Positions 1 through 64,000 of a stretch of 64,000 nucleotides of DNA are shown piece after piece. Origin of the DNA: an uncultured Ruminococcus sp. (GTDB taxonomy: Bacteria; Bacillota; Clostridia; Oscillospirales; CAG-272). Location: NCBI GenBank assembly GCA_964623635.1, contig CAZUUA010000001.1, positions 35,452 through 99,451 of the forward strand. The letters run 5' to 3'. The position numbers were made by a program, and so were the translations under genes. The notes below the pieces were generated by a model. The model did not search any database and had not been told where the DNA came from. It saw nothing but the letters and a program-made list of their open reading frames with translations. Positions within the stretch are counted from its first letter, which is position 1, and each line of letters starts with the position of its first letter.

Positions 1-206
1 CCAATGCCGGATAGGGTGCTTTCCGGGCAGAAGGGCACATTGATCTTCTGCACGTCGCCGGTGTCAAAATTGTTGTCGGCGAAAAGTTTGCGGTCGAGGC
101 CGGAGAGACCGAAATCAAACTGAAAATCCCAGGTGCCGTTCAGGTTCATCCAGTCCGAACGAACAAACTGCGGACGGGGATATTCCGGACGAGGTATATT
201 GGTCAT
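1..206 (-). CDS. Glycoside hydrolase family 2-like protein, N-terminal fragment (gene runs off the left window edge)
   Basis: Reverse-strand ATG at 206-204 is preceded by AGGAGA. The translation MTNIPRPEYPRPQFVRSDWMNLNGTWDFQFDF... is colinear with the N-terminus of the complete GH2-like CDS at 56775-58514. It is absent from the ORF track because it is truncated. Confidence 0.7.
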   Translation of the reverse strand, partial: MTNIPRPEYPRPQFVRSDWMNLNGTWDFQFDFGLSGLDRKLFADNNFDTGDVQKINVPFCPESTLSGI

Positions 207-220
207 GTTTTTTCTCCTAT

Positions 221-262
221 GGAAAAGGCAGAGGATCGTATGCAGTCGCACATACCTCTGCC
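221..262 (-). terminator. Rho-independent terminator after the DUF1667 gene
   Basis: Minus-strand hairpin GGCAGAGG (262-255) / CCTCTGCC (234-227), followed by TTTTCC. Confidence 0.6.
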
Positions 263-278
263 ACTTTTGATCAGTCTA

Positions 279-644
279 TTACTGTACGTTCTTGCAGGCC
301 ACCAGATCCACGCCGGATTCCATGAAATCCTTCAGCAGAACCGTGCCAGCCGTGATGGGAGCCGATACCGTAAAGCCGGCCAGCTCCTTCATGGCAGCAA
401 ACAACAGCTCCCGGGAAAGAGGATGGTTGGTCTTTACGGGCAGGGTCTTGGCACCGCTCTTGGCGTTTTCCAAGGATACCGTGGTGGTCAGGGTGCGCAC
501 CGGATGGGTCACTTCGTTTTCGGCATAGATCTTCCCACGGGGACAGGTATTGCCTTTTACCTCTGTGACCTTGCCGTCCTCCAGCGTTACGGTGATCCGA
601 CAGCCGGCAGGGCAGACAACACAGGTCAGTTCTCTTGTTTCCAT
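279..644 (-). CDS. DUF1667 domain-containing protein
   Basis: 121 aa with the cysteine pattern CVVCPAGC...NTCPRG. It abuts the upstream oxidoreductase gene. This is the usual third gene of the GlpA-like / oxidoreductase / DUF1667 cluster of anaerobic Firmicutes. Confidence 0.75.
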   Translation of the reverse strand: METRELTCVVCPAGCRITVTLEDGKVTEVKGNTCPRGKIYAENEVTHPVRTLTTTVSLENAKSGAKTLPVKTNHPLSRELLFAAMKELAGFTVSAPITAGTVLLKDFMESGVDLVACKNVQ

Positions 645-645
645 G

Positions 646-1926
646 TTACATTTCCTCCAATGCTACCGTGATCGATGCGATCTTTTCTTCCTGCAGCGCA
701 GACAGCACGTCCACCGGCAGGGTCAGAGATTCCATCTCACCCGGTGCCACAGCGCTCTTTGCCTTCTTTACCAGCACCTTGCCACTCTCATCGGTGATGG
801 TCAGCCGTACTTTCTTGAAAATATCCGTTACTCTAAAGAACAGGCGAACCTCTTCCTTGGGGTCTGCGACAATGTCGATCCGTTCCGGTACCGTGTAGCG
901 CACGCCGTGTCCGGTCTGGACAGCCACAGAATGAACGGTAGGTGCCGTTTTGCCCAGGATCCGTTCTGCGGCGGCTCGACCGGCAATGGCGGCTTCCTCG
1001 GATACAAAGTCTACCAGGTCGTGTACGTGCAGCACGTTGCCGCAGGCGTAGATGCCCTCGGTCTCCGTCTCCCGATTCTGGTTCACAAAGGCACCATTGG
1101 TCATTCGGTCGATGGCAACACCGGCGCCGCGGGTCAGCTCGTTTTCCGGGATCAGACCAACGGATAAGAGCAGCGTGTCGCAGTCGTAGGTGATCTCGGT
1201 ACCGGGGATGGGACGGCGGTTTTCGTCCACCTCGGCAACGGTCACAGACTCCACTCTGTCCTTGCCGCCGATGTTTGTCACGGTGTGGGACAGGTACAGC
1301 GGAATGTCAAAGTCTTCCAGGCACTGTACGATGTTTCTTGCCAGACCGCCGGAGTAGGGCATCAACTCGCAGACGGCCAGCACCTTGGCGCCTTCCAGGG
1401 TCATCCGTCTTGCCATGATTAGACCAATGTCACCGGAGCCCAGGATCACGACCCGACGGCCGGGCATATAGCCTTCCACGTTCACGTACCGCTGTGCCGT
1501 GCCTGCCGTGAAGATACCGGCCGGACGAGTACCGGGGATGTTCAGCGCCCCTCTGGTCCGTTCTCTGCAGCCCATGGCTAAGATCACGCAGTCGGCGGAG
1601 CAGGTCACATAACCGGTCTCCGGGGACACATAGGTCACTTCCTTGTTTGCGGACAGGGACAGCACCATGGCGTTGACGGTGACGGTCAGTCCGGCTGCCT
1701 TAGCCATTTCGATATAGCGACCGGCGTATTCCGGACCGGTCAGCTCTTCGCCGAACCGGTGCAGACCAAAGCCGGCGTGGATACACTGGTTCAGGATACC
1801 ACCGGGTTCACTGTCTCGTTCCAGAATGCAGATGTCTGCCGGCGAGAGACCGTTTTCTACCGCAGAGAGAGCAGCAGCCAGCCCGGCAGGACCGCCGCCG
1901 ATGACGATGAGTTTCTTGTGCATCAT
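646..1926 (-). CDS. NAD(P)/FAD-dependent oxidoreductase (pyridine nucleotide-disulfide oxidoreductase family)
   Basis: Two Rossmann dinucleotide motifs are present: IVIGGGPAGLAAA and VVILGSGDIGLIMA. The start overlaps the stop of the upstream gene by 4 nt. Confidence 0.8.
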   Translation of the reverse strand: MMHKKLIVIGGGPAGLAAALSAVENGLSPADICILERDSEPGGILNQCIHAGFGLHRFGEELTGPEYAGRYIEMAKAAGLTVTVNAMVLSLSANKEVTYVSPETGYVTCSADCVILAMGCRERTRGALNIPGTRPAGIFTAGTAQRYVNVEGYMPGRRVVILGSGDIGLIMARRMTLEGAKVLAVCELMPYSGGLARNIVQCLEDFDIPLYLSHTVTNIGGKDRVESVTVAEVDENRRPIPGTEITYDCDTLLLSVGLIPENELTRGAGVAIDRMTNGAFVNQNRETETEGIYACGNVLHVHDLVDFVSEEAAIAGRAAAERILGKTAPTVHSVAVQTGHGVRYTVPERIDIVADPKEEVRLFFRVTDIFKKVRLTITDESGKVLVKKAKSAVAPGEMESLTLPVDVLSALQEEKIASITVALEEM

Positions 1927-3389
1927 TCCTTGTCGCCTCCTTTGGTGTTTTTGGGAACCACCAGCCAGGACTTTCCGCCACGCTTGGTGACCGTTTCCAG
2001 ACCGGCCTGTTCATGCTCGGCAATGATGGCTGCCACACGGGGAGAGCAAAAGCCACCCTGACAGCGACCCATGCCGCTGCGGTTCCGGCTCTTCTGCATA
2101 TCCAGGGTGATGGCCGGGATGGGAGAATCCAGTGCATCCAGAATGTCCCCTTCGGTCACGGTCTCACAGCGGCAGATGATCTTGCCGTAGGCCGGATTTC
2201 TCCGGATCGCTTCGTTCTTTTCCTCTGCACGCATCTGCCGGAACAGCTTGTGGTTGCCGTCTTTCCGTCTGGTGGGGATAAAGTTGTCTTTGTCGGTGAA
2301 CTTCAGACCGGCATCGGTCAGCAGCTCTGCAATGTATTCTGCCGTAGCAGGACCGGAGGCAAAGCCGGGAGATTCTACGCCCACGGCATGGACCACACCG
2401 GGCAGCTGCTCGGAGTTCTTGATATAGAAGTCGTAAATATTGGGTGTCGGACGTACACCGGAGAAGGAGGTGATGGCGTTGCGGGTGTTCACCGACGGCA
2501 TGAGATGCAGGGCACCGGCAGTGATCTCGTCCAGACCCGGCTGGGTGGTGCGGGTGTCGTCGGGATCGTCGATGGCGTAGGCGTTGGGCCCGATGATCAG
2601 GTTGCCGTCCACGGTGGGGCTAACCAGGATCCCCTTACCACGGCTGGAGGGGACCACAAACAGGGTCGCATTTGCCATGTTGCCGCAGATCTTATCCATC
2701 ACGATGTACTCACCACGACGGGGCTGGATGGTGATGGGGAAGTCGTGCTCGCCCAGGATCTCTGCGACCTCGGCGGAATGCACACCGGCGCAGTTGACTA
2801 TGTACCGGGCTGCCACAGTGGTTTCCCCATTGGTCACATAGTAGATCCCACCGGCATGGGAGCAGTCGTCTACCTTGAAATTGAAATAGAAATCCACGCC
2901 ATTGGTAGCGGCACATTCGGCGGCAGCAATGGTGATCCCATAGGGACAGGTGATAGCAGCGGTGGGTGCCCAGAGAGAATGGGTAGCCTCCGGGGAAATG
3001 TTGGGCTCCATGTGGCGCAGCTCGTCCTGCTCAATGATCCGCAGATCCGGCACACCATTGGCGATCCCTCTTTCGTACAGCTCCTTCAGGTGCTTGGTGT
3101 CTTCCTCACCAAAGCCCACCACATGGGAGCCTACGTTCTTCACTTCCACATCCAGCTCACGAGCGATCTCCTTCATAAGCTTGTTGCCTCGTACATTGAG
3201 GCGTGCTTTCAGGGTGCCCGGCTTGGCATCATATCCGGCGTGTACGATGGCAGAGTTGGCTCTGGTGGCCCCCATGGCAACATCGCATCCGGCTTCGCAT
3301 ACGGCGACTGTGCAGGTCTTGGCAGAGAGATAACGAGCCGTCATCACTCCGGTGACCCCTGCGCCGATGATCAATACATCGTAAATCAT
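1923..3389 (-). CDS. FAD-dependent glycerol-3-phosphate dehydrogenase-like oxidoreductase with C-terminal BFD-like [2Fe-2S] domain
   Basis: I take the start at the internal ATG (MIYDVLIIGAGVTGV...) rather than the 529-aa ORF start. The DAO-type FAD motif is at the N-terminus. The C-terminal CRCETVTEGDI...GRCQGGFC pattern is typical of the BFD-like domain. Confidence 0.75.
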   Translation of the reverse strand: MIYDVLIIGAGVTGVMTARYLSAKTCTVAVCEAGCDVAMGATRANSAIVHAGYDAKPGTLKARLNVRGNKLMKEIARELDVEVKNVGSHVVGFGEEDTKHLKELYERGIANGVPDLRIIEQDELRHMEPNISPEATHSLWAPTAAITCPYGITIAAAECAATNGVDFYFNFKVDDCSHAGGIYYVTNGETTVAARYIVNCAGVHSAEVAEILGEHDFPITIQPRRGEYIVMDKICGNMANATLFVVPSSRGKGILVSPTVDGNLIIGPNAYAIDDPDDTRTTQPGLDEITAGALHLMPSVNTRNAITSFSGVRPTPNIYDFYIKNSEQLPGVVHAVGVESPGFASGPATAEYIAELLTDAGLKFTDKDNFIPTRRKDGNHKLFRQMRAEEKNEAIRRNPAYGKIICRCETVTEGDILDALDSPIPAITLDMQKSRNRSGMGRCQGGFCSPRVAAIIAEHEQAGLETVTKRGGKSWLVVPKNTKGGDKE

Positions 3390-3766
3390 GAAATTGTAAC
3401 TTGCCTTTCTGTCTTCCGTGCTCCGGGCAGTCTGGCCGGGGAGACGGGACGGTATGGTAAAGGCGGCTGCTTTCGACAGAGAAAACCGAAAAATCTCCGC
3501 TCTCGTCATCAAACAGCATTCCTTACTATAAGTATATCACAAAGCCTTGGTCAATACAACAAAAAATGCAAAAAAATTTTTGTGAGATTCTCCGAATCCT
3601 TTGGAAATTTGGGGAAGACTGTTGTAATTATGCGCAGAGTGTGGTATGATATGGAAAGAATCGTCTGTCTGAAATTGGTACGATTTAGCAAAATAGCCGA
3701 TTTCGGAAAAACAAGCAGGACCACAAAGACATATGATCCCATCGAAAGCAAAGGAGAAGCACATAT

Positions 3767-4801
3767 ATGGCAGAAGAGATCCGTGAAGTGGAAATGAGAG
3801 AGGGCACCGCACTGACAGCCCAGGCAAGAGCGCTCATCGATGAAGTGGAAAAGGTCGTGATCGGGAAGCACAATGAGGTGGTGCTTTTGGTGACGGCGCT
3901 GCTGGCCGGCGGACACGTGCTGATCGAGGACGTGCCCGGTACCGGGAAGACCACGCTGGCCTCCGCATTGGCAAGAGCGGCAGGACTGGACTTCAATCGT
4001 GCCCAGTTTACCCCGGACGTGATGGCATCGGATATCACCGGCTTCAACGTATACAATCGACAGAAGGAACAGTTTGAGTTCAACGAAGGTCTGGTCATGA
4101 CCAACATCCTTTTGGCCGATGAGATCAACCGTGCCTCGCCCAAGACCCAGTCGGCGCTGTTGGAGGCCATGGAGGAATCCCGTGTGACCGTAGACGGTGT
4201 GACCTATCCGGTGCCGGATCCGTTCATGGTCATCGCCACCCAGAACCCCACCGGCTACGTAGGTACCTATCCGCTGCCGGAAGCCCAGCTGGACCGTTTC
4301 GCCATGCGGCTGTCCATGGGATATCCCACGCTGACCGAGGAAGTGCAGATCATCACCGACCGCCGGAAGACCAGTCCCATGGAAAAGGTGCGTCCCATCA
4401 CGGATATGGAGACCATCCGGATGCTGCGTGCCATGGTGCAGAACGTGACCGTCTCGCCGGAGATCGCCGAATACATCGTCACCCTGATCCACGCCACCCG
4501 AAAATCCCGGAAGCTGTCCTTGGGTGCGTCTCCCCGTGCGTCCCTGCTGTTGATGAAGCTGTCCCAGGCCTATGCCTTCTTAAAGGAAAGAGACTATGTA
4601 AAGCCCGAGGACGTGGCGTTCGTATTCACACCGGGCATTGCACACCGTATCGTCCTGAGCCAGGAAGCAAGACTGAACCGGGAAACGGCAGAGGGCATTT
4701 TGTCCGAGCTGCTCCGTGGTACCGATGTGCCCTTCCATGGGGAACGGTATTCCGACAAGCCCAATCGCCGCCGGGAAGATCGGGACAATAAGGAAGCGTA
4801 A
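3767..4801 (+). CDS. MoxR-family AAA+ ATPase
   Basis: Walker A is DVPGTGKTTLA and Walker B/sensor is LLADEINRASPKTQSALLEAMEE. An AAGGAGA RBS precedes the start. Confidence 0.9.
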   Translation: MAEEIREVEMREGTALTAQARALIDEVEKVVIGKHNEVVLLVTALLAGGHVLIEDVPGTGKTTLASALARAAGLDFNRAQFTPDVMASDITGFNVYNRQKEQFEFNEGLVMTNILLADEINRASPKTQSALLEAMEESRVTVDGVTYPVPDPFMVIATQNPTGYVGTYPLPEAQLDRFAMRLSMGYPTLTEEVQIITDRRKTSPMEKVRPITDMETIRMLRAMVQNVTVSPEIAEYIVTLIHATRKSRKLSLGASPRASLLLMKLSQAYAFLKERDYVKPEDVAFVFTPGIAHRIVLSQEARLNRETAEGILSELLRGTDVPFHGERYSDKPNRRREDRDNKEA

Positions 4802-4813
4802 GGAGAGCCGCCG

Positions 4814-6487
4814 ATGAAAGAATCCCATACAGGTCACACTCCCTTCCGGCTCCATGGGGGACTGGCGATTTATGGTGCGTTGTTCGTCTTTTCGATCGTG
4901 TTCACCCAGGCACTGCGATCCATTGCCTCGTCCCTCTTTTTCACGTTCCTGCTTTTGTATCCCATCGTGGCGCTGCTGTACGTGCTCATCGGTCGGCTGA
5001 CGATCCAGGTGTTCGTGCAGGCGGACCAGACCCGGACAGAGAAAATGACGCCCACGGCCTATGAGATGCGGATCATCAATCCCACGCCGCTGGTCTTTCC
5101 CTTTGTGGAGGCGCATCTGCAAATGCCCCAACCGGATGGGATCCGCTGTGAACGCCGCACCATGCGCCTGACCCTGCTGCCGCTGGATAGCTGCAACATC
5201 GCAGAAAAGGCCGTCTTTCCCTATCGAGGCACCTATGAGATCGGCATGGAGGACGTGTACATCAGCGATTTTCTGCGACTGTTCAGCATTCGTCTGCCCG
5301 TGGATATCTACACGAATATCCTGGTGATGCCCAGACGCCTGGGTGCCGAACGCCGCACGAGGACCTCTGCCACCGATATCCCCAACGACAATGCCGCACT
5401 GGTCTTCTCTACGGAAAAGGCAGAGATCGGCAATATCCGGGAATACATCCCCGGCGACGCACTAAAATCCATCCACTGGAAGCTGTCCTCCAAAACGCCG
5501 CAGACGCTGATGGTCAAGGAGTTCAACACCAACACGTCCCGGCAGGTATATGTGCTGTGCGATTTTTCCTGCGCCATTCCACCGGACGTGTTTGCACCGG
5601 AGGAAAAGGAAGAAAAGCCGGAAAAGCCGATGAAAAAAGAAAACGAAGCCGTGAAGCTCCAGACACCGTTGTCCGTGGAAAAACCGAAGAAGGTGAAAAA
5701 GCGCAAGGGCAGAACGGCTGTAGGGGAAGCGGATGCGGCCATGATCGACGAGCTGATCGCCGGTACTGCCGAGCCCACCGCCATGGGGATCCTCCGTGAC
5801 AAGCTGACGGACAAAAGACAACAGCAGGTGGCAAAGCAGGTGCAAAAGCTCACAGAGTCCCTGAACGGAGACGGCGCACCAAAGGAAAAGGACCCGACAG
5901 CAGACCCGGCTTATCAGGCTGCGTCCCTGGCGATGGGTGGTCGGATCCAGACCAAATACCGGAACGACATGGACGAATACTGTGCCGACGGCGTGGCAGA
6001 GATGGCCATTGCCGTGGTGGAAAACGAACTGCGGCAGGGCAACGAGGTCACGCTGATCTGGATGGACAGCCGTATGGAAGACGGTATCGCCTGTGCGTAT
6101 CTGACCTGTGTGGAAGACTTTACGGCTCTGTACGAGACCTTTGCCACCACGCCGGCCTGCACGGAGCACCAGACCTTGGAACGACTGCTGCCCTTGATCA
6201 CCGAATCCCTGAACGTGACCATCCGCATCTGCACGTCCCACATCGATCCGGTGTCCTTGGGACAATATGGTGCGATCCCCTCGCTGTTTGGCGGCGCCGG
6301 CAGTGGATGTCTGGCAGAGGTGCTGCTGTTCAATCCGGAGGAACGCTACGAAAACGTGTCCCTGCGCCGGGAATATGTTGCCATGAGCCGGATCCAGCTG
6401 GCAAAGGATGGGGTCGAGTTGACGGAGCTGTCGGTGGAAAACGAGACCGAAGGCACGCCCATCCTGCGTGAAGTACAAAATAGGTAA
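4814..6487 (+). CDS. DUF58 domain-containing membrane protein (MoxR partner)
   Basis: It carries the DUF58 signature IREYIPGDALKSIHWKLSSK and two N-terminal TM helices. A central K/E/P-rich low-complexity insert (PEEKEEKPEKPMKKENE...) is also present. Confidence 0.8.
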   Translation: MKESHTGHTPFRLHGGLAIYGALFVFSIVFTQALRSIASSLFFTFLLLYPIVALLYVLIGRLTIQVFVQADQTRTEKMTPTAYEMRIINPTPLVFPFVEAHLQMPQPDGIRCERRTMRLTLLPLDSCNIAEKAVFPYRGTYEIGMEDVYISDFLRLFSIRLPVDIYTNILVMPRRLGAERRTRTSATDIPNDNAALVFSTEKAEIGNIREYIPGDALKSIHWKLSSKTPQTLMVKEFNTNTSRQVYVLCDFSCAIPPDVFAPEEKEEKPEKPMKKENEAVKLQTPLSVEKPKKVKKRKGRTAVGEADAAMIDELIAGTAEPTAMGILRDKLTDKRQQQVAKQVQKLTESLNGDGAPKEKDPTADPAYQAASLAMGGRIQTKYRNDMDEYCADGVAEMAIAVVENELRQGNEVTLIWMDSRMEDGIACAYLTCVEDFTALYETFATTPACTEHQTLERLLPLITESLNVTIRICTSHIDPVSLGQYGAIPSLFGGAGSGCLAEVLLFNPEERYENVSLRREYVAMSRIQLAKDGVELTELSVENETEGTPILREVQNR

Positions 6488-6502
6488 GGAGGGAAAACGT
6501 CT

Positions 6503-9500
6503 ATGAATATACGATGGGATCCTGCCGTGAGACGGATTTCCCGGAAAAGACAGTTTTCCCGGAAAAAAACGGAGCTGACTCTGTCCCAAAAGGTAGAGAA
6601 GCGGCTCACGGCACTGCAAAAGGAAGAGCGGTCTGCCGAAGGTGAAGCGGTGTCTGTTTCGCCGGAAAAGAATATGAGCACCCTGATGACCGTCCTTGGC
6701 TGGCTGGGCAGAGCACTGCTGCTCTTTGCCATCCTGTACGGCACGGGGCTGTTCCTGTGCGATGCCCTGCGGCTGGTCAGTCTGACAGGCAAGCGGCCGA
6801 TCTCCGAGGTGGTGCTGTCCACCAAATATCTGCTGGGTGTCTGTGCCCTGTATGCGGTGTTCTTTTCGGTCTGTGCCTGGAACCGATTGACAAAATGGCT
6901 CCTGCCGGTGGTGGGACTGGGCGGCGGCTTTCTCTGGCTGTGTACGCAGGCGACGGATCCACTGCGGTATCTCTTTGAGTCCCTGCGGATGACAGCCGAC
7001 CTGGCACTGGACAACTTGGCCCAGATCGGTTATACGGCCTACGTGCGCTACAGCTACGAAGGCAGCTATGTCTACACGAATATGGAAGCGATGGCGAAGC
7101 TGGGCGTGGCGGTGGTGCTGCTGGTTTTTGGCGTGTTCTTTGCCATCGGTATGCTGCGGCGCACACGACCGATCCTTTTGACACTGTTCATTGCACTGGA
7201 AATGGTGCCGGTGTTCCTGTTCAATATCACCGAGACCAACAAGGGTCTGGCGTGGCTGCTGGTATCCATCTGGGGACTGCTCTGTCTGTGGTTCTACGAT
7301 GTGCGGTACGCCGTGGGACAGGAAAGCGCCATGGCAAAAGCTGCACTGCGCCGGGAAAAAAAGGCAGCGAAAAAGGCGGCTCGGCTTGCCAAAAAAGAAG
7401 AAAAGAAAAAGCGCCGGATGCAGGAGAAGCTGTCCTATCTGACGGTGCTGCAGGACGGTGGCAATCGCAAGGATGCGGTAGCTGCTCGACAAGCGCTGCG
7501 GAAGGCGGAGAAGACACGCAAACTGGCCGAAAAAACGCAGGCCAAAAAGCTGGCACTTGCCAAAAAGACAGAACGGAAGGAAGCACGTCTTTCGGCCAAG
7601 AAGGCAAAGAAGGAAGCCAAGGCTGCTATGGCCGACAGAAGACGTGCCGCCGGTGGCAACAAGGAAGCGCTTGGTGCACTGCGTTCCAGCGAAAAAACCA
7701 AGAAGGATGCCCTGCGAGAGCAGAAGCAAACGGCACGCAAAAATGCACGGGTCGAAAGACGCACGAAGCTGCTTACGGCCAACCGGAAGATCGCCGGTGG
7801 TGGCTTTGCGGCGGTGCTGTCGATGGTTGTAGCTGCGGTGGCGATCTGGCTGCCGGTGAAGGTGATCGAGGAGAATTTCCCCATCATCGATGCCATCAAC
7901 AACCGGATGCAGATCGCCCGGATGTACGTGACGGCCTACCTGATGGGAGACGACGTGGATCTGAACTCCCTGTCCCTGTACGGCGGTGTGTCGGAGCTGA
8001 ATCCTCGGACGGTCAGCTTCGATTCGCCCCAGTTCACCGGACAGCGTGTGTTTACGGTGGATTCCGGCTATGCGGCACCGGTGTATCTGCGGAGCTGGAT
8101 GGGACAGAACTACGACCTTGAAACGGACACCTGGACCTCGGCTGACGCAGATGCGGTGCTGGACTACCGGAGCCGGTTCGGTTCGGCCTTTACGCCGGAC
8201 AGTATCACCACGGCCTTCAACGGGTATGTATATCCCAAGTCCGTGGACGTGACCCGGTTCGACCAATATCGGAACCTGGATGCCTATGGGTTCCGGGTGT
8301 TCCAGGTGAATGTACGGCGCACGGCAGGCTCCAGTAAGCTGCTGTTTGTGCCGGCCACCATGAACACGAATCTAAAGCTCATGGAGTACGGCAGCATCCA
8401 ACCGGTGAAGCTGAAATATTCGGCGTACTACGATGGGATCTATTCGTCCCGTTTCTTTGGGGTAGACGATGGCTATTCCACCTCCTCCTTCGTTCCGGTG
8501 ATGAAGGATCCGGCGCTGGGGGAAAATCTGGAAAACTCCATCCAATACTACAACGAGGCACTGCGGATCGCCGAACAGATCGACTTTATCGAGGATTCTG
8601 CCGAGCAGGGCATTTACTACGTGGACGACGAAGACAGCTACACCATGACCAACGGCCGGGACTACGTGACCGACTACAGCGGTCTGGTGATGGATTTTGA
8701 ATCCTGGGCAAAGAGTGAGCTGGGCTACAAATGGGACGGCGACAGCTTGGTCTATCGGTATCTTGCCATGGACGACAGTGACCGAGAGGCATTTTTGGCT
8801 TCTCACAAGAAGGAAATGGCGTATCGGGAATACGTATATGAGACCTACACCGAACCCTTTGGCAGCGATGTGATCGCAGATTTAGCCAAGGAGATCCTTG
8901 CAGAAAACAGCATTCGTATGGCAGAACCACGGCAGAATCTCATCGTAGAATCCCGTTGGGCAGATTACGAGTCCACGTGGTTCTATAATGAGGAGATGCG
9001 TGAAGCGATGCCCCGGCACGACGTGATCTTAGCGGTCATTGGCTATCTCCGGGAGAACTACACATACTCACTGGAGCCGGCGGTGCCTATGACCACGGTG
9101 GTGGACGAGGACGGCAATACAGTGGAAGTGCCGGATATCCACTACGACAGCGACCTGGAAGCGTTCCTCATGGAGGTCAAGGAAGGGTATTGCGTCCACT
9201 TTGCCACTTCAGCGGTAGGACTGCTGCGGGAGCTGGGCTTTGCGGTGCGGTACACGGAAGGGTACATTGCGGACGGCTTTACCAGAAGCTACGCATCGGA
9301 TGCGGTAGCCCGGTATCGGACAGCGGTACGGGACAACGATGCCCATGCATGGATCGAGGTATACTACCCGGATATGGGTTGGGTACAATACGAGACCACG
9401 CCGACCTTCTGTGAAGCGATCTACGATGAAGAATACGAAGAAGCCACCACCAGCACCAGCACGTCTTCCGGCACAAGCTACACCAGCAGCGGCATTACGG

Positions 9501-10015
9501 AGACGGAAACGGAAGAGGAAGAAGAGGTCGAGGAGGACTACACAAACGAGATCATGATCGCCATTGCCGTTGTGGTGGGACTTTTGATCCTGTTCTCGCT
9601 GGTGGTATGGATCCTTGGCAAACGCGCGGAAAAGGCTGCCGCCAGACGGGAAGCTCTGATCCGCCGGACCGACGACAGACGAGAATTTTCTGCCGGTCGA
9701 GTGGACGTACACCAGACGGCAAGAGCACTGATCGACTGCCTCTTTGCCTTGTTCCGTGGCCTTGGTCTGCCCAACGAGCTGGGTGAGCAGCCGACGGAAT
9801 ACGCACTGCGGTTGGAGAAGGAGATCGGTTCGCTGTCCACCACGCCGCTTGTTGAGATCATGGAGATCATCGAGCGTGAGGAATTCGGCGGTACGCTGAC
9901 CTGGCAGGAGCTGCACGCTCTGGGTAAGTGTCTGGAGGATATGTCCAAGGGCGCCTATGCCGGTCTTGGTCTACGACAGAAGATCCGTATGCGGTATCTG
10001 CTGGCTCTGCTGTAA
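6503..10015 (+). CDS. Transglutaminase-like domain-containing polytopic membrane protein
   Basis: The transglutaminase core reads GYCVHFATSAVGLLRELG ... DAHAWIEVYYPDMGWVQYETTP (Cys-His-Asp). There are multiple TM helices. A ~130-aa K/A/R-rich segment and an acidic S/T/E tract follow. Confidence 0.85.
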   Translation: MNIRWDPAVRRISRKRQFSRKKTELTLSQKVEKRLTALQKEERSAEGEAVSVSPEKNMSTLMTVLGWLGRALLLFAILYGTGLFLCDALRLVSLTGKRPISEVVLSTKYLLGVCALYAVFFSVCAWNRLTKWLLPVVGLGGGFLWLCTQATDPLRYLFESLRMTADLALDNLAQIGYTAYVRYSYEGSYVYTNMEAMAKLGVAVVLLVFGVFFAIGMLRRTRPILLTLFIALEMVPVFLFNITETNKGLAWLLVSIWGLLCLWFYDVRYAVGQESAMAKAALRREKKAAKKAARLAKKEEKKKRRMQEKLSYLTVLQDGGNRKDAVAARQALRKAEKTRKLAEKTQAKKLALAKKTERKEARLSAKKAKKEAKAAMADRRRAAGGNKEALGALRSSEKTKKDALREQKQTARKNARVERRTKLLTANRKIAGGGFAAVLSMVVAAVAIWLPVKVIEENFPIIDAINNRMQIARMYVTAYLMGDDVDLNSLSLYGGVSELNPRTVSFDSPQFTGQRVFTVDSGYAAPVYLRSWMGQNYDLETDTWTSADADAVLDYRSRFGSAFTPDSITTAFNGYVYPKSVDVTRFDQYRNLDAYGFRVFQVNVRRTAGSSKLLFVPATMNTNLKLMEYGSIQPVKLKYSAYYDGIYSSRFFGVDDGYSTSSFVPVMKDPALGENLENSIQYYNEALRIAEQIDFIEDSAEQGIYYVDDEDSYTMTNGRDYVTDYSGLVMDFESWAKSELGYKWDGDSLVYRYLAMDDSDREAFLASHKKEMAYREYVYETYTEPFGSDVIADLAKEILAENSIRMAEPRQNLIVESRWADYESTWFYNEEMREAMPRHDVILAVIGYLRENYTYSLEPAVPMTTVVDEDGNTVEVPDIHYDSDLEAFLMEVKEGYCVHFATSAVGLLRELGFAVRYTEGYIADGFTRSYASDAVARYRTAVRDNDAHAWIEVYYPDMGWVQYETTPTFCEAIYDEEYEEATTSTSTSSGTSYTSSGITETETEEEEEVEEDYTNEIMIAIAVVVGLLILFSLVVWILGKRAEKAAARREALIRRTDDRREFSAGRVDVHQTARALIDCLFALFRGLGLPNELGEQPTEYALRLEKEIGSLSTTPLVEIMEIIEREEFGGTLTWQELHALGKCLEDMSKGAYAGLGLRQKIRMRYLLALL

Positions 10016-10100
10016 GGCTTTGAACATGGGATTAAATACTGCATAAGACAAAAATAAAAGCAGGAGCGCATACTCCTGCTTTGTTTTTGTCTATTCTCGA

Positions 10101-11576
10101 TCACGCTTCCGGGAAGAACATATCCCGTACCTTTTCGTAGTGGGTCATGACGGTGTTTTCCTTTTGCGCCACATAGGTTGGCAGTGCGGTGTTGCCTCTC
10201 AGGATCTCGGCAGTCTTATACACGAATCCGTTGAAGGCGTCGTACACGAAGCTGAAGTCCAAACTGCGGCCGTTGAGCACCAGGTCGATCATGGCAATGG
10301 ACGCTTCGTCACGGGCGCCCTTGTATTTCAGCACCACATCGTAATACTGGGGCTGTACGGTCTTCCAGGTCTCGGCCGACAGTGCGGCAAACATGGTCCC
10401 CACCAGTTCATCTCGCATAGCGGTCAGCGGAATGGCAGAGGAGCTGTAGGAGCCGCCGGCCACGGTATAGTAGCTGTCCTGTTCTTCATTATATTTCGGA
10501 TAGGGAATGATACCGTAGTCAAAGTCGCAGTCTTCCCGGTACACCGACACCGATTCGCCCAGTACGCCGGTGACGAAAATAGCCGACTGGCTGATGAAGG
10601 TATCCTGGTAGCCGAGGGTGTCTGTGGTCACGTTGTAGGAGCCCTGGCTGCCGTACAGCAGTGTCTTCAGCTTTTCGATGGCATCCACAGAGCGTTCGCT
10701 GGTGCCAAAGAGCAGGGTGATCTCGCCGGTCTGGGACATCTCCATGACGTCCAGATCAAAGGAGTACAGGTAGGCTACGGTGGAGTTGGTCTTTTCGCCG
10801 GAGAAGCCGTACAGGTCCCCGTTGCCCACCACGCCGTCACCGTTCAGATCCTGGTACACGGACGCCACGTTCTGCAGCAGATAATCGACGGTCCAGCGGC
10901 CTTCGTTGACCACGGTATAGGGATCCTCCATGCCGTTGTCTGCGATCAGGTCCTTGTTGAAGAAGTAGCAATAGGTGTTGGAGGACAGGGACAGGCAGAT
11001 GTCGCTGGGGATCAGGAACATTTTGTTGTTGATGGTCAGATTGCCCACGGCCACCTGGGGATACCAGGGCTTGGTGAAATCGATGTTCAGCTCCTTGGCG
11101 TTGCGGAAAATGCCTTGTACCGCATACTTGCCGGTGTACATGGTGTGCCCCATATAGAGGTCGTATTCATCGTTGCCGGCCAGAACGGAGTTCTTGATGT
11201 CCATGGCAAGCTGTTCCTCGGCGCCTACATTGTGGACGATGTTGGCATTGAACCGATCCTCCACGTTCATGTTCCGGTTGTAGACGGCATCGTTCAGCAC
11301 GTCCCCGGTCAGCTCTTCCACGTACTGGAAATCCGCATACCGTTCCTGGTACAGCATCCGGTAGTCCTCACCACCGAAGTCGTGTTTGCCCAGATCATCG
11401 TCGATGCGCTTTCGGGCTTCCAAAGAGTCGGTCTCTTCTTCGGTATCTGTGGCAGCAGGCGTGGTATCGGCGGTGGTGACTGCTGTGGTCTCTTCCGTCT
11501 GTCCGCACGCCGCAAAGGACGTGGAGACCAGCAGTGCAGCCAGCAGCAGGGTGAGGTTATGTTTTCCGTTTTTCAT
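10101..11576 (-). CDS. Extracellular solute-binding lipoprotein (carbohydrate ABC type), no linked permease
   Basis: I place the start at the ATG 7 nt after AAAGGAG (MKNGKHNLTLLLAALLVSTSFAACG; lipobox FAAC). It is paralogous to the CDSs at 11663-13102 and 47327-48781, sharing a W-T-(I/V)-D-(Y/E) core and an L/T-(N/D)-G-(D/N)-G tract (GRWTVDYL...DLNGDG, GGWTIDEM...DLNGDG, GDWTIDYF...DTDGNG). Confidence 0.8.
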   Translation of the reverse strand: MKNGKHNLTLLLAALLVSTSFAACGQTEETTAVTTADTTPAATDTEEETDSLEARKRIDDDLGKHDFGGEDYRMLYQERYADFQYVEELTGDVLNDAVYNRNMNVEDRFNANIVHNVGAEEQLAMDIKNSVLAGNDEYDLYMGHTMYTGKYAVQGIFRNAKELNIDFTKPWYPQVAVGNLTINNKMFLIPSDICLSLSSNTYCYFFNKDLIADNGMEDPYTVVNEGRWTVDYLLQNVASVYQDLNGDGVVGNGDLYGFSGEKTNSTVAYLYSFDLDVMEMSQTGEITLLFGTSERSVDAIEKLKTLLYGSQGSYNVTTDTLGYQDTFISQSAIFVTGVLGESVSVYREDCDFDYGIIPYPKYNEEQDSYYTVAGGSYSSSAIPLTAMRDELVGTMFAALSAETWKTVQPQYYDVVLKYKGARDEASIAMIDLVLNGRSLDFSFVYDAFNGFVYKTAEILRGNTALPTYVAQKENTVMTHYEKVRDMFFPEA

Positions 11577-11662
11577 ATAGGTGCTCCTTTTCAAAAAGAT
11601 GATGGGGATACGACAAGCAGGCAGGTCGGCGATCGGGTAGCTCCACGGACTTTCCTGCGTCC

Positions 11663-13102
11663 TTACGAATTGAGCTTATGGAAGCTGTCCAGTACCTCTT
11701 CCAGTGCAGTTTCCTGGGCGGTCTTGTTGGAGGCAAGGAAGGAGGAGATGCTTTCGTTGCCCTTGCCCATTTCGGCATACAGGGCGTCGCTGAACTTGGT
11801 ACCCACGATCTTGATCACGTAGGAGATGCTGTCGTGGATCAGATCCAGCATGGCGGCGGATTCTTCGTCCCGTGCGGACTTGCCCTTCAGCATGGTGTCA
11901 AAGTAGGCCGGCAGCAGCGCTACACTGGAGTAGTACGCCATTTCCTCCATGACCGTACCGGCAAAGGTCTGGTCGCCAACGGTCACCGGCACCAGCAGGG
12001 CATGGGCATTGGGGCTGACATTCCAGTATTTCTCCTGATCGACGCTGTACTTGGGAGAGGGCAGGATACCAAAGTCCGTGTCCATTTCCCGCATGGCGGC
12101 CGTGCTTGCCAGTGTACCGCCATAGAACAAGGCGTGTCCGCTCATGAACTGCTCAACGGAGCCGTCCTTATAGTTGTCGTCGTCCTTGATGAAATGGAAC
12201 ACTCTTTCGTATATGTCCGTGAACCGTTCGGTGAAGCAGTAGAAGTAGGGGATACCGTCCTCGCCTTGCATCATGATCTCCGATTCACAGCCGGTCAACA
12301 GCAGCTCTCCGATGCCGACCACGCCCCACATGATGGTACCAACCCGGTCGTCGTTTATAGTCATCTTACCGTCGCCGTTCAGGTCGGAGACAGCCAGCGT
12401 GCCCATCCGCTGCATTTCATCGATGGTCCAGCCGCCGTCCTTCACCAGTGTATACAGGTCGCCCAGCTGCAGATCCTCTGCAAGTCCCTTGTTGAAGTAT
12501 ATGGCACGTGCGTTGTCCATTTGGGTGAAGATGGTGTCGTTGAAGGTGTAGAACAGGTGTCCGTTAAAGGAGAGCTTGTCCTCAGCGTTGTGGTCCCACC
12601 AAGCCTTGGTCAGGTCGATGGCAGGCATATCGTACAGGTCGATGCAGTAGTTCTGCACCACCAGGCTCATGATGTTGGTCAGATCCACAAAGGTCATGTG
12701 GGCAAAATCGTCTCCGGCGGCAATATTGGATTTGATCTGAGACAGGGTGCCTTCATTGACGGTGATCACACAGCCCAGCTTTTCTTCCGTGCTGATACAG
12801 CGGTTGTACATGGCATCGTTCAGGGCATCCCCGGTGGTCTCCTCCGGATAGATGTCGGTGCTGACATATTTGCCTTCGTTGTAGTAACCGTTCAGGATCA
12901 CATATTCCTGTCCGTTAAAATTGTCCGTGAACGCCGGCGGTACACGAGTGGGATCGGTGGTCTCGACCGGTGTGGTGTCTTCTGCTTGATTTTGTTCGCC
13001 GGTGGTGTTGGGTGTTTTACCGGTGTCGCTCTCACCACAGGACGGCAGAACGGAAGCACAGAGCAGTGCTGCCAGAAGCAACGGAAGGATATGTTTTTTC
13101 AT
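11663..13102 (-). CDS. Extracellular solute-binding lipoprotein (carbohydrate ABC type), no linked permease
   Basis: I place the start at MKKHILPLLLAALLCASVLPSCG (lipobox LPSC), preceded by AGGAG. It is a tandem paralog of the preceding gene. Confidence 0.8.
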   Translation of the reverse strand: MKKHILPLLLAALLCASVLPSCGESDTGKTPNTTGEQNQAEDTTPVETTDPTRVPPAFTDNFNGQEYVILNGYYNEGKYVSTDIYPEETTGDALNDAMYNRCISTEEKLGCVITVNEGTLSQIKSNIAAGDDFAHMTFVDLTNIMSLVVQNYCIDLYDMPAIDLTKAWWDHNAEDKLSFNGHLFYTFNDTIFTQMDNARAIYFNKGLAEDLQLGDLYTLVKDGGWTIDEMQRMGTLAVSDLNGDGKMTINDDRVGTIMWGVVGIGELLLTGCESEIMMQGEDGIPYFYCFTERFTDIYERVFHFIKDDDNYKDGSVEQFMSGHALFYGGTLASTAAMREMDTDFGILPSPKYSVDQEKYWNVSPNAHALLVPVTVGDQTFAGTVMEEMAYYSSVALLPAYFDTMLKGKSARDEESAAMLDLIHDSISYVIKIVGTKFSDALYAEMGKGNESISSFLASNKTAQETALEEVLDSFHKLNS

Positions 13103-13537
13103 ACGGGATACTCCTTTTTTACCAATAGGCATGGTCATAAGATATTAGAATAGAATAACACACATTCATGAATCGCATACCGGGATATGATGAACAAAAT
13201 GTAAATATTACAGGATTGTTACGAAAAAACGCCGATCCCGCAGAACCGACGCTTTTGGAAAATAGTTGCGATGGATATGCCGTGTACAGCAGGATAGCAT
13301 GGCACGCATAAAAGCTGGGTGGGGAGACCACGCTGCGACCTTGTGCGCATTGACGTAAGGGCGCCATGGCTGTATCACTTTCCGGAGAAAAAGAAAATTT
13401 TTCCTCCAAAATCCCATTTTTTCACAGGCCGGGGATGTACAAACGGGAAAAAATATGGTATACTAATCCCGTACCTGTTCTTCGCCGGCTTTTTTGCGGC
13501 GACGACAGATATACGACAAACGATAAGGAAACAGAAC

Positions 13538-13942
13538 ATGATAGAAAAATTCATGGAAGGGAAGGATCCCTTTCAGATGTCGGCGGCTTCTCTGGCGTAC
13601 CTGGGAGATGCTGTCTACGAGATCCAGGTGCGTACCGCTCTGGTGGCAGCCGGTGTGAAAAGCCCCAGCGTGGCTTCTCTGCGCTATGTGACTGCCACGG
13701 CCCAGTGCCGGGTGGTGGAGAAGGTGCTGCCCCATCTCAACGAAAAAGAAGCGGACATCTATCGCCGGGGCCGGAACTGCGTCCACAATATGCCGCCGAA
13801 AAGCTGTACCATGGCAGAATATCGCCGGGCTACGGGACTGGAAGCACTGTTCGGTTATCTGTGGCTCTCCGGTGAGAACGAGCGGCTGGCAGAGCTGTGC
13901 AGCATTGGCTTTGCCGGTACAGAGCTGGCTTTGGAAACCTGA
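13538..13942 (+). CDS. mrnC: Mini-ribonuclease 3
   Basis: Internal ATG with an AAGGAA RBS. The motifs AASLAYLGDAVYEIQVR and ATGLEALFGYLWL are typical of Mini-III RNase. Confidence 0.85.
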   Translation: MIEKFMEGKDPFQMSAASLAYLGDAVYEIQVRTALVAAGVKSPSVASLRYVTATAQCRVVEKVLPHLNEKEADIYRRGRNCVHNMPPKSCTMAEYRRATGLEALFGYLWLSGENERLAELCSIGFAGTELALET

Positions 13943-14036
13943 ATACATTTACACAGGAAGACGATCCCGAAGAGAAAAACGGTCGCCTGTCCTGCGCATC
14001 TACATCAAAATAACATTCGAACCGAGGTAGTAAAAT

Positions 14037-15230
14037 ATGAAATACATTGCCATCATTGGATTTGGCGTGGTCGGCGGTGGGATCGCTGCCGTGCTGGACG
14101 AAAACAAAGAGGCGATCCGGGCAACCGTTGGAGAAGCGGTGGAGGTAAAATACATCCTGGATCTGCGGGATTTCCCGGATTCTCCCTATGGCGACCGGGT
14201 GGTACATACCATCGATCCCATTGTGAATGACCCGGACGTGGCGCTGGTATGTGAGACCATGGGCGGCTCTCATCCGGCACTGGAATACACCCTGCAACTG
14301 CTGTCTGCCGGCAAGAGCGTGGTCACCTCCAACAAGGAGGTTGTGGCGAACTTTGGAGACCAGATGTTAGCCTGTGCCGCCGAGCATGGGGTGAACTACC
14401 TGTTTGAAGCCAGCGTTGGCGGTGGGATCCCGGTGATCCGCAGTATGCTGACCGCTCTGGCCGGGGAAAACATCACCCGGATCGACGGTATCCTCAACGG
14501 GACCACCAACTATATCTTGACCCGTATGCGGGACGAAGGCAGCGACTACGAGACCGTTTTAGCCGATGCACAGAAGCTGGGGTATGCCGAACGAAACCCG
14601 GCTGCCGACGTGGACGGGATCGATGCCCAGCGCAAGATCATCATCCTGACCGCTTTGGCCACCGGGAAGCTGATCCCGGCAGAAAAGGTGTATGCAGAGA
14701 CCATGCGTCACATTTCTGCGGCCGATATGGAGGGTGCGAAAAAATGCGGCGGTGCCATCAAGCTCATTGGCTCTGCCCGGATCACAGACGAGATATCGCT
14801 GTATGTGGCGCCCCGGATCGTGCCGGACACCTGTATGCTGTCCCACATCGACGACGTGTACAACGGGATCAGTGTGACCACAACCATGCTGGGAGACGTG
14901 TTGTACTACGGTCGTGGCGCCGGACGGTTCCCCACGGCATCGGCGGTGGTGGCAGACGTGTGCGGCGTCCTGTCCGGTGCAGCCATGCAGGAGAAGCGGC
15001 CTACCTTCACCGTGACCACCGAAGGCGTGACAGACTTTGATACCATTCCCTTCACCTATTACGTTCGCTTTGTGTCTCCCGTGCCGGAAAAGGAACTGAC
15101 GGAGCTGGCAGACACGGCAGAAAAGCTGTCGGATACCGAATGGAAGCTCGGCAAGCTGTCGAAAACGGAACTGACGGCTCTGTTCCGAAAGCTGCAGGCA
15201 CAGCCGGAATCGATCATACGGATCCTGTGA
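14037..15230 (+). CDS. hom: Homoserine dehydrogenase
   Basis: N-terminal NAD motif IAIIGFGVVGGG, the catalytic-domain motif LNGTTNYILT, and a C-terminal ACT-like region. Confidence 0.9.
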   Translation: MKYIAIIGFGVVGGGIAAVLDENKEAIRATVGEAVEVKYILDLRDFPDSPYGDRVVHTIDPIVNDPDVALVCETMGGSHPALEYTLQLLSAGKSVVTSNKEVVANFGDQMLACAAEHGVNYLFEASVGGGIPVIRSMLTALAGENITRIDGILNGTTNYILTRMRDEGSDYETVLADAQKLGYAERNPAADVDGIDAQRKIIILTALATGKLIPAEKVYAETMRHISAADMEGAKKCGGAIKLIGSARITDEISLYVAPRIVPDTCMLSHIDDVYNGISVTTTMLGDVLYYGRGAGRFPTASAVVADVCGVLSGAAMQEKRPTFTVTTEGVTDFDTIPFTYYVRFVSPVPEKELTELADTAEKLSDTEWKLGKLSKTELTALFRKLQAQPESIIRIL

Positions 15231-15233
15231 GGA

Positions 15234-15288
15234 AAATCAGAAGCATGAAATAAGAAGTCAGAAGTCGCTTTTGTAAGTCAGAAGTGGC
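15234..15288 (+). repeat. Heptad repeat run of AAGTCAG type (site 1 of 5)
   Basis: The run reads AAATCAG AAGCATG AAATAAG AAGTCAG AAGTCGC ...AGTCAG AAGTGGC. It starts immediately after the hom stop. Confidence 0.7.
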
Positions 15289-15364
15289 TTAGGCTTTTCG
15301 TACCCACAAAAAACAAAGGTATCACCGGTCACAACAGATGATACCTTTTTGAAACATCAGCGAT

Positions 15365-15394
15365 CTTTCATTTCTGCCTTCTGCCTTCTCACTT
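15365..15394 (-). repeat. Heptad repeat run of AAGGCAG type (site 2 of 5)
   Basis: The minus strand reads AAGTGAG AAGGCAG AAGGCAG AAATGAA. The run starts on the coaW stop codon. Confidence 0.65.
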
Positions 15395-16237
15395 TGCCCG
15401 GACGCCTGCCAGAGCTGCGCCGATGACGGTGCCGAAGCGGGCGTTTTCCGGGATCTGGAAGCGCATATCGAACATGGTGTTCAGTGTATCGAATACTTCC
15501 TTGGCGTAAGCGACGCTGGTCAGGTTGCCGGTCAGGACCACATCCTTGATCTGGTAGTTCCGGGCTGCGAAGATGGAGATCATACCGATGGTCTCGAAGA
15601 CCATATTCAAAAGTCCCTTGGCGATGTCGTTTTTGTTTGCCATATCGCTGACCTTGCCGAAGTTGGAAGCGGTCATGGTGTCGCCGAAGCCGGGCACGAT
15701 GTCGTTCCGGGAGATGTCCTTGATCTTCAGGTCCACGTTGGACAAAAAGCCGTTTTCCGCCATTTTTTCGATGTGCTGGATATTTTCCAGTCCCAGCAGC
15801 TTTTTGGACAGCCCCATGAGCGTACCACCGCCCACACCGGTACCGCCCAGGTATAGCGGATCACTGTCCTTGGTGGCATAGACCAATGCTGTCCCGGTGC
15901 CGCAGCTGGTGATGATGGCATGATCCAGACCGGAGAGATAGAGTCCGCCCAGCCCGTTGGCCCGGAATTCTTCGATCCGTTCATAGGGCAGGTCGTAGAT
16001 GGGTTTGGTGATGTAGGTGGAGCCCACACCGGTGATCATGACCTTTTCGATGTCCGAAAGAGCCAGATCGTTGTTTACGAGAAATTTACCGAATGCGCCA
16101 TAGATCGACGTAATGGGGTCGGTCGCACGCACGAACAAAGGCGCAATGAGCTGCCACTGTCCTTCTTTTATACCAAAGCCGACGATCTTGGTGGTGCTGC
16201 CACCGACGTCGATGCCGATAACGATGCCTGATGCCAT
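15389..16237 (-). CDS. coaW: Type II pantothenate kinase
   Basis: Start at MASGIVIGIDVGGSTTKIV. It is colinear by eye with the staphylococcal-type CoaW (GTGTA..., GGTGVGGGTLMGL, NFG). Confidence 0.8.
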   Translation of the reverse strand: MASGIVIGIDVGGSTTKIVGFGIKEGQWQLIAPLFVRATDPITSIYGAFGKFLVNNDLALSDIEKVMITGVGSTYITKPIYDLPYERIEEFRANGLGGLYLSGLDHAIITSCGTGTALVYATKDSDPLYLGGTGVGGGTLMGLSKKLLGLENIQHIEKMAENGFLSNVDLKIKDISRNDIVPGFGDTMTASNFGKVSDMANKNDIAKGLLNMVFETIGMISIFAARNYQIKDVVLTGNLTSVAYAKEVFDTLNTMFDMRFQIPENARFGTVIGAALAGVRAK

Positions 16238-16431
16238 AACGATTTTTAGATCCTTTCCCACAATGTATAGTTCAGTATACCACAGATGGGGCAGCCTTGT
16301 CAACACCTTGTGCCGCTTTTTCTTCTGTGTGGCGGCTTTTCGGTTCATGCTTCAGAAGAAAACAAAGGCTGCTATGGCAAAAAAACACAAAATCAAAATA
16401 TACACATATCAACCAGAATGGAGAACATACT

Positions 16432-17271
16432 ATGATCAAGAATACAGACCCTAAGGGTCGCATGGCGGAGAAGGAGCTGTTCATTTTCGATATGGACGGC
16501 ACCATCTATTTAGGCGGCAATCCCTTTCCCTTTGCCATCGACTTTATCAAGAAGCTGCGGGCCCACGGGAAACGGGTGATGTTTTTCACCAACAACGCCT
16601 CCCACAATCCGAAGTTCTATCTGGAAAAGCTGACCCGGCTGGGGTATGAACCGACTGCCGAGGAGATCTGCACCTCCGGCAACGTGACCATCGCTTTTCT
16701 GACCCGGAAGAGAGCCGGCAAAAAGGTCTATCTGCTGGGCACGCCGGAGCTGTGGGAGCAGATGCACGAAGGCGGCGTAGAGCTGGTCTGTGACCGGAAC
16801 GGCCGTCCTACTGGGGAAAAAGCAGACATTGTGGTCACCAGCTTTGACACCACACTGGACTACGAAAAAATGACCGTGACCTGTGATTTCGTGCGGTATG
16901 GTGCGGAGTATCTCTCCACGCACCCGGACTTCAACTGCCCCACCGAGACCGGCTTTATTCCGGACAGCGGCGCCATTGCAGCCTTTGTGACCGCTTCCAC
17001 CGGTGTGACGCCCACCTATTTTGGCAAGCCCTATCCGGAGACAGTGGACATGATCGAGGAGATCACCGGCCTGGACAGAAGCAAAATGTGCATCTTTGGC
17101 GACCGGCTGTACACGGACATTGCCACAGGCAGACGGCATGGGATCCTGTCCTGCTTGGTGCTGACCGGCGAGACCACCGAAGCAGACGTGGATGCTGCCA
17201 CCGACGCCGACAAGCCGGATCTGCTGTACGATTCTCTGGCGGAGGTAGACGAGACGATTTTTGGGAAGTAA
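16432..17271 (+). CDS. HAD-IIA family hydrolase (NagD-like sugar phosphatase)
   Basis: Start at MIKNT with a GGAGA RBS. HAD motif I is FIFDMDGTIYLG. The family is supported by FFTNNAS, and motif IV is GDRLYTDI. Confidence 0.8.
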   Translation: MIKNTDPKGRMAEKELFIFDMDGTIYLGGNPFPFAIDFIKKLRAHGKRVMFFTNNASHNPKFYLEKLTRLGYEPTAEEICTSGNVTIAFLTRKRAGKKVYLLGTPELWEQMHEGGVELVCDRNGRPTGEKADIVVTSFDTTLDYEKMTVTCDFVRYGAEYLSTHPDFNCPTETGFIPDSGAIAAFVTASTGVTPTYFGKPYPETVDMIEEITGLDRSKMCIFGDRLYTDIATGRRHGILSCLVLTGETTEADVDAATDADKPDLLYDSLAEVDETIFGK

Positions 17272-17340
17272 AACAAAGCAGAGTGTTCCTTCTCTGTTTT
17301 GACATATACAGCAACACTTGCAGAAAGGAAATACTGCGCT

Positions 17341-18390
17341 ATGACTATGCTGGCGTTTTTTGAGCAGCTGACCCAAAGTCCCATGCTGCTTGTTTCCACC
17401 ATCCTGACACTGGGTGTGATCCTTGTGAACGGATGGACGGATGCGCCCAATGCCATTGCCACCTGCGTTTCCACCAGAGCCATTGGAGTACGAAAGGCGA
17501 TTCTGATGGCAGCGGTGTTCAACTTCTTAGGCGTTCTGGTGATGACATCCCTGAATGCTTCGGTTGCCATGACCATTTACAACATTGCCGATTTTGGCGG
17601 CGACCCGCAAACGTCCCTGATCGCGCTCTGTGCCGCTATGGCTGCCATTGTGATCTGGGCTACGGCCGCCTGGTATTTCGGCATTCCCACCAGTGAGAGC
17701 CACGCCCTGATCGCCGGTATCTCCGGTGCTGCCGTTGCCATCCAGAACAGATTTTCCGGTATCAACGGCGGCGAATGGATCAAGGTTTTGTACGGGATCG
17801 TGCTGTCCACGGTGCTGGGGTTTGCCATGGGCTTTCTTTCGTCCCGGCTGGTGGTGTTCTGCTTCCGGGACAAAAACCGGCTAAAGTGTGAGAAATTCTT
17901 CTCCGGTGCCCAGGTGGCCGGCGGTGCTGCTATGGCGTTCATGCACGGTGCCCAGGACGGACAAAAATTCATGGCCATCTTCCTGTTAGGTGCAGCCTTT
18001 TCCAGCGGCAACGCAGAGGCCACCAGCTTTACGGTACCCCTGTGGCTCATGATCGTATGCTCTGCCGTCATGGGACTGGGCACCTCCATCGGCGGCTACC
18101 GGATCATCAAATCCGTGGGCATGGACATGGTCAAGCTCAAGCCTTATCAAGGCTTTGCGGCGGATCTGTCTGCCACCCTGTGTCTGCTGCTGTCTTCTCT
18201 GACCGGCATTCCCGTCAGCACGACCCACACCAAGACCACGGCCATCATGGGTGTTGGTGCGGCACGGCGGATCAGCAACGTGAATTGGAGCGTGGTGAAG
18301 GAGCTGGTGCTGACCTGGGTATGTACCTTCCCCGGCTGCGGTCTGTTGGGATTCGGTATGGCAAAACTGTTTTTGGCATTATTTGCATAA
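17341..18390 (+). CDS. Inorganic phosphate transporter, PiT family
   Basis: A polytopic protein with the duplicated PiT signature (NGWTDAPNAIAT; HGAQDGQKFMA). The start is uncertain and could be 17299 or 17341. Confidence 0.85.
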   Translation: MTMLAFFEQLTQSPMLLVSTILTLGVILVNGWTDAPNAIATCVSTRAIGVRKAILMAAVFNFLGVLVMTSLNASVAMTIYNIADFGGDPQTSLIALCAAMAAIVIWATAAWYFGIPTSESHALIAGISGAAVAIQNRFSGINGGEWIKVLYGIVLSTVLGFAMGFLSSRLVVFCFRDKNRLKCEKFFSGAQVAGGAAMAFMHGAQDGQKFMAIFLLGAAFSSGNAEATSFTVPLWLMIVCSAVMGLGTSIGGYRIIKSVGMDMVKLKPYQGFAADLSATLCLLLSSLTGIPVSTTHTKTTAIMGVGAARRISNVNWSVVKELVLTWVCTFPGCGLLGFGMAKLFLALFA

Positions 18391-18402
18391 GGAGATATTA
18401 CC

Positions 18403-19023
18403 ATGGCGAAAAAGAGCAACGACTATTTTGCTCTGATCCAGAGCCAAACCTCGTACGCTGTCAAGGCCTCTGACCTGCTGGAGGAGATCCTGACCGGGTT
18501 TCAGGCAGGGAACGTAGCCGACTACCGTAGCCGGATGCACGAGATCGAGAACACCGCAGACGGTATCCACCACGACATTCTGCAAAAGCTGTCCACAGAG
18601 TTCATCACGCCCATCGACCAGGAGGACATCCTGCGGCTGGTGCAGATCATCGATGACATCACCGACGCACTGGACGAGGTGATCCTGGACATCTATATGT
18701 ACTGCATCGAAGCGGTGCCGCCACGGACAGTGGAGCTGTCCCACGTGGTGAACCGGTGCGTCAAGGCACTGGACGAAGCGGCCGGGGAACTGAAGAACTT
18801 CAAGAAGCCGGAGAATCTGCGTGCGCTGCTGGTGAAGGTCAACGATATCGAGATCGAAGCGGATGCGATCTACATCGAAGCGATCCACGCCTTGTTTGGC
18901 TCTGCTGCCGACGGAAAGGTGCTGATGGGCTCCAAGGCGGTGTATGAGGCGCTGGAGAACTGCTGTGACCTATGTGAGCACGCAGCGGACGTGATCGAGC
19001 AGATCGTGATCAAGAACACGTAA
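18403..19023 (+). CDS. DUF47 family protein (PhoU-like PiT accessory protein)
   Basis: 206 aa, helical, located immediately downstream of the PiT gene. This is the conserved pairing. Confidence 0.8.
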   Translation: MAKKSNDYFALIQSQTSYAVKASDLLEEILTGFQAGNVADYRSRMHEIENTADGIHHDILQKLSTEFITPIDQEDILRLVQIIDDITDALDEVILDIYMYCIEAVPPRTVELSHVVNRCVKALDEAAGELKNFKKPENLRALLVKVNDIEIEADAIYIEAIHALFGSAADGKVLMGSKAVYEALENCCDLCEHAADVIEQIVIKNT

Positions 19024-19120
19024 GTGGCAAGGGACCCCGATGGGCAAACCGGTATACGCCGTACGCTGGTACAAAACCAAAGAAAATACTTTTGAAAAGT
19101 GCAGAAAGGATGAGGACTAT

Positions 19121-19258
19121 ATGAAAAGATCAAAGTATGTGCATCGAATGCTTCTTGGTATTTTGGCGATGCTGCTTTGCTTGCCTATCGCTTTTCTGCC
19201 ATGGCCTTCCAGAAAGAGGTCACCTTCAATGCTGAGATCGAGCTTTTTGGTACGATAA
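19121..19258 (+). CDS. Possible small membrane protein (45 aa)
   Basis: The ATG is preceded by AAAGGATGAGG, and there is a hydrophobic core LLGILAMLLCLPIAFL. I recognise no homology. Confidence 0.25.
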   Translation: MKRSKYVHRMLLGILAMLLCLPIAFLPWPSRKRSPSMLRSSFLVR

Positions 19259-19331
19259 AAGCAGAATAAGGCAAGGACACCCCAAAAAGCCTGACAGCAT
19301 AGACACCACTGCCGGCTCCCTCTGACCACCT

Positions 19332-20630
19332 TCACCCCAATATCTCCGCTGCCAGTGCTTTGCCGAAGAGCCGGATCGAGCGCACCGCTTCCTCCAGGTC
19401 GGAGCAGGCGGCACCAGCTTCGATGAGCAGTGCTCCCGGCGCATATTGGGCATTGAAGGAGGCCGAGCGCAGATTGATGTCCCGCATCAGGGTCGGATGG
19501 CTCTCGTGTATGGACGACTGCAGACGAGCCGCCAACGCCAGATTGGTCTCCCATTCGGTGTGTCCGCTGCCGCCATGGTCGGTGCCCACCACAAACATGA
19601 GCTGGGCATATTCCGTATCGCCTTCCACGGACAACGGCCGGATGCCTATGCCGTCCGCATTGGTGATGGCGTCCCGATGGATGTCCAGTATGTACCGGAT
19701 GGATGGGTGTGCTTCCAGGGTCTCCCGGATGTATCGGGCCGCATTGTAGTACGCCATGTCAAAGGCACCCTCGTCAAACAGCTCCGTACAGTGGAGGACC
19801 CCGATCCCCTCACTCGTCAGCACGTCCGACAACGCCTTGCCGACCTGCAGGATGCTGCGGCTCTTGTCGGTGGTGTGATAGCCCGTCTCTGCCTGGTCTG
19901 CAAAGGCTTCGGTACCGTGGGTGTGCAGGATCAGCACCGCAGGACAAGCCTTCCCGTAGATGGATTCCAGAGCCCCATACCGGTCGATCACCGGGTCGAC
20001 TTTGGCAAGAGTCGACAGCTCCGGCGTGTACGGCGTTTCGTTGATCAGTCCCAGCCCACCGGCACTGCGCGAGGACAGATCCCTTGTCAGTACCTCCGTC
20101 ACCGGTATCGGCACCACGTCTTCGTTGGCAGGCGGTGCATCGGTCTCCGGTTCCGGTGTGGGCAGCGCAGGGGTCGGTGTGTCCGATCCGGGTTTGGCGG
20201 CGGCAGTTTCGTCGGACGTTTCGTCGGGCAGTGTCGTCTCCGGCAGTACGGCCACCACACGGGTGCTGCCAAGTACAGCTCTGGCTGCCCATGCACCGTC
20301 CGTGAACCACGCCTTTGTGTTCTGCAAAAACAGCAGCCCATAGACACCGGCGCCCACCAATGCCAGTGTTACCCCGACACCACTGCAGAAGCGCATCCGG
20401 CGGCGTGTCCGGGGTGTGCGTATCGTGGGCACATCGGCGACAGCAGGTACAGGCGATACCGGCTCTGGTACAGGGGCGATATCGGGACATATGGGTGGCA
20501 CCGGTGCGGCTATGGCAGCAGGTAGCGTGGGCGTGTCTAAGTCTCCGACCTCGCCGGCGTCCGGGTACAGCGCATAGCAGGGCATACCGTTGTCGTCTAA
20601 GGAAGCGGTGGTCTCCAGTATCTTGTCCAT
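19332..20630 (-). CDS. spoIIP: Stage II sporulation protein P
   Basis: N-terminal TM helix, a proline-rich linker and a C-terminal amidase-like domain (ILHTHGTEAF, YILDIHRDA, MFVVGTD). It lies adjacent to gpr, as in Bacillus and Clostridium. Confidence 0.85.
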   Translation of the reverse strand: MDKILETTASLDDNGMPCYALYPDAGEVGDLDTPTLPAAIAAPVPPICPDIAPVPEPVSPVPAVADVPTIRTPRTRRRMRFCSGVGVTLALVGAGVYGLLFLQNTKAWFTDGAWAARAVLGSTRVVAVLPETTLPDETSDETAAAKPGSDTPTPALPTPEPETDAPPANEDVVPIPVTEVLTRDLSSRSAGGLGLINETPYTPELSTLAKVDPVIDRYGALESIYGKACPAVLILHTHGTEAFADQAETGYHTTDKSRSILQVGKALSDVLTSEGIGVLHCTELFDEGAFDMAYYNAARYIRETLEAHPSIRYILDIHRDAITNADGIGIRPLSVEGDTEYAQLMFVVGTDHGGSGHTEWETNLALAARLQSSIHESHPTLMRDINLRSASFNAQYAPGALLIEAGAACSDLEEAVRSIRLFGKALAAEILG

Positions 20631-20714
20631 TTTCTTCTTCCTTCCGTAGGGCTCTGTCGTTATCTATGTCCTATACATATGCCCACCGGTGCCGGACTAT
20701 GCCATGTGCCGTGA

Positions 20715-21524
20715 TCATTTCCCGTGGACTGTGCAGGAGGTCTGCGACCTATCCGGTGTCACGGCCGCTTGCAGGATGGCAGAGGATAGCAGACTGCCCC
20801 AGCGCTCTACCGTGCGGTCTGTGTCTCCGGCGGTCACAAGATACCGATCGTTGCCACCGTCCGGCAGGGTCGTGCGGATCACCGTGGGTACGCCAACGGT
20901 CACCACGGGACAGGGCATGGTCCGTGTGGAGATCTCCGGCGGATAGTCCGACGACAAAGGTGCATCGACGGTCGGCTCCGTTGTTCCGCTGCCCGGTGTC
21001 AGACCCACGTCGGAGAACTGCACCACTTTGCCCAGCGAGGCGGCACCACAGGCACACAGCGCATCGACGGCAAGGATACGGTCGGCGTGGAGCAGAGTCG
21101 CCGTACGGGCTACCAGCTTGTCGGTGGGTATCCCTGTGACGGCCGATACACCGGGCACCAGACTGTACAGCGTTCGTGACCCAAGCGGTATGCCGCCCAG
21201 CGTCAATCGACTGCACACCGCCGTACCCAGCCGGTCAGCCGTCAGCGCACCGTTGCCCAGTCCTACCACCAGCACCTGCCCGGCATCCTGCAGATACGTA
21301 CCGAGCAGGACCGCCATGGCATGGGTGAGACGGCGACAGGGTTCGGCACCCAAGGAAGCCACGTCCCCGGCGGTCAGCGTGTGGTGGCGTGTAGGTCCCA
21401 GGCGATCTTCCCGTACAGGCCAGCCAAGTAGGGTGTGTTCCGATGTCACGCCAGTCTCCGTGCCCGTTTGCGCCGGGTCCGCACACTCCATGTACAGCTC
21501 ACTTTTGCGATGGGAATATTGCAT
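20715..21524 (-). CDS. gpr: GPR endopeptidase (spore germination protease), short form
   Basis: LVVGLGNGALTADRLG, LAVDALCA, FSDVGLTPGSG and VVTVGVPTVI align by eye with B. subtilis Gpr. An AGGAGG RBS is present, and the gene shows synteny with spoIIP. Confidence 0.75.
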   Translation of the reverse strand: MQYSHRKSELYMECADPAQTGTETGVTSEHTLLGWPVREDRLGPTRHHTLTAGDVASLGAEPCRRLTHAMAVLLGTYLQDAGQVLVVGLGNGALTADRLGTAVCSRLTLGGIPLGSRTLYSLVPGVSAVTGIPTDKLVARTATLLHADRILAVDALCACGAASLGKVVQFSDVGLTPGSGTTEPTVDAPLSSDYPPEISTRTMPCPVVTVGVPTVIRTTLPDGGNDRYLVTAGDTDRTVERWGSLLSSAILQAAVTPDRSQTSCTVHGK

Positions 21525-21812
21525 CCGCTCTTACCTCCTTTTGGGCTGTTTTGGGGTCCGATGACAGTGTTGCCTGCCATGCCGTGATCCATGCAGTGCG
21601 GCGAAAAATGTGACGATTAAACGTTTGTTTCCTGCTTCGGATCGATGGTATACAAATGTAAAATAGGCTCCGATACCCAAAAAATGGGAAAAAACCGGCT
21701 CGAACGTGGCTGCAGAGCGGAAAATGCGGAAAATTCGTTGGCAATAGTGCACAAAAAAATAAGGTGAAATTGTGCATTTGGATGAATCTTGACAATTCTG
21801 CAAAAGAAGATG

Positions 21813-21841
21813 TTGATTCTCTGACAAAAAAGTGGTATAAT
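21813..21841 (+). promoter_or_regulatory. Sigma-A type promoter for the peptide-type SBP gene
   Basis: TTGATT (21813-21818), a 17-bp spacer, then TATAAT (21836-21841). Confidence 0.5.
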
Positions 21842-21917
21842 GTGGTGAGTAATAAATGACCCGTAGTCCACTACAGTCTACTACGCTTTATTTACCGTTA
21901 GGAGGAAATACGAAATC

Positions 21918-23681
21918 ATGAAAAAAAAGGTGTTATCCCTGCTTCTGGCTGCGCTGATGCTGATGACCACGCTGGCGAGCTGCACGACCCTGGAGGAAGA
22001 TGACAAGGGTGCTATCATCGATATGTACCTGACCACCGAAGTCTTTGACTTTGACCCCCAGCTGAGCATGACCGACGACGCACAGCTCAAGTACATGAGC
22101 CTGATGTTCGAAGGCCTGACCCGTATCGACGAAAAGGGCAAGTGGGAAAAGGCCCTGATGAGCAACTACAAGGTGGAAGTGGACGACGGCGAAAACTTCT
22201 CCATCCTGATCGACATGAATATCACCCGTTGGAGCGATGGTCGTACCGTACAGGCCGGTGACTTCATCTACTCCTGGAAGAGACTCCTTGACCCCGACCA
22301 GCAGTGGGAAGGCGCATCTCTGCTCTACGACGTGAAGAACGCCAAGGCTGCCAAGATGGGCGATGCTTCCATCGACGACATCGGTATCGCAGCCGTTGAC
22401 ACCTATACCATCCAGGTGGAATTTGAGTCCAAGATCGATCTGGACGGTTTCTTTGAAAAGCTGTCTGCCATCTGCCTGGTACCGCTGCGTGAAGACGTGA
22501 TCACCCGGTATGGCGATACCTGGGCCAGAAAGACCACCTCCATTGTGACCAATGGTGCTTTCGTTCCCAAGGAAGTAGTGGCCGGCTCCGACATCCGTCT
22601 GGAACGTTCCACCTATTACTACCTGGATCCCGATAAGGAAGAGCATCTGGATAAGTATGTTATCCCCTACAGACTGCTGACCAAGTATGCGACCGGTACG
22701 GCTGCCGACCAGCTGGCCTCCTTTACCGCCGGTGGTATCTTCTATGACGGTGAACTGTCTCTGGCTGACCGTGCGACCTACAAGGATTCTGCTGTTGTGA
22801 CGGACATGATGGGCACCCACACCTATATGTTCAACACCAACAACAAGCTGTTTGAAAAGGCAGAGGTACGCCGTGCTCTGTCTCTGGCACTGGACAGAAA
22901 TGCCATTGCACAGATCGTGACCTTCGCTAAGCCTGCTACCGGTTACGTTCCCTATAAGGTATTCGACACCGCATCCGGCACTTCCTTCCGGGAAGTCGGT
23001 GGAGACGTGATCTCTGCTTCTGCCAATGTATCCGAGGCACAGAGCCTGCTGTCCTCTGCCGGTGTCAAGAGCGGTTCCTTTACCATCTCCGTACGGAACA
23101 ACGAGGTAGACCTGGCTGTTGCCGACTACGTGAAGGGTGTTTGGGAAGGTCTGGGCTTCACCGTAACGGTAGAGACCCTGGGCACCAAGAAGAACTCTGA
23201 AGACACTGTGGACGACCTGTTCCAGGATGCATACGAGGCCGGTGACTTTGACGTGATCGCCATCGACACCATGTTCCTGTCTGCCGATGCCTTTGGCGCA
23301 CTGTCTCAGTTCTCCACTGCCTACTCCGGCAACGGTGTGGACATGAACTCCGCCAATTACGATCTGTACGGCCACGTATCCGGTTATGCCAATGCCGACT
23401 ACGATGCCCTGATCGACTCTGCCTATGCGACCTATGACAGAGCTGCCAGAACCGCTATTCTGCACGACGCCGAAAAGAAGCTGATGGAAGATATGCCCGT
23501 TTGCCCGCTGTTCTTCCTGCAGGACGCTTATATCTACTCCACCGAGCTGTCCGGCCTGTCTGCGGATTACTACGGTGTACGGAACTTCAACGATGTGAAA
23601 CTGAACGATTACATGACCTATAAGGCTGCTACCGATACGTCGGAAGCTGCTGCTCCTGCCGGAGATACCACTGCACAGTAA
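21918..23681 (+). CDS. ABC transporter substrate-binding lipoprotein, family 5 (peptide/nickel type), no linked permease
   Basis: The signal peptide has lipobox LASC. Length and motifs resemble OppA/DppA. An AGGAGG RBS is present. Confidence 0.8.
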   Translation: MKKKVLSLLLAALMLMTTLASCTTLEEDDKGAIIDMYLTTEVFDFDPQLSMTDDAQLKYMSLMFEGLTRIDEKGKWEKALMSNYKVEVDDGENFSILIDMNITRWSDGRTVQAGDFIYSWKRLLDPDQQWEGASLLYDVKNAKAAKMGDASIDDIGIAAVDTYTIQVEFESKIDLDGFFEKLSAICLVPLREDVITRYGDTWARKTTSIVTNGAFVPKEVVAGSDIRLERSTYYYLDPDKEEHLDKYVIPYRLLTKYATGTAADQLASFTAGGIFYDGELSLADRATYKDSAVVTDMMGTHTYMFNTNNKLFEKAEVRRALSLALDRNAIAQIVTFAKPATGYVPYKVFDTASGTSFREVGGDVISASANVSEAQSLLSSAGVKSGSFTISVRNNEVDLAVADYVKGVWEGLGFTVTVETLGTKKNSEDTVDDLFQDAYEAGDFDVIAIDTMFLSADAFGALSQFSTAYSGNGVDMNSANYDLYGHVSGYANADYDALIDSAYATYDRAARTAILHDAEKKLMEDMPVCPLFFLQDAYIYSTELSGLSADYYGVRNFNDVKLNDYMTYKAATDTSEAAAPAGDTTAQ

Positions 23682-23810
23682 TTCGTTCACCTGATCCATA
23701 CAAAAAGCATGAACGGGGGAGCAACCACTCCTCCGTTTTGCTCTTTTTTGGAGCATGGGCTAAGGCAGGTGAAGTAAAGATATGTTTAGACAGAAGCGAG
23801 GAACACAAAC

Positions 23811-24404
23811 GTGGCTGAACTTTTAAGAGAACCGGATCAGGTGAAGGTGTTCATCCTGTATCTGCTGGATAAGATCGGCTATCCCCTGAACTATACCGAT
23901 GTGGGTACGATCATCATCCGGGACGGTTTGGTTGATTACTTTAACTTTGTGGAAAATTTCCGGAGCCTGCTGGAAAACGGACACATCCGTGGCATCCGTC
24001 CGGATGGTTCTGCCGTAGAGCCGGACGAGGACTTTCATCCGGACGACGACAGCATTTTGTACGAGGTCACCAGAAAAGGCAAGGTGGTGGCTGAGGGACT
24101 GGCAGACGATCTGCTCATGGCGGCAGTGCGGGAAAAAAGCTACGTCAGCGCTATGCGGCATTTGTCTCTGGAAAAGCGCGGCGCCGTCATCGACCAGTCG
24201 GCAGAGAACAACGGCGACAGCGGCTTTCTCTTCCATTGCACCATCAAGGATAAGGACGGCCTGGCGCTGAAGCTGTCTCTCCGTGCGGAGACCTACAACC
24301 AGCTTCGTCGGATGCAGATGAACTTCGAGGACAAGCCGGATGTGGTTCTGCGTGGGATCACGGCACTGGTCACCGGAAATGTGAATTATCTGTTTGACGA
24401 TTAG
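23811..24404 (+). CDS. DUF4364 family protein
   Basis: GTG start. The N-terminal winged-helix-like region reads VKVFILYLLDKIGYPLNYTDV...DYFNFVENFRSLLENGHI. Confidence 0.7.
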   Translation: MAELLREPDQVKVFILYLLDKIGYPLNYTDVGTIIIRDGLVDYFNFVENFRSLLENGHIRGIRPDGSAVEPDEDFHPDDDSILYEVTRKGKVVAEGLADDLLMAAVREKSYVSAMRHLSLEKRGAVIDQSAENNGDSGFLFHCTIKDKDGLALKLSLRAETYNQLRRMQMNFEDKPDVVLRGITALVTGNVNYLFDD

Positions 24405-24493
24405 TCAAACGAATTGACGATTAGTCAAACGAATTGACGATTAGTCAAACGATTTGGCGATTGGTCAAATGGATTGGCAGATGACGAAACGCT
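24394..24493. repeat. Tandem array of about 5 copies of a 20-bp unit, each containing the palindrome TTGAC-N5-GTCAA
   Basis: There are three perfect copies of TTGACGATTAGTCAAACGAA (24394, 24414, 24434). Two degenerate copies follow (TTGGCGATTGGTCAAATGGA and TTGGCAGATGACGAAACGCT). The first copy overlaps the DUF4364 stop codon. Confidence 0.9.
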
Positions 24494-24640
24494 GCGATAG
24501 GAGCCTATGTGTTTGGGACTATCCAATTCTACATTTGTGGAATTCGTCAAAATCACCTAACAAAGCGGATCAAAAATGGCGAATTTGCACAGGAGCCGAT
24601 GGGTAGACGAAAAAAATCTGCCTTTATTTTTACAAAACTA

Positions 24641-24668
24641 TTGACAAATTCGCAATTCATGATATAAT
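24641..24668 (+). promoter_or_regulatory. Strong sigma-A type promoter for the SigH-like gene
   Basis: TTGACA (24641-24646), a 16-bp spacer containing TG, then TATAAT (24663-24668). Confidence 0.6.
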
Positions 24669-24709
24669 GAAATCAAGTATCAAATGCTGAAAGTGTGCGT
24701 GGCTTGTAT

Positions 24710-25342
24710 ATGAAGGATCCCGGAGAAGCGCAGGTGACAGATACAGAGGAGCTGGAAGTGCTGCTGGCCCAGATCCGGGAAGGTCATGATACCGGTGCCT
24801 TCGAAAAGCTCTGCGAGAAATATGCCCATTTGCTGGACGCCATGGTGAAGCAGTATGCACCATCACTGGGGATCACGGCAGCACAGGGCACCTCGGCACT
24901 TATGGGCATCGGTCGGGACGAGCTGCGACAGGACGCCGCTATGGCACTGTATCGAGCCGCTATGACCTATGACCCCTTGTCGGACAAGGGACAGAAGGTG
25001 CGCTTCGGTCTGTACGCCAAGATCTGCATCCGCAATGCCATGATCACCCAGGTGCGGCGATATGATCGGCTGCGGGCCCGGCGTGAGAAGCAGCACGAAC
25101 GGGTCGAGCTCCCATCCAAGCGTGACAGACGGGAAAAGTGGGAAGCACTGGATCCGTCGGCGCTCACCGGAGATACCATGGCCCGACTGCAAGCGGCGCT
25201 GTCTGCCTACGAGAAGCAGATCTTGCCGCTGTATCTGCAGGGCAAGCCGCCAAGAGAGATCGCCACGGTGCTTGGCCGGTCGGAAAGATCCATCAGCAAC
25301 GGCATCTATCGGATCAAATGCAAGCTGAAGGAGCTGCTGTAG
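24710..25342 (+). CDS. sigH: Sigma-70 family RNA polymerase sigma factor, SigH-like
   Basis: Region 2 (FGLYAKICIRNAMITQVRR) and region 4 (LSAYEKQILPLYLQGKPPREIATVLGRSERSISNGIYRIKCKL) align by eye with B. subtilis SigH. It also shares the rlmB neighbourhood. The start could be 24695 (GTG) or 24710 (ATG). Confidence 0.6.
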   Translation: MKDPGEAQVTDTEELEVLLAQIREGHDTGAFEKLCEKYAHLLDAMVKQYAPSLGITAAQGTSALMGIGRDELRQDAAMALYRAAMTYDPLSDKGQKVRFGLYAKICIRNAMITQVRRYDRLRARREKQHERVELPSKRDRREKWEALDPSALTGDTMARLQAALSAYEKQILPLYLQGKPPREIATVLGRSERSISNGIYRIKCKLKELL

Positions 25343-25504
25343 GCGCCAACTGTGGCAGGCAACAAAACCATAGGACAAAGCCTCTCTTCACGAGAGGATG
25401 TCATATATGCCCGAATAGCTTAATAGAGAGCGTTGGTTACAAAGGTGACGGTGAGAATCCGTCGAGGGCAAGAAATTTTCACCATTCAAAGCGAGGAAAA
25501 AAAG

Positions 25505-25780
25505 ATGTACGAGGACAAGACCCTGAAGTGCAAGGAATGCGGCAATGATTTCGTTTTCACAGCCGGTGAACAGGAATTCTACGCAGAAAAGGGATTCCAG
25601 AACGAACCCCAGAGATGCAAGGCGTGCCGTGACAAGAGAAAGAACGTAAACAAGGAACAGAGAGAAATGTTCACCACCGTTTGCGCAAACTGCGGCAAGG
25701 AAGCGAAGGTTCCGTTCCAGCCCAGCAACGACAGACCCGTATATTGCAGCGAATGCTTCGCCGCTATGAAGCAGCAGTAA
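25505..25780 (+). CDS. Zinc-ribbon domain protein (two CxxC...CxxC units)
   Basis: Sequence MYEDKTLKCKECG...CKACRDKRK...CANCG...CSECF. A GAGGAAAAAAAG RBS is present. The longer 115-aa ORF start has no RBS. Confidence 0.75.
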   Translation: MYEDKTLKCKECGNDFVFTAGEQEFYAEKGFQNEPQRCKACRDKRKNVNKEQREMFTTVCANCGKEAKVPFQPSNDRPVYCSECFAAMKQQ

Positions 25781-25950
25781 TCGGTCTTGTGGTATAGATC
25801 ATCACGATCCTGTATCAGGAAAAGGTGCGGTACTCCGGTATCGTATCTTTTTTTTGTGAAAAAATGACTTTCGAGCCGGTTTTGTTGGAATTACCACTGT
25901 ACAAAATGGAATTTGTGTGGTATAATAACCTTGTATAACCTTGTGAACCG

Positions 25951-26874
25951 ATGGAGAGAGTGACCCGTTTCATGGAAAAAAACGATTTTAACAAAAATAA
26001 AAAGCAAAGCAGTGACCGGAAACGGTACGACAACAGACCCGGCTACGGTGCCGATCGTAGAGTCGGTGCCGATCGCGGCAGACAAAACCGTGCACCCAGA
26101 CGACAGGACTACGACCGGGACGAGGAGGACATCTTCGATCCGGAGACCACGGGACTGGTGCTGGGCCGCAATGCGGTACGGGAGCTGCTGCGTGCCGGCA
26201 GACCCATCGATAAGCTGTACGTGGCAGGCAGAGAAGGCTCTATCGTGGCGCTGGTGGCAGAAGCGAAAAAGGCCGGTGTGCCGGTGGTGGATGCGGATAT
26301 GCAAAAGCTGGACAAGCTGGCCGGTGGTGAGAACCATCAGGGTATCATAGCCCAGACCGCAGCCAAGGAATACAGCACCATCGAAGAGATCCTTGCCATT
26401 GCCGCCGAGCGTGGTGAGCTGCCGCTGATCGTGGTGTGCGACGGCGTGGAGGATCCCCACAATTTGGGCGCCATCATCCGGACGGCAGAATGCTGCGGTG
26501 CCCACGGCGTGATCATTCCCAAGCGTCGTGCCTGTGGACTGACGGCAGCGGTGTCCAGAGCCTCTGCAGGGGCCATAGAGCATATGGCAGTGGCCCGAGT
26601 ACAGAACATTGCCTCCGCCGTGGAGGAGCTGAAGGAAGCCGGTGTGTGGACCTTTGCCGCAGAAGCCGGTGGTGCCGATTTCTACGATACCGATTTTCAT
26701 CTGCCTTGTGCGCTGGTGGTCGGCAGTGAAGGCAACGGCGTCAGTCACCTGGTGAAGGAACGGTGCGACTTCCTTGTGTCCATTCCCATGTACGGACAGG
26801 TGAACTCTCTCAATGTCTCCGCTGCCACAGCGATCCTGCTGGCACACGCAGCCAGACGGCAAAGACAGGGATAA
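25951..26874 (+). CDS. rlmB: 23S rRNA (guanosine-2'-O)-methyltransferase RlmB (SpoU/TrmH family)
   Basis: A basic N-terminal tail is followed by a SpoU substrate-binding domain. The SPOUT motifs are DPHNLGAIIRTAE, VVGSEGNGVS and IPMYGQVNSLNVS. The start is uncertain (25951 or 25972). Confidence 0.85.
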   Translation: MERVTRFMEKNDFNKNKKQSSDRKRYDNRPGYGADRRVGADRGRQNRAPRRQDYDRDEEDIFDPETTGLVLGRNAVRELLRAGRPIDKLYVAGREGSIVALVAEAKKAGVPVVDADMQKLDKLAGGENHQGIIAQTAAKEYSTIEEILAIAAERGELPLIVVCDGVEDPHNLGAIIRTAECCGAHGVIIPKRRACGLTAAVSRASAGAIEHMAVARVQNIASAVEELKEAGVWTFAAEAGGADFYDTDFHLPCALVVGSEGNGVSHLVKERCDFLVSIPMYGQVNSLNVSAATAILLAHAARRQRQG

Positions 26875-26989
26875 CGACCACCGATCACAAGTGGTGCAGT
26901 GCTTTCCCAGAAGTGCTTCATAGAGATGTACTGCGCCGGTAAGGCATAAGAAAGGAAAATCCTGCAGCGATACAGGATGGAATTGGATT

Positions 26990-29926
26990 ATGGCAAAAGA
27001 CAAGAAGCAAGACCGATATGCCGCAAAGGACAAAGCGTCCCATACGGCGGATATCGATGTGAGCGCCGATGCCCAGGGAACGTCGGACAGCGAGCTGGAT
27101 ATCCAGGCTCTCTTGCGTAAATATATGCCCGATTATGACAGAGAGTCCGACAACGATAGAGAACCCGACAAGGATCCCACACTGGATGCGACGGACAAAA
27201 AGAATGTATCTGCACAGCAGCCTGCGTTTCCGGAACTGCCGGGTATCGACGATGCACCGATGAGCGACGATCCGCTGGATGGCTTTGCCGGACTGGATGC
27301 CGCATTCACGCCGGAGGACACCGGTGCCGGTGAGTTCGATTTCACGGACAATATCCCGTCCAAGCAGACAGAGGAAGACGGTGCGCTGGAAGACTACGAG
27401 GGCATTTACGAGGACGACGACAGACCGACAAAGCACGCCAAGAGCGGTGAGAAAAAGGGATTTTTTGCCTTCCTTGCCGGTCGTGGCAGCCGTAAAAAAA
27501 CAACGGCTGTGGATGACGAGGAGTCACTGCCGGACGAGTCGGAGGCGCTGTCGGACGAACCGGCGTTGCTGCCAAACGAGTCGGCGTCGGTGGAAGACGA
27601 TGCCTTTGGCGGACTGGCGGATATGCTGGCGGCCGATGCTGTCACCGACACAGCCGCAGCGGAGGATACCTTAGGCGGCAGGCTCATGGACAGCATGGGT
27701 CTGGAGGAAGCAGAGGACGATCCCCTGGAGACCTTCGCAGGCCTGCAGACAGACGCGGACACAGGCGACAACGTCTCGGCGCTGGATCTGTTTGCAGCAG
27801 AGCTGATGGGCGACACAGAGTCGGAGGACGCCTCTGAGACGGTGTCGACACCTCTGCAGGCAAAGGCGCATCTGACCGACGAGGAAATGCTGCAGATGGC
27901 AGAGGAAATGCTGCGGAGCAGTCAGCCGGCGCCGGAGGAAGTACCCCAGCCGGAACCGGAACCCGAACCTGTGTCCCAGCCGGAACCGGAGGACGAGGAC
28001 TTCGATCCCACGGACATCAACCTGATGGTGGCGTTCGGGCTGGAGGACGGCGAGGGCAGCAAGAAGCAAGACAGCAAAAAAACGGACAATGCCGCTTGGC
28101 AGGACGCACAGCAGAATGCCCACAAGCTGGGTGACAAGCTGGAGCAGGAGAAGGTCACAAGAGAAGGCAGAAAGGTCAAGCTGGACAGACCGGAGTACGT
28201 GGACCGTTCCCAGAACAAGACCATCGAGCACGGCTATCGCACCAAGCTGGCCGGACTTTGGATCAAGCTGGGGATCTGCGCCATCTTCACGGTGCTGCTG
28301 ATGATCTTTGAAAATATCGAGGTGTTGGCAAAGCTGTTCACCGGCACGGCCAAGCAGTTTGGCGGCGTGTTCGACCCGGCTGTGTACCCAGTGGTATATG
28401 CCATGGTATCTCTGCAGCTGATGCTGCTGGCCTGCCTGTGCGCCTATGAGCAGATCGGCAAGGGCTTTACTTATCTCTTCCGTGGTGTGCCAAGACCGGA
28501 GAGCATGACCGCGCTGATGCTGGTGGCAGGCGTGCTCTACACCATCGTCATTGCCCGTGTCACCGTACAGTCCGATGAACCGGTGATGTTCAACTTTGTG
28601 GTGGCATTGGCGGCGCTGCTGACCCTGATCGGCGACATCTTCATCACCCGCCGGGAGTTCATGAACTTCCGAGTGATCTCCTCCGACAAGCAGAAGTACA
28701 TCGTTTGCCGGGTGTCCGACGAGGGCTCTCGTGGGGAAGCTACGGCCTTCTTGGAGGAAGAGGACGTGTGCGACGTGATGCGCATCGAAAAGACCGACTT
28801 CATCGACGGCTTCTACAACCGTCTGTATACACCGGATGGCACCACCAATGTGTTCATGAGCTGTGCCATGGGTGTGATGGTGGCAGTGGCGGTGCTGTTC
28901 GGCATCCTTGCCAATGTCCGTGGCAGCTCTACGGTCGAGGTGGCCCGTGTGGTCTGCGTGACCATGATGACGGTGGCACCGCTGTCGGTGTTCCTGTCCC
29001 TGACCTATCCCTTCTACCGTGCCAATACGGCGGCGGCCGAATACGACAGTGCCATCATCGGCGAAGTGTCGCTGGCGGAATATTCCAATGCCTCCGTTGT
29101 GACCTTTGACGACAAGAACGTGTTCCCGTCCTACAGCGTGAAGGTGCAGAACATCCGCATTTTCAACAATGCCCGTATCGACCGGGTGCTGTATTATGCC
29201 GCCAGCGTATTTGCCAAGGCAGGCGGTCCCCTGCAGGATGTGTTCGAGATCGCCACGCTGGAAGTGGGCCACTCGGACAACGTGCAGATCTTCGGCACCG
29301 AAACAGGGATACTGGCCGCTGAGGTGGATGGCGTGAACATCATCTTTGGTACCGGCGCAGCGCTGACGAAGAAGGGACTGAAGATCCGGCGGCAGGAGAT
29401 GGAGGACGACATGGATCTCTCCGACGAGCTGTCGATCATGTATATGTTCCGGGAAGACAAGCTGGTGGCGAAGATGTACATCCAATACGTGATGGACAGC
29501 GACATCGAGCTGATCTTAGGGCAGTTCCAGAACAGTGGCCTGTACGGCTGTGTCCGCACCTTTGACCCCAATATCGATGAGCGAATGATCGCACGGAAGG
29601 TCAAGATGAAGCGTATGCCGCTGAAGGTGATCCGGTACAACGAGCCCGAAGAAGTGACGGCTTATACAGAGAAGATGAACAGCGGTCTGGTGACCAGCGG
29701 TTCCCCCAAGTCACTGCTGCAGATCATCTCCTATTGCGACAAGGTGCTGCATACCCGGAAGACCAATATGGCACTGGCGATCCTGGCGATCTTAGTGGGT
29801 GCGGCGATCATGCTGCTGCTGGTGCTGTCCGGCTCCATTGGCATCATGAACTCTCTGTACGTGATGCTCTACCAGCTTCTGTGGCTCATTCCCATGCTGT
29901 TTTCATCCAGAATGTTTATACGGTAA
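26990..29926 (+). CDS. Large membrane protein: acidic disordered N-terminus (~390 aa) plus a degenerate P1B-type ATPase-like body
   Basis: The C-terminal ~580 aa are colinear by eye with CopA/ZntA-type pumps (YEQIGKGFTYLFRGVPRPESMTALMLVAGVLYT; LLTLIGDIFITRREF; AASVFAKAGGPLQ). The catalytic motifs are replaced, as detailed in the findings. Confidence 0.6.
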   Translation: MAKDKKQDRYAAKDKASHTADIDVSADAQGTSDSELDIQALLRKYMPDYDRESDNDREPDKDPTLDATDKKNVSAQQPAFPELPGIDDAPMSDDPLDGFAGLDAAFTPEDTGAGEFDFTDNIPSKQTEEDGALEDYEGIYEDDDRPTKHAKSGEKKGFFAFLAGRGSRKKTTAVDDEESLPDESEALSDEPALLPNESASVEDDAFGGLADMLAADAVTDTAAAEDTLGGRLMDSMGLEEAEDDPLETFAGLQTDADTGDNVSALDLFAAELMGDTESEDASETVSTPLQAKAHLTDEEMLQMAEEMLRSSQPAPEEVPQPEPEPEPVSQPEPEDEDFDPTDINLMVAFGLEDGEGSKKQDSKKTDNAAWQDAQQNAHKLGDKLEQEKVTREGRKVKLDRPEYVDRSQNKTIEHGYRTKLAGLWIKLGICAIFTVLLMIFENIEVLAKLFTGTAKQFGGVFDPAVYPVVYAMVSLQLMLLACLCAYEQIGKGFTYLFRGVPRPESMTALMLVAGVLYTIVIARVTVQSDEPVMFNFVVALAALLTLIGDIFITRREFMNFRVISSDKQKYIVCRVSDEGSRGEATAFLEEEDVCDVMRIEKTDFIDGFYNRLYTPDGTTNVFMSCAMGVMVAVAVLFGILANVRGSSTVEVARVVCVTMMTVAPLSVFLSLTYPFYRANTAAAEYDSAIIGEVSLAEYSNASVVTFDDKNVFPSYSVKVQNIRIFNNARIDRVLYYAASVFAKAGGPLQDVFEIATLEVGHSDNVQIFGTETGILAAEVDGVNIIFGTGAALTKKGLKIRRQEMEDDMDLSDELSIMYMFREDKLVAKMYIQYVMDSDIELILGQFQNSGLYGCVRTFDPNIDERMIARKVKMKRMPLKVIRYNEPEEVTAYTEKMNSGLVTSGSPKSLLQIISYCDKVLHTRKTNMALAILAILVGAAIMLLLVLSGSIGIMNSLYVMLYQLLWLIPMLFSSRMFIR

Positions 29927-30103
29927 TATGTATCCGGTGACGCAGCACGTGGGAACGCTGTCCGCCATACAAAACATAACAAACGAACGGGAAAGGAGAG
30001 GTGGCATGATGCTTCTCCTTTTTCCTCTGTATATTGCCAATATCTGTAGGGAACGGTCTTGACCGTTCCAAAAAATGTATACTATAAGAAAGCGAATATA
30101 ACC

Positions 30104-32725
30104 ATGAGAGACGATATCAAAAGCTTTATAACGACCGTTGCCAAGCCGGGGCGATATTCCGGCGGTGAGACCGGTAGCGTGTTCAAGGACCTGGGCAAAG
30201 TCAAGATGCGTGTGGCGTTTTGCTTCCCGGACGTGTATGAGATCGGAATGTCCAATCTGGGGATGCGGATCCTGACCGGGTGCTTCAATGCCTTAGATGC
30301 GGTCTGGTGTGAGAGAGTGTATGCGCCTTGGGTGGATATGGCGGCCGAGATGGAAAAGCGGCACATTCCGCTGTTCACCCACGAAAGCGGCGACCCGGTC
30401 TGCGACTTTGACGTAGTGGCCTTTACCCTGCAGTACGAGCTGTGCTACACCACCATGCTGAAAATGCTGTCCTTGGCCGGTATCCCTATGCGCCGGGAAG
30501 ACCGTGGGGAAGACGGACCGGTGATCCTGGCCGGTGGCCCCTGCTCCTACAACCCGGAACCGGTGGCAGACTTCGTGGACATTTTCTCCATTGGGGAAGG
30601 CGAAGAGGCGCTGCAGGAGCTGGCACTGCTGTATATGCGCATGAAGGACGAGGGCACCTACACCAAGTCTGCGTTCCTGTATGCGGCGGCTACGGAGCTG
30701 CAGGGCTTCTACGTGCCGTCCCTGTACGACATTGCCTACCACGACGACGGGACCATCGCTGCCATCACGCCCAAGGATGACAAGGTGCCGGAAAAGGTGG
30801 TCAAGCGGGTCATTGGGGATCTGGACAAGTGCTACATTCCCACGGACACAGTGATCCCCTACATCGAGACAGTGCAGGACAGAGTGACCATCGAGATCAT
30901 GCGTGGCTGCGTCCGGGGCTGTCGGTTCTGTCAGGCCGGCTTTGTGACCAGACCCGTCCGGGAACGTTCGCCGGAGCTGCTGAACGAAGCCTGTCATACC
31001 ATGATCAAAAACTCCGGCTACAGCGAGATCTCCATGTGTACCCTGTCCGTCAGCGACTACTCCAAGATCCGGGAGCTGACCGACCAGCTTCTCTCCTGGA
31101 CAGACGACGAAAAGGTCAGCCTGTCTTTGCCGTCCATGCGTGCCGACAGCTTCACCAAGGAGCTGATGGAGAAGATCTCCTCTGTCCGTTCCTCGACCCT
31201 GACCTTCGCACCGGAAGCCGGTTCCCAGCGTCTCCGGGACGTGATCAACAAAAACATCACCGAGGAAGCGATCCTCCGTGCGGCCGGTGTGGCATATGCT
31301 GCCGGGAAGAACCAGGTGAAGCTGTACTTCATGAACGGCCTGCCCTACGAGACCTACGAAGACCTGACCGGTATTGCGGAGCTGTCGAAGCACGTGGTGG
31401 ACGAATACTATCGCACGCCCAACCGGAATAAGGCAAGACAGCCCCAGGTCACTCTGAGCGTCGCCTGCTTTATCCCCAAGCCCCACACGCCCTTCCAGTG
31501 GGAAAGACAGAACACCTTTGCCGAGCTGGAGGACAAGCAGCACTTCCTGTCCGAGCAGATCACCGACCGGAAGGTGCGCTACAACTACCACGACGCCAAG
31601 GTGTCCCACATCGAAGCGGTGTTTGCCCGTGGCGACAGACGAGTGGGCAAGGCGATCCAGACGGCTGTGGAACGTGGGATGTGGCTGGACGCATGGGAAG
31701 AACAGTTCCGGTTCGAGGACTGGATGCAGGTGTTTGCCGACTGTGGTATCGACCCGGCCTTCTATGCCAACCGTACCATTCCGGACGAAGAAATTTTGCC
31801 TTGGGATATGATCGACTGCGGTGTCACCAAGGCCTTCCTGCTGTCCGAACGACATAAGGCTGCCCAGGCTGCCACCACACCGTCCTGTCGGGAAAAGTGC
31901 TCCGGCTGCGGCGTGAACAAGCTGGTGGACAAGCAGTACTGCCGCTGGTGCCCCGGTCATCCGGATTCCTCCGACAGTGCCGGAGACATCGCCGGAGACT
32001 ACAAGCCCAAGGAAAAGCCGGAAGCACCGGTGAAGGGCAGCATTAAACCGGCACGTACCCTGCGGATCCGCTTTGCCAAAACGGGTCCGGCACTGTATAT
32101 TTCCCATCTGGATCTGTCCAAGGTCATGAGCCGGTGTATCGTGGCTTCCGGTCTGCCGGTGTACTACACGGAGGGCTTCAATCCCATCCCAAAGCTGGTG
32201 TTCGCTACACCGTTGTCTCTGGGCTGCGGCGGTGACGAAGAGGTGCTGGACATCCGGCTCCTAAAGGACGTATCCAATGTGGAGGCCATGGAGAAGCTTC
32301 GTGGCGCTATGGCAGAAGGGATTGTGGTGAAGGAAGTGTACACGGCACGGGATAAGATCTCCGACATCCAGTACGCCCACAACCGGATCACCTACGGTGG
32401 CTTTGAGCCGGCAGACTATATGGTGGACGCCATCAACGATCTGTTCCGGAAGCCGGTGGTCATGCTGAAAAAGTCCAAGAGCGGCGAAAAGGAAGTGGAC
32501 ATCTGTACCTTCATCCGCTCCATCGAAGCGAAGATCGAGGACGTGGATGGCAAGCAGACCTTAGTGATCGATGCCATCACCTCGGCCAGTCAGGAAAGCT
32601 ACCTGAATCCGGAATACATTGCCGCAGCCATCGAACGGGAATTTGCTCTGTCCGGTGAAGACGGCTACCACACCATCTGCCGGAAGCATTTGTATTTGGC
32701 AGACGGCGTGACGCTGTTCCATTGA
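30104..32725 (+). CDS. TIGR03960-type B12-binding-domain radical SAM protein fused to a TIGR03936/DUF2344 domain
   Basis: Start at MRDDIKSFITTVAKPGRYSGGE. The CxxxCxxC motif is CVRGCRFCQAG. The C-terminal part (RIRFAKTGPALYISHLD) is the DUF2344 module. Confidence 0.85.
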   Translation: MRDDIKSFITTVAKPGRYSGGETGSVFKDLGKVKMRVAFCFPDVYEIGMSNLGMRILTGCFNALDAVWCERVYAPWVDMAAEMEKRHIPLFTHESGDPVCDFDVVAFTLQYELCYTTMLKMLSLAGIPMRREDRGEDGPVILAGGPCSYNPEPVADFVDIFSIGEGEEALQELALLYMRMKDEGTYTKSAFLYAAATELQGFYVPSLYDIAYHDDGTIAAITPKDDKVPEKVVKRVIGDLDKCYIPTDTVIPYIETVQDRVTIEIMRGCVRGCRFCQAGFVTRPVRERSPELLNEACHTMIKNSGYSEISMCTLSVSDYSKIRELTDQLLSWTDDEKVSLSLPSMRADSFTKELMEKISSVRSSTLTFAPEAGSQRLRDVINKNITEEAILRAAGVAYAAGKNQVKLYFMNGLPYETYEDLTGIAELSKHVVDEYYRTPNRNKARQPQVTLSVACFIPKPHTPFQWERQNTFAELEDKQHFLSEQITDRKVRYNYHDAKVSHIEAVFARGDRRVGKAIQTAVERGMWLDAWEEQFRFEDWMQVFADCGIDPAFYANRTIPDEEILPWDMIDCGVTKAFLLSERHKAAQAATTPSCREKCSGCGVNKLVDKQYCRWCPGHPDSSDSAGDIAGDYKPKEKPEAPVKGSIKPARTLRIRFAKTGPALYISHLDLSKVMSRCIVASGLPVYYTEGFNPIPKLVFATPLSLGCGGDEEVLDIRLLKDVSNVEAMEKLRGAMAEGIVVKEVYTARDKISDIQYAHNRITYGGFEPADYMVDAINDLFRKPVVMLKKSKSGEKEVDICTFIRSIEAKIEDVDGKQTLVIDAITSASQESYLNPEYIAAAIEREFALSGEDGYHTICRKHLYLADGVTLFH

Positions 32726-32855
32726 GAATGGAATTATGTTTAGCTGAGTAAGAAAGCAAGCCATATGACTCTCGAAAATTTTGAGAAGTTTATAACGAAA
32801 TAGTGAATTGCATGGTGATGCTCTAAGGAAACACGGAATCAAATTAAAATACAGA

Positions 32856-32893
32856 AAATATCCCCCTGGAAACACGTACCGGGGGGATATTTA
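32856..32893. terminator. Bidirectional hairpin terminator between the radical SAM gene and the XRE gene
   Basis: AAATATCCCCCTGG ... CCGGGGGGATATTT, flanked by an A-run and a T-run. Confidence 0.6.
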
Positions 32894-32899
32894 TATTGT

Positions 32900-33115
32900 T
32901 CAACACATTTCCACTGTATTGCTTCTTCCTACCAGATAATCCAAAGATACATGATAATGGTCTGCTAACTGGATTGCTGCCCACAGTGGAATTTCTCTTT
33001 CGCCCCTTTCGTATCGCTGATACACCGTCAATTGCATATGCAAAATATCTGCCACATCCCGTTGGGTCAGATCATGGTCTTCCCGAAGATCTCGTATTCT
33101 TCTGTACATTGACAT
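32900..33115 (-). CDS. XRE-family helix-turn-helix transcriptional regulator (71 aa)
   Basis: Start MSMYRRIRDLREDHDLTQRDVADILHMQLTVYQRYERGEREIP, preceded by AAAGGTGG. The 175-aa ORF in the track is an upstream extension with no RBS. Confidence 0.85.
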   Translation of the reverse strand: MSMYRRIRDLREDHDLTQRDVADILHMQLTVYQRYERGEREIPLWAAIQLADHYHVSLDYLVGRSNTVEMC

Positions 33116-33160
33116 TTGTATACCACCTTTGCTTTTTATTACAAAAATAGTATACACAAA

Positions 33161-33204
33161 AACACCATTTGGTGTTGACAAATAGCACCATACGGTGTTA
33201 TAAT
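33161..33204 (+). promoter_or_regulatory. Sigma-A type promoter with two CACC-N4-GGTG palindromic operators (candidate XRE binding sites)
   Basis: TTGACA (33175-33180), an 18-bp spacer, then TATAAT (33199-33204). The palindrome AACACCATTTGGTGTT (33161-33176) overlaps the -35. CACCATACGGTG (33186-33197) lies in the spacer. Confidence 0.6.
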
Positions 33205-33284
33205 AGAGATGCGGAAAATGTAAGTGAACGCTGGTTGAGGTTAATCGGCGTTCCCTTAACAACATCAAAAAAGGAGAAAAGACT

Positions 33285-34043
33285 ATGGAAATGGTATCTG
33301 CCCTGGAAGTCTGTTTGGAGGTAACGCAAAAAATTGAAGGATGTTCGAGCAAGATGTGCGTTATGGAGGAACAAATCGAAACCTTTGATAGCGAAATTGC
33401 AAAGTACGAAGAAAAAATCAACCCCACAATAATTATGCGTATCCGATACTCGATTAGTTATGCACTTATGGCGTTCGTCATTCTTATGTTTCTGTTCATC
33501 AAGATCGGCGACCAGATCGCCTACAACATCCCGATGTCTGATAGCACAGTTTATGCCATTTTTAATGGAATGGTCATTGTAGCAGGAATACTATCTATCC
33601 TCTTTAGCATTCTGTGTACTTTTCTCTTGAAAAAACGCAACAAAAAGAAGCAGCAGGAAGTTATGCATTACAAGGCAAATATGGAACAAAGTTTAGCGAA
33701 CTTGGAACAACCGCTCCGAGAACTGATCAATTCTCCAGAAAACGAACTGTGCAAAAATCTAATTCCACCCGATTACAAAAAATCTGCTATTATTGAGAAA
33801 TTTATTTACTTTTTTCGCAATGGTCATGTGACCACTATGCAGGAAGCTGTAGTTGCCTATGACAAATTCCGGCATGAAAAGAAAATGGAGCATTATGCAT
33901 ACGAAGCTGCCGACAATGCCAGAATTGCTGCTAACAACACAGCAAGTATCGCCAACAGCACAGCGAGTATGCAGAAATCCCTCAATGAATTGGAAGCGAT
34001 CGCTGCCTATAATACCTACCTGAATATGAAAAATAATAGTTAA
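33285..34043 (+). CDS. Hypothetical 2-TM protein with N- and C-terminal coiled-coil-like segments
   Basis: AAAGGAGAAAAG RBS. The gene is low in GC. Two hydrophobic helices are present (YALMAFVILMFLFIKI; MVIVAGILSILFSILCTFLL). I recognise no family. Confidence 0.6.
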   Translation: MEMVSALEVCLEVTQKIEGCSSKMCVMEEQIETFDSEIAKYEEKINPTIIMRIRYSISYALMAFVILMFLFIKIGDQIAYNIPMSDSTVYAIFNGMVIVAGILSILFSILCTFLLKKRNKKKQQEVMHYKANMEQSLANLEQPLRELINSPENELCKNLIPPDYKKSAIIEKFIYFFRNGHVTTMQEAVVAYDKFRHEKKMEHYAYEAADNARIAANNTASIANSTASMQKSLNELEAIAAYNTYLNMKNNS

Positions 34044-34111
34044 GTTAACGCTGATTCATATGGAAAACTCGTTAAAGAAACCACATATGCAAGTTTTCCT
34101 AAATCGTTGCC

Positions 34112-34291
34112 TTAAGGCACCACCGCACAATTCACGGCTAACGCCTTGATGGCACATCTGCTTGCATCTTTCCCGTCATACTTCACAAATCCACCTTGCC
34201 TTACGAGTGTAAGCCTGCGGTGAATTTGTTTTGTCTGACGAAAAATCTGCCGACGCATCTGCATCATCAGAATTGTGCGGTGGCGCCTTAA
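34112..34291 (+). mobile_element. MITE-like element, copy A (172 bp at 34116-34287, flanked by TTAA/TTAA)
   Basis: The terminal inverted repeats are GGCACCACCGCACAATTC and GAATTGTGCGGTGGCGCC. The whole element is an imperfect palindrome with a central CTTAC-GAGT-GTAAG hairpin. It has no coding capacity. Confidence 0.8.
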
Positions 34292-34292
34292 C

Positions 34293-34320
34293 AAAAAATA
34301 CGCAGTCCCCGCGTATTTTT
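34293..34320. terminator. Bidirectional hairpin terminator
   Basis: AAAAAATACGC-agtcccc-GCGTATTTTT. A second hairpin, CCCCCACA...TGTGGGGG (34321-34352), sequesters the DUF421 RBS. Confidence 0.6.
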
Positions 34321-34360
34321 CCCCCACATTGGGCATACTACCGGTGTGGGGGAATTTTTT

Positions 34361-35029
34361 ATGCTGACGGTTTTTTTGCGAACGATCTTCGTCTATGTAT
34401 TTTTGTTGGTGGTCATGCGTGTCATGGGCAAACGGCAGGTGGGAGAGCTGCAGCTGCAGGAGCTGATCGTGACCTTTATGCTGTCGGAGCTGGCGGTCAG
34501 TCCCATTGCCGATCCGTCTGCACCGCTGCTGTATGCCATCATTCCCATATTGACGCTTCTCTCCATCGAGCTGATCCTGTCCTTCTGGATGACCCGTTCC
34601 AATCGGATGAAAAGACTGCTCTCCGGCAAACCGGCTTTGGTGATCTGCAAGGGCAAGCTCGACCAAAGGGTCATGGCAGACAACCGGCTGGAGATCGAGG
34701 AGCTGTTGGCAGAGCTGCGGCAAAACGGTGTGGCATCACCGACAGAGGTGCAGTATGCGGTGCTGGAAGAAAATGGAAAACTGTCGGTGTTCCCCAAGGC
34801 CGGGTATGGCGCCGCTACCTGGCAGGAGCTCCAAAACGGTGCCGCAGAGACCGGGATCGCCCATGCGGTGGTGGTGGACGGTGAGGTGAGAGGGGAAGCG
34901 CTTGCTTTGGCCGGTCGGGACGAAAAGTGGCTCACGGCCTATCTGCGGCGAAAGAAGCTGCCTTTGCCCATGGTGTTTCTCATGACCGTAGACGACAGCG
35001 GAGACGTGTATCTGGTGGCAAAGGATTGA
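34361..35029 (+). CDS. DUF421 domain-containing membrane protein (YetF-like)
   Basis: Start at MLTVFLRTIFVYVFLLVVMRVMGKRQVGELQ, the typical DUF421 N-terminus. Confidence 0.85.
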   Translation: MLTVFLRTIFVYVFLLVVMRVMGKRQVGELQLQELIVTFMLSELAVSPIADPSAPLLYAIIPILTLLSIELILSFWMTRSNRMKRLLSGKPALVICKGKLDQRVMADNRLEIEELLAELRQNGVASPTEVQYAVLEENGKLSVFPKAGYGAATWQELQNGAAETGIAHAVVVDGEVRGEALALAGRDEKWLTAYLRRKKLPLPMVFLMTVDDSGDVYLVAKD

Positions 35030-35056
35030 TCTTATGGGAAAAAGGAGTGAGAGTGT

Positions 35057-35434
35057 ATGCGTGTGTTTGTGCTGGCGTTGGTGGTATTTGTGGCGACGGC
35101 AGGCTGTATCGGCTGGGGAAGCTGGTACGTCCAAGGACTGTGTGACCGGCTGACGGAGGTGCTTTCGCAAATGACAGCGCTGGCACCGGGCGACATCGAC
35201 AGCTACACACAGATCTACAAGACCTACGAGAAGCTTTGGAAAAGTGGCAGATTCTGGCTCCATCTGTTGGACGGACACAAAGGTGCCGATAGTATTGAGG
35301 AGCTGTTCACGGAGCTGGGTCTGCGGTATCTGGCCGGGGACGAGCTGGGTGTGGCGGTGGTGCAGGAGAAGCTGACCCTGCAAATCGATAAACTTCGGGA
35401 AGGCGAAAGGATCACGGTGGACGATATTTTCTAG
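35057..35434 (+). CDS. DUF4363 family protein
   Basis: N-terminal TM helix, a helical body and the C-terminal ...ITVDDIF. It is the usual partner of DUF421. Its TAG stop lies inside the CTAG that flanks MITE copy B. Confidence 0.75.
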   Translation: MRVFVLALVVFVATAGCIGWGSWYVQGLCDRLTEVLSQMTALAPGDIDSYTQIYKTYEKLWKSGRFWLHLLDGHKGADSIEELFTELGLRYLAGDELGVAVVQEKLTLQIDKLREGERITVDDIF

Positions 35435-35610
35435 GGCGCCACCGCACAATTCTGATGATGCAGATGCGTCGGCAGATTTTTCGTCAGACAAAACAAATTC
35501 ACCGCAGGCTTACGCTCGTAAGGCAAGGTGGATTTGTGAAGTATGACGGGAAAGATGCAAGCAGATGTGCCATCAAGGCGTTAGCCGTGAATTGTGCGGT
35601 GGTGGCCTAG
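35431..35610 (-). mobile_element. MITE-like element, copy B (172 bp at 35435-35606, flanked by CTAG/CTAG), inverted relative to copy A
   Basis: By hand alignment, the reverse complement matches copy A at 170 of 172 positions. Confidence 0.8.
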
Positions 35611-35762
35611 ATCATATTGTGGTAGGGAACTGCCTTGGCTGTTCCGTGTGGTAGCCTGCACGAACGATATTGTCGAGCCATGGGGGCAACCGACGGAACG
35701 GTCAGGCATCCATATGTCGCACAGAAATTGCAAAAATTCCCCGAAAAATTTCTCGAAACCCA

Positions 35763-35791
35763 TTGACAAATCTGCAGTTATCCTGTACAAT
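35763..35791 (+). promoter_or_regulatory. Sigma-A type promoter of the T-box leader
   Basis: TTGACA (35763-35768), a 17-bp spacer, then TACAAT (35786-35791). Confidence 0.6.
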
Positions 35792-35797
35792 ATCGGT

Positions 35798-36127
35798 TAG
35801 AGGCCATGCGGGAGAGGGTTTGCTTGGCATCGTTCCATGGGAATGTCCATCGATGATATTCTCCAGAGAAGTGGCGGTTGGTGTGAGCCACAGGGAACGG
35901 AAGGCAAAGGTGTAGCTCCCAAGCCGAAGGGAAGAACGTTGGTGTTTGTCCGATCAGTAGAACCCTTCCGTGATTGCTGCGTAAAGGCATACGGCTTGTT
36001 TGAGCCTGAGGGGCGTTTGTGAAAAGCGCAATTTGAGTGGTACCGCGGACTATACATAGAATTTGTTTGGTTCGTCTCAAAGAAACTCCGGTTAGGAGGA
36101 TCTCTTGAGGCGAGCCAATTTTTTGCT
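35798..36127 (+). promoter_or_regulatory. T-box riboswitch leader (tRNA-sensing transcription attenuator)
   Basis: - The T-box sequence AATTTGAGTGGTACCGCGG lies at 36030-36048.
- The antiterminator has a lower helix TTTGAG/CTCAAA, the 7-nt bulge TGGTACC, and an upper helix.
- A competing terminator stem (36069-36083 paired with 36103-36116) is followed by AATTTTTT.
- Upstream are AG-bulge and distal-loop-like motifs AGAGAAG ... GGTTGGTGTGAG (35865-35887).
- A Stem II candidate with AGTAG, and an F-box-like CCGTGA, are also present. Confidence 0.85.
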
Positions 36128-36184
36128 TGTGAACAATACCATCCTAACCATAGAAAACAGAGAGAGCAGAAAGGAACGAGAAGC

Positions 36185-38509
36185 ATGAAAAAACAGATCA
36201 CCGGGCTGTCGTTCAAGATCCAGGAAATGGCAGGCCGTATCAAGGAGCTGCGGGAGATCGAAGGATTCTCTACGGCCGATATGGCATCCAAGACCGGCGT
36301 GACCGAAGCCGAATACATCGCCTGTGAAGCAGGATTGGACGACCTGAACTTTGCCTTTATCTATCGCTGTGCCCTGGCACTGGGCGTGGACGTGACCGAT
36401 ATCATCGAAGGGCAGTCTCCCACATTGGCCGGCTATACCGTGACCAGACGTGGCGAAGGGCAGGAGATCAACCACGCCCATGGTATGACCTACTACAATA
36501 TGGCGCCTTCCTTCAAGAATCGTATTTCGGAGCCTTTGTATGTGGAAATGGAATACGACGAGGAAGCTGCCAGAGCCGATATCGAAATGACCACCCACGA
36601 TGGGCAGGAATGCGATATCGTCATTGAAGGGACCCTGAAGGTGCAGGTGGGTGAGCATAAGGAGATCCTGCACGCCGGGGACACCATCTACTACGACTCC
36701 TCGATCCCCCACGGCATGGTGGCGGTGGAAGGGCAGAAGTGCGTGTTCTATGCCATCGTGCTCAATCCGTCCGGGGCACCGGTGGAAGAATTTTCCATTC
36801 CCGGCGCCGAGACCACCCAGACGCCACGCCGGATCGGCAAGCCGGAGAGCGAACGGATCTACAAGCGGTTTATTTCCGTGACCAAGGACGACAACGGCAC
36901 GCCCACCAAGATCACCTTCCAGAATGCCGACAAGTTCAACTTTGCCTTTGATCTGGTGGACGCCATGGGGACGGAAAAGCCCGATAAGCTGGCCATGCAG
37001 TACGTGGGCAACGACCTGACCGACCGAAAGTTCACCTTTGCCGACATCATGCACGGCTCCGCACGGTGCGCCAACTATTTCACCGCACTGGGCATCCGTC
37101 GTGGCGACCGGGTCATGCTGGTGCTGAAGCGGCACTGGCAGTATTGGTATGCCATGATCGGTCTGAACAAGATCGGTGCCATTGCCATTCCTGCCACCAA
37201 CCAGCTTTTGTCCCACGACTTTACCTACCGGTTTGAAGCTGCCGGTGTGTCTGCCATTCTATGTACAGCCGACGGAGACACCGCACACCAGGTGGATATC
37301 GCCATGGCAGACTATAAGAAGCCTATGACCAAAATCCTTGTCTGTGGTGGTACGGCCGGGGAAGAAAGCCCGGTACAGCGGGAAGGCTGGCACGACTTCA
37401 ACAGCGAATACAGTATGTACAGCAGCCACTACGACCGGCGTGACGATGCACCCTGCGGCGACGATCCGCTGCTGGCCTTCTTCACCTCCGGTACCACCGG
37501 CTACCCGAAGATCGCACTGCACAACCACAAGTATCCCCTGGGGCATTTCCACACCGCAAAATATTGGCACTGCGTAGACCCGGACGGCCTGCACTTCACC
37601 ATCTCCGACACCGGCTGGGCCAAGTCCATGTGGGGCAAGCTGTACGGGCAGTGGCTGTGTGAAGCGGCGACCTTTGTGTACGACTTTGACCGGTTCGATG
37701 CCGCCCACATTCTGCCCATGTTTGGCAAGTACCATATCACCACCTTCTGCGCACCGCCGACCATGTATCGGATGCTGATCAAGGACGATCTGTCCGGATA
37801 TGATTTCTCCAGTCTGGAGCACGCCACCACCGCCGGGGAAGCCCTGAATCCGGAGGTATACAAGCGGTTTGAGGAAGCTACGGGACTGCAGATCATGGAA
37901 GGCTTCGGTCAGTCCGAGACCACCTGCATGATCGGGAACCTGACCGGCGCACCCCACAAGATCGGCTCCATGGGTCGGCCATGTCCCATCTACGACATCC
38001 ACCTGCTGGACAGCGATGGCAAGGACGTACCGGATGGGGAAAACGGCGAGATCTGTATCCGTGTGGCAGATGGCGCACCCTGCGGTCTGTTCATGGGTTA
38101 CTACCAGGACGAAGAGAAGACGAAGGAATGCTGGCACGACGGATACTACCACACCGGCGACCTGGCATGGCGTGACGAAGACGGGTTCTTATGGTACGTA
38201 GGCCGAGCCGACGACGTGATCAAGTCCTCCGGCTACCGGATCGGGCCCTTCGAGATCGAGAACGTGATCATGGAGCTGCCCTACGTGCTGGAATGTGGCG
38301 TATCGGCTGCACCGGATGAGATCCGTGGCCAGGTGGTCAAGGCTTCGATCGTGCTGACCAAGGGCACAGAGGGCACGGAAGAACTGAAGAAGGAGATCCA
38401 GAACTACGTGAAAAAGAACACGGCGCCGTACAAGTATCCCCGGATCGTGGTATTCCGGGACGAACTGCCGAAGACGGTCTCCGGGAAGATCATGCGCAAC
38501 AAACTTTGA
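36185..38509 (+). CDS. Fusion protein: XRE-type HTH + cupin domain + AMP-forming acyl-CoA synthetase (medium-chain/ACSM-like)
   Basis: The N-terminus has an HTH (IKELREIEGFSTADMASKTGVTEAEYIACE) and a cupin domain (HDGQECDIVIEGTLKVQVGEHKEILHAGDTIYYDSSIPHG). From about residue 230 it has adenylate-forming motifs FFTSGTTGYPK, YGQSET, YHTGD and GKIMRNKL. Confidence 0.85.
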   Translation: MKKQITGLSFKIQEMAGRIKELREIEGFSTADMASKTGVTEAEYIACEAGLDDLNFAFIYRCALALGVDVTDIIEGQSPTLAGYTVTRRGEGQEINHAHGMTYYNMAPSFKNRISEPLYVEMEYDEEAARADIEMTTHDGQECDIVIEGTLKVQVGEHKEILHAGDTIYYDSSIPHGMVAVEGQKCVFYAIVLNPSGAPVEEFSIPGAETTQTPRRIGKPESERIYKRFISVTKDDNGTPTKITFQNADKFNFAFDLVDAMGTEKPDKLAMQYVGNDLTDRKFTFADIMHGSARCANYFTALGIRRGDRVMLVLKRHWQYWYAMIGLNKIGAIAIPATNQLLSHDFTYRFEAAGVSAILCTADGDTAHQVDIAMADYKKPMTKILVCGGTAGEESPVQREGWHDFNSEYSMYSSHYDRRDDAPCGDDPLLAFFTSGTTGYPKIALHNHKYPLGHFHTAKYWHCVDPDGLHFTISDTGWAKSMWGKLYGQWLCEAATFVYDFDRFDAAHILPMFGKYHITTFCAPPTMYRMLIKDDLSGYDFSSLEHATTAGEALNPEVYKRFEEATGLQIMEGFGQSETTCMIGNLTGAPHKIGSMGRPCPIYDIHLLDSDGKDVPDGENGEICIRVADGAPCGLFMGYYQDEEKTKECWHDGYYHTGDLAWRDEDGFLWYVGRADDVIKSSGYRIGPFEIENVIMELPYVLECGVSAAPDEIRGQVVKASIVLTKGTEGTEELKKEIQNYVKKNTAPYKYPRIVVFRDELPKTVSGKIMRNKL

Positions 38510-38510
38510 G

Positions 38511-38532
38511 AAAAGGGGCTTGTCCCCTTTTT
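38511..38532 (+). terminator. Rho-independent terminator after the acyl-CoA synthetase fusion gene
   Basis: AAAAGGGGCTTGTCCCCTTTTT. Confidence 0.7.
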
Positions 38533-38637
38533 CATTTTTACACGCCCAAACGCAGTTTGAAAACCAAAGCCAAGGTGATGGATTCACCAGCCCAACGCCA
38601 TTTGAAAAATTTTTTTGAAATACTTTTCCAAAAAGTA

Positions 38638-38666
38638 TTGACAAATCCCTGTGGGTGTGGTATCAT
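38638..38666 (+). promoter_or_regulatory. Sigma-A type promoter of the amino-acid ABC operon
   Basis: TTGACA (38638-38643), a 17-bp spacer, then TATCAT (38661-38666). Confidence 0.55.
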
Positions 38667-38776
38667 AGTGTTACTTTAGTGCGATAAAGCATTAAAACAC
38701 TGAAAACCAACAAGGAAACGTGAAAATGTGTGTGTCACTTCCTTGCAAACTTTGATAGGCTCAAGGAGAATATATC

Positions 38777-39547
38777 ATGAAAAAACTGCTTTCTTGTATT
38801 CTGGCCGGTATGCTGCTGGCTTGCTGCACCTCTTGTGGTGGCAATACCGCTACTATCGCTGACGTGCAGGCTGTGAAGGACGCCGGTAAAATGGTCATCG
38901 GGATCACCGAATATGCACCTATGAACTACCAGGAAGACGGCAAGTGGACCGGCTTTGATACCGAGTTCGCAGAGGCTGTTTGCGCCAAGCTGGGTGTCAC
39001 CGCTGAATTCATCGTTATCGACTGGGATAACAAGATCCTGGAACTGGACTCCGGTTCTATCGACGCCGTTTGGAACGGTATGACCATCACCGATGAAGTC
39101 CGCAACGGTATGGAGGTTTCCGATGCATACGTGAAGAACGCACAGGTCGTTGTGCTGAAGGATGCCGCAAACTACGCCGACGTGGCTGATGTGGCTGCAC
39201 TGTCCTTTGCTGTAGAAGCCGGTTCTGCCGGAGAAGCTGTTGCCGCCGATTCCGGTTTTGACAATGTTACCGCTGTTGTTGACCAGGCTACCGCACTGAT
39301 GGAAGTGGCCTCCGGCTCCGTAGATGCCTGCATCATCGACATCACCATGGCAAACGCAATGACCGGCGCAGGCACCAGCTATCCCGACCTGGGCTATAGC
39401 CTGGAGCTGAGCTCCGAGGAATACGGCATTGGCTTCCGCAAGGGCTCTGATCTGGCCGCCGAAGTGAACGCCATCATGATGGAGCTGACCGCCGATGGTA
39501 CCCTGCCTGCTCTGGCTGCCAAGTATAACCTGACGCTGGCGAAGTAA
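38777..39547 (+). CDS. Amino acid ABC transporter substrate-binding lipoprotein (family 3)
   Basis: Lipobox LLACC and an AAGGAGA RBS. PBPb-type motifs are present (GFDTEFAEAV..., IDAVWNGMTIT). Confidence 0.85.
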   Translation: MKKLLSCILAGMLLACCTSCGGNTATIADVQAVKDAGKMVIGITEYAPMNYQEDGKWTGFDTEFAEAVCAKLGVTAEFIVIDWDNKILELDSGSIDAVWNGMTITDEVRNGMEVSDAYVKNAQVVVLKDAANYADVADVAALSFAVEAGSAGEAVAADSGFDNVTAVVDQATALMEVASGSVDACIIDITMANAMTGAGTSYPDLGYSLELSSEEYGIGFRKGSDLAAEVNAIMMELTADGTLPALAAKYNLTLAK

Positions 39548-39754
39548 TTTCAACGATCATAAACGCTGATCGACCGAGGGTGAAGCTGTTTAACCGAGAT
39601 TGAACAGTATTCCACTTCAGTCAGCATTGCCTTCATAATATACGACCGCAGACGGCGCCTGTTCCGGTGAGAAGGGTGCTGTCTGCGGTATATGTATGTT
39701 CACGCAGACCCACATCGGTTTGCGTATCCCATTTTTGTAGCGAGGTATGTATTG

Positions 39755-40426
39755 ATGTTCTGGCCTGTGACCCTGAGTCTTTTGGAGGGGTTTGGTTCCA
39801 CTCTGAAGCTTTTTGCCCTGACGCTGGTCTTTTCTTTGCCACTGGGGCTGCTCATCTGCTTTGGTTCTATGAGCAAGTGGCAGATCCGGATCCGGAATTT
39901 TACCATCCGTCCCCTGGGTGCCCTGATGAAGACCTTTGTCTGGATCATCCGTGGTACGCCCCTGATGCTGCAGCTCATCGTGATCTATTATGGGCCGGGG
40001 CTGATGTTCGACCTGCCGTTGATGCCACGTTTTACCGCCGTGCTGGTGGCCTTTGTGATCAACTATGCCTGCTACTTCTCCGAGATCTACCGTGGCGGTA
40101 TCGAGAGCATTTCCAAGGGACAGTACGAAGCCTGCCAGGTGCTGGGCATGACCAAGACCCAGACCTTTGTACACGTGGTGCTTTTGCAGGTGGTGAAGCG
40201 CATTGTACCCCCTATGAGCAACGAGATCATCACCCTGGTGAAGGATACGTCGCTGGCTCGGATCATCTCCGTCTATGAGGTGATCTGGCACGCACAGGCG
40301 TATATCAAGAGCGCCGGGCTCATCTGGCCTCTGTTCTACACCGGGCTGTACTACCTGATCTTCAATGGCCTGCTGACCATTCTCTTTGGTTGGGTCGAAA
40401 AGAAAATGGATTATTTCAAAAACTGA
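39755..40426 (+). CDS. Amino acid ABC transporter permease (His/Glu/Gln/Arg/opine family)
   Basis: Start at MFWPVTLSLLEGFGSTL, giving 223 aa. The EAA loop reads SEIYRGGIESISKGQYEACQVLGMTK. Confidence 0.85.
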   Translation: MFWPVTLSLLEGFGSTLKLFALTLVFSLPLGLLICFGSMSKWQIRIRNFTIRPLGALMKTFVWIIRGTPLMLQLIVIYYGPGLMFDLPLMPRFTAVLVAFVINYACYFSEIYRGGIESISKGQYEACQVLGMTKTQTFVHVVLLQVVKRIVPPMSNEIITLVKDTSLARIISVYEVIWHAQAYIKSAGLIWPLFYTGLYYLIFNGLLTILFGWVEKKMDYFKN

Positions 40427-40440
40427 TGGAGGACGATACG

Positions 40441-41499
40441 ATGGCGATCAAAGTTGGTATTTTGGGACTTGCCCACGGGCACGTCATGAACTATGGCAAA
40501 AAATGGATGGAACACCCCGAATGGGATATCCGGCTGGTAGGTGGCTGGGATCACGATGCTGCCCGATGCGCACAGAGCACCGCTGCACTGGGGATTCCTG
40601 CCTATGACGATCCGGAAGCACTGCTGGCCGACGTGGATGCCGTGGTGATCTCTTCGGAAACCTCCTATCACGTGACCCTGACCGAGCTGGCTGCCGCTCA
40701 TGGGAAGGACATCATCTGCTACAAGCCCATGGCGCTGACCCTGGACGAAGCAGACCGGATGGTGGCGGCTGTGGAAAAGGCCGGTGTGCGCTTTACTCTG
40801 GGCTACCAGATGCGTGTGGACCCCCAGAATATCAAGATGAAAGAGCTGGTGCAAAGCGGTACCATCGGCAATATCTGCCACTACCGCCGCCGCCATGGTC
40901 TGGCTACCCACACCTGGGGCAACTTTGAGGACGCATGGCACGCCAAGGAACACTACAACCGGGACATCTTCGCCGACGACAGCGCCCATCCCATCGATAT
41001 GATCAACTGGATGTTCGGCGTGCCGGAGACCGTGTCCTGCGAAATGACCACCATGGTCAACCAAAAGGTCAAGAACGACAACGGTGTTGCCCTGTTCCGC
41101 TATGCCAATGGCATGATCGCCGAGATCACCTGCTCCTTTGTGTGCGTGGCTTCGGAGATCACCACCGAGATCTACGGCACCAAGGGCTCCATCCAGCAGT
41201 ACTACGGTGATGCTGTGTCCACCGCTCTGCCAAGACCGGCGGGACAGCCCGGACTGAAATATTATGTGCTGGGTGACAGCGACTGGACAGATAGCCAGAT
41301 ATCCAGTCCCGCAGCCCACGGCGAACGGATCGGCGCACAGGGTGAGATCTTTGCCCAGTTCCTGCGTGGCGAGAGAGGACCGGTCTGCTCGATCTATGAA
41401 GCAAGAGATTCGCTGAAAATGGTGCTGGCCTGCTACCTGTCTGCCCGCGAAGGACGCCGTGTGCGCATCGATGACCCGGCTCTGTACGATATCCTGTAA
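40441..41499 (+). CDS. Gfo/Idh/MocA family oxidoreductase
   Basis: Start at MAIKVGILGLAHGH with a GGAGG RBS. It has an N-terminal Rossmann fold and a C-terminal alpha/beta domain. The gene is embedded between the ABC permease and ATPase genes. Confidence 0.8.
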   Translation: MAIKVGILGLAHGHVMNYGKKWMEHPEWDIRLVGGWDHDAARCAQSTAALGIPAYDDPEALLADVDAVVISSETSYHVTLTELAAAHGKDIICYKPMALTLDEADRMVAAVEKAGVRFTLGYQMRVDPQNIKMKELVQSGTIGNICHYRRRHGLATHTWGNFEDAWHAKEHYNRDIFADDSAHPIDMINWMFGVPETVSCEMTTMVNQKVKNDNGVALFRYANGMIAEITCSFVCVASEITTEIYGTKGSIQQYYGDAVSTALPRPAGQPGLKYYVLGDSDWTDSQISSPAAHGERIGAQGEIFAQFLRGERGPVCSIYEARDSLKMVLACYLSAREGRRVRIDDPALYDIL

Positions 41500-41514
41500 T
41501 ATAAGGAGAATACC

Positions 41515-42333
41515 ATGCCAATTTTGGAAGTCAAGGATTTTCGCAAAAGCTTCGGAAATGTGGAAGTCCTGAAGGGGATCGATTTTACCCTGGAAAAAGG
41601 AGAGGTGCTGGTGATCATCGGCTCCTCCGGCAGTGGCAAGACCACCCTGCTGCGGTGCCTGAATTTTCTGGAAACGCCGGATCATGGAAGCATGAAGGTC
41701 GGTGGCGAGACACTGTTCGATGCTGCAGAAAAGCAGAAGCTGACCGACCGGGATATCCGCCAACGCAGACTGCATTTTGGACTGGTGTTTCAATCCTTCA
41801 ATCTGTTTCCCCAATATACGGTGCTGAAAAATGTGACCCTGGCGCCGGAGCTTTTGATGCAGGAAGAAAACGGCGGCAAGAAGATGACCAGAGAAGAAAA
41901 GGCTGCCGCTGCGGAAAAGATCCACGCAGAAGCCATGGCGCTGCTGGATACGGTGGGATTGACGGAGAAGGCAGACAGCTATCCCTGCCAGCTCTCCGGC
42001 GGACAGTGTCAGCGTGTGGCCATTGCACGTGCCCTTGCCATGTCGCCGGACATCCTGTGCTTTGACGAGCCTACCTCTGCCCTGGACCCGGAGCTGACCG
42101 GTGAGGTGCTGCGTGTGATCCGGGGACTGAAATCCACGTCCGATGGAGAAAGCGGCCGTACCATGATCGTGGTGACCCATGAGATGGCCTTTGCCCGTGG
42201 GGTCGCCGACAAGGTGATCTACATGGCCGACGGTGTCATCGAAGAGATGGGCACGCCGGAGGAAGTCTTCGATCATCCGAAAAGCGAGAAGACAAAGCAG
42301 TTTTTGGGTGCCGGAAAAGAATTTAGTATATGA
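41515..42333 (+). CDS. Amino acid ABC transporter ATP-binding protein
   Basis: Walker A is GSSGSGKTT, the signature is [15 protein letters not shown] and Walker B is [12 protein letters not shown]. It is somewhat longer than typical because of two short insertions. Confidence 0.9.
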
Positions 42334-42466
42334 CAAAGATGCGCTGGCTGTGTGGTCGGCGCATTTTTGCTTGGCGTGAGACATACCCAAAAGCCTCTTG
42401 CCAAACGCCGGATTTCGTGGTATAATGTACGTATTACGATCCCATTTTGCAAAGGAGGACGCATCC

Positions 42467-43249
42467 ATGGAGAAGCGATCCCAGCTGTATACCATTTTGC
42501 AGGTGCTGCTGCCTTATATCGGTTTTCTTGGCAGTGATCGACTGCTGGCGTTTCTCTTTGCCCGGCTGCGTACACCACTGGCCACCTGGGTCACCTCTCT
42601 GGCTGCCTTTCTTCTGGCAACGCTGGTCTTCTTTGGGCTCTACCGCACGATCGACAAAACCGCACGTCCCTATACCGATCGCTTCCGCTGTTCCGGTCCT
42701 GTGGCGTGGGTACACCTGTTCTACGGCTTCTTTTGGCTCATTTTGCTGATGGGTGGTGTGCTGCTCCTGTTTCCGGTGACGGGAGACGTGGCGGTGGATC
42801 CATGGCCTGTCCGGCTGCTCTCCGCGGTGCTCGTCCATCCGGTTGTGGAGGAGATATTGTTCCGTCGGCTGTGTATGGATAGGCTGTTGACCCTGTCCGA
42901 GGTGCGTGTGGAGATCGTGACGGCCGAAGAAGCCCCGACACCTGTGACAGCCACCAGAGCCGGTATGCTCTTTGCGGTGCTCACCCAGGCGCTCCTGTTT
43001 GCTCTGGTACACACAGGCAGCGGCGGTATGCTGTATGGCTTTGCCGGTGGCGTGGTGCTGGGGATGCTGATGCTGCGGACGGGACGACTGTGGGTGCCGG
43101 TCCTGTGCCATATGGGGATCAATCTGCGCTCCGTGGTCTATCCCATGCTGCCGGAAACGCTGGTCTATGTACTGGATGCGGTATGGCTGGGCGTAGGACT
43201 GCTCTGCGGTGCCCTATTCTGGATCCGCCGTATCCGAACCGAGCTGTGA
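42467..43249 (+). CDS. CPBP family intramembrane glutamic endopeptidase (Abi/CAAX-like)
   Basis: Start at MEKRSQ with an AAAGGAGG RBS. The motifs are EEILFRR and FALVH. An upstream promoter reads TTGCCA-17-TATAAT. Confidence 0.8.
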   Translation: MEKRSQLYTILQVLLPYIGFLGSDRLLAFLFARLRTPLATWVTSLAAFLLATLVFFGLYRTIDKTARPYTDRFRCSGPVAWVHLFYGFFWLILLMGGVLLLFPVTGDVAVDPWPVRLLSAVLVHPVVEEILFRRLCMDRLLTLSEVRVEIVTAEEAPTPVTATRAGMLFAVLTQALLFALVHTGSGGMLYGFAGGVVLGMLMLRTGRLWVPVLCHMGINLRSVVYPMLPETLVYVLDAVWLGVGLLCGALFWIRRIRTEL

Positions 43250-43264
43250 AGGAAGGTGTGACCC

Positions 43265-43765
43265 ATGCGAGAGGATGCTATACGTTGTCTATTGGAAAAC
43301 TGGCAGCCTGCCGGGACGGACGAAGACTATATGCGCTGTGCCTTGGCGCTGGCAGAGTTGGGAGCCGCAGCCGGTGAGGTGCCGGTGGGTGCGGTGCTGG
43401 TGCGAGGCGGCAGGATCCTGTGCGGTGACTACAACGGCCGAGAAGAGACAAAGGACGCCACCTACCATGCGGAGCTGTCCGTGATCCGGCAGGGGTGCAG
43501 ACTGCTGGGTGGCTGGCGATTGACGGGCTGTACGCTGTACGTGACCCTGGAACCCTGTCCCATGTGTGCCGGTGCCATCTGGAATGCACACCTGCCACGG
43601 GTCGTCTACGGTGCCAAGGATGCTCGTGCCGGTGCCATGGGTTCGCTTTTGAACCTGAATAGCTACCCACTGAACTGGAAGCCCACGGTGACCGCCGGTG
43701 TGTTGGAGGACGAATGCCGGGAAGTCATGCAGCGATTTTTTGGAAAAATAAGAAGCAAGCGATAA
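43265..43765 (+). CDS. tadA: tRNA adenosine(34) deaminase
   Basis: CMP/dCMP deaminase zinc motifs HAELSVI and LEPCPMCAGA. Confidence 0.9.
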   Translation: MREDAIRCLLENWQPAGTDEDYMRCALALAELGAAAGEVPVGAVLVRGGRILCGDYNGREETKDATYHAELSVIRQGCRLLGGWRLTGCTLYVTLEPCPMCAGAIWNAHLPRVVYGAKDARAGAMGSLLNLNSYPLNWKPTVTAGVLEDECREVMQRFFGKIRSKR

Positions 43766-43808
43766 AAAGAAAAAGTATCAAACGGGAAAGAAGTTTTGAA
43801 CACAAATC

Positions 43809-43837
43809 AATGCTTCTGACTTCTGACTTCTGACTTG
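43809..43837 (-). repeat. Heptad repeat run AAGTCAG x3 (site 3 of 5)
   Basis: The minus strand reads AAGTCAG AAGTCAG AAGTCAG AAGCATT. Confidence 0.8.
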
Positions 43838-43861
43838 TAAAAAACGAGGTGTAAATAAGCT

Positions 43862-44407
43862 ATGTTACAAATGATCCATACACAAGTGAAAACGGCGGCA
43901 GAGGAGCTGGTGCAGGTCGCCGGACTGCAGAGAGACGATATTTTGGTGGTGGGCTGCTCGTCCAGTGAGATCATTGGGTCAAGGATCGGCTCCAATTCCT
44001 CTCCGGAGGTGGCCGATGCTGTGTTCTCCGCACTGATGGAGGTGCTGGCACCCAAGGAGATCTGGCTGGCTGCCCAGTGCTGTGAGCATCTGAATCGTGC
44101 CATTGTGGTGGAGCGCCGTGCCGTGCCCCAGGCCGATATCGTCAACGTGGTGCCCCAGCCGAAAGCCGGTGGTTCCTTTGGTACGGCTGCCTACCGGGGA
44201 TTTGAACATCCGGTGGTGGTGGAGAAGATCCGTGCCGACGCCGGACTGGATATCGGTGGGACCCTCATCGGTATGCACCTGAAGGAAGTGGCCGTGCCCG
44301 TGCGCCTGTCTGTGAAGAACGTAGGCGAGGCGATCCTGCTGGCGGCTCGTACCAGACCGAAGTTCATTGGCGGCTGTCGTGCCGTGTACGATGAAAACCT
44401 GCTGTAA
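43862..44407 (+). CDS. TIGR01440 (UPF0340/DUF436) family protein
   Basis: ILVVGCSSSEIIGSRIG ... AAQCCEHLNRAIVVER, which is typical of the family. Confidence 0.8.
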   Translation: MLQMIHTQVKTAAEELVQVAGLQRDDILVVGCSSSEIIGSRIGSNSSPEVADAVFSALMEVLAPKEIWLAAQCCEHLNRAIVVERRAVPQADIVNVVPQPKAGGSFGTAAYRGFEHPVVVEKIRADAGLDIGGTLIGMHLKEVAVPVRLSVKNVGEAILLAARTRPKFIGGCRAVYDENLL

Positions 44408-44421
44408 GGAGGGGTGCGCTT

Positions 44422-44796
44422 TTGGATACCAACGGACATGACGTGATCATAGACCATACCCATCCCCATGCTGTTCCGCTGCCGCCAACGGATGAGCTGG
44501 AAGCCGCTGCCCGGTTTCTGCGTACCTTGGGCGATCCCACGAAGCTGAAGATCGTGTGTGCGCTGGTGGGGGACGAAGAGGAAGGCAGAGAGATCTGCGC
44601 CGGTGGCATTGCGGCTTCTCTGGGCATGACCAACAGTGCCGTGTCCCACCAGCTGCGTGTGCTCCGGGAAGAAGGCTTGGTCAAAAGTCGCCGGGACGGA
44701 AAGCACGTGATCTATTCCTTAGATGACGAGCACGTGACCAAGGCTGTCCGCATGACGCTGGAGCATATCAGACACCGCAATGCGGAGGCCAAGTAA
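44422..44796 (+). CDS. ArsR/SmtB family metalloregulator
   Basis: TTG start 9 nt after AAGGAGG. The winged HTH reads LGDPTKLKIVCAL...IAASLGMTNSAVSHQLRVLREEGLV. Confidence 0.8.
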   Translation: MDTNGHDVIIDHTHPHAVPLPPTDELEAAARFLRTLGDPTKLKIVCALVGDEEEGREICAGGIAASLGMTNSAVSHQLRVLREEGLVKSRRDGKHVIYSLDDEHVTKAVRMTLEHIRHRNAEAK

Positions 44797-44827
44797 GAGG
44801 TCAGAGGTTAGATGTCAGAAGGCAGAG
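44791..44827 (+). repeat. Heptad repeat run (site 4 of 5)
   Basis: AAGTAAG AGGTCAG AGGTTAG ATGTCAG AAGGCAG. The run begins on the ArsR stop codon and extends into the terminator hairpin. Confidence 0.75.
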
Positions 44828-44859
44828 ATACCACAGTATACGGTATCTCTGCTTTTTTT
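44821..44859 (+). terminator. Rho-independent terminator after the ArsR-family gene
   Basis: GGCAGAGATACC-acagtata-CGGTATCTCTGC, followed by TTTTTTT. Confidence 0.8.
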
Positions 44860-44909
44860 GCGGATGCATTGCATATCAAACTCCCCACTGCCCACTGCCC
44901 ACTTCTATT

Positions 44910-45254
44910 TCATTTCAGTCCAAAGCTGACGGAGATGGCGTCGTCTACAGCGGCCATAGCGGCGTCGTCCAGGTGCCCCATTTTTTCACCCAGCCGCTTT
45001 TTGTCGATGGTGCGGATCTGTTCCAGCAGGATTACGGAATCCTTGGCAAGTCCCACACGATCGGCGTACACATCGATGTGGGTAGGCAGGCGATTCTTGC
45101 CCAGCTTACTGGTGATGGCAGCGGCAATGACCGTGGGACTGTAGCGGTTTCCCACGTCGTTCTGTACGATCAGCACCGGTCGTACGCCACCTTGCTCACT
45201 GCCCACCACTGGACTCAGATCGGCATAATATATATCTCCCCGCTTGACGGTCAT
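44910..45254 (-). CDS. mazF: Type II toxin-antitoxin system toxin, PemK/MazF (EndoA-like) endoribonuclease
   Basis: [47 protein letters not shown]... is very close by eye to B. subtilis EndoA/NdoA. A GGGAGG RBS is present. Confidence 0.9.
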
Positions 45255-45608
45255 ATGAACATCCTCCCGTATCCCGGCAGTATCCGGCAGTCCCCCGGCA
45301 TTTCTCTGTGGGGTGTAGTTGTAGTATATCCCCTATACCGGGTGGTTTATTCCAGTATATGCGGCGGTGTACAAAAATGCGTATGGGTTATCAGAGCCGG
45401 CAACAGGAGAAAAAAGTGGGAAAGAGAAGGGTTGGCTGGATATAGAGGAGATCGAAGCCGGCTTGGAGATCCGTGATGTATAAGCTGCCTACGGTACACG
45501 GACATATCCGTTGGTGAAAATCGGCATACCAATTCCTTTCTATTCGTCAATATTACCAAAATAATCCGTCGAATGTCACAAATCACATTCGTTTGTGGCA
45601 AATAAGGC

Positions 45609-45637
45609 TTGCAAAATGCATGAGAATGTGGTATACT
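45609..45637 (+). promoter_or_regulatory. Sigma-A type promoter for the 513-aa gene
   Basis: TTGCAA (45609-45614), a 17-bp spacer, then TATACT (45632-45637). Confidence 0.5.
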
Positions 45638-45711
45638 ATCCATACCCACCATAGGGAAAATCACAGCTGTGTCGGGATCGATATAGGATCGGACAGCAGG
45701 AAGGATCCGTT

Positions 45712-47253
45712 ATGCCAGGAAAAATGGGAACGCCGGATACGTTTCGGGATTGCCTTTGTCAACTTATGGAAGCCAGAGCTTTGTCAGCCGGTCAGCTTGC
45801 CGATCTACTCCAATACAAAAGCAAAACTACACTGCTGCGGATCCTGCAGGACAAGGCCGGTGTGCGGTGTATCGGCAATGTGCTCGGCGATCTGTGCCGC
45901 TGTGCTCCTTTGGCGCTGACGGAAGAGGAGATCGACCGGCTCCAAGTGGCCTACGACGTGGAGATGTGGGGACTGGAGAACTACAGAGCCCGGTCGGAAA
46001 TGTGGCGGCTGCTGCATACGGCGGAAAACAGATCGTATTCTCCCTTGCTCCTTTGGCAAAACGACGGTACGATGGTGTCCTTGGGGGATTTTTGGGATCG
46101 GTTCGTTCCGGCCACAGCAACGCCGCCGCTTGCCGAAGATGCCATTCCCGTGGAGCATTTGGAGATCTATGTCCTCAGCAGTGGCTATCCCTATGTGATG
46201 CAGACGCTGATCACACTGCTGGAACGACTGCGTTGCCGGGTCCATGTGTGCCAAATCCTACAGCTCACCGGCGACACCGGCAGGACGGTACGGCTGGTGC
46301 GCAATATGCTGCCGGTCATGCCCTACCACAACCACGAGGTCTTCTATATGCTGCCGGAGGACGACATCTCCCATGACCCCATTTACGCCTACGGTATCGG
46401 TCGTGCGCTGATCCTGCAGGCCACACTGCCCGGTGGGGACGTACGGGAATTTCAGATCCTGCTTCGGGACGAGCACGCCGGCGGTATCTTAGAAGCACCG
46501 GGCATATGGCAGTATTGGACGCAGTATATGAACGATTACATAAAGTGTGGACTGCCCATGAAAGCCGCCGTGCCGGATCTTCGGGACTATGAACAGATGC
46601 TGGAATATTATTGTGAGATCGAAAGATGTCGGGAGATCCTGTTGTTCAAGGAGAGTATGTGTTTCAATTTTGTGCCGGTGGATATCTTAGTCTCTGCCGT
46701 GAAGCCACGCTTTCCCAGCGCAGAGGCCTATGACCAGCTGGCAGAAGCCTTGCCTAGGCTCCGTGTGATCCAGGAAAAACGATTCCAGAACATCACAGCC
46801 AAACGAGAACCCACCTATTGGGTCACCTCTGCCCGGATGCTGTGGGAGACCGCACAGACCGGCGTCATGACCGGCCACTATTTGGGGATGCGTCCCTTCA
46901 CCGTGGCAGAGCGGATTCGGATCTATCAGCTGGTCCTGCAGCTGGTGACAGAGAACCCCTACTTCCATATGTATCTGCTGCTGGAAAGTGAGGAAGACCA
47001 CTATGTGGATATGGACGTGGCGTACATGGTGGGACAGGGCATACAGATCAAAGCCTCCCAAACCACCTATATGCAAGAGACCGGCTGGACAGAGACCATG
47101 CTGACCGAGAGTTCCTTTGGCGACCTGTATCGGGAATTTTTCATGGAGGAGCTGATCCCCAACCACACCCATCCGGAGACCCATACCGCAGTGGTGCTCC
47201 GTGATATCCTGCGAAAACTGGAAGAAGCAAAATCGATCGGTGAAACAAAATGA
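45712..47253 (+). CDS. Uncharacterized 513-aa protein with an N-terminal HTH-like segment
   Basis: AGGAAGG RBS. The N-terminus FRDCLCQLMEARALSAGQLADLLQYKSKTTLLRILQ resembles an XRE-type HTH. I recognise no domain in the remaining ~440 aa. Confidence 0.6.
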   Translation: MPGKMGTPDTFRDCLCQLMEARALSAGQLADLLQYKSKTTLLRILQDKAGVRCIGNVLGDLCRCAPLALTEEEIDRLQVAYDVEMWGLENYRARSEMWRLLHTAENRSYSPLLLWQNDGTMVSLGDFWDRFVPATATPPLAEDAIPVEHLEIYVLSSGYPYVMQTLITLLERLRCRVHVCQILQLTGDTGRTVRLVRNMLPVMPYHNHEVFYMLPEDDISHDPIYAYGIGRALILQATLPGGDVREFQILLRDEHAGGILEAPGIWQYWTQYMNDYIKCGLPMKAAVPDLRDYEQMLEYYCEIERCREILLFKESMCFNFVPVDILVSAVKPRFPSAEAYDQLAEALPRLRVIQEKRFQNITAKREPTYWVTSARMLWETAQTGVMTGHYLGMRPFTVAERIRIYQLVLQLVTENPYFHMYLLLESEEDHYVDMDVAYMVGQGIQIKASQTTYMQETGWTETMLTESSFGDLYREFFMEELIPNHTHPETHTAVVLRDILRKLEEAKSIGETK

Positions 47254-47326
47254 TAGAATAACAAAAAGGACTGCCCCATTCCGGAAACCTCCGGCAAAGG
47301 CAGTCCATATTTTTATGACCGATTTT

Positions 47327-48781
47327 TTACTGTGAATTTTCAAATGCTTCGATCATGTTGGCGATCCATTCTTCGCACTTGCTCTTGTTGGATTCGTAGT
47401 ACGAGGTGATGCTTTCGGCACCGGACTGGATGTTTTGCCGCAGTACCTTAACAGGAGACAGTGGGAAGCCGCTTTCGTCGAAGGAGTCAAAGGAGAACTT
47501 TCTGCCTTCCAGGGCATAGTCGATCATCCGGGTGGAGCCTTCGTCACGGGTCACCTTGACCTTCAGCGCCGTGTCATAAATGGCCGGTACCACGATCTGA
47601 CGGGAGTAGGCATTCAGGGCTTCCGTGATGGTGCCGGTGCGGGAGAACTCCGATTCCGGCTGAGATACCAAGATCATCTGGGCCGAGAAGGTGCCGTCCA
47701 GGTGGGTGCTGTAGCCATCGTCTTCGGCGGCATACTTGGGCGTCGGCAGGATCCCGTAGTCGTCCTCCATGTCACGCATACTTTCGCCGTACAGGTTGAT
47801 CATCAGGGTGTTGGAGAAGACAGCGGTGCCGGGGATAAAGGCCTGGCTCAGCGCAGCAAAGGCACTGTTGATGGCATAGACACCATTGGTCTCAAAGTAC
47901 ATTTTGTAGATCTTGGTGTAGGCATCCACGGTGGTCTCGTTGTAGAAGTCCAGGACAGGGTAGTTCTTTTCGTCCTTGGAGATAGCGGACATATGGAAGG
48001 AACGTCCCAGAGAGTCCACGGCGGCATAGTTGTCCGTCACAAAGCCGTAGGTGTCCGTCACATCACGATTGCCGTTGCCGTCGGTGTCCTCGTAGATCTC
48101 CGATACCAGAGAGAGGAAGTAGTCGATGGTCCAGTCGCCGGCGTCCACCACGTCATAGAGCCCGGTGATGTCGTACTTTTCCAGCAGGTTCAGGTTGGAG
48201 ACAAATACCCAGCAGCAGTTGATGTTGGAGTCCATAAAGTCCCCGAACAGCAGCATGGTCTTGTCACCCAGAGAGTAGGTCTCGTTGGCGCTCTTGATGT
48301 AGTAGGGCTGCGAAATATCCACTTCAGGAACATTTGCCCAGTTGACAAAGTAGCCGCTGGTCAGGCAGTTGCCCAGATACAGGTGGGTACAGGTCACCAG
48401 GGAATAGGGGTTGTCTCCGGCCAGCACGCAGGTCTGTACCTGGTCGTCACCGGTGCCCCAGCCCAAAATGTCGTAGGTCAGCTCGACATTGTACTTTTCC
48501 TCCACCGCTAAGTTCCGGTCGTACACAGAGTCGTTGATCACGTCGCCGGTCTGTTCCTCTACGGTGTAGTGGTCACGCATTTCTTCACCCATGATGTTGA
48601 AGGTGAAACCTTCGTAGTTGGCAGAGGGCAGATGTGAGGTATACGGATAGGGATCTTCGGTCTCGGTCTCCGTGGGCGTGTTCACATCGGTCGTGCCGGT
48701 CTCCTGCGTTTCTGCATTGCCACAGCTGGCAAGAGAACACAGCAGCATGGCAAGCAATGCACAAAGCATACGTTTTTTCAT
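47327..48781 (-). CDS. Extracellular solute-binding lipoprotein (carbohydrate ABC type), no linked permease
   Basis: Start at MKKRMLCALLAMLLCSLASCG (lipobox LASC) after AAGGAG. It is a paralog of the CDSs at 10101-11576 and 11663-13102. Confidence 0.8.
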   Translation of the reverse strand: MKKRMLCALLAMLLCSLASCGNAETQETGTTDVNTPTETETEDPYPYTSHLPSANYEGFTFNIMGEEMRDHYTVEEQTGDVINDSVYDRNLAVEEKYNVELTYDILGWGTGDDQVQTCVLAGDNPYSLVTCTHLYLGNCLTSGYFVNWANVPEVDISQPYYIKSANETYSLGDKTMLLFGDFMDSNINCCWVFVSNLNLLEKYDITGLYDVVDAGDWTIDYFLSLVSEIYEDTDGNGNRDVTDTYGFVTDNYAAVDSLGRSFHMSAISKDEKNYPVLDFYNETTVDAYTKIYKMYFETNGVYAINSAFAALSQAFIPGTAVFSNTLMINLYGESMRDMEDDYGILPTPKYAAEDDGYSTHLDGTFSAQMILVSQPESEFSRTGTITEALNAYSRQIVVPAIYDTALKVKVTRDEGSTRMIDYALEGRKFSFDSFDESGFPLSPVKVLRQNIQSGAESITSYYESNKSKCEEWIANMIEAFENSQ

Positions 48782-49146
48782 AAAATTCGCACATCTCCTT
48801 GTATAAAAATGACAAAAAACTCTACCCATAGTGTACACGATTTTCGACGGGATTACAATAGTTACATTGCACAATTTTCAGAAAGAGAGACGAATTGTTG
48901 TCTAAATTGTATATAAAGTGTGTACGCTATAAAGGGCCATGGTGCATTTGTTCTGTTGGCCCTGCTGTGTGCGGTGTCTTTATGGAAAAACAATGTTTTT
49001 TATGAGCGGCGATTTTGCAAAGGATGAAAAAATCTTTTCACAAAAGCTCTTGACTTTCTCCGATAAACAGGTTATAATTATATGATACTTTTTTGAGAAA
49101 GTCCACCGATGCATACTTTTTGCATACATGGACTGGAGGATGAACC

Positions 49147-50025
49147 GTGAGCCATCATATTGCCGGGGCAGGTGATCTTGTGCAGTCCCTGGAAAAAGTT
49201 CTGCCGGAACTATCCAAGGGGCAAAGGCGCATTGCCGGGTACATTTTAGAGAACTACTACAAAGCGGCATACATGACCGCACAAACCTTAGGCGAGACAG
49301 TGGGCGTATCGGAATCCACCGTGGTGCGATTTGCCATGGAGCTGGGCTTCGAGGGCTATCCGCAGCTGCAGGCCCAGATCCGGGAGACCGTCCGGGTACG
49401 CCTGACCACAGTGCAGCGGATCGAAGCCACCAACGACCGGATCAGCGACGACAATGTGCTGGATACGATCCTGCAAAACGACGCCGATAAGATCCGAGCC
49501 ACACTGGACACCATCGACCGGGCTGCCTTTGTCCGGGCTGTAGACCTGATCCTGTCGGCGAAGAATATCTACATCATGGGGATGCGCTCCTCTGCGATCC
49601 TGGCGGATTTTATGTATTACTACTTCGGGCTGCTGTTCGACAACGTGCGGCTGATCCGACCTGCCAGCGGTAGTGAAATGTTTGAGCATCTGATGAAGCT
49701 GCAGCCGGACGACGTGATCATCGCCATCAGCTTTCCCCGGTACACCACCGGCATCGTACACGCCGTGGAGTATGCCCAAAAGACCGGCGCCAACGTCATC
49801 GCTCTGACCGACAGCAAATCTTCTCCCATCGTTCCCTATGCCGCCGAGACCCTGATCGCCAAAAGCGAAATGGCGTCCTTCGTAGATTCTCTGGTGGCAC
49901 CCATGAGCATCATCAACGCCATCATTGCCTACATCGGCAAAAAGAAGCAAGGCGAGGTCACGGAGACCTTGGGCAGACTGGAGCACGTCTGGAAGGAATA
50001 CAACGTGTACACGTCCGGAAAATGA
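49147..50025 (+). CDS. MurR/RpiR family transcriptional regulator (HTH_6 + SIS domain)
   Basis: GTG start after GGAGGA. The HTH reads TAQTLGETVGVSESTVVRFAMELGFEGY. The SIS domain is indicated by IYIMGMRSSA. Confidence 0.85.
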   Translation: MSHHIAGAGDLVQSLEKVLPELSKGQRRIAGYILENYYKAAYMTAQTLGETVGVSESTVVRFAMELGFEGYPQLQAQIRETVRVRLTTVQRIEATNDRISDDNVLDTILQNDADKIRATLDTIDRAAFVRAVDLILSAKNIYIMGMRSSAILADFMYYYFGLLFDNVRLIRPASGSEMFEHLMKLQPDDVIIAISFPRYTTGIVHAVEYAQKTGANVIALTDSKSSPIVPYAAETLIAKSEMASFVDSLVAPMSIINAIIAYIGKKKQGEVTETLGRLEHVWKEYNVYTSGK

Positions 50026-50099
50026 TCGGACTGCAGAAGATGAAAATGATCCACGAAACGGTAGAGAACAGTCTTGACCGTTCCACACAGAATGATCCT

Positions 50100-51362
50100 A
50101 TGACAAAAACCATTGCAGTGGTCGGCGGCGGACCCGGCGGTATGATGGCGGCCTATACGGCAGCTGTCACCCTTGCCAAGCTGGGATATACCGATCACCA
50201 CGTTATCTTATATGAAAAGAACCCCATGCTGGGGAAAAAGCTGCGGATCACCGGCAAGGGTCGCTGCAACGTCACCAACGACTGCACGCCCCAGGAATTC
50301 CGGGAAGCCGTCACCCGAAACCAAAAATTTTTGTACGGCGCTTCGTCCCGGTTCACTGCTGCCGACACCATGGCCTTCTTCGAGAACCATGGTGTGCCGC
50401 TGAAGACCGAACGGGGACGCCGTGTGTTTCCCGTATCCGACAAAGCGGCTGACGTCGCCGGTGCCATGGAAAAAGCACTCCATGAGGTGGGCGTACAGGT
50501 ACACAAAAGTACCTGCGTGACAGATATCGAGACCGACGAAAACGGGATCCGCTGCCGGATAAACGACAAGCCCGTGACCTGTGATGCACTGATATTGGCC
50601 ACCGGCGGCGTGTCCTATCCGGGCACCGGCTCCACCGGCGACGGACATCGGATGCTTGCCAAATGGGATGTGCCCATCACCAAGCTGTCCCCGTCTCTGG
50701 TGCCCGTGGAGACCAAAGAACCTACGGCAACTCTCATGGGTCTGACCCTGAAAAACGTGGCGCTGACGGCGTGGCGTGGGGAAAAGGAAGTGTACCGGGA
50801 ACAGGGTGAGATGCTCTTTGCCCACTTTGGACTCACCGGTCCCCTGGTGCTGTCGGCCAGTGCCAATATGCAAAAGGGAAATGTGTCCGACTACCGGCTC
50901 ACCATCGACCTAAAACCGGCCTTGACCATGGAGGAGCTGGACAGCCGTCTGCTCTCCGACTTTGCCAAATATAGTGGTAAAGACTTCTGCAATGCCCTGG
51001 ACGACCTGCTGCCCAAGCGGCTGATCCCCTGGGTCATTCGTGTGTCCGGGATCCCGGAGCGGTGCAAGACCTCGTCCATCACCAAGGTGCAAAGACAGAA
51101 GCTGGCGGAGACCCTGAAGGCACTGCCGTTTACACCCACCAAATTTCGTCCCATGGAAGAAGCCATTGTGACCTGCGGCGGCGTGGACGTAAAAGCCGTG
51201 TCCCCCAAGGATATGATGCTGAAGGAGCACCCCGGCGTGTTCTGCGTAGGAGAGCTGCTGGATCTGGATGCCTACACCGGCGGCTACAATCTGCAGATCG
51301 CCTTTTCCACCGGTGTGCTGGCCGGCGAAGGTGCGGCACGGTTTGTAGCGAAGGATGAATAG
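50100..51362 (+). CDS. HI0933/BaiN-like NAD(P)/FAD-dependent oxidoreductase (TIGR00275 family)
   Basis: IAVVGGGPGGMMAA and ITGKGRCNVTN. The start is uncertain (50022, 50040 or 50100). I chose the one that gives the typical ~420 aa. Confidence 0.75.
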   Translation: MTKTIAVVGGGPGGMMAAYTAAVTLAKLGYTDHHVILYEKNPMLGKKLRITGKGRCNVTNDCTPQEFREAVTRNQKFLYGASSRFTAADTMAFFENHGVPLKTERGRRVFPVSDKAADVAGAMEKALHEVGVQVHKSTCVTDIETDENGIRCRINDKPVTCDALILATGGVSYPGTGSTGDGHRMLAKWDVPITKLSPSLVPVETKEPTATLMGLTLKNVALTAWRGEKEVYREQGEMLFAHFGLTGPLVLSASANMQKGNVSDYRLTIDLKPALTMEELDSRLLSDFAKYSGKDFCNALDDLLPKRLIPWVIRVSGIPERCKTSSITKVQRQKLAETLKALPFTPTKFRPMEEAIVTCGGVDVKAVSPKDMMLKEHPGVFCVGELLDLDAYTGGYNLQIAFSTGVLAGEGAARFVAKDE

Positions 51363-51712
51363 TTTTGCAATGCAATGATAGTTTGCTTGAGCAGCAGATG
51401 AAATAAAGGCTCTGCGCACCAAAACGAAATTGCGTCTTTTCAGGCAGACGAAATACACCGGCGAATGGCTCTATCACAAAACCAAATGTCCGTTTGGTCG
51501 CTCCACTATAAAGCCCACACAAAGCGTAGCGCCGTTCGGACATCCTCCACACCCGGAGCATGACACTACCCGTGTGCAACCCAACGACCCGACACTGACG
51601 ACACTGGAACTAGATCGGAAACGCTCTGCCTGCAGTAACGCAATGTCCGTGGACAATGCCCAAAAGCTTTGCCAGCTTTCTCGAAAGCCGTGTATCTCCT
51701 TCCGAACGACGA

Positions 51713-51796
51713 GGTTTACTGCCGTAACCTCCCGGATTACTATCGTAACCTCCCGGTTTACTGCCGTAACCTCCCGGATTACTGCCGTAACCTCGT
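51713..51796. repeat. Tandem array of 4 copies of a 21-bp unit, each containing TTAC-N4-GTAA
   Basis: GGTTTACTGCCGTAACCTCCC / GGATTACTATCGTAACCTCCC / GGTTTACTGCCGTAACCTCCC / GGATTACTGCCGTAACCTCGT. The array ends 2 bp before a TACAAT -10-like hexamer and 28 bp before the cmk ATG. Confidence 0.9.
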
Positions 51797-51824
51797 ACTA
51801 CAATATTCAAAACAGGTGAAAAAT

Positions 51825-52508
51825 ATGGATATAAAAAAACTGCGTGTGGCTCTGGACGGACCCAGCGGTGCAGGAAAAAGCACCATTGCCCGACGGGTCG
51901 CCGAGATGACAGGGCTGATCTATGTGGATACCGGCGCACTGTATCGTACCGTAGGACTGTGGGCGATCCGACATGGCGTGGCGGCAGAGGACGAAGACGG
52001 CATCATCGCACTGCTGGACAGTCTGCAGATCCGGCTCACGTGGCAGGACGGCAAACAGGTGGTGCTGCTGGACGGTGAGGACGTGGGAGATGCGATCCGT
52101 ACACCGGAGGCTTCCCGATACGCTTCGGCGGTGTCCAAGATCCCGGCGGTGCGACAGAAGCTGTTGGAGCTCCAACGTTCCTTAGCGGAAGCCGGCGGCG
52201 TCATCATGGACGGTCGGGACATCGGCACCGTGATCATGCCGGACGCAGAGGTCAAGATCTTTATGACCGCTACCCTGCCGGCCAGAGCGAAAAGACGGTA
52301 TCTGGAGCTTACCGAAAAAGGCATGGACGTGACCTACGAGGACGTGCTTTCCGATATGGAAAAAAGAGACAAAAACGACAGAGAACGGGAGACCGCTCCC
52401 TGTGTTCCGGCAGAGGATGCCATCCTATTTGTAAACGACGACTACGGCATTGCAGAATCGGCAGCGTATATTATCGAAAGAATGAAAGAGGAGATAGAGG
52501 GCAAATAA
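51825..52508 (+). CDS. cmk: Cytidylate kinase
   Basis: Start at MDIKKLRVALDGPSGAGKSTIARR after AGGTGA. The longer ORF in the track reads through the 21-bp repeats. Confidence 0.9.
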   Translation: MDIKKLRVALDGPSGAGKSTIARRVAEMTGLIYVDTGALYRTVGLWAIRHGVAAEDEDGIIALLDSLQIRLTWQDGKQVVLLDGEDVGDAIRTPEASRYASAVSKIPAVRQKLLELQRSLAEAGGVIMDGRDIGTVIMPDAEVKIFMTATLPARAKRRYLELTEKGMDVTYEDVLSDMEKRDKNDRERETAPCVPAEDAILFVNDDYGIAESAAYIIERMKEEIEGK

Positions 52509-52530
52509 GAAATGGGAATGAGAAGGTATA

Positions 52531-52564
52531 TCCTTCTGACTTCTAACTTCTTACCTCTTACTTG
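52531..52564 (-). repeat. Heptad repeat run (site 5 of 5)
   Basis: The minus strand reads AAGTAAG AGGTAAG AAGTTAG AAGTCAG AAGGA. The ~40-bp stretch is homologous to site 4 but in the opposite orientation. Confidence 0.75.
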
Positions 52565-52572
52565 AAAAAGAC

Positions 52573-53214
52573 ATGAGTTTTTATCGCACCATATACAAGA
52601 TCTTTTCGGCACCGGTCAGCTGGGTGTATCGACTGCGTGTGGTCGGCGTGGAGAATATCCCCAAGGACGGCTGTATCCTGGCGTCCAACCATACCGCTTT
52701 CTCCGATGTGCTGATCCTTTCTGCAGCAGCCAGACGACAGGTTCGGTATATGGCGAAAAAGGAGCTGTTCAAGATCCCATTGCTGTCCCAGCTGATCACC
52801 GCACTGGGTGCGTATCCGGTGAACCGTGGCGGCGCCGATGTGTCCAGCATCAAACGCACCATCCATATGCTGGAGGAAGGAGAGCTCATCGGCATCTTTC
52901 CCCAGGGACATCGCTACGGCGGCGTAGACCCTCGTACGACCCCGGTGAAAGGCGGCGTAGGCATGATAGCCTATCACACCCATGCCAGCGTCCTGCCGGC
53001 TTACGTGGACTCCAAACGGGGTAAGACCGGTGTCTTCCGGCGCAATACCGTCATCTTCGGCAAGCCCATTCCCTATGACGAATTGGGCTTTGTCAACGGC
53101 GGTGTCAAGGAATACCAGCGAGCCGCCGAGATCGTCTTCCAGAAGGTGTGCGCACTGAAGTACGGCGAGACGGCAGAGACAGCCACCGAAGCTGCGCCGG
53201 AGGACAAGGCATGA
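52573..53214 (+). CDS. plsC: 1-acyl-sn-glycerol-3-phosphate acyltransferase
   Basis: HX4D motif NHTAFSD and the FPQGHR block. Confidence 0.85.
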   Translation: MSFYRTIYKIFSAPVSWVYRLRVVGVENIPKDGCILASNHTAFSDVLILSAAARRQVRYMAKKELFKIPLLSQLITALGAYPVNRGGADVSSIKRTIHMLEEGELIGIFPQGHRYGGVDPRTTPVKGGVGMIAYHTHASVLPAYVDSKRGKTGVFRRNTVIFGKPIPYDELGFVNGGVKEYQRAAEIVFQKVCALKYGETAETATEAAPEDKA

Positions 53215-55199
53215 CCATCACCATCGCCAAGGAAGCCGGCTTTTGTCCCGGTGTGCGCCGTGCGGCCGATACGGTGGAGAAGATCCTGCGGGAAGCTGAG
53301 CCCGATCGCCATGTGTACACCTTAGGTCGCCTGATCCACAACGATGGCTATTGTGCACACCTGGAAAGCTTAGGCTGCGGTGTCATCGGTCGAGAGGATG
53401 TGGACGATGTGATCCGGCGTGCGGAGAACGGAGAAAAGATCACTGTGGTCATTCGGGCCCACGGAGAGCTGCAGCCGATCTTGGACAGCCTCAGTGCCTG
53501 TGCTGCGGCAAACGAAGACTTCACGCTGGTCAATTGCACCTGCCCCTATGTGGAGCGAGTACGGCAGATCGCACGGGAAAACTCCGGTCCCGATCGCCTT
53601 TTTGCCCTTCTGGGAGCCGCCGATCACCCCGAAGTGGAGGGGATCATGAGCTGCGTACGGGGGCCGGGCGTGGTTTTTGGCTCCGCAGACGAACTCGATT
53701 TGTGGATAATGACGAATTCCTCTGTGCAAGATGTCCTAAAATATGGGTCAATAGCTGTGCAAACTACACAGAAATGTACAGAATGGAAAAAAACTATAAA
53801 AAATTTCAAAAAGCTATATACAAACGCAGAAATTTTTGATACAATATGTAGTGTGACTGAAAACAGGCAAAAAGAAGCTGTAGGGCTTGCCAAGCAGTCT
53901 GACATGGTGGTGGTCATCGGTTCACCCACCAGCTCCAACTCACGGAAGCTGGCGCAGGTCTGCCGGGAATATTGCCGGACAGTGCTGTTTGTAGACGGCT
54001 CCGGGTCTCTTCGGGAAAATATGCATCCCGGGCCCTATCATAAAGTTGCAATAACTGCCGGTGCATCGACGCCGGACAGTGTAATACAGGAGGTATATGA
54101 AACCATGAATGAGCACGAAAACTTTGCTGAAATGCTCGAAGCATCCATCAAAACTTTAAATACAGGAGACATCGTAGAGGGTGTAGTCATTGCCGTATCG
54201 AACAATGAGATCCATCTGGACCTGGGTTCCAAGGCTACGGGCGTGCTGACCCATGACAAGGCCACCGACGATCCTTCCGCTAAGCTGGAAGACCTGTACA
54301 AGATCGGCGACGTGGTAAAGGCCAAGGTCGTTAAGGTATCCGACATCGATGGTCTGGCTACTCTGGACAAGACCCGTGTGGACGCTGAATCCAACTGGAT
54401 CGCGATCCTGAACGCCTTTGAGACCGGCGAGGTCATGGAAGGTAAGATCGTGGACGTGGTAAAGGGTGGTGTGATCATCTCCCTGAACGCCGTTCGCGTA
54501 TTCATTCCCGCATCCCAGACCGGTATCCCGAAGGATGGCGACCTGTCCGTTCTGCTGAACACCGACCAGAAGGTCCGCATCATCGAAGTAAAGCCGGAGC
54601 GTAAGAGAGCATATGCTTCCATCCGTTCCGTACTGCGGGAAGAAAGAAAGGCCAGAGAGGCTGCTTTCTGGGCTTCCATCGAAGAAGGCAAGGAATACGA
54701 CGGCGAAGTAAAGAGCCTGACTTCCTTTGGTGCTTTCGTGGATCTGGGTGGCGTAGACGGTATGGTACATACCTCTGAGCTGTCCTGGAAGCGGATCCGT
54801 CATCCCAGCGAAGTGGTTTCCGTTGGTGACAAGATCCACGTATACGTGAAGTCCTTCGACCAGGAAAAGGGTCGTATTTCCCTGGGCTACAAGACCGAGG
54901 AAATGAACCCCTGGAACATCTTCGTGAACCAGTACCAGGTTGGCGACGTGGTGGAATGCCGCATCGTAAGCCTGATGCCCTTTGGTGCCTTTGCTGAGAT
55001 CGTTCCCGGCTGCGACGGTCTGATCCACATCAGCGAGATCGCCGACCATCGGATCGCTAAGCCCGAAGAGGTTCTGGAAGTTGGTCAGGTAGTGAACGCA
55101 CAGATCACCGCCATCGACCTGGACAACCGTCGGATCAGCCTGTCCATCCGTGCCCTGCTGGAAAACGAAGCTGACGACAACTACGACGACGCTGAATAA
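53211..55199 (+). CDS. ispH: Bifunctional 4-hydroxy-3-methylbut-2-enyl diphosphate reductase / ribosomal protein S1-domain protein
   Basis: Start at MTITIAKEAGFCPGVRRA, overlapping the plsC stop by 4 nt (ATGA). The IspH motifs are GFCPGV, VAVQTTQ and DTIC. Four S1 domains follow. Confidence 0.9.
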   Translation: MTITIAKEAGFCPGVRRAADTVEKILREAEPDRHVYTLGRLIHNDGYCAHLESLGCGVIGREDVDDVIRRAENGEKITVVIRAHGELQPILDSLSACAAANEDFTLVNCTCPYVERVRQIARENSGPDRLFALLGAADHPEVEGIMSCVRGPGVVFGSADELDLWIMTNSSVQDVLKYGSIAVQTTQKCTEWKKTIKNFKKLYTNAEIFDTICSVTENRQKEAVGLAKQSDMVVVIGSPTSSNSRKLAQVCREYCRTVLFVDGSGSLRENMHPGPYHKVAITAGASTPDSVIQEVYETMNEHENFAEMLEASIKTLNTGDIVEGVVIAVSNNEIHLDLGSKATGVLTHDKATDDPSAKLEDLYKIGDVVKAKVVKVSDIDGLATLDKTRVDAESNWIAILNAFETGEVMEGKIVDVVKGGVIISLNAVRVFIPASQTGIPKDGDLSVLLNTDQKVRIIEVKPERKRAYASIRSVLREERKAREAAFWASIEEGKEYDGEVKSLTSFGAFVDLGGVDGMVHTSELSWKRIRHPSEVVSVGDKIHVYVKSFDQEKGRISLGYKTEEMNPWNIFVNQYQVGDVVECRIVSLMPFGAFAEIVPGCDGLIHISEIADHRIAKPEEVLEVGQVVNAQITAIDLDNRRISLSIRALLENEADDNYDDAE

Positions 55200-55311
55200 T
55201 CGCTGCCGTACATAACGCAAGACAAATATGGTGGAGGGAATGGCCGGAGCTGGTCATACCCTCCGCTTTTTGTTTGTTTTTGCAAAATCCAATTTGTTGT
55301 GAGGCTATTTC

Positions 55312-56127
55312 GTGAAACATAACATGAAAAGGCTGTATGCGCTTTTGCTGTGCGGTGTGGTGCTCTTCGGCTGTGCCCCTGCTGTACCGGCGGAGACGTG
55401 GTCGGTCCCTGCAGACCAAAGTGCCCTACAGGAGGACATCCGCTACATCATCCACGCTGCCGGTGACATCGATGGCATGGCAGGCTCCAATAGTTTCGAA
55501 GCGCTGGAGCTAACCTACGACGCCGGGTGCCGGTACGTGGAGATCGATTTCCAGTTCACCGCCGACGGAGAGCTGGCCTGCATCCACGACTGGTACCGGC
55601 AGTATACCGCAGCGATCCCGGCAGACGGCACGGCACTGACCCTGGCAGAGTTCCAGGCTTGCCGGATCTACGACCGGTACACGCCGCTTTGGCTGGATTC
55701 CCTGGCCGACTACATGACAGACCACCCGGATCTGTATATCGTCACGGACATCAAGGATCGGAATACCGAAGGAGCCGCCAAGATCGCCGCCGACTATCCG
55801 GAGCTCATCGACCGGTTCATCATCCAGATCTACGACAGCAGCGAATACGAAGCCGTCCGGGAAGCAGGCTTTGGGCATATCATCTACACCCTGTATCGCT
55901 TAGACTGGAACAGCAAGACCGACACCAAGGCATTGACCGCCTTTGCCCAGACCCATCCGCTGCTGGGCTACACCTTTGCCTACGAGCTGTGCGACGTGGA
56001 CGGCTACGTGGAGGGAATGCTGGGTTCCGGCGTGCCGCTGTACGTGCATACGGTCAACGGCGCCGAGGCGCAGCAGGTGTACTTCGACATGGGGATAGCG
56101 GGTGTGTATACGGATGAAAGACGATGA
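55312..56127 (+). CDS. Glycerophosphodiester phosphodiesterase family protein (secreted)
   Basis: It has a signal peptide and the GDPD-like motifs IIHAAG and YVEIDFQFTADGELACIHDW. The start is GTG 55312 (GAGG RBS) or ATG 55324. Confidence 0.75.
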   Translation: MKHNMKRLYALLLCGVVLFGCAPAVPAETWSVPADQSALQEDIRYIIHAAGDIDGMAGSNSFEALELTYDAGCRYVEIDFQFTADGELACIHDWYRQYTAAIPADGTALTLAEFQACRIYDRYTPLWLDSLADYMTDHPDLYIVTDIKDRNTEGAAKIAADYPELIDRFIIQIYDSSEYEAVREAGFGHIIYTLYRLDWNSKTDTKALTAFAQTHPLLGYTFAYELCDVDGYVEGMLGSGVPLYVHTVNGAEAQQVYFDMGIAGVYTDERR

Positions 56128-56230
56128 GAGTGTGGGCAGAATGTAAAAAAAATCGGAATTTTTTTGTATTCCTATTGACAAAATAGAGGTAGATGTAATA
56201 CAATGTATTATACAAAAGGAGGTGCTGTAT

Positions 56231-56452
56231 ATGACCATATCTATGCGACTGAATGATGCGGAAGCGGACCTGATCCGGCATTATGCGAAAATGTGTGGGA
56301 TCAGCGTATCGGAGCTACTGCGCCGGTCGGTGCTGGAACGGATCGAGGACGAATATGATCTTGCTGCGTACGAAAAAGCAATGGCAGCCTTCCGGGAAGA
56401 TCCTACCACCTACACCTTAGACGAAGCCGAACGGGAACTTGGGCTCTCATGA
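56231..56452 (+). CDS. Type II antitoxin, ribbon-helix-helix (RelB/DinJ/CopG-like)
   Basis: The ATG follows AGGAGG. The sequence is MTISMRLNDAEADLIRHYAKMCGISVSELLRRSVLERIEDEYD. Its stop overlaps the toxin start by 4 nt. Confidence 0.8.
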   Translation: MTISMRLNDAEADLIRHYAKMCGISVSELLRRSVLERIEDEYDLAAYEKAMAAFREDPTTYTLDEAERELGLS

Positions 56453-56700
56453 AGTGGCAGGTCGTCTTATCCAAAGAGGCGATGAAGCAGCTGAAGAAAA
56501 TGGACGCATACACGGCGGCACTGCTCACCGGCTGGATGCGGAAAAATCTGGAAGGCTGCGAGGATCCAAGGCTCCATGGGAAAGCGTTGACGGCCAATCG
56601 GGTCGGGCAATGGCGGTACCGGGTAGGCGATTACCGGATCTTGGCAGAGCTGCAGGACGAACGTGTTATCATCCTTGTTATTTCCGTTGGCCATCGCTGA
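56449..56700 (+). CDS. relE: Type II toxin, RelE/ParE superfamily mRNA interferase
   Basis: 83 aa, with ...GKALTANRVGQWRYRVGDYRILAELQDERVIILVISVGHR, the typical RelE/StbE C-terminus. Confidence 0.85.
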   Translation: MKWQVVLSKEAMKQLKKMDAYTAALLTGWMRKNLEGCEDPRLHGKALTANRVGQWRYRVGDYRILAELQDERVIILVISVGHR

Positions 56701-56774
56701 GAAATCTATGACAGTTAAAAATCGCAGGATCCTATGGAATATAGGGTCTCATTTTTCCAAAAGGAGAATACATT

Positions 56775-58514
56775 ATGACAAACATTCCTCGTCCAGAATA
56801 TCCCAGACCGACACTGGTTCGGGAAGACAACTGGCTCAACCTGAACGGCAAGTGGGCCTTTGCCTTTGACTTCGGGAACTCCGGCAGAGAACGGAAAATG
56901 TGGGAAGCACCCGCCGAAGCCTACACCCATGAGATCAACGTGCCCTTCGTACCGGAATCCAAGCTGTCCGGCATCGAATATGTGGACTTCATCGCCGCCT
57001 GCTGGTACCGCCGTACCGTGACCCTGCCGGAAAACTGGTGCAAGTGCTGCGGTCGTATCCTGCTGCACTTCGGTGCCGTGGACTATTACAGTGAAGTGTT
57101 CGTGAATGGCAAGAAGGTAGGCGACCATACCGGCGGCTACACACCCTTTGTGTTCGACGTGACCGACGCTGTTCAGGCTGGCGAAAACACCATTGCTGTG
57201 TTTGCCGAAGACAATGGTCGCAGCTCTCTGCAGCCCACCGGTAAGCAGGTATACTACAGCTACTACAACAGTGGCTGCAGCTACACCCGTTGCACCGGTA
57301 TCTGGCAGACCGTCTGGATGGAATATGTGCCCAACAGCTACATCAAGAACCTGAAGATCACACCCGACATTTGGAACGAAGAAGTGGAGATCCTTGTTTC
57401 CCTGGAAGGCAAGTCCTGCGACATCGACGAAGTGACTGCCTGCGTTTCCTTTGCCGGTGAAAAGGTGACCTGCGGCAAGGCCAAGGTTTCCGGCAAGCAC
57501 GCCAAGCTGCACCTGTCCATTCCGGATCCCAAGCTGTGGGGTGTGGGTGAGCCCAACCTGTACGACCTGACCGTGACGGCCGGCAAGGACACTGTGCAGA
57601 GCTACTTTGGTATGCGTGACGTGCGTGTCAACGGCTACGCCATCGAGATCAACGGCAAACCTGTATACCAGAGACTGGTGCTGGACCAGGGCTACTACCC
57701 GGACGGCATCTACACCGCTCCCACCGACGAAGACCTGAAGAAGGACGTAGAAATGTCCATGGCAGTGGGCTTCAACGGGGCCAGACTGCACATGAAGGTC
57801 TTCGAACCCAGACTGCTGTACCACGCTGACCACGCCGGGTACCTGCTGTGGGGCGAATTCCCCAACTGGGGTCTGGACGAATCCAATCCGGCCTCTCTGC
57901 TGTCCATCCTGCCTGAATGGCTGTGTGAGATGGAAAGAGACTACAACCATCCTGCCATCGTGGGCTGGTGTCCCTTCAACGAGACCGGTGTGAACCGGAA
58001 CTTCCGGGTATTCACCACCGTATACGATGCGACCCGTGCCATCGATCCCATGCGTCCCATCATCGACTCCTCCGGATACGTACACGCCCGCACCGACATC
58101 TTTGACGTACACGACTACGAACAGGATCCTGCCAAGCTGGAAGAACACCATCGTGGTCTGGCCACCGGCGAAGGTCCTGCTTGGGAAAACTTCCCCGGCA
58201 AGGAGACCCCGTACATCGAAGGGCAGCCTTACTTTGTATCCGAGTTCGGCGGCATCTACTGGAACCTGGACGAGGGCAAGGAAGCGGCCTGGGGCTACGG
58301 TACCGCACCCAAGACTTTGGAAGAATACTACCAGCGGTTCGAAGGCCTGACCAAGGTACTGCTGGACAACCCCAAGATGTGTGCTTACTGCTTCACCCAG
58401 CTCACCGACGTATACCAGGAAAAGAACGGTATCTACGCCTTTGACAGACGGGTTAAGTTTGACGCAGACAGACTGAAGGCTGCACAGACTCGCACGGCTG
58501 CTATCGAAAAGTAA
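56775..58514 (+). CDS. Glycoside hydrolase family 2-like protein
   Basis: AAAGGAGA RBS. It has the GH2 sugar-binding N-domain and a TIM-barrel region (NGARLHMKVFEP, WCPFNE). Confidence 0.8.
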   Translation: MTNIPRPEYPRPTLVREDNWLNLNGKWAFAFDFGNSGRERKMWEAPAEAYTHEINVPFVPESKLSGIEYVDFIAACWYRRTVTLPENWCKCCGRILLHFGAVDYYSEVFVNGKKVGDHTGGYTPFVFDVTDAVQAGENTIAVFAEDNGRSSLQPTGKQVYYSYYNSGCSYTRCTGIWQTVWMEYVPNSYIKNLKITPDIWNEEVEILVSLEGKSCDIDEVTACVSFAGEKVTCGKAKVSGKHAKLHLSIPDPKLWGVGEPNLYDLTVTAGKDTVQSYFGMRDVRVNGYAIEINGKPVYQRLVLDQGYYPDGIYTAPTDEDLKKDVEMSMAVGFNGARLHMKVFEPRLLYHADHAGYLLWGEFPNWGLDESNPASLLSILPEWLCEMERDYNHPAIVGWCPFNETGVNRNFRVFTTVYDATRAIDPMRPIIDSSGYVHARTDIFDVHDYEQDPAKLEEHHRGLATGEGPAWENFPGKETPYIEGQPYFVSEFGGIYWNLDEGKEAAWGYGTAPKTLEEYYQRFEGLTKVLLDNPKMCAYCFTQLTDVYQEKNGIYAFDRRVKFDADRLKAAQTRTAAIEK

Positions 58515-58527
58515 ATAAAATGCAAAA

Positions 58528-58576
58528 GCTCCACAGTTGACGAAGATTTTCCCGACTGTGGAGCATTTGCTTTTTT
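58528..58576 (+). terminator. Rho-independent terminator after the GH2 gene
   Basis: GCTCCACAG...CTGTGGAGC, followed by ATTTGCTTTTTT. Confidence 0.75.
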
Positions 58577-58810
58577 ACATACGTGATCGATGTAGACGCA
58601 GGAGAGTGGGAGAAGCTGGATGTGCGGTACGCAGGAGAACCGGTGATCTTAGAGAACTTTATCTACCAGTGAAAAACAGTATCTATGTTCTATTGCTGTA
58701 AAACACACCATTTTCTGGGAATCAATTCGGTATTTTCCACAAATCCCATTCATCTTTGCCGGTTCGTTCAAGAAATTGCAAAAAAATCCGGGAAATCTTG
58801 CCGTTGCCTC

Positions 58811-58839
58811 TTGACGTAAGCAAGGTTTTGGCGTATAAT
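58811..58839 (+). promoter_or_regulatory. Sigma-A type promoter of the wall-hydrolase gene
   Basis: TTGACG (58811-58816), a 17-bp spacer, then TATAAT (58834-58839). Confidence 0.6.
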
Positions 58840-58971
58840 AGTACACGGAAAGCTGACGCTGTGCCTATCAAATGGGATCGGCGTTTGCGTTGAAAGCCGG
58901 GACACACTGCCCGGTTTTGTCAAGTACATATAAGGCAACACGGATGTAGATCGATCGGCGTTGCCTTAAGA

Positions 58972-60744
58972 ATGGGATACAAACGAATGCATTTGTTTCA
59001 TAAAAATAATGGTATGTGTCATACGGGTATGAAGTGGATCGCCGGCACCTTGATGAGTGTGCTGCTTATGCTGCCTACGCTGGCGGCCGACGTGGCACCT
59101 CTTGTGGATTCTGCGTCTCTGCTGCGTGGTCAGTTGGCACAGACCACCATCGGCACCGGTATCCGCTCCGGTTGTGCGCTGGGAGAAGACGATGCTGCTC
59201 TGCGGCTGTACTATCTGGATATGCTCACCGGTACCGGTACGGGCAAGGACGGCAGTGTTACCTTCGACCTGCAGCGAGACCTGACCCGGCTGGAAGGTGC
59301 GGTCATGGCAGTGCGGCTCATGGGCATGGAGGACACAGCTTTGTCCGGCACCTACAGCCATCCGTATACGGACGTGCCGGAATGGGCCAGTGGCTACGTG
59401 GGCTACCTCTATAGCTGTGGGCTTTTGGAAACCTCCGCTTTGGGTACATTCAAGCCCCAGTCGCCGGCGTCCGTGGAGACCTTCATGAGCTGGATGCTGT
59501 ATGCACTGGGCTTCCGCATGGGAGACGGGGACTACAACCTGCTCAATGCGGCAGAGAAGGCACGATTTGCCGGGATTTGCGTCACCGATGCGGACGAACC
59601 CCTGACCAGAGGAGACGCAGTGGTGGCCATGTACAATACCCTCCGTGCCAACGTGAAGGGCTCTACCCAGATGCTCTCCGAGGTACAGGTGGCCGGTGGC
59701 AAGCTGGCCTATACCGATGCGGTGTTCCTGCTGTGGTCCGCAAACAAAGCGGAGACCAAGACCTATCTGGATGCCGTGGGCTATTCGGCAGAATGGATCG
59801 TGCCGGATGGATATTATACCATTCGCATGGGTGGCGGCAGTGGACTGGTCATGAACGTGCTGGCTGACGGACCCAATCGGGATTACGAGGGTCTTGGCGT
59901 GTGTACCTGGCAGGAGACCGGGGATATCAGCCAATCCTATCGCCTGGAACGGACAGAGCGTGGTACCTATCTGGTGTATGCGGCCTGTAGCCATGGTGGC
60001 TTCTTCCGGCTGCTGGGACAGGCAAACAGCGGCAACACCATTGGCGTGTATCGTGCCACCTCCCGGAATGCACTGGAATTCACCATCCGCCACAGCGACG
60101 ACGGTACCTGGCAGTTTGTGACCCGTGACAAAAATGGTGCCGAAATGTACCTGACCGGCGGCAGTGCCGGCAGCAGTCTGCGGTTGACAGCCGATGGAAC
60201 GACCGCTTGGACCCTGGAACGACAGGGCATCACCAACAGTGCCGGACAGGATCTGGCGCTGTTCCCGGCAAGCTCCATGCGTGTGACCCAGGGTGCCTAT
60301 GACGACTTCTCCCATATGGCACAGAATGCACTGGATATCCAGCCCACCGGCGGTATGGCCTTTGCCCCGTTCAATGCGCAGATCGTGCGGAAGGACGTAG
60401 GTGAGGTTCTTTGCAACGGCGTCTGGATCCAGTCTGCGGACAAGGTGCGGTATGCGGACGGCAGCTACGATTATATGACAGTGCTGTTCATGCACGACGA
60501 CAACATCGACAACCTGACCGTGGGACAAATGCTGACCCAGGGCGAATACTTCTACCAAAGCGGCACCACCGGCAACTCCTCCGGCGCCCACATCCACGTG
60601 GCAGTCTACCGGGGACAGTACAACGAGGAGATGCACTTTGGCTCCGGCAACGTGGACGTTGAGAATGCCTTCTTCGTCATGGACGACACCATCATCCACG
60701 AAGACTACGACCTGGATTGGGTATTTGTATCGGATGTGGATTGA
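58972..60744 (+). CDS. Secreted cell-wall protein: SLH-like repeat(s) + ricin-type beta-trefoil-like region + C-terminal M23 peptidase domain
   Basis: It has a signal peptide (MKWIAGTLMSVLLMLPTLAA) and an SLH-like YTDVPEWASGYVGYLYSCGLL. The M23-like motifs are FSHMAQNALD and GNSSGAHIHVAVY. The start is uncertain (58972, 58987 or 59029). Confidence 0.7.
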   Translation: MGYKRMHLFHKNNGMCHTGMKWIAGTLMSVLLMLPTLAADVAPLVDSASLLRGQLAQTTIGTGIRSGCALGEDDAALRLYYLDMLTGTGTGKDGSVTFDLQRDLTRLEGAVMAVRLMGMEDTALSGTYSHPYTDVPEWASGYVGYLYSCGLLETSALGTFKPQSPASVETFMSWMLYALGFRMGDGDYNLLNAAEKARFAGICVTDADEPLTRGDAVVAMYNTLRANVKGSTQMLSEVQVAGGKLAYTDAVFLLWSANKAETKTYLDAVGYSAEWIVPDGYYTIRMGGGSGLVMNVLADGPNRDYEGLGVCTWQETGDISQSYRLERTERGTYLVYAACSHGGFFRLLGQANSGNTIGVYRATSRNALEFTIRHSDDGTWQFVTRDKNGAEMYLTGGSAGSSLRLTADGTTAWTLERQGITNSAGQDLALFPASSMRVTQGAYDDFSHMAQNALDIQPTGGMAFAPFNAQIVRKDVGEVLCNGVWIQSADKVRYADGSYDYMTVLFMHDDNIDNLTVGQMLTQGEYFYQSGTTGNSSGAHIHVAVYRGQYNEEMHFGSGNVDVENAFFVMDDTIIHEDYDLDWVFVSDVD

Positions 60745-60805
60745 CGGAGTGAGAATACCATGCAGCTGCGCATTTCTCAAAGTTTTATGCGACCATAGAG
60801 ACAAT

Positions 60806-60848
60806 AAAAGAACACTGTATTTCCCAAAAAGGATACAGTGTTCTTTTT
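60806..60848. terminator. Bidirectional terminator between the convergent wall-hydrolase and addA genes
   Basis: AAAAGAACACTGTAT...ATACAGTGTTCTTTTT. Confidence 0.8.
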
Positions 60849-60880
60849 CAATGCCACCTTAATCAGCGTTGACTTATTTT

Positions 60881-63800
60881 TCATTCGTCCATGCAGATCT
60901 CTTCTCCCAGCACCGTACTGTACAGCAGCGCCTTGTGGATCGTCTCGCCAAAGAGTCGGCTGCAGATCTCCCGGTAAAGCGAAAGCTGGTCGCCGTGCCG
61001 GGTGAGAAACTGGGTCTTGGCAACGGCAGGGTCCCGTCGGGCTTCGGCTGTGGGACGATCCGTCTTGTAGTCCACCAGGGTTAGCGTGCCGTCCGGTTCT
61101 CGAAATACGCAGTCCACCACACCCTGTACAATGAGCTGTACGTCCTCCGCAGCCAGCTTTTCCCGCAGTACCGGATCGTTTGTGAACCGACTGGCCGGTA
61201 GTGGCGCATTGAACCGGAATTCCCGGTGGCACATAGAAGAAGCGCACATACGCCGAAACAGATCGCTTTCCCGGAACCGCTGGATGTGGGTCACATAGAC
61301 ACCGCCGGCGGTTTTTTCGTCTAAGAAATGCTGCTCCACCAGCCGTGTCAGCTCTGCCTGTACCCCATCCTTTGCCAGCCGGTGCAGATCCATGAACTGC
61401 AGAAACTGATGGGTCGCAGTCCCTCGCTGGGCTGAGGTCAAGGGTGCGTCTCCCTGCAATAGAAAGTGGGGCAGTGGCATGGTCTCCATGGGGGCTTCTT
61501 CGGCATCGTCATCGTGTGACCTTGCCACCTCGTCCTCCTCCGCTACAGGCAGGGTGTCGCTGTCCAGGATTCCCGGATGCAGCTGAGACACGGACAGCTT
61601 TGTTGGGATCCCGGCCAGATGGGTGTAGGCATATCGGAAGGACAGGTTTTCCGCAAGCAGGCTTTCCCAATCTGCCGCCGGTGCTTCTGCCGATTCGGAC
61701 ACGTTCTCCGGTTCCTGCACAGCTGTGTCGGCGGTCGTGGCAGATACGGTCACAAAACGACAGCACGGGTCGGGTCCATGGAGCAGTGCGGCTGTGGCGA
61801 TCCACTCCAGATAGGTGCGGTTTCCCGTGACGCTGTAGGGTGACGGATAGTCTGCCATCAAACGACAGTCTGCCAAAAACTTCTCCGCATCCTTCACTTT
61901 GCCGGTGACGATCAGCCGGTTCCGGGCACGGGTCAATGCCACGTACACAACACGCATTTCCTCTTCCACGGATTCCAGCCGCTTCTTTTCGCCAATGGCA
62001 GAACGCAGCGCCGTACCGCATCGGGCATAGCCACCTTTGTCCGGCAAACGCATCCCAAAGCCCAGATCCACGTCGTATAGGATGTCACCCATTTCGTCCC
62101 GGCTGTTGCGGCGCTTGGAGCAGGACGACACAAAGACCACGGGAAATTCCAGTCCCTTCGACCGATGGATGGACAAAATATGCACCGCCGGTATGCTGCT
62201 GTCTTCGCCGTTTTGTCCCTGTGCCTTGGCCTGTAGCTCCTCGGTGTAGGTGAGAAAACCGCCCACACCGCCAAAGGCACCGGATTCATAGCGCCTTGCC
62301 AGATCGTATAAGGCTTCCAAATTGGCTTTTTCCACAGGATCGTTTTGTACCTCCGGCAGCTCGAACAGGGCATACTCCCGGCATAGAGTATCCAAAAACC
62401 GATCGGCACGCATCCCATGGGCCATCTCTCGCAGTTCCCGGACAGCTTTGTGGAACACACGACACTTTTCCACAAGTTCCGGCGGCAGCAAATCGGACAT
62501 AACAGGGTTTTCAACAGGATCTGGTGAGTTATCCTCGTCTGATGGCCCATTATCCAACGCAAATTCGTTGTTTTCCACAGGAGTTTTCCACTTTTCCACA
62601 GGAACATCGGCGGTCGTGGAGTCCTGTTCGGCGTCTTCCATCGCTGCTTCGTCTGTGGGAATGGACACATCCACACCGGCTGCCAGCTCTACCAGCGTGA
62701 ATAGGGGCATATCTCCATCCCAGCTGTACCGGGCAGACAGCAGCTTCCGACCCTTGTCCCGCAGCAGCACCAGCTCATGGGTGGTAAAGCCAAACAGCGG
62801 CGAATGCATGGCACCGGCTACGGGAATGTCGTACAGGGGATTGTCCGCCACGTGGAGCAGACACATGGTCAGCTGTACCACCGGGGACGCAAAGAGCAGC
62901 GTTCCGCCGGGTAGCTGTACCGGGATACCACGCTTGGCAAGGGCATGGGCATAGGCAGCACCGTTGGTATCAGGACTGCGCAGAAGAATGGCAAAATCGG
63001 CCGGTGTCAGGGGACGATCGTCTACGGTCTCCGTACGAAGCAGCTGTGCGATCCGCTCTGCCACGTATTCGGCTTCCGGGTCGTCGTCGGTGGCCTCCTT
63101 GTCCTCCTCGTCATCGGCCGACGGCTTTTCCACCAGCACGATCTCTGCCGGAACAGAACCGCCGCTGCCTTTGCCGAACACCAAGGCATCCTCCGGGGTG
63201 TAGGGCATGGCAGAGCAGGGAAAGAGCAGCTCGGACACCAGATTGACAAAATCCACCACCGGCTTGTCACAGCGGAAATTCTCCGACATGAACAGGCAAT
63301 GCCCCGTATCCGGATCAAAGGCTTCCATATTGGAACGCTTGGTTTCCGTGTCGTTGGCAGTGTCGGCCGTCTGTGGCATCTGGGTGGGCCAGCACATCCG
63401 GTAGCGGGCAAACACAGAGGGCTCAGCGCCACGGAACCGATAAATGGACTGCTTGCTGTCTCCCACCAGAAAACGAGGGCTCTCTCCTGCCAGCGCACGG
63501 AAGATGGCGTCCTGTACCCGGTTGGTGTCCTGGTATTCGTCAACGAAAATATAGGAGAACTGCCTGCCCACCTCCTTGGCGGTCTCCGTCGGCTGTCCGT
63601 TTTCGTCCAGAAACAGCCGCAGTGCCAACGATTCCAGGTCGGCGTAATCCAGCAAAGACCGGCTCATTTTCCGGGCACGAAAGGCGTCGGCGTAGGCAGA
63701 GAGCACCTTGGCCGTGGTGGAAAGCAGCTCTGCCGTCCGGGCAATGGCTTCGGTGACCAGCTCCGGTGGGTCGGAGAAAAAGCTATCGTACAGCCGGGGA

Positions 63801-64000
63801 ATATCCTTTTTCATGGTATCCCGGACAGCCTTAAACGCATCGGAGGCATCGGTGGTGTCCTTGCCGGCAAGCCGACCCAAAGCGACTGCCTTGAAGTCAC
63901 GGAGCCACTGCCGTACCTTGCCGTAGTCGCCGGTGGCAAGCACAGTTTCCAAGCCGTCCAGCCAGTCCAGATCCCCTTGCAGCGCCGCACCGTACTTGCT
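60881..64000 (-). CDS. addA: ATP-dependent helicase/nuclease subunit A (AddA), C-terminal ~1040 aa; N-terminus lies beyond the right window edge
   Basis: UvrD-type helicase motifs are present (FVDEYQDTN, SIHRSKGLEFPVV, YVALTRA). The C-terminal PD-(D/E)xK nuclease motif is GVVDCVF...LVDYKTD. The frame stays open to position 64000. Confidence 0.85.
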   Translation of the reverse strand, partial: SKYGAALQGDLDWLDGLETVLATGDYGKVRQWLRDFKAVALGRLAGKDTTDASDAFKAVRDTMKKDIPRLYDSFFSDPPELVTEAIARTAELLSTTAKVLSAYADAFRARKMSRSLLDYADLESLALRLFLDENGQPTETAKEVGRQFSYIFVDEYQDTNRVQDAIFRALAGESPRFLVGDSKQSIYRFRGAEPSVFARYRMCWPTQMPQTADTANDTETKRSNMEAFDPDTGHCLFMSENFRCDKPVVDFVNLVSELLFPCSAMPYTPEDALVFGKGSGGSVPAEIVLVEKPSADDEEDKEATDDDPEAEYVAERIAQLLRTETVDDRPLTPADFAILLRSPDTNGAAYAHALAKRGIPVQLPGGTLLFASPVVQLTMCLLHVADNPLYDIPVAGAMHSPLFGFTTHELVLLRDKGRKLLSARYSWDGDMPLFTLVELAAGVDVSIPTDEAAMEDAEQDSTTADVPVEKWKTPVENNEFALDNGPSDEDNSPDPVENPVMSDLLPPELVEKCRVFHKAVRELREMAHGMRADRFLDTLCREYALFELPEVQNDPVEKANLEALYDLARRYESGAFGGVGGFLTYTEELQAKAQGQNGEDSSIPAVHILSIHRSKGLEFPVVFVSSCSKRRNSRDEMGDILYDVDLGFGMRLPDKGGYARCGTALRSAIGEKKRLESVEEEMRVVYVALTRARNRLIVTGKVKDAEKFLADCRLMADYPSPYSVTGNRTYLEWIATAALLHGPDPCCRFVTVSATTADTAVQEPENVSESAEAPAADWESLLAENLSFRYAYTHLAGIPTKLSVSQLHPGILDSDTLPVAEEDEVARSHDDDAEEAPMETMPLPHFLLQGDAPLTSAQRGTATHQFLQFMDLHRLAKDGVQAELTRLVEQHFLDEKTAGGVYVTHIQRFRESDLFRRMCASSMCHREFRFNAPLPASRFTNDPVLREKLAAEDVQLIVQGVVDCVFREPDGTLTLVDYKTDRPTAEARRDPAVAKTQFLTRHGDQLSLYREICSRLFGETIHKALLYSTVLGEEICMDE

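Follow-up and report, generated by a model that had tools for sequence, protein, structure and literature searches.

A 172-bp non-autonomous hairpin element inserted beside a DUF421-DUF4363 operon in a gut Oscillospirales bacterium, and its probable IS5-family partner

Results

Organisation of the locus

The window analysed here, a 64-kb stretch of DNA from the source genome, contains a gene for a DUF421 protein of the YetF type (34361-35029, plus strand; Pfam PF04239, 5e-33), followed by a DUF4363 gene on the same strand (35057-35434; Pfam PF14276, 4e-5); the same two gene calls were also made on the metagenome contigs L001 and L002. A 172-bp non-coding element that forms an end-to-end hairpin is located on either side of the two genes: copy A at 34116-34287 on the plus strand and copy B, its reverse complement, at 35435-35606 on the minus strand. 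As the copies are inverted, the DUF421-DUF4363 operon is bracketed by the pair. Copy A lies between two TTAA tetranucleotides (34112-34115 and 34288-34291) and copy B between two CTAG tetranucleotides (35431-35434 and 35607-35610). The 18-bp terminal inverted repeats (TIRs) of copy A are GGCACCACCGCACAATTC at 34116-34133 on the plus strand and, as reverse complement, GGCGCCACCGCACAATTC at 34270-34287 on the minus strand. Those of copy B are GGCGCCACCGCACAATTC at 35435-35452 on the plus strand and, as reverse complement, GCCACCACCGCACAATTC at 35589-35606 on the minus strand, the latter with one mismatch to the consensus GGC(A/G)CCACCGCACAATTC. This consensus fits the termini of both copies except that one end of copy B begins with GCCACC. 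A preliminary description of this DNA, made from the sequence alone, had reported two 172-bp copies with 18-bp TIRs and with identical flanks on both sides of each copy; the sequence agreed exactly with this, while the inverted arrangement of copy B relative to copy A had passed without mention.

Allowing up to three mismatches, the TIR pattern occurred four times in the window, in each case at an end of copy A or B, against an expectation of 0.18, and none of 100 shuffled windows contained four occurrences. Copy A and the reverse-complemented copy B formed an inverted repeat of 183 nt with 97% identity; the copies themselves were 98.8% identical and differed internally at two positions, 34117 and 34208. 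Folding energies for the strands of copy A were -73.2 kcal/mol (z -8.5) and -97.1 kcal/mol (z -12.9), the z values being relative to dinucleotide shuffles, and a long end-to-end hairpin was formed by each copy, so that the hairpin structure proposed earlier was borne out by strong folding scores on both strands. Coding capacity of ORF size was absent from the element. Neither further copies of the element nor a transposase of the IS5 type was found in the 64-kb window, the latter result in line with the earlier statement that no transposase lies there, and rRNA and tRNA genes were likewise not found in it. The lack of both an ORF in the element and a transposase in the window supports the earlier proposal that the element is non-autonomous and mobilised in trans.

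The DUF4363 gene ends with a TAG stop codon (35432-35434) that lies within the left CTAG of copy B and was preserved by the target duplication. Since a stop codon can be read in YTAR on either strand and YTAR is regenerated by the duplication, insertion can take place exactly at gene ends with the protein unchanged, and copy B is an example of such an insertion.

Two hairpins could also be observed between copy A and the start codon of the DUF421 gene (34296-34360): a terminator-like stem at 34296-34318, and at 34319-34354 a 14-bp stem followed by a T-run, containing the ribosome-binding site GGGGGAA in front of the ATG at 34361. Together, they may constitute a terminator or a regulatory leader.

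Contig L001 lacked a 1.6-kb segment of the window (32721-34312) comprising an XRE-type HTH gene (32900-33115, minus strand), the gene of a 252-aa membrane protein (33285-34043) and also MITE copy A. In this contig, the radical-SAM gene was followed by 24 unrelated nt and then by the DUF421 gene. The missing segment has the appearance of an accessory indel of two genes that distinguishes strains.

Filled and empty sites in closely related strains

The exact window proteins were looked up in public assemblies, which yielded short Logan metagenome contigs 98.7-99.7% identical to the window. Copy A was absent from L002, L003, L004 and L206. An empty A site with a single TTAA and no element was present in L002, L004 and L206, reading AAATCGTTGCC-TTAA-CAAAAAATACGC with CGTTGCC immediately before TTAA; the A site was filled in L205 and L208, both of which ended inside the element. 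Conversely, the B site was filled in L002-L006, contigs that ended 23-27 nt inside the element, and empty in L001, where a single CTAG was found in the context GACGATATTTT-CTAG-ATCATATTGTGG or, in a shorter reading, ATATTTT-CTAG-ATCATATTG. The empty sites that the preliminary description had asked for, with a single TTAA or CTAG, were thus present in near-identical metagenome contigs.

A further insertion was detected in L003 at a second TTAA of the same intergenic region (34045-34048), which is empty in the window. Positions 1-32 of this contig read TAGCCGTGAATTGTGCGGTGGTGCC-TTAA-CGCTGATTCATATGG, i.e. the end of the same MITE joined to the TTAA at 34045-34048. The element was inserted there in the orientation of copy B, 67 bp upstream of the A site, which itself was empty, and one base past the stop codon with which the preceding 252-aa gene ends. 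One strain population is therefore polymorphic for three independent insertions, all of them at YTAR sequences and within a span of 1.6 kb, and the element is still moving between closely related strains.

As only one TTAA or one CTAG is present at the exact empty sites, the duplication is 4 bp long. A duplication of TA only, as made by elements of the IS630/Tc1-mariner type, was rejected for the same reason, as these sites showed that 4 bp had been duplicated.

The separate A and B alleles also indicated that the copies had arrived separately and that the DUF421-DUF4363 genes are resident and not cargo. This bears on the reading of the pair as the ends of a single unit, either a 1.5-kb composite transposon A-DUF421-DUF4363-B or a cassette flipping between inverted repeats. 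The arrangement has features that such a unit would show, as the copies are inverted and 98.8% identical with two genes between them, the outer TIRs are in an orientation usable by a transposase and comparable inverted pairs bracket genes in the genome loci L059 and L060. Matched duplications, however, flank each copy separately, the block as a whole has TTAA on one outer side and CTAG on the other, and the occurrence of copy B without copy A in L002-L004 and L206, together with the absence of copy B from L001, indicates separate insertions into a resident operon. A flipped arrangement was not seen either, but short contigs cannot span the repeats, and inversion by homologous recombination between the copies is possible. 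Overall, a single composite or invertible unit was considered highly improbable.

Members of the exact subfamily to which the window copies belong were seen at three sites only, all at this one locus, i.e. as two copies and one allelic site, the 64-kb window being the part of the source genome that was read. An internal 25-mer of this subfamily gave no match in viral contigs.

A family of related elements in gut Oscillospirales

When one genome from each species was scanned for the terminal 18-mer, at least 102 stretches were listed, about 75 of which were real. Among the matches listed, all real stretches derived from gut Oscillospirales, and the remaining ones were lone chance matches in unrelated phyla. 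Carriers were Faecalibacterium sp. CAG:74, Gemmiger sp. An194 and An50, Subdoligranulum, Candidatus Cibiobacter, Allofournierella massiliensis, Lachnoclostridium sp. MSJ-17 and many MAGs. The hairpin elements with the same termini had a length of 160-190 bp. Because similarity between the real hits among the matches listed always ended 160-195 nt from the terminus, all of these are small elements, with no full-length IS among them. Several sequence families could be distinguished, all with the terminus GGCACCACCGCACAATTC at one end, while the opposite end has a less perfect version, e.g. GGCAACACCGCATAATYC. The element of the window is thus one of a large group of hairpin MITEs, 160-190 bp in length, from gut Oscillospirales and, with a third site at the locus and copies of the related families, it is not limited to the one pair, which had been named as an observation that would speak against a MITE.

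Identical 4-nt flanks were found in 21 of 43 complete related copies, compared with 9% expected from flank composition. The matched flanks included TTAA, TTTA, TTAG, CTAA, CTAG, ATAA, TAAA, TATA, CTAT, CTTG, CAAG and TGTA. Several of these are not palindromic (TGTA, CAAG, TTTA, ATAA, CTAT and CTTG), indicating that the flanks are neither extensions of the stem nor fixed parts of the repeat; that they might be fixed parts had been raised as an objection, and their variation among the 43 copies removes it. Together, the empty alleles and the varying matched flanks in related copies confirmed the target-site duplication. The alternative 3-bp TAR duplication, which had been left as possible, was excluded by the empty sites and by the 4-nt matched flanks, among them CAAG, CTTG and TGTA. 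YTAR accounted for 37 of 88 MITE flanks and the others were mostly A+T-rich one-base variants; target choice was accordingly looser than strict YTAR, with TTTA, ATAA, CTTG and TGTA also found.

Several copies per genome could be observed in Faecalibacterium sp. CAG:74 and in W1P1.020. In the MAG E27__bin233, at least 21 contig ends stopped about 105-135 nt inside identical copies of one family (loci L007, L011-L014, L023, L027, L028, L039, L042, L048-L050, L065, L067, L080, L085, L101 and L102), which indicates a recent burst in that genome. Contig ends inside copies also imply that the element fragments short-read assemblies. In a plasmid collection, the only matches were unannotated Subdoligranulum variabile records with 69-80% identity, and the window itself had no match there.

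An IS5-family insertion sequence with the same termini

At the genome loci carrying the MITEs, no transposase was found. A search for full-length IS among the genome hits, using relaxed TIR pairs 600-3500 bp apart, recovered pairs of MITEs only, and the ORFs that such pairs enclose in L059 and L060 were ordinary metabolic genes. The terminus was, however, also present on three viral or prophage contigs, one of which (L111) encodes an ORF resembling InsH of E. coli. The IS in L111 (2916-4047) is 1132 bp long and flanked by CTAA on both sides; its termini are GGCAACACCGCATAAATGG and GGCAATACCGCATAGAAAA, with TIRs beginning GGCAACACCGCATAA. The 325-aa protein contains the Pfam domains DDE_Tnp_1 and DUF772 and matched the NCBIfam model NF033581 'IS5 family transposase' with 339.9 bits (cut-off 140), while its best non-IS5 NCBIfam match was IS1182 with 149.5 bits (cut-off 270). 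The transposases of L112 (identical to L111) and L119 were 42-43% identical to InsH1 of E. coli K-12 over the full length, with E values of about 1e-91 to 4e-93.

Ninety further copies of the IS, 1126-1136 bp in length, were obtained from viral and human-gut metagenome contigs. Their flanks were nearly all YTAR and were identical on both sides in 31 of the 75 copies with both ends (41%; CTAA 17, TTAA 7, TTAG 5, CTAG 1 and TTTG 1). Mismatched flanks mostly consisted of two different YTAR words and were tentatively attributed to chimeric assembly across the repeat or to recombination between copies. IS5 is known to insert at 5'-YTAR-3', this sequence being the duplication (PMC5009759). The assignment of a 4-bp YTAR-type duplication to IS5, made in the preliminary description, therefore agreed both with the literature and with the flanks of the IS, and the suggested link to the IS5 group was strengthened by the finding that an IS with cognate termini has an IS5-family transposase and YTAR flanks.

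The termini of the IS were identical to those of related MITE copies at 17/17 to 18/18 positions: the 5' end of L116 to L093 and L026, the 5' end of L119 to L007, and the 3' end of L132 to L104, L077 and L086. The TIR of the window matched the IS terminus of L116 at 16 of 18 positions. At position 5 of the TIR, all sampled IS copies had A (GGCAAC or GGCAAT), whereas the window copies had C (GGCACC or GGCGCC). IS and MITE were found together on the contigs L111 and L134, and in L134 a 160-bp MITE copy flanked by CTAG on both sides was located about 200 bp from the IS. Beyond the TIRs, the arms of the MITEs showed no similarity to the subterminal regions of the IS (z <= 2.9). An origin of the MITE as a simple deletion derivative of the sampled IS was ruled out, the interiors being dissimilar to the subterminal parts of the IS. 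In L116, the IS copy closest to the TIR of the window, the transposase gene (1501-2475) contained an in-frame stop, and this copy is probably dead.

A tblastn search of annotated collections with the transposase returned only IS5 relatives of less than 60% identity in Proteobacteria. The homologues in the protein database were gut IS5 transposases, nearly identical and numbering in the thousands, with 'IS5 family transposase' as their sole name and no ISfinder name among them.

A partner from another family was also considered, i.e. an IS630/Tc1-mariner-type enzyme duplicating TA only, or a transposase of the IS1380, IS701 or IS1182 type. Both flanks in the window have a central TA, IS630 presumably targets CTAG, and duplications of about 4 bp are made by several other transposase families. 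Yet some matched flanks of related copies (CAAG/CAAG and CTTG/CTTG) have no central TA, a duplication of TA only would require different terminal bases in two copies that differ at two internal positions, and the only IS found with these termini belongs to the IS5 family. There is thus very little probability that a different family moves these elements.

Conservation of the hairpin and strand asymmetry

Between families, only the termini were common, and the identity of the interiors was 0.52-0.66 compared with 0.50 for shuffled sequences. Every family nevertheless folded into a stem of 55-67 bp, with z mostly between -9 and -10 and -3.7 in the weakest case. Covariation was investigated by aligning eight relatives of the window copies, a small set of related sequences to which the usual caveats apply. 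The consensus hairpin comprised 64 pairs, 18 of which changed on both sides with pairing kept among these eight sequences. Paired cells amounted to 92.4%, compared with 83% in column shuffles (a value as high was reached in none of 500) and 35-43% when the partners were slid.

In 33 of 39 copies, the better-folding strand was the one matching the plus strand of copy B. The advantage of this strand was 16 kcal/mol on average and up to about 40, and it contained 6-10 G.U pairs at positions that are C.A mismatches in the complement. Of the six exceptions, at least four (copy B, L046, L074 and L106) have two near-exact TIRs and had for this reason been oriented the other way round by the script. 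An invariant U.G wobble was found at alignment columns 47/122 within the conserved motif TTTTTCGTCAG / CTGACGG in all eight copies; in copy B it corresponds to window positions 35481 and 35549, with a C.A mismatch on the other strand. The element also contained a terminator-like motif.

The orientation of the copies relative to neighbouring genes was determined from GC3-based gene calls that had been checked on the window. Between tandem genes, the better-folding strand was the sense strand of the neighbours without bias (7 versus 9), and next to 3' ends a preference for sense was likewise not observed (5 versus 8). No sequence in the window reached the gathering score of an Rfam 15 model, and across the elements matches were absent even at E <= 1. 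In view of the missing orientation bias and the missing Rfam match, no host-level RNA function was assigned.

These data were weighed in relation to the idea that the elements matter mainly as structured RNA, e.g. as terminator, mRNA stabiliser or small RNA, and that the hairpin is kept for this function. Such a role could account for compensatory pair changes that preserve the hairpin, for a hairpin kept in all families despite near-random interiors, for the better folding of one strand through G.U pairs and for the terminator-like motif, and in copy B, which is located at a stop codon, the better-folding strand is the sense strand. Against it, the elements did not match Rfam even at E <= 1, the better-folding strand was not preferentially the sense strand of the neighbours, and copy A lies in the poorly folding orientation relative to both of its neighbouring genes. 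Moreover, an RNA function leaves the target duplications and the empty sites unexplained and would at most add to the transposon explanation. It was judged unlikely as the main role of the elements.

The hairpin might instead be required over its whole length, and not just at its 18-bp ends, for the function of this group of MITEs, a proposal made tentatively and rather doubtful in itself. It is suggested by the compensatory maintenance of a 55-67 bp stem while the interiors diverged, and by the wobble pairs on one strand regardless of gene orientation. If correct, the element could be recognised or moved as a folded single strand, either as a DNA hairpin at the replication fork or in a transposition intermediate, or as an element-borne RNA. 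This would be an unusual requirement for a DDE transposase of the IS5 type.

Discussion

Origin and mobilisation of the element

The repeats of the window are very probably independent insertions of a 172-bp non-autonomous MITE whose partner is an IS5-family (IS5-group) transposase acting in trans. The interpretation given in the preliminary description is thus correct in all essentials, and the element is a textbook-type MITE of an ordinary kind. By analogy with DDE elements of the IS5 type, a transposase supplied in trans would bind the 18-bp TIRs and excise or copy the element, which would then be joined to cuts staggered by 4 bp in an A+T-rich tetranucleotide, with a preference for YTAR and with TTAA as the most frequent target; repair of the gaps would give rise to the 4-bp direct duplication. 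The putative cognate enzyme is the IS5-group transposase of the 1.13-kb IS abundant in human-gut metagenomes, as suggested by the same termini, duplication length and target motif in this IS. The sequence comparisons strongly suggest that the copies of the window were moved by the 325-aa IS5-family transposase or by a closer, unsampled relative with GGC(A/G)CC termini.

Comparison with known elements

Like the element of the window, IS5 of E. coli, with its transposase InsH, has a 4-bp YTAR target duplication (PMC5009759). Both also have TIRs of 16-18 bp beginning with GG; the IS5 terminus GGAAGGTGCGAACAAG and the TIR of the window have the pattern GG.A....CG.ACAA in common (11 of 18 positions). 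The gut partner IS and E. coli IS5 are of similar build, with 1.13 kb versus 1.195 kb and an ORF of 325 aa versus 326 aa (42% identical). Unlike E. coli IS5, the element of the window is only 172 bp long and has no ORF, and it forms one long hairpin, whereas both IS5 and the gut IS have short TIRs only. It also differs from E. coli IS5 in its host, a gut bacterium of the Clostridium class, and in that target choice of the MITE group is looser than YTAR.

The Correia/NEMIS elements of Neisseria and the RUP elements of Streptococcus pneumoniae are non-coding, TIR-bounded, multi-copy MITEs of 100-200 bp; they are mostly intergenic, form long hairpins and are polymorphic between strains, and to this extent the element of the window can be likened to them. 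In contrast to the element described here, with its 4-bp duplication and IS5-family partner, they have a TA duplication and are connected with other families of transposase. The ERIC/IRU elements of enterobacteria are imperfect palindromes of similar size in which, as here, the structure is preserved, and a role at the RNA level has been proposed for ERIC or Correia elements. To our knowledge, ERIC has no demonstrated transposase partner. The present element differs from ERIC in having TIRs, target duplications, empty sites and a cognate IS, as well as in the lack of an orientation bias relative to genes. No paper describing the element was found in the literature searched; large MITE surveys may already contain it, and one MITE survey mentions Faecalibacterium merely in passing.

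Implications

Current thinking on how transposons work is left unchanged by these results, and their value is practical and local. The repeat is widespread and currently active in bacteria that are among the most abundant commensals of the human gut, namely relatives of Faecalibacterium, Gemmiger and Subdoligranulum. As it differs at single loci between near-identical strains, it could serve as a strain marker, and copies of the element are sites at which short-read assemblies break. Copies landing next to gene ends, or directly at them, could affect the ends of transcripts or how neighbouring genes are expressed. Together with the very abundant gut IS5-family element, the MITE forms a testable pair of transposase and substrate for IS5-type transposition in Clostridia, and the conserved hairpin with its strand-specific wobble pairs bears on what such elements need beyond their terminal repeats.

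Inverted pairs of related MITEs bracketing genes could also be observed elsewhere. In L059, the two copies were located at 1681-1852 and 5074-5245 and enclosed genes that, by eye from their translations, were sugar-acid-dehydratase-like and lactate-racemase-like; in L060, copies at 1871-2030 and 3675-3837 enclosed genes resembling those of a hydrolase and a D-Ala-D-Ala-dipeptidase, likewise judged by eye from the translations. These pairs may have arisen by chance at high copy density or may represent a route to composite mobilisation.

Follow-up and report, generated by a model that had tools for sequence, protein, structure and literature searches.

Introduction

The locus described here raises the question of why a T-box leader stands in front of an acyl-CoA synthetase gene, and which amino acid this leader senses. 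It lies in a window of 64,000 nucleotides, the whole stretch of DNA that was analysed, taken from a contig of an uncultured Ruminococcus sp. (CAZUUA010000001.1, assembly GCA_964623635.1). All positions refer to this window and all features lie on its forward strand. An earlier inspection of the letters alone, called here the sequence-only reading, had described a T-box riboswitch in front of a fusion gene encoding helix-turn-helix (HTH), cupin and acyl-CoA synthetase domains, and had proposed that acid activation supplies the sensed amino acid.

Many fibre-degrading rumen and gut Clostridia require branched-chain volatile fatty acids (BCVFA), and biochemical studies established the carboxylation of isobutyrate and 2-methylbutyrate to valine and isoleucine as early as the 1960s. 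Unlike the known T-boxes, which precede genes for aminoacyl-tRNA synthetases, ilv/leu-type enzymes or transporters, the leader in the window precedes an acyl-CoA synthetase fusion gene, which in relatives belongs to an operon with genes for a VOR-type 2-oxoacid:ferredoxin oxidoreductase and a branched-chain aminotransferase (BCAT). We found no literature precedent for a T-box associated with acyl-CoA synthetase/VOR or BCVFA activation genes; a mention in earlier T-box surveys or in the RegPrecise/TBDB tables is possible. Similarly, our search retrieved no assignment of a BCVFA-activating enzyme to the HTH-cupin-synthetase fusion family and no report of its control by a T-box.

Architecture of the leader

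The leader (35798-36124) has all parts of a transcriptional T-box, namely promoter, Stems I, II, IIA/B and III, antiterminator, terminator and U-run. Its sigma-70-type promoter (35763-35791) consists of TTGACA (35763-35768), a 17-nt spacer and TACAAT (35786-35791) and matches 11 of the 12 consensus positions; transcription would start near 35798. Equivalent near-consensus promoters precede the orthologous leaders as well.

Stem I spans positions 35802-35925, and the unconstrained minimum free energy fold of this segment has the same architecture (-40.4 kcal/mol). At its foot, a C-stem (GGC 35802-35804 with GCC 35923-35925) is separated from the base helix (GGGAG 35810-35814 with CUCCC 35916-35920) by a 5/2-nt K-turn-like loop, or GA motif, which was located by column conservation, column counts and the sequences themselves (5' side 35805-35809, partner A35921-A35922). 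Both helices covary in 60 orthologs, where they are 99-100% paired. The upper helix (35819-35825 with 35902-35908) was obtained from the unconstrained fold. The AG bulge AGAGA (35865-35869) and the distal loop GGUUGGUGUGA (35876-35886) fall with high posterior probability on conserved positions of the Rfam model RF00230; in known T-boxes, these two elements form the docking platform for the tRNA elbow. They are linked by the distal helix, whose 5' strand runs between the AG bulge and the distal loop, whose 3' strand occupies 35887-35891 and whose five pairs all covary.

Stem II (35926-35968) is formed by an outer helix (GAAGGG 35926-35931 with CCCUUC 35963-35968) and an inner helix, with compensatory changes at five of six outer and both inner pairs. 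It is followed by the Stem IIA/B region (35975-36006; helices 35975-35977 with 35987-35989 and 35993-35997 with 36002-36006), in which seven of eight pairs show compensatory changes, and by the Stem III hairpin (36013-36029), which is present in the centroid structure and in the RF00230 alignment.

The antiterminator (36032-36081) comprises helix A1 (UUUGAG 36032-36037 with CUCAAA 36076-36081) and helix A2 (GCGGAC 36045-36050 with GUUCGU 36070-36075), and between their 5' strands lies the T-box bulge UGGUACC (36038-36044), invariant in all 60 aligned leaders. Compensatory changes occur at two pairs of A2, the A-U and C-G pairs of the window itself being among them. The intrinsic terminator (36069-36124) consists of a hairpin (36069-36116) of 14+3 bp, whose tip contains another small hairpin, and a U-run (36119-36124). 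Antiterminator and terminator share the strand 36069-36081, so that the two folds are mutually exclusive, and their predicted energies are -14.6 kcal/mol and -31.9 kcal/mol, respectively. Covariation among the orthologs backs both antiterminator helices as well as the terminator pairs. The sequence-only reading had thus placed TTTGAG/CTCAAA, UGGUACC, the terminator and the U-run correctly, and the 14-bp terminator helix that it had claimed reappears in the computed helix of 14+3 bp.

Conservation of the leader and its position within the T-box family

The 60 orthologous leaders were aligned with MAFFT and 40 helix pairs were scored. Of all helix cells, 98.2% are paired, and compensatory changes are found in 27 of the 40 pairs. 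None of 500 shuffles matched the observed covariation values, and controls with a slid register dropped to 34-54% paired. The pairing of gene and leader is also conserved across orthologs: GGTACCGCG is located 80-170 nt upstream of the start codon in 74 of the 76 orthologous genes for which enough upstream DNA was available.

RF00230 matches the leader over its full length (model positions 1-219) with 52.5 bits and E = 1.3e-10 in a scan of 651 nt, which corresponds to approx. 1e-8 by our own rescaling to the whole window. No match was obtained for the window leader at the Rfam gathering score of 93 bits, which reflects curation rather than structure, and only one of 17 orthologous Val-type leaders reaches it. 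The low score largely reflects the misalignment of an inserted Stem I hairpin, as cmscan assigned the 5' strand of Stem I to the insertion. The sequence-only reading had named a failed covariance model search as a refutation of the T-box identity; the search returned a significant full-length match, which fails only in the narrow sense that it stays below the curated threshold. Together, the Rfam match and the covariation among orthologs confirm, at the level of sequence comparison, that the leader is a genuine T-box riboswitch of class I, i.e. of the transcription-attenuation type. Two other matches of the Rfam scan, to c-di-GMP-II (35636-35704; 14.3 bits, E = 7.1) and to mir-312, were dismissed as chance matches.

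The leader shares the canonical architecture of class I transcriptional T-boxes (RF00230; B. subtilis tyrS and glyQS; valS, ileS and ilv), including a Stem I with a K-turn-like base, a specifier codon followed by a purine, the AG bulge/distal-loop platform, Stems II, IIA/B and III, a UGGN-bulged antiterminator that competes with a terminator, and a predicted induction by uncharged tRNA. Different from known T-boxes, most leaders in our set score below the Rfam gathering threshold, and therefore this whole T-box subgroup is missed by default annotation.

Identity of the specifier codon

The specifier codon is GUA (Val; 35912-35914), followed by the purine G35915, within the 7-nt 3' side of the loop (GGUGUAG, 35909-35915). 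This assignment follows from the register, which is fixed by covarying helices: the base helix adjoining the specifier is 100% paired and three of its four pairs covary. The corresponding alignment columns 145-147 read GUA in 58 of 60 leaders, GUC in one and AUC in one, the latter being the leader of a paralog, and column 148 is a purine in all 60. When all 76 Val-type leaders are considered, 75 carry GUA and one the synonymous GUC. The hand fold of the sequence-only reading, in which the GGUGUAG loop presents GUA, was right in this respect, given the retention of GUA/GUC across orthologs. The usual GAA in front of the codon, on the 3' side of the specifier loop of known T-boxes, is absent here. 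The specifier frame in the window is in line with the TBDB rule (PMC7778990).

Two other codons have to be weighed. The string GAAGGCA (35900-35906) is present in the window and could be read as GAA-GGC-A with GGC for Gly, as the sequence-only reading had also considered, and in 55 of 60 leaders the -1 frame reads UGU for Cys, followed by A. The Gly string is not conserved, however: GGC is replaced by AGC in L001, a locus whose protein is 99% identical to that of the window, and no other ortholog has it. In addition, the fold places the GGC bases of GAAGGCA within the upper helix (35902-35908), where they are paired. The UGU frame is broken in five leaders, as the base in front of GUA varies (U, G, A or C), whereas GUA or GUC is retained in all of them. 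In the Ile-type leaders of the paralogs, only frame 0 yields a conserved codon (AUC), the -1 frame being CAU or UAU.

The T-box bulge provides further discrimination. Bacterial tRNA-Val and tRNA-Ile have the discriminator base A73, whereas tRNA-Gly and tRNA-Cys have U73. The invariant UGGU implies A73, which fits Val but not Gly, and likewise disagrees with the U73 of tRNA-Cys. On the basis of conservation, fold and discriminator logic, both the Gly (GGC) and the Cys (UGU) specifier were rejected, and we consider a specificity other than Val extremely improbable. By alignment and predicted pairing, the leader is specific for tRNA-Val. A search for a matching anticodon and discriminator found no tRNA-Val gene in the window or in the 60 loci.

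Lineage-specific features of the window leader

The window leader carries an insertion in the 5' strand of Stem I (35839-35863), located beside the AG bulge and predicted by the unconstrained fold to form an extra hairpin (35839-35847 with 35855-35863). An insertion of about 34 nt had been noted at first sight; it is real but lineage-specific, corresponding to 26 extra columns in the MAFFT alignment that are occupied only in the window and in L001. The K-turn deviates as well. Orthologs possess a canonical tandem G.A/A.G K-turn and a covarying C-stem, the second sheared pair being A.G in at least 90% of them. In the window, G35808.A35922 is retained and C35809.A35921 replaces the second sheared pair. 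Judged by its base pairs, the window clade has a degenerate K-turn. Together with the extra Stem I hairpin, this sets the copy in the window apart from known T-boxes.

These deviations could mark the window leader as a relic, either in decay or terminating constitutively, with impaired tRNA docking and in front of a gene that is no longer regulated by tRNA. The replacement of A.G by C.A, the additional hairpin and the RF00230 score of 52.5 bits, the lowest among the leaders scored here, would agree with such a loss of function. On the other hand, specifier, adjacent purine, AG bulge, distal loop, Stem II, Stem IIA/B, T-box bulge and terminator are all intact, and the base helix has gained a compensating fifth pair (G35810-C35920). 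Two of the three substitutions between the window and L001 lie in the predicted inserted stem and preserve its pairing (G.U to A-U and U-A to U.G), which suggests selection on this hairpin. The second G.A pair is likewise missing from two further loci (L004 and L005), which keep everything else, and lineage-specific insertions are well documented in functional T-boxes. A relic is therefore very unlikely, although the two deviations may affect the efficiency of regulation in this organism.

The regulated gene and its product

The regulated gene (36185-38509) encodes a protein of 774 amino acids, which domain searches, NCBIfam and the 3ETC structure identify as a "Val-type" branched-chain acyl-CoA synthetase fusion. 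It contains an HTH_XRE domain (residues 14-76), a Cupin_2 domain (132-191), an AMP-binding domain (263-640; PF00501, 214 bits) and an AMP-binding_C domain (690-768; PF13193, 74.5 bits). The domain search thus agrees with the initial view that the T-box target is neither an aminoacyl-tRNA synthetase nor a canonical biosynthesis gene nor a transporter. An intrinsic terminator (38510-38532) directly 3' of the stop codon ends the Val-type transcript, and a separate promoter (38638-38666) precedes the next gene, which encodes an amino-acid ABC transporter binding protein. With its own upstream promoter and this second terminator right at the stop codon, the fusion gene is monocistronic; that it is the only gene before the next terminator had been correctly recognised.

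The closest solved structure is MacsMa of Methanosarcina acetivorans (PDB 3ETC; 618 bits), with 51.9% identity over 516 residues in an alignment that spans residues 248-771 of the window protein. Residue W461 (motif AKYW) aligns with Trp259 of MacsMa, the alternate-pocket Trp for small branched acids, and the motifs of the ANL superfamily are conserved too. At the acyl-pocket position 479, Ala is present in 76 of 76 Val-type proteins and Gly in 35 of 35 Ile-type paralogs as well as in MacsMa; this position separates the two paralog types completely. It aligns with V310 of Acs, an acetate-pocket residue. MacsMa prefers the α-branched acid 2-methylbutyrate (PMC10455477), and in contrast to the window protein it lacks both the HTH-cupin module and a T-box.

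Among the NCBIfam models, MbcS (NF047394) is the best match with 416 bits, below its equivalog cutoff of 850; judged by this score, the window enzyme is a relative and not an ortholog of MbcS. The S. aureus enzyme is selective for 2-methylbutyrate and isobutyrate and poorly active on isovalerate (PMC10026030), matching a family with Val and Ile members but no Leu member. It differs in feeding fatty-acid synthesis, in not being fused to an HTH-cupin module and in that T-box control has not been reported for it. Based on these homologs, the T-box specifiers and the Ala/Gly pocket position, from which isobutyrate and 2-methylbutyrate are deduced as substrates, the gene product is most likely an AMP-forming short branched-chain acyl-CoA synthetase acting on isobutyrate.

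Gene context in relatives and the probable fate of isobutyryl-CoA

The genomic context was counted in 80 related loci from rumen and gut Clostridia, with VOR genes scored only where the fetched DNA reaches them. In 44 of the 80 loci, a tandem paralog of the same architecture lies upstream of the Val-type gene, and it carries its own T-box with AUC (Ile) as specifier in all 32 readable cases. The 10-kb context contained the Ile/Val pair only, and no third, Leu-type paralog or T-box was seen there. A Leu-type member was equally absent from an exhaustive search of 1.84 billion representative proteins: among its best 150 matches, only three full-length fusion clusters were present, of which the divergent one (P0124) lies within an Ile (AUC) T-box operon. 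Directly downstream of the Val-type gene, a P-loop NTPase gene is found in 47 of the 80 loci, followed by the genes for the α and β subunits of a VOR-type oxidoreductase where the DNA extends far enough; 15 loci contain a BCAT gene, and one (L081) shows the full cluster. The VOR α subunit scores above the NCBIfam cutoff for VorB (545 > 399), and the BCAT exceeds its cutoff as well (490 > 307). In 17 of 19 cluster loci examined, the distance between the Val-type stop codon and the next gene is 0-52 nt, and some stop and start codons overlap. These short gaps and overlaps indicate that the Val-type gene and the cluster genes form an operon.

The clusters resemble the reductive carboxylation of BCVFA to branched-chain amino acids in the rumen (Allison and co-workers), as they encode an acid-CoA ligase, a four-subunit VOR-type oxidoreductase and BCAT; that route was defined biochemically. 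For rumen fermentation, PMC7356843 names isobutyrate as a precursor of Val and 2-methylbutyrate as one of Ile, with reference to Robinson & Allison 1969 and Allison & Peel 1971. As far as gene content can indicate a pathway, this context of the relatives, i.e. the paralog with its Ile T-box, VorB and BCAT, lends strong support to the initial proposal of acid activation followed by reductive carboxylation to the amino acid that the T-box senses. The window clade itself (L001-L005) is always solo, and tblastn detected no VOR, BCAT or paralog gene elsewhere in the 64-kb window. For the window organism, the link to the pathway therefore relies on orthology, its gene being 66-73% identical to cluster-type genes.

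In anaerobes, BCAT and VOR also serve the breakdown of valine to isobutyryl-CoA. Gene content alone consequently leaves the direction of the pathway unfixed, and it is only the T-box logic, with induction upon starvation, that sets it.

A different fate of the product also has to be considered. The Val T-box could be genuine, and the enzyme could mainly supply branched acyl-CoA primers for membrane fatty-acid or plasmalogen-aldehyde synthesis: valine scarcity would shrink the pool of valine-derived isobutyryl-CoA primers, and exogenous isobutyrate would be salvaged for lipids. Ruminococci reportedly put much isobutyrate into branched lipids, as observed by Allison et al. in 1962, and isobutyryl-CoA could serve both fates. 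The solo position of the window gene, with no VOR or BCAT gene found nearby, is compatible with this idea, and so is the best NCBIfam model, MbcS, for which the supply of primers for branched-chain fatty acids has been demonstrated (PMC10026030). Against it, the operons with VOR-cluster genes and BCAT described above can reasonably work only towards biosynthesis if starvation switches them on. Moreover, the clusters of relatives showed neither FabH nor FASII genes, and separate Val and Ile sensors on two paralogs fit amino-acid supply more simply. A main role in lipid synthesis thus appears improbable, and valine synthesis is the favoured explanation.

Proposed mechanism

Considering the locus as a whole, the explanation that we hold with good confidence is that a tRNA-Val T-box switches on isobutyrate activation for valine synthesis. 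By default, the stable terminator hairpin (36069-36116) and the U-run would form, and RNA polymerase would halt before reaching the gene. Under valine shortage, uncharged tRNA-Val(UAC) is predicted to dock on Stem I, with its anticodon pairing with GUA (35912-35914) and its elbow stacking on the platform of AG bulge and distal loop. The free ACCA 3' end of the tRNA would then pair with UGGU (36038-36041) of the bulge and stabilise the weaker antiterminator, allowing transcription into the gene for the 774-aa protein.

The synthetase would convert isobutyrate to isobutyryl-CoA, which a VOR-type oxidoreductase could reductively carboxylate to 2-oxoisovalerate, and a branched-chain aminotransferase would finally yield valine. 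The sister enzyme under control of the Ile (AUC) T-box probably initiates the same route from 2-methylbutyrate to isoleucine.

Implications and the HTH-cupin module

The locus extends the T-box regulon from aminoacyl-tRNA synthetases, canonical biosynthesis and transport to the activation of organic acids. The paired Val and Ile T-boxes point to the two paralogous ligases, together with the VOR/BCAT operon of relatives, as likely genes for the rumen route, and the pairing of T-box and ligase makes BCVFA use predictable from sequence.

The HTH-cupin fusion is itself conserved and may indicate a further layer of regulation. This module is conserved within each paralog group and strongly diverged between the groups. 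Inspection by eye of about 55 promoter regions revealed near-consensus promoters only and no conserved operator palindrome for the HTH domain. A fusion of an HTH domain with an adenylate-forming enzyme is also found in the biotin ligase BirA; the window fusion is unrelated to BirA in sequence, DNA binding by its HTH-cupin module is putative, and no operator was found. It is conceivable, although we consider it rather doubtful, that the HTH-cupin-synthetase fusions are bifunctional "trigger enzymes", which combine acid activation for Val/Ile synthesis with metabolite sensing by the cupin domain, coupled to DNA binding or enzyme gating. If so, a protein-based layer of control would be added on top of the paired amino-acid-specific T-boxes, and the T-box specifiers would represent natural substrate-specificity labels for a widespread gut and rumen pathway that had so far been unassigned.

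Leader Architecture and Covariance Model Support

The leader at 35798–36127 is a T-box RNA of class I, canonical though divergent. All elements named for it in the sequence-only reading are present in the window sequence, and a near-consensus promoter (TTGACA-17-TACAAT, 35763–35791, plus strand) lies 5' of it. The only ORF downstream of the leader (36185–38509) is followed after its stop codon by a second intrinsic terminator (38510–38532, plus strand), and the gene beyond it has a separate promoter. A permissive covariance-model scan of 35600–36250 produced a full-length RF00230 (T-box) match at 35824–36082 (52.5 bits, E = 1.3e-10), which identifies the element as a T-box by any statistical standard, but the score stays below the gathering score of 93 bits (Rfam 15), and a scan of the whole window at the gathering threshold returned no match. 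Default Rfam annotation would miss this T-box. Within the RF00230 alignment, the AGAGA bulge, the GGUUGGUG distal loop and GUGGUACCGCG have high posterior probability. When 17 leaders of the subgroup were scanned, a single one (L012:2701–2939) passed the gathering score and 16 did not, so that the subgroup is missed in default Rfam annotation. A weak c-di-GMP-II riboswitch-like match just 5' of the promoter (35636–35704; 14.3 bits, gathering score 53.5, E = 7.1) is most likely due to chance.

With Stem I (35802–35925) folded in isolation and unconstrained, the predicted structure is canonical (-40.4 kcal/mol) and comprises a C-stem, a 5/2-nt asymmetric loop, a base helix of 5 bp, a specifier loop (5' side AGGG, 3' side GGUGUAG), an upper helix, an extra hairpin (35839–35863), the AG bulge, a distal helix and the distal loop. 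The extra hairpin accounts for the Stem I insertion noticed in the sequence-only reading; it occupies 26 additional columns in an alignment of 60 distinct leaders, where it is found only in the window and in L001, a locus encoding a close relative of the fusion protein. The two leaders differ by three substitutions, two of which fall in the hairpin stem and leave it paired. Much of the shortfall in the RF00230 score is explained by cmscan having assigned the 5' strand of Stem I to this insertion. For the window leader, the antiterminator is predicted at -14.6 kcal/mol versus -31.9 kcal/mol for the terminator, a difference that would suit a switch whose antiterminator depends on tRNA for its stability.

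Lineages also differ elsewhere in Stem I. In the window clade, the K-turn at the stem base (35805–35809 with 35921–35922) no longer has the second sheared pair, C35809.A35921 replacing A.G in the window itself; the K-turns of the window, L001, L004 and L005 carry C.A or A.A where A.G is expected, and a fifth base-helix pair is gained in the window. L004 (2650–2700), L005 (2650–2710) and L075 have insertions in the distal loop and not an extra hairpin beside the AG bulge. Thus, Stem I tolerates lineage-specific insertions, and does so at different sites.

Conservation and Covariation among Relatives

Scanning one genome per species for relatives gave 216 loci, of which 80 with 66–99% identity were kept. 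Nearly all of these come from MAGs of rumen or gut Clostridia (Oscillospiraceae, Acutalibacteraceae, Christensenellales, Saccharofermentans), and one is a cultured isolate, YRB3002. Upstream DNA sufficed in 76 loci, and 74 of them have the motif GGTACCGCG 80–170 nt before the start codon. In the 60-leader alignment, many compensatory changes accompany the elements that RNAalifold recovered, namely the distal helix of Stem I, Stem II, the IIA/B hairpins and the terminator. An explicit structure, to which the C-stem of the K-turn, the base helix of Stem I and the antiterminator had been added, was then tested. It is paired in 98.2% of 2391 cells, versus 87.6% in shuffles, shows double-sided changes in 27 of 40 pairs and has a covariation score of 0.406 versus 0.185; none of 500 shuffles came up to these values. 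When the 3' partners were slid by 1–3 columns, pairing fell to 34–54%. Orthologous leaders, which the sequence-only reading had proposed to compare, therefore show covarying T-box helices.

Specifier Codon and tRNA Identity

The sequence-only reading had wavered between a glycine specifier in the string GAAGGCA and a hand fold in which the loop GGUGUAG presents GUA (Val). The four base-helix pairs, GAAG:CUUC in most leaders and extended to GGGAG:CUCCC in the window, are 100% paired across the 60 leaders with compensatory changes at three pairs, which fixes the specifier register. Read in this register, the triplet just 5' of the base that closes the loop is GUA in 58 of the 60 leaders; L074 has GUC, and one leader, which belongs to a paralog, has AUC. 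A purine closes the loop in every leader (G in 54, A in 6), and the base preceding the codon varies. The same frame, positions 2–4 from the 3' end of the specifier bulge, is used by TBDB (PMC7778990). The hand fold was thus right, the window codon being GUA at 35912–35914 (plus strand), followed by G35915 within the 7-nt loop side. The glycine alternative was rejected: the string is not conserved, L001 having GAGAGCA upstream of a protein that is 99% identical, and its bases pair in the upper helix of the fold.

The T-box bulge is UGGUACC in all 60 leaders. UGGU calls for the discriminator base A73, which fits tRNA-Val and tRNA-Ile and does not fit tRNA-Gly or tRNA-Cys; a tRNA-Val gene sought for a discriminator match was not found in the window or the 60 loci. 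The window leader is almost certainly a Val-specific T-box.

L074, the sole leader with the synonymous GUC, lies on a contig labelled as a Spirochaetales MAG and so assigned outside the Clostridia, which may reflect horizontal transfer or mis-binning. On the minus strand of L008, near plus-strand coordinate 1416, a T-box-like core (TGGCACCGCG, hence UGGC) lies 5' of a 439-aa ORF with a tRNA-Leu gene next to it; this core has no relation to the fusion family.

The Ligase and Its Ile-Type Paralog

The regulated protein has 774 aa with HTH_XRE, Cupin_2, AMP-binding and AMP-binding_C domains. Its catalytic part is 51.9% identical (618 bits) to PDB 3ETC, the Methanosarcina acetivorans Macs (MacsMa), an enzyme that prefers 2-methylbutyrate and has an alternate pocket dependent on Trp259 (PMC10455477); this residue is conserved as W461 in the window protein. 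The best NCBIfam model, scoring below its cutoff, is MbcS, the S. aureus methylbutyryl-CoA synthetase, which is selective for 2-methylbutyrate and isobutyrate and poor with isovalerate (PMC10026030).

A scan of all loci for T-box cores revealed a second gene directly upstream in 44 of 80 loci (L009–L014, L034, L036–L052, L056–L080 and others; e.g., L010:100–2651). It encodes the same HTH-cupin-AMP-binding architecture (~755 aa) and has its own promoter and T-box, with the specifier AUC (Ile) in 32 of 32 readable cases; the base after this codon is A, C or G, hence not strictly a purine. By sequence, 76 proteins are Val-type (63–99% identical to each other) and 35 Ile-type (63–98%), with 56–69% identity between groups, and protein group and specifier match perfectly. 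The specifiers would provide a natural labelling of ligase substrate specificity, which is new here.

In the specificity DETERMINANTS, 17 positions separate Val-type from Ile-type proteins, just two of them within the catalytic domain. Of these two, the strictly separating position, A479 of the window protein (motif GW-A-K; codon 37619–37621), is Ala in 76/76 Val-type proteins and Gly in 35/35 Ile-type proteins and in MacsMa. It aligns with V310 of S. enterica Acs (TADVG-W309-V310-T311, numbering confirmed against 1PG3/1PG4), which is reported to line the acetate pocket (Gulick 2003; Ingram-Smith 2006). A larger side chain would be expected in the enzyme paired with the smaller acid, and this acyl-pocket position may decide between isobutyrate and 2-methylbutyrate as substrate.

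No Leu-type member was found among the 150 best matches of an exhaustive search of 1.84 billion representative proteins, which would be in line with the poor isovalerate use by MbcS. Only three full-length fusion clusters occur among these matches: P0121 with the Val-like pocket motif GWAK, P0122 with the Ile-like GWGK, and P0124 (758 aa, 44% identity), which has a degenerate phosphate-binding A3 motif and AWEK at the pocket position. Its operon (L084:946–7486) comprises an AUC (Ile) T-box (65.2 bits), a 769-aa fusion, P0124 and a class I/II aminotransferase; P0124 is possibly a pseudoenzyme, or else an enzyme of new specificity.

The other 15 group-separating positions are located in the HTH, linker and cupin (aa 10–195; 36212–36769). 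This module is 68–74% identical within groups, as conserved as the catalytic domain, and only ~45–57% identical between groups, versus 67–84% for the catalytic parts, which argues for a paralog-specific function and suggests paralog-specific ligand or operator recognition. Inspection by eye of ~55 promoter regions revealed no operator motif for the HTH. All 111 sequences keep the cupin H...E...H signature, and the sole PDB relative of the module is the HTH_3/cupin regulator 1Y9Q.

Downstream Genes and Proposed Direction of the Pathway

On the same strand downstream of the Val-type gene, 47 of 80 loci encode a CbiA/ParA/NUBPL-like P-loop NTPase, followed, where the fetched DNA extends that far, by the alpha and beta genes of a 2-oxoacid:ferredoxin oxidoreductase; a class IV aminotransferase is also present in 15 loci (examples: L081:12474–17628; L012:5292–8018; L072:5427–7180). 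An AP_endonuc_2 (TIM-barrel) or CN_hydrolase protein is sometimes encoded in the cluster. The complete cluster of L081 consists of Ile-type ligase, Val-type ligase, P-loop NTPase, AP_endonuc_2 protein, Fer4 (delta), POR_N/PFOR_II (alpha), TPP_enzyme_C (beta), POR (gamma) and Aminotran_4. The alpha subunit exceeds the NCBIfam cutoff for "3-methyl-2-oxobutanoate dehydrogenase subunit VorB" (545 > 399), pointing to 2-oxoisovalerate:ferredoxin oxidoreductase (VOR), and the aminotransferase that for branched-chain amino acid aminotransferase (BCAT; 490 > 307). The link to reductive carboxylation that the sequence-only reading had suggested gains strong support from gene context in relatives.

In 17 of 19 cluster loci examined, the next gene begins 0–52 nt after the Val-type stop codon, with stop/start overlap in some, which in cluster genomes would place ligase, VOR and BCAT jointly under the Val T-box. 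Switching these genes on in response to uncharged tRNA-Val is sensible only if they work in biosynthesis. The same direction is taken by the classical rumen pathway, which leads from isobutyrate to valine and from 2-methylbutyrate to isoleucine (PMC7356843, which cites Allison & Peel 1971 and Robinson & Allison 1969). In the window clade (L001–L005) and about 25 other loci, the Val-type gene is solo and monocistronic, and neither VOR, BCAT nor the paralog is encoded within the 64-kb window. Uncharged tRNA-Val would cause readthrough of the T-box and thereby isobutyrate activation for valine synthesis, and we consider it probable that this is what the Val T-box controls.

Compared with known T-boxes, the mechanism is conventional and the target of control is new. 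The searchable literature yielded no description of a T-box controlling an organic-acid-CoA ligase, nor of paired Val/Ile T-boxes on paralogous ligases 5' of VOR and BCAT genes; either may nevertheless be listed already in earlier papers or in the TBDB/RegPrecise tables. Novel, too, is the probable assignment of genes to a pathway whose biochemistry has been known since the 1960s.

Two Val-type genes have no T-box of their own: in L053 (1370–1400) the gene starts 22 nt past the Ile-type stop codon and, given this short gap, is probably co-transcribed with the Ile-type gene, and in L072 (2815–2995) a plain promoter takes the place of the T-box.
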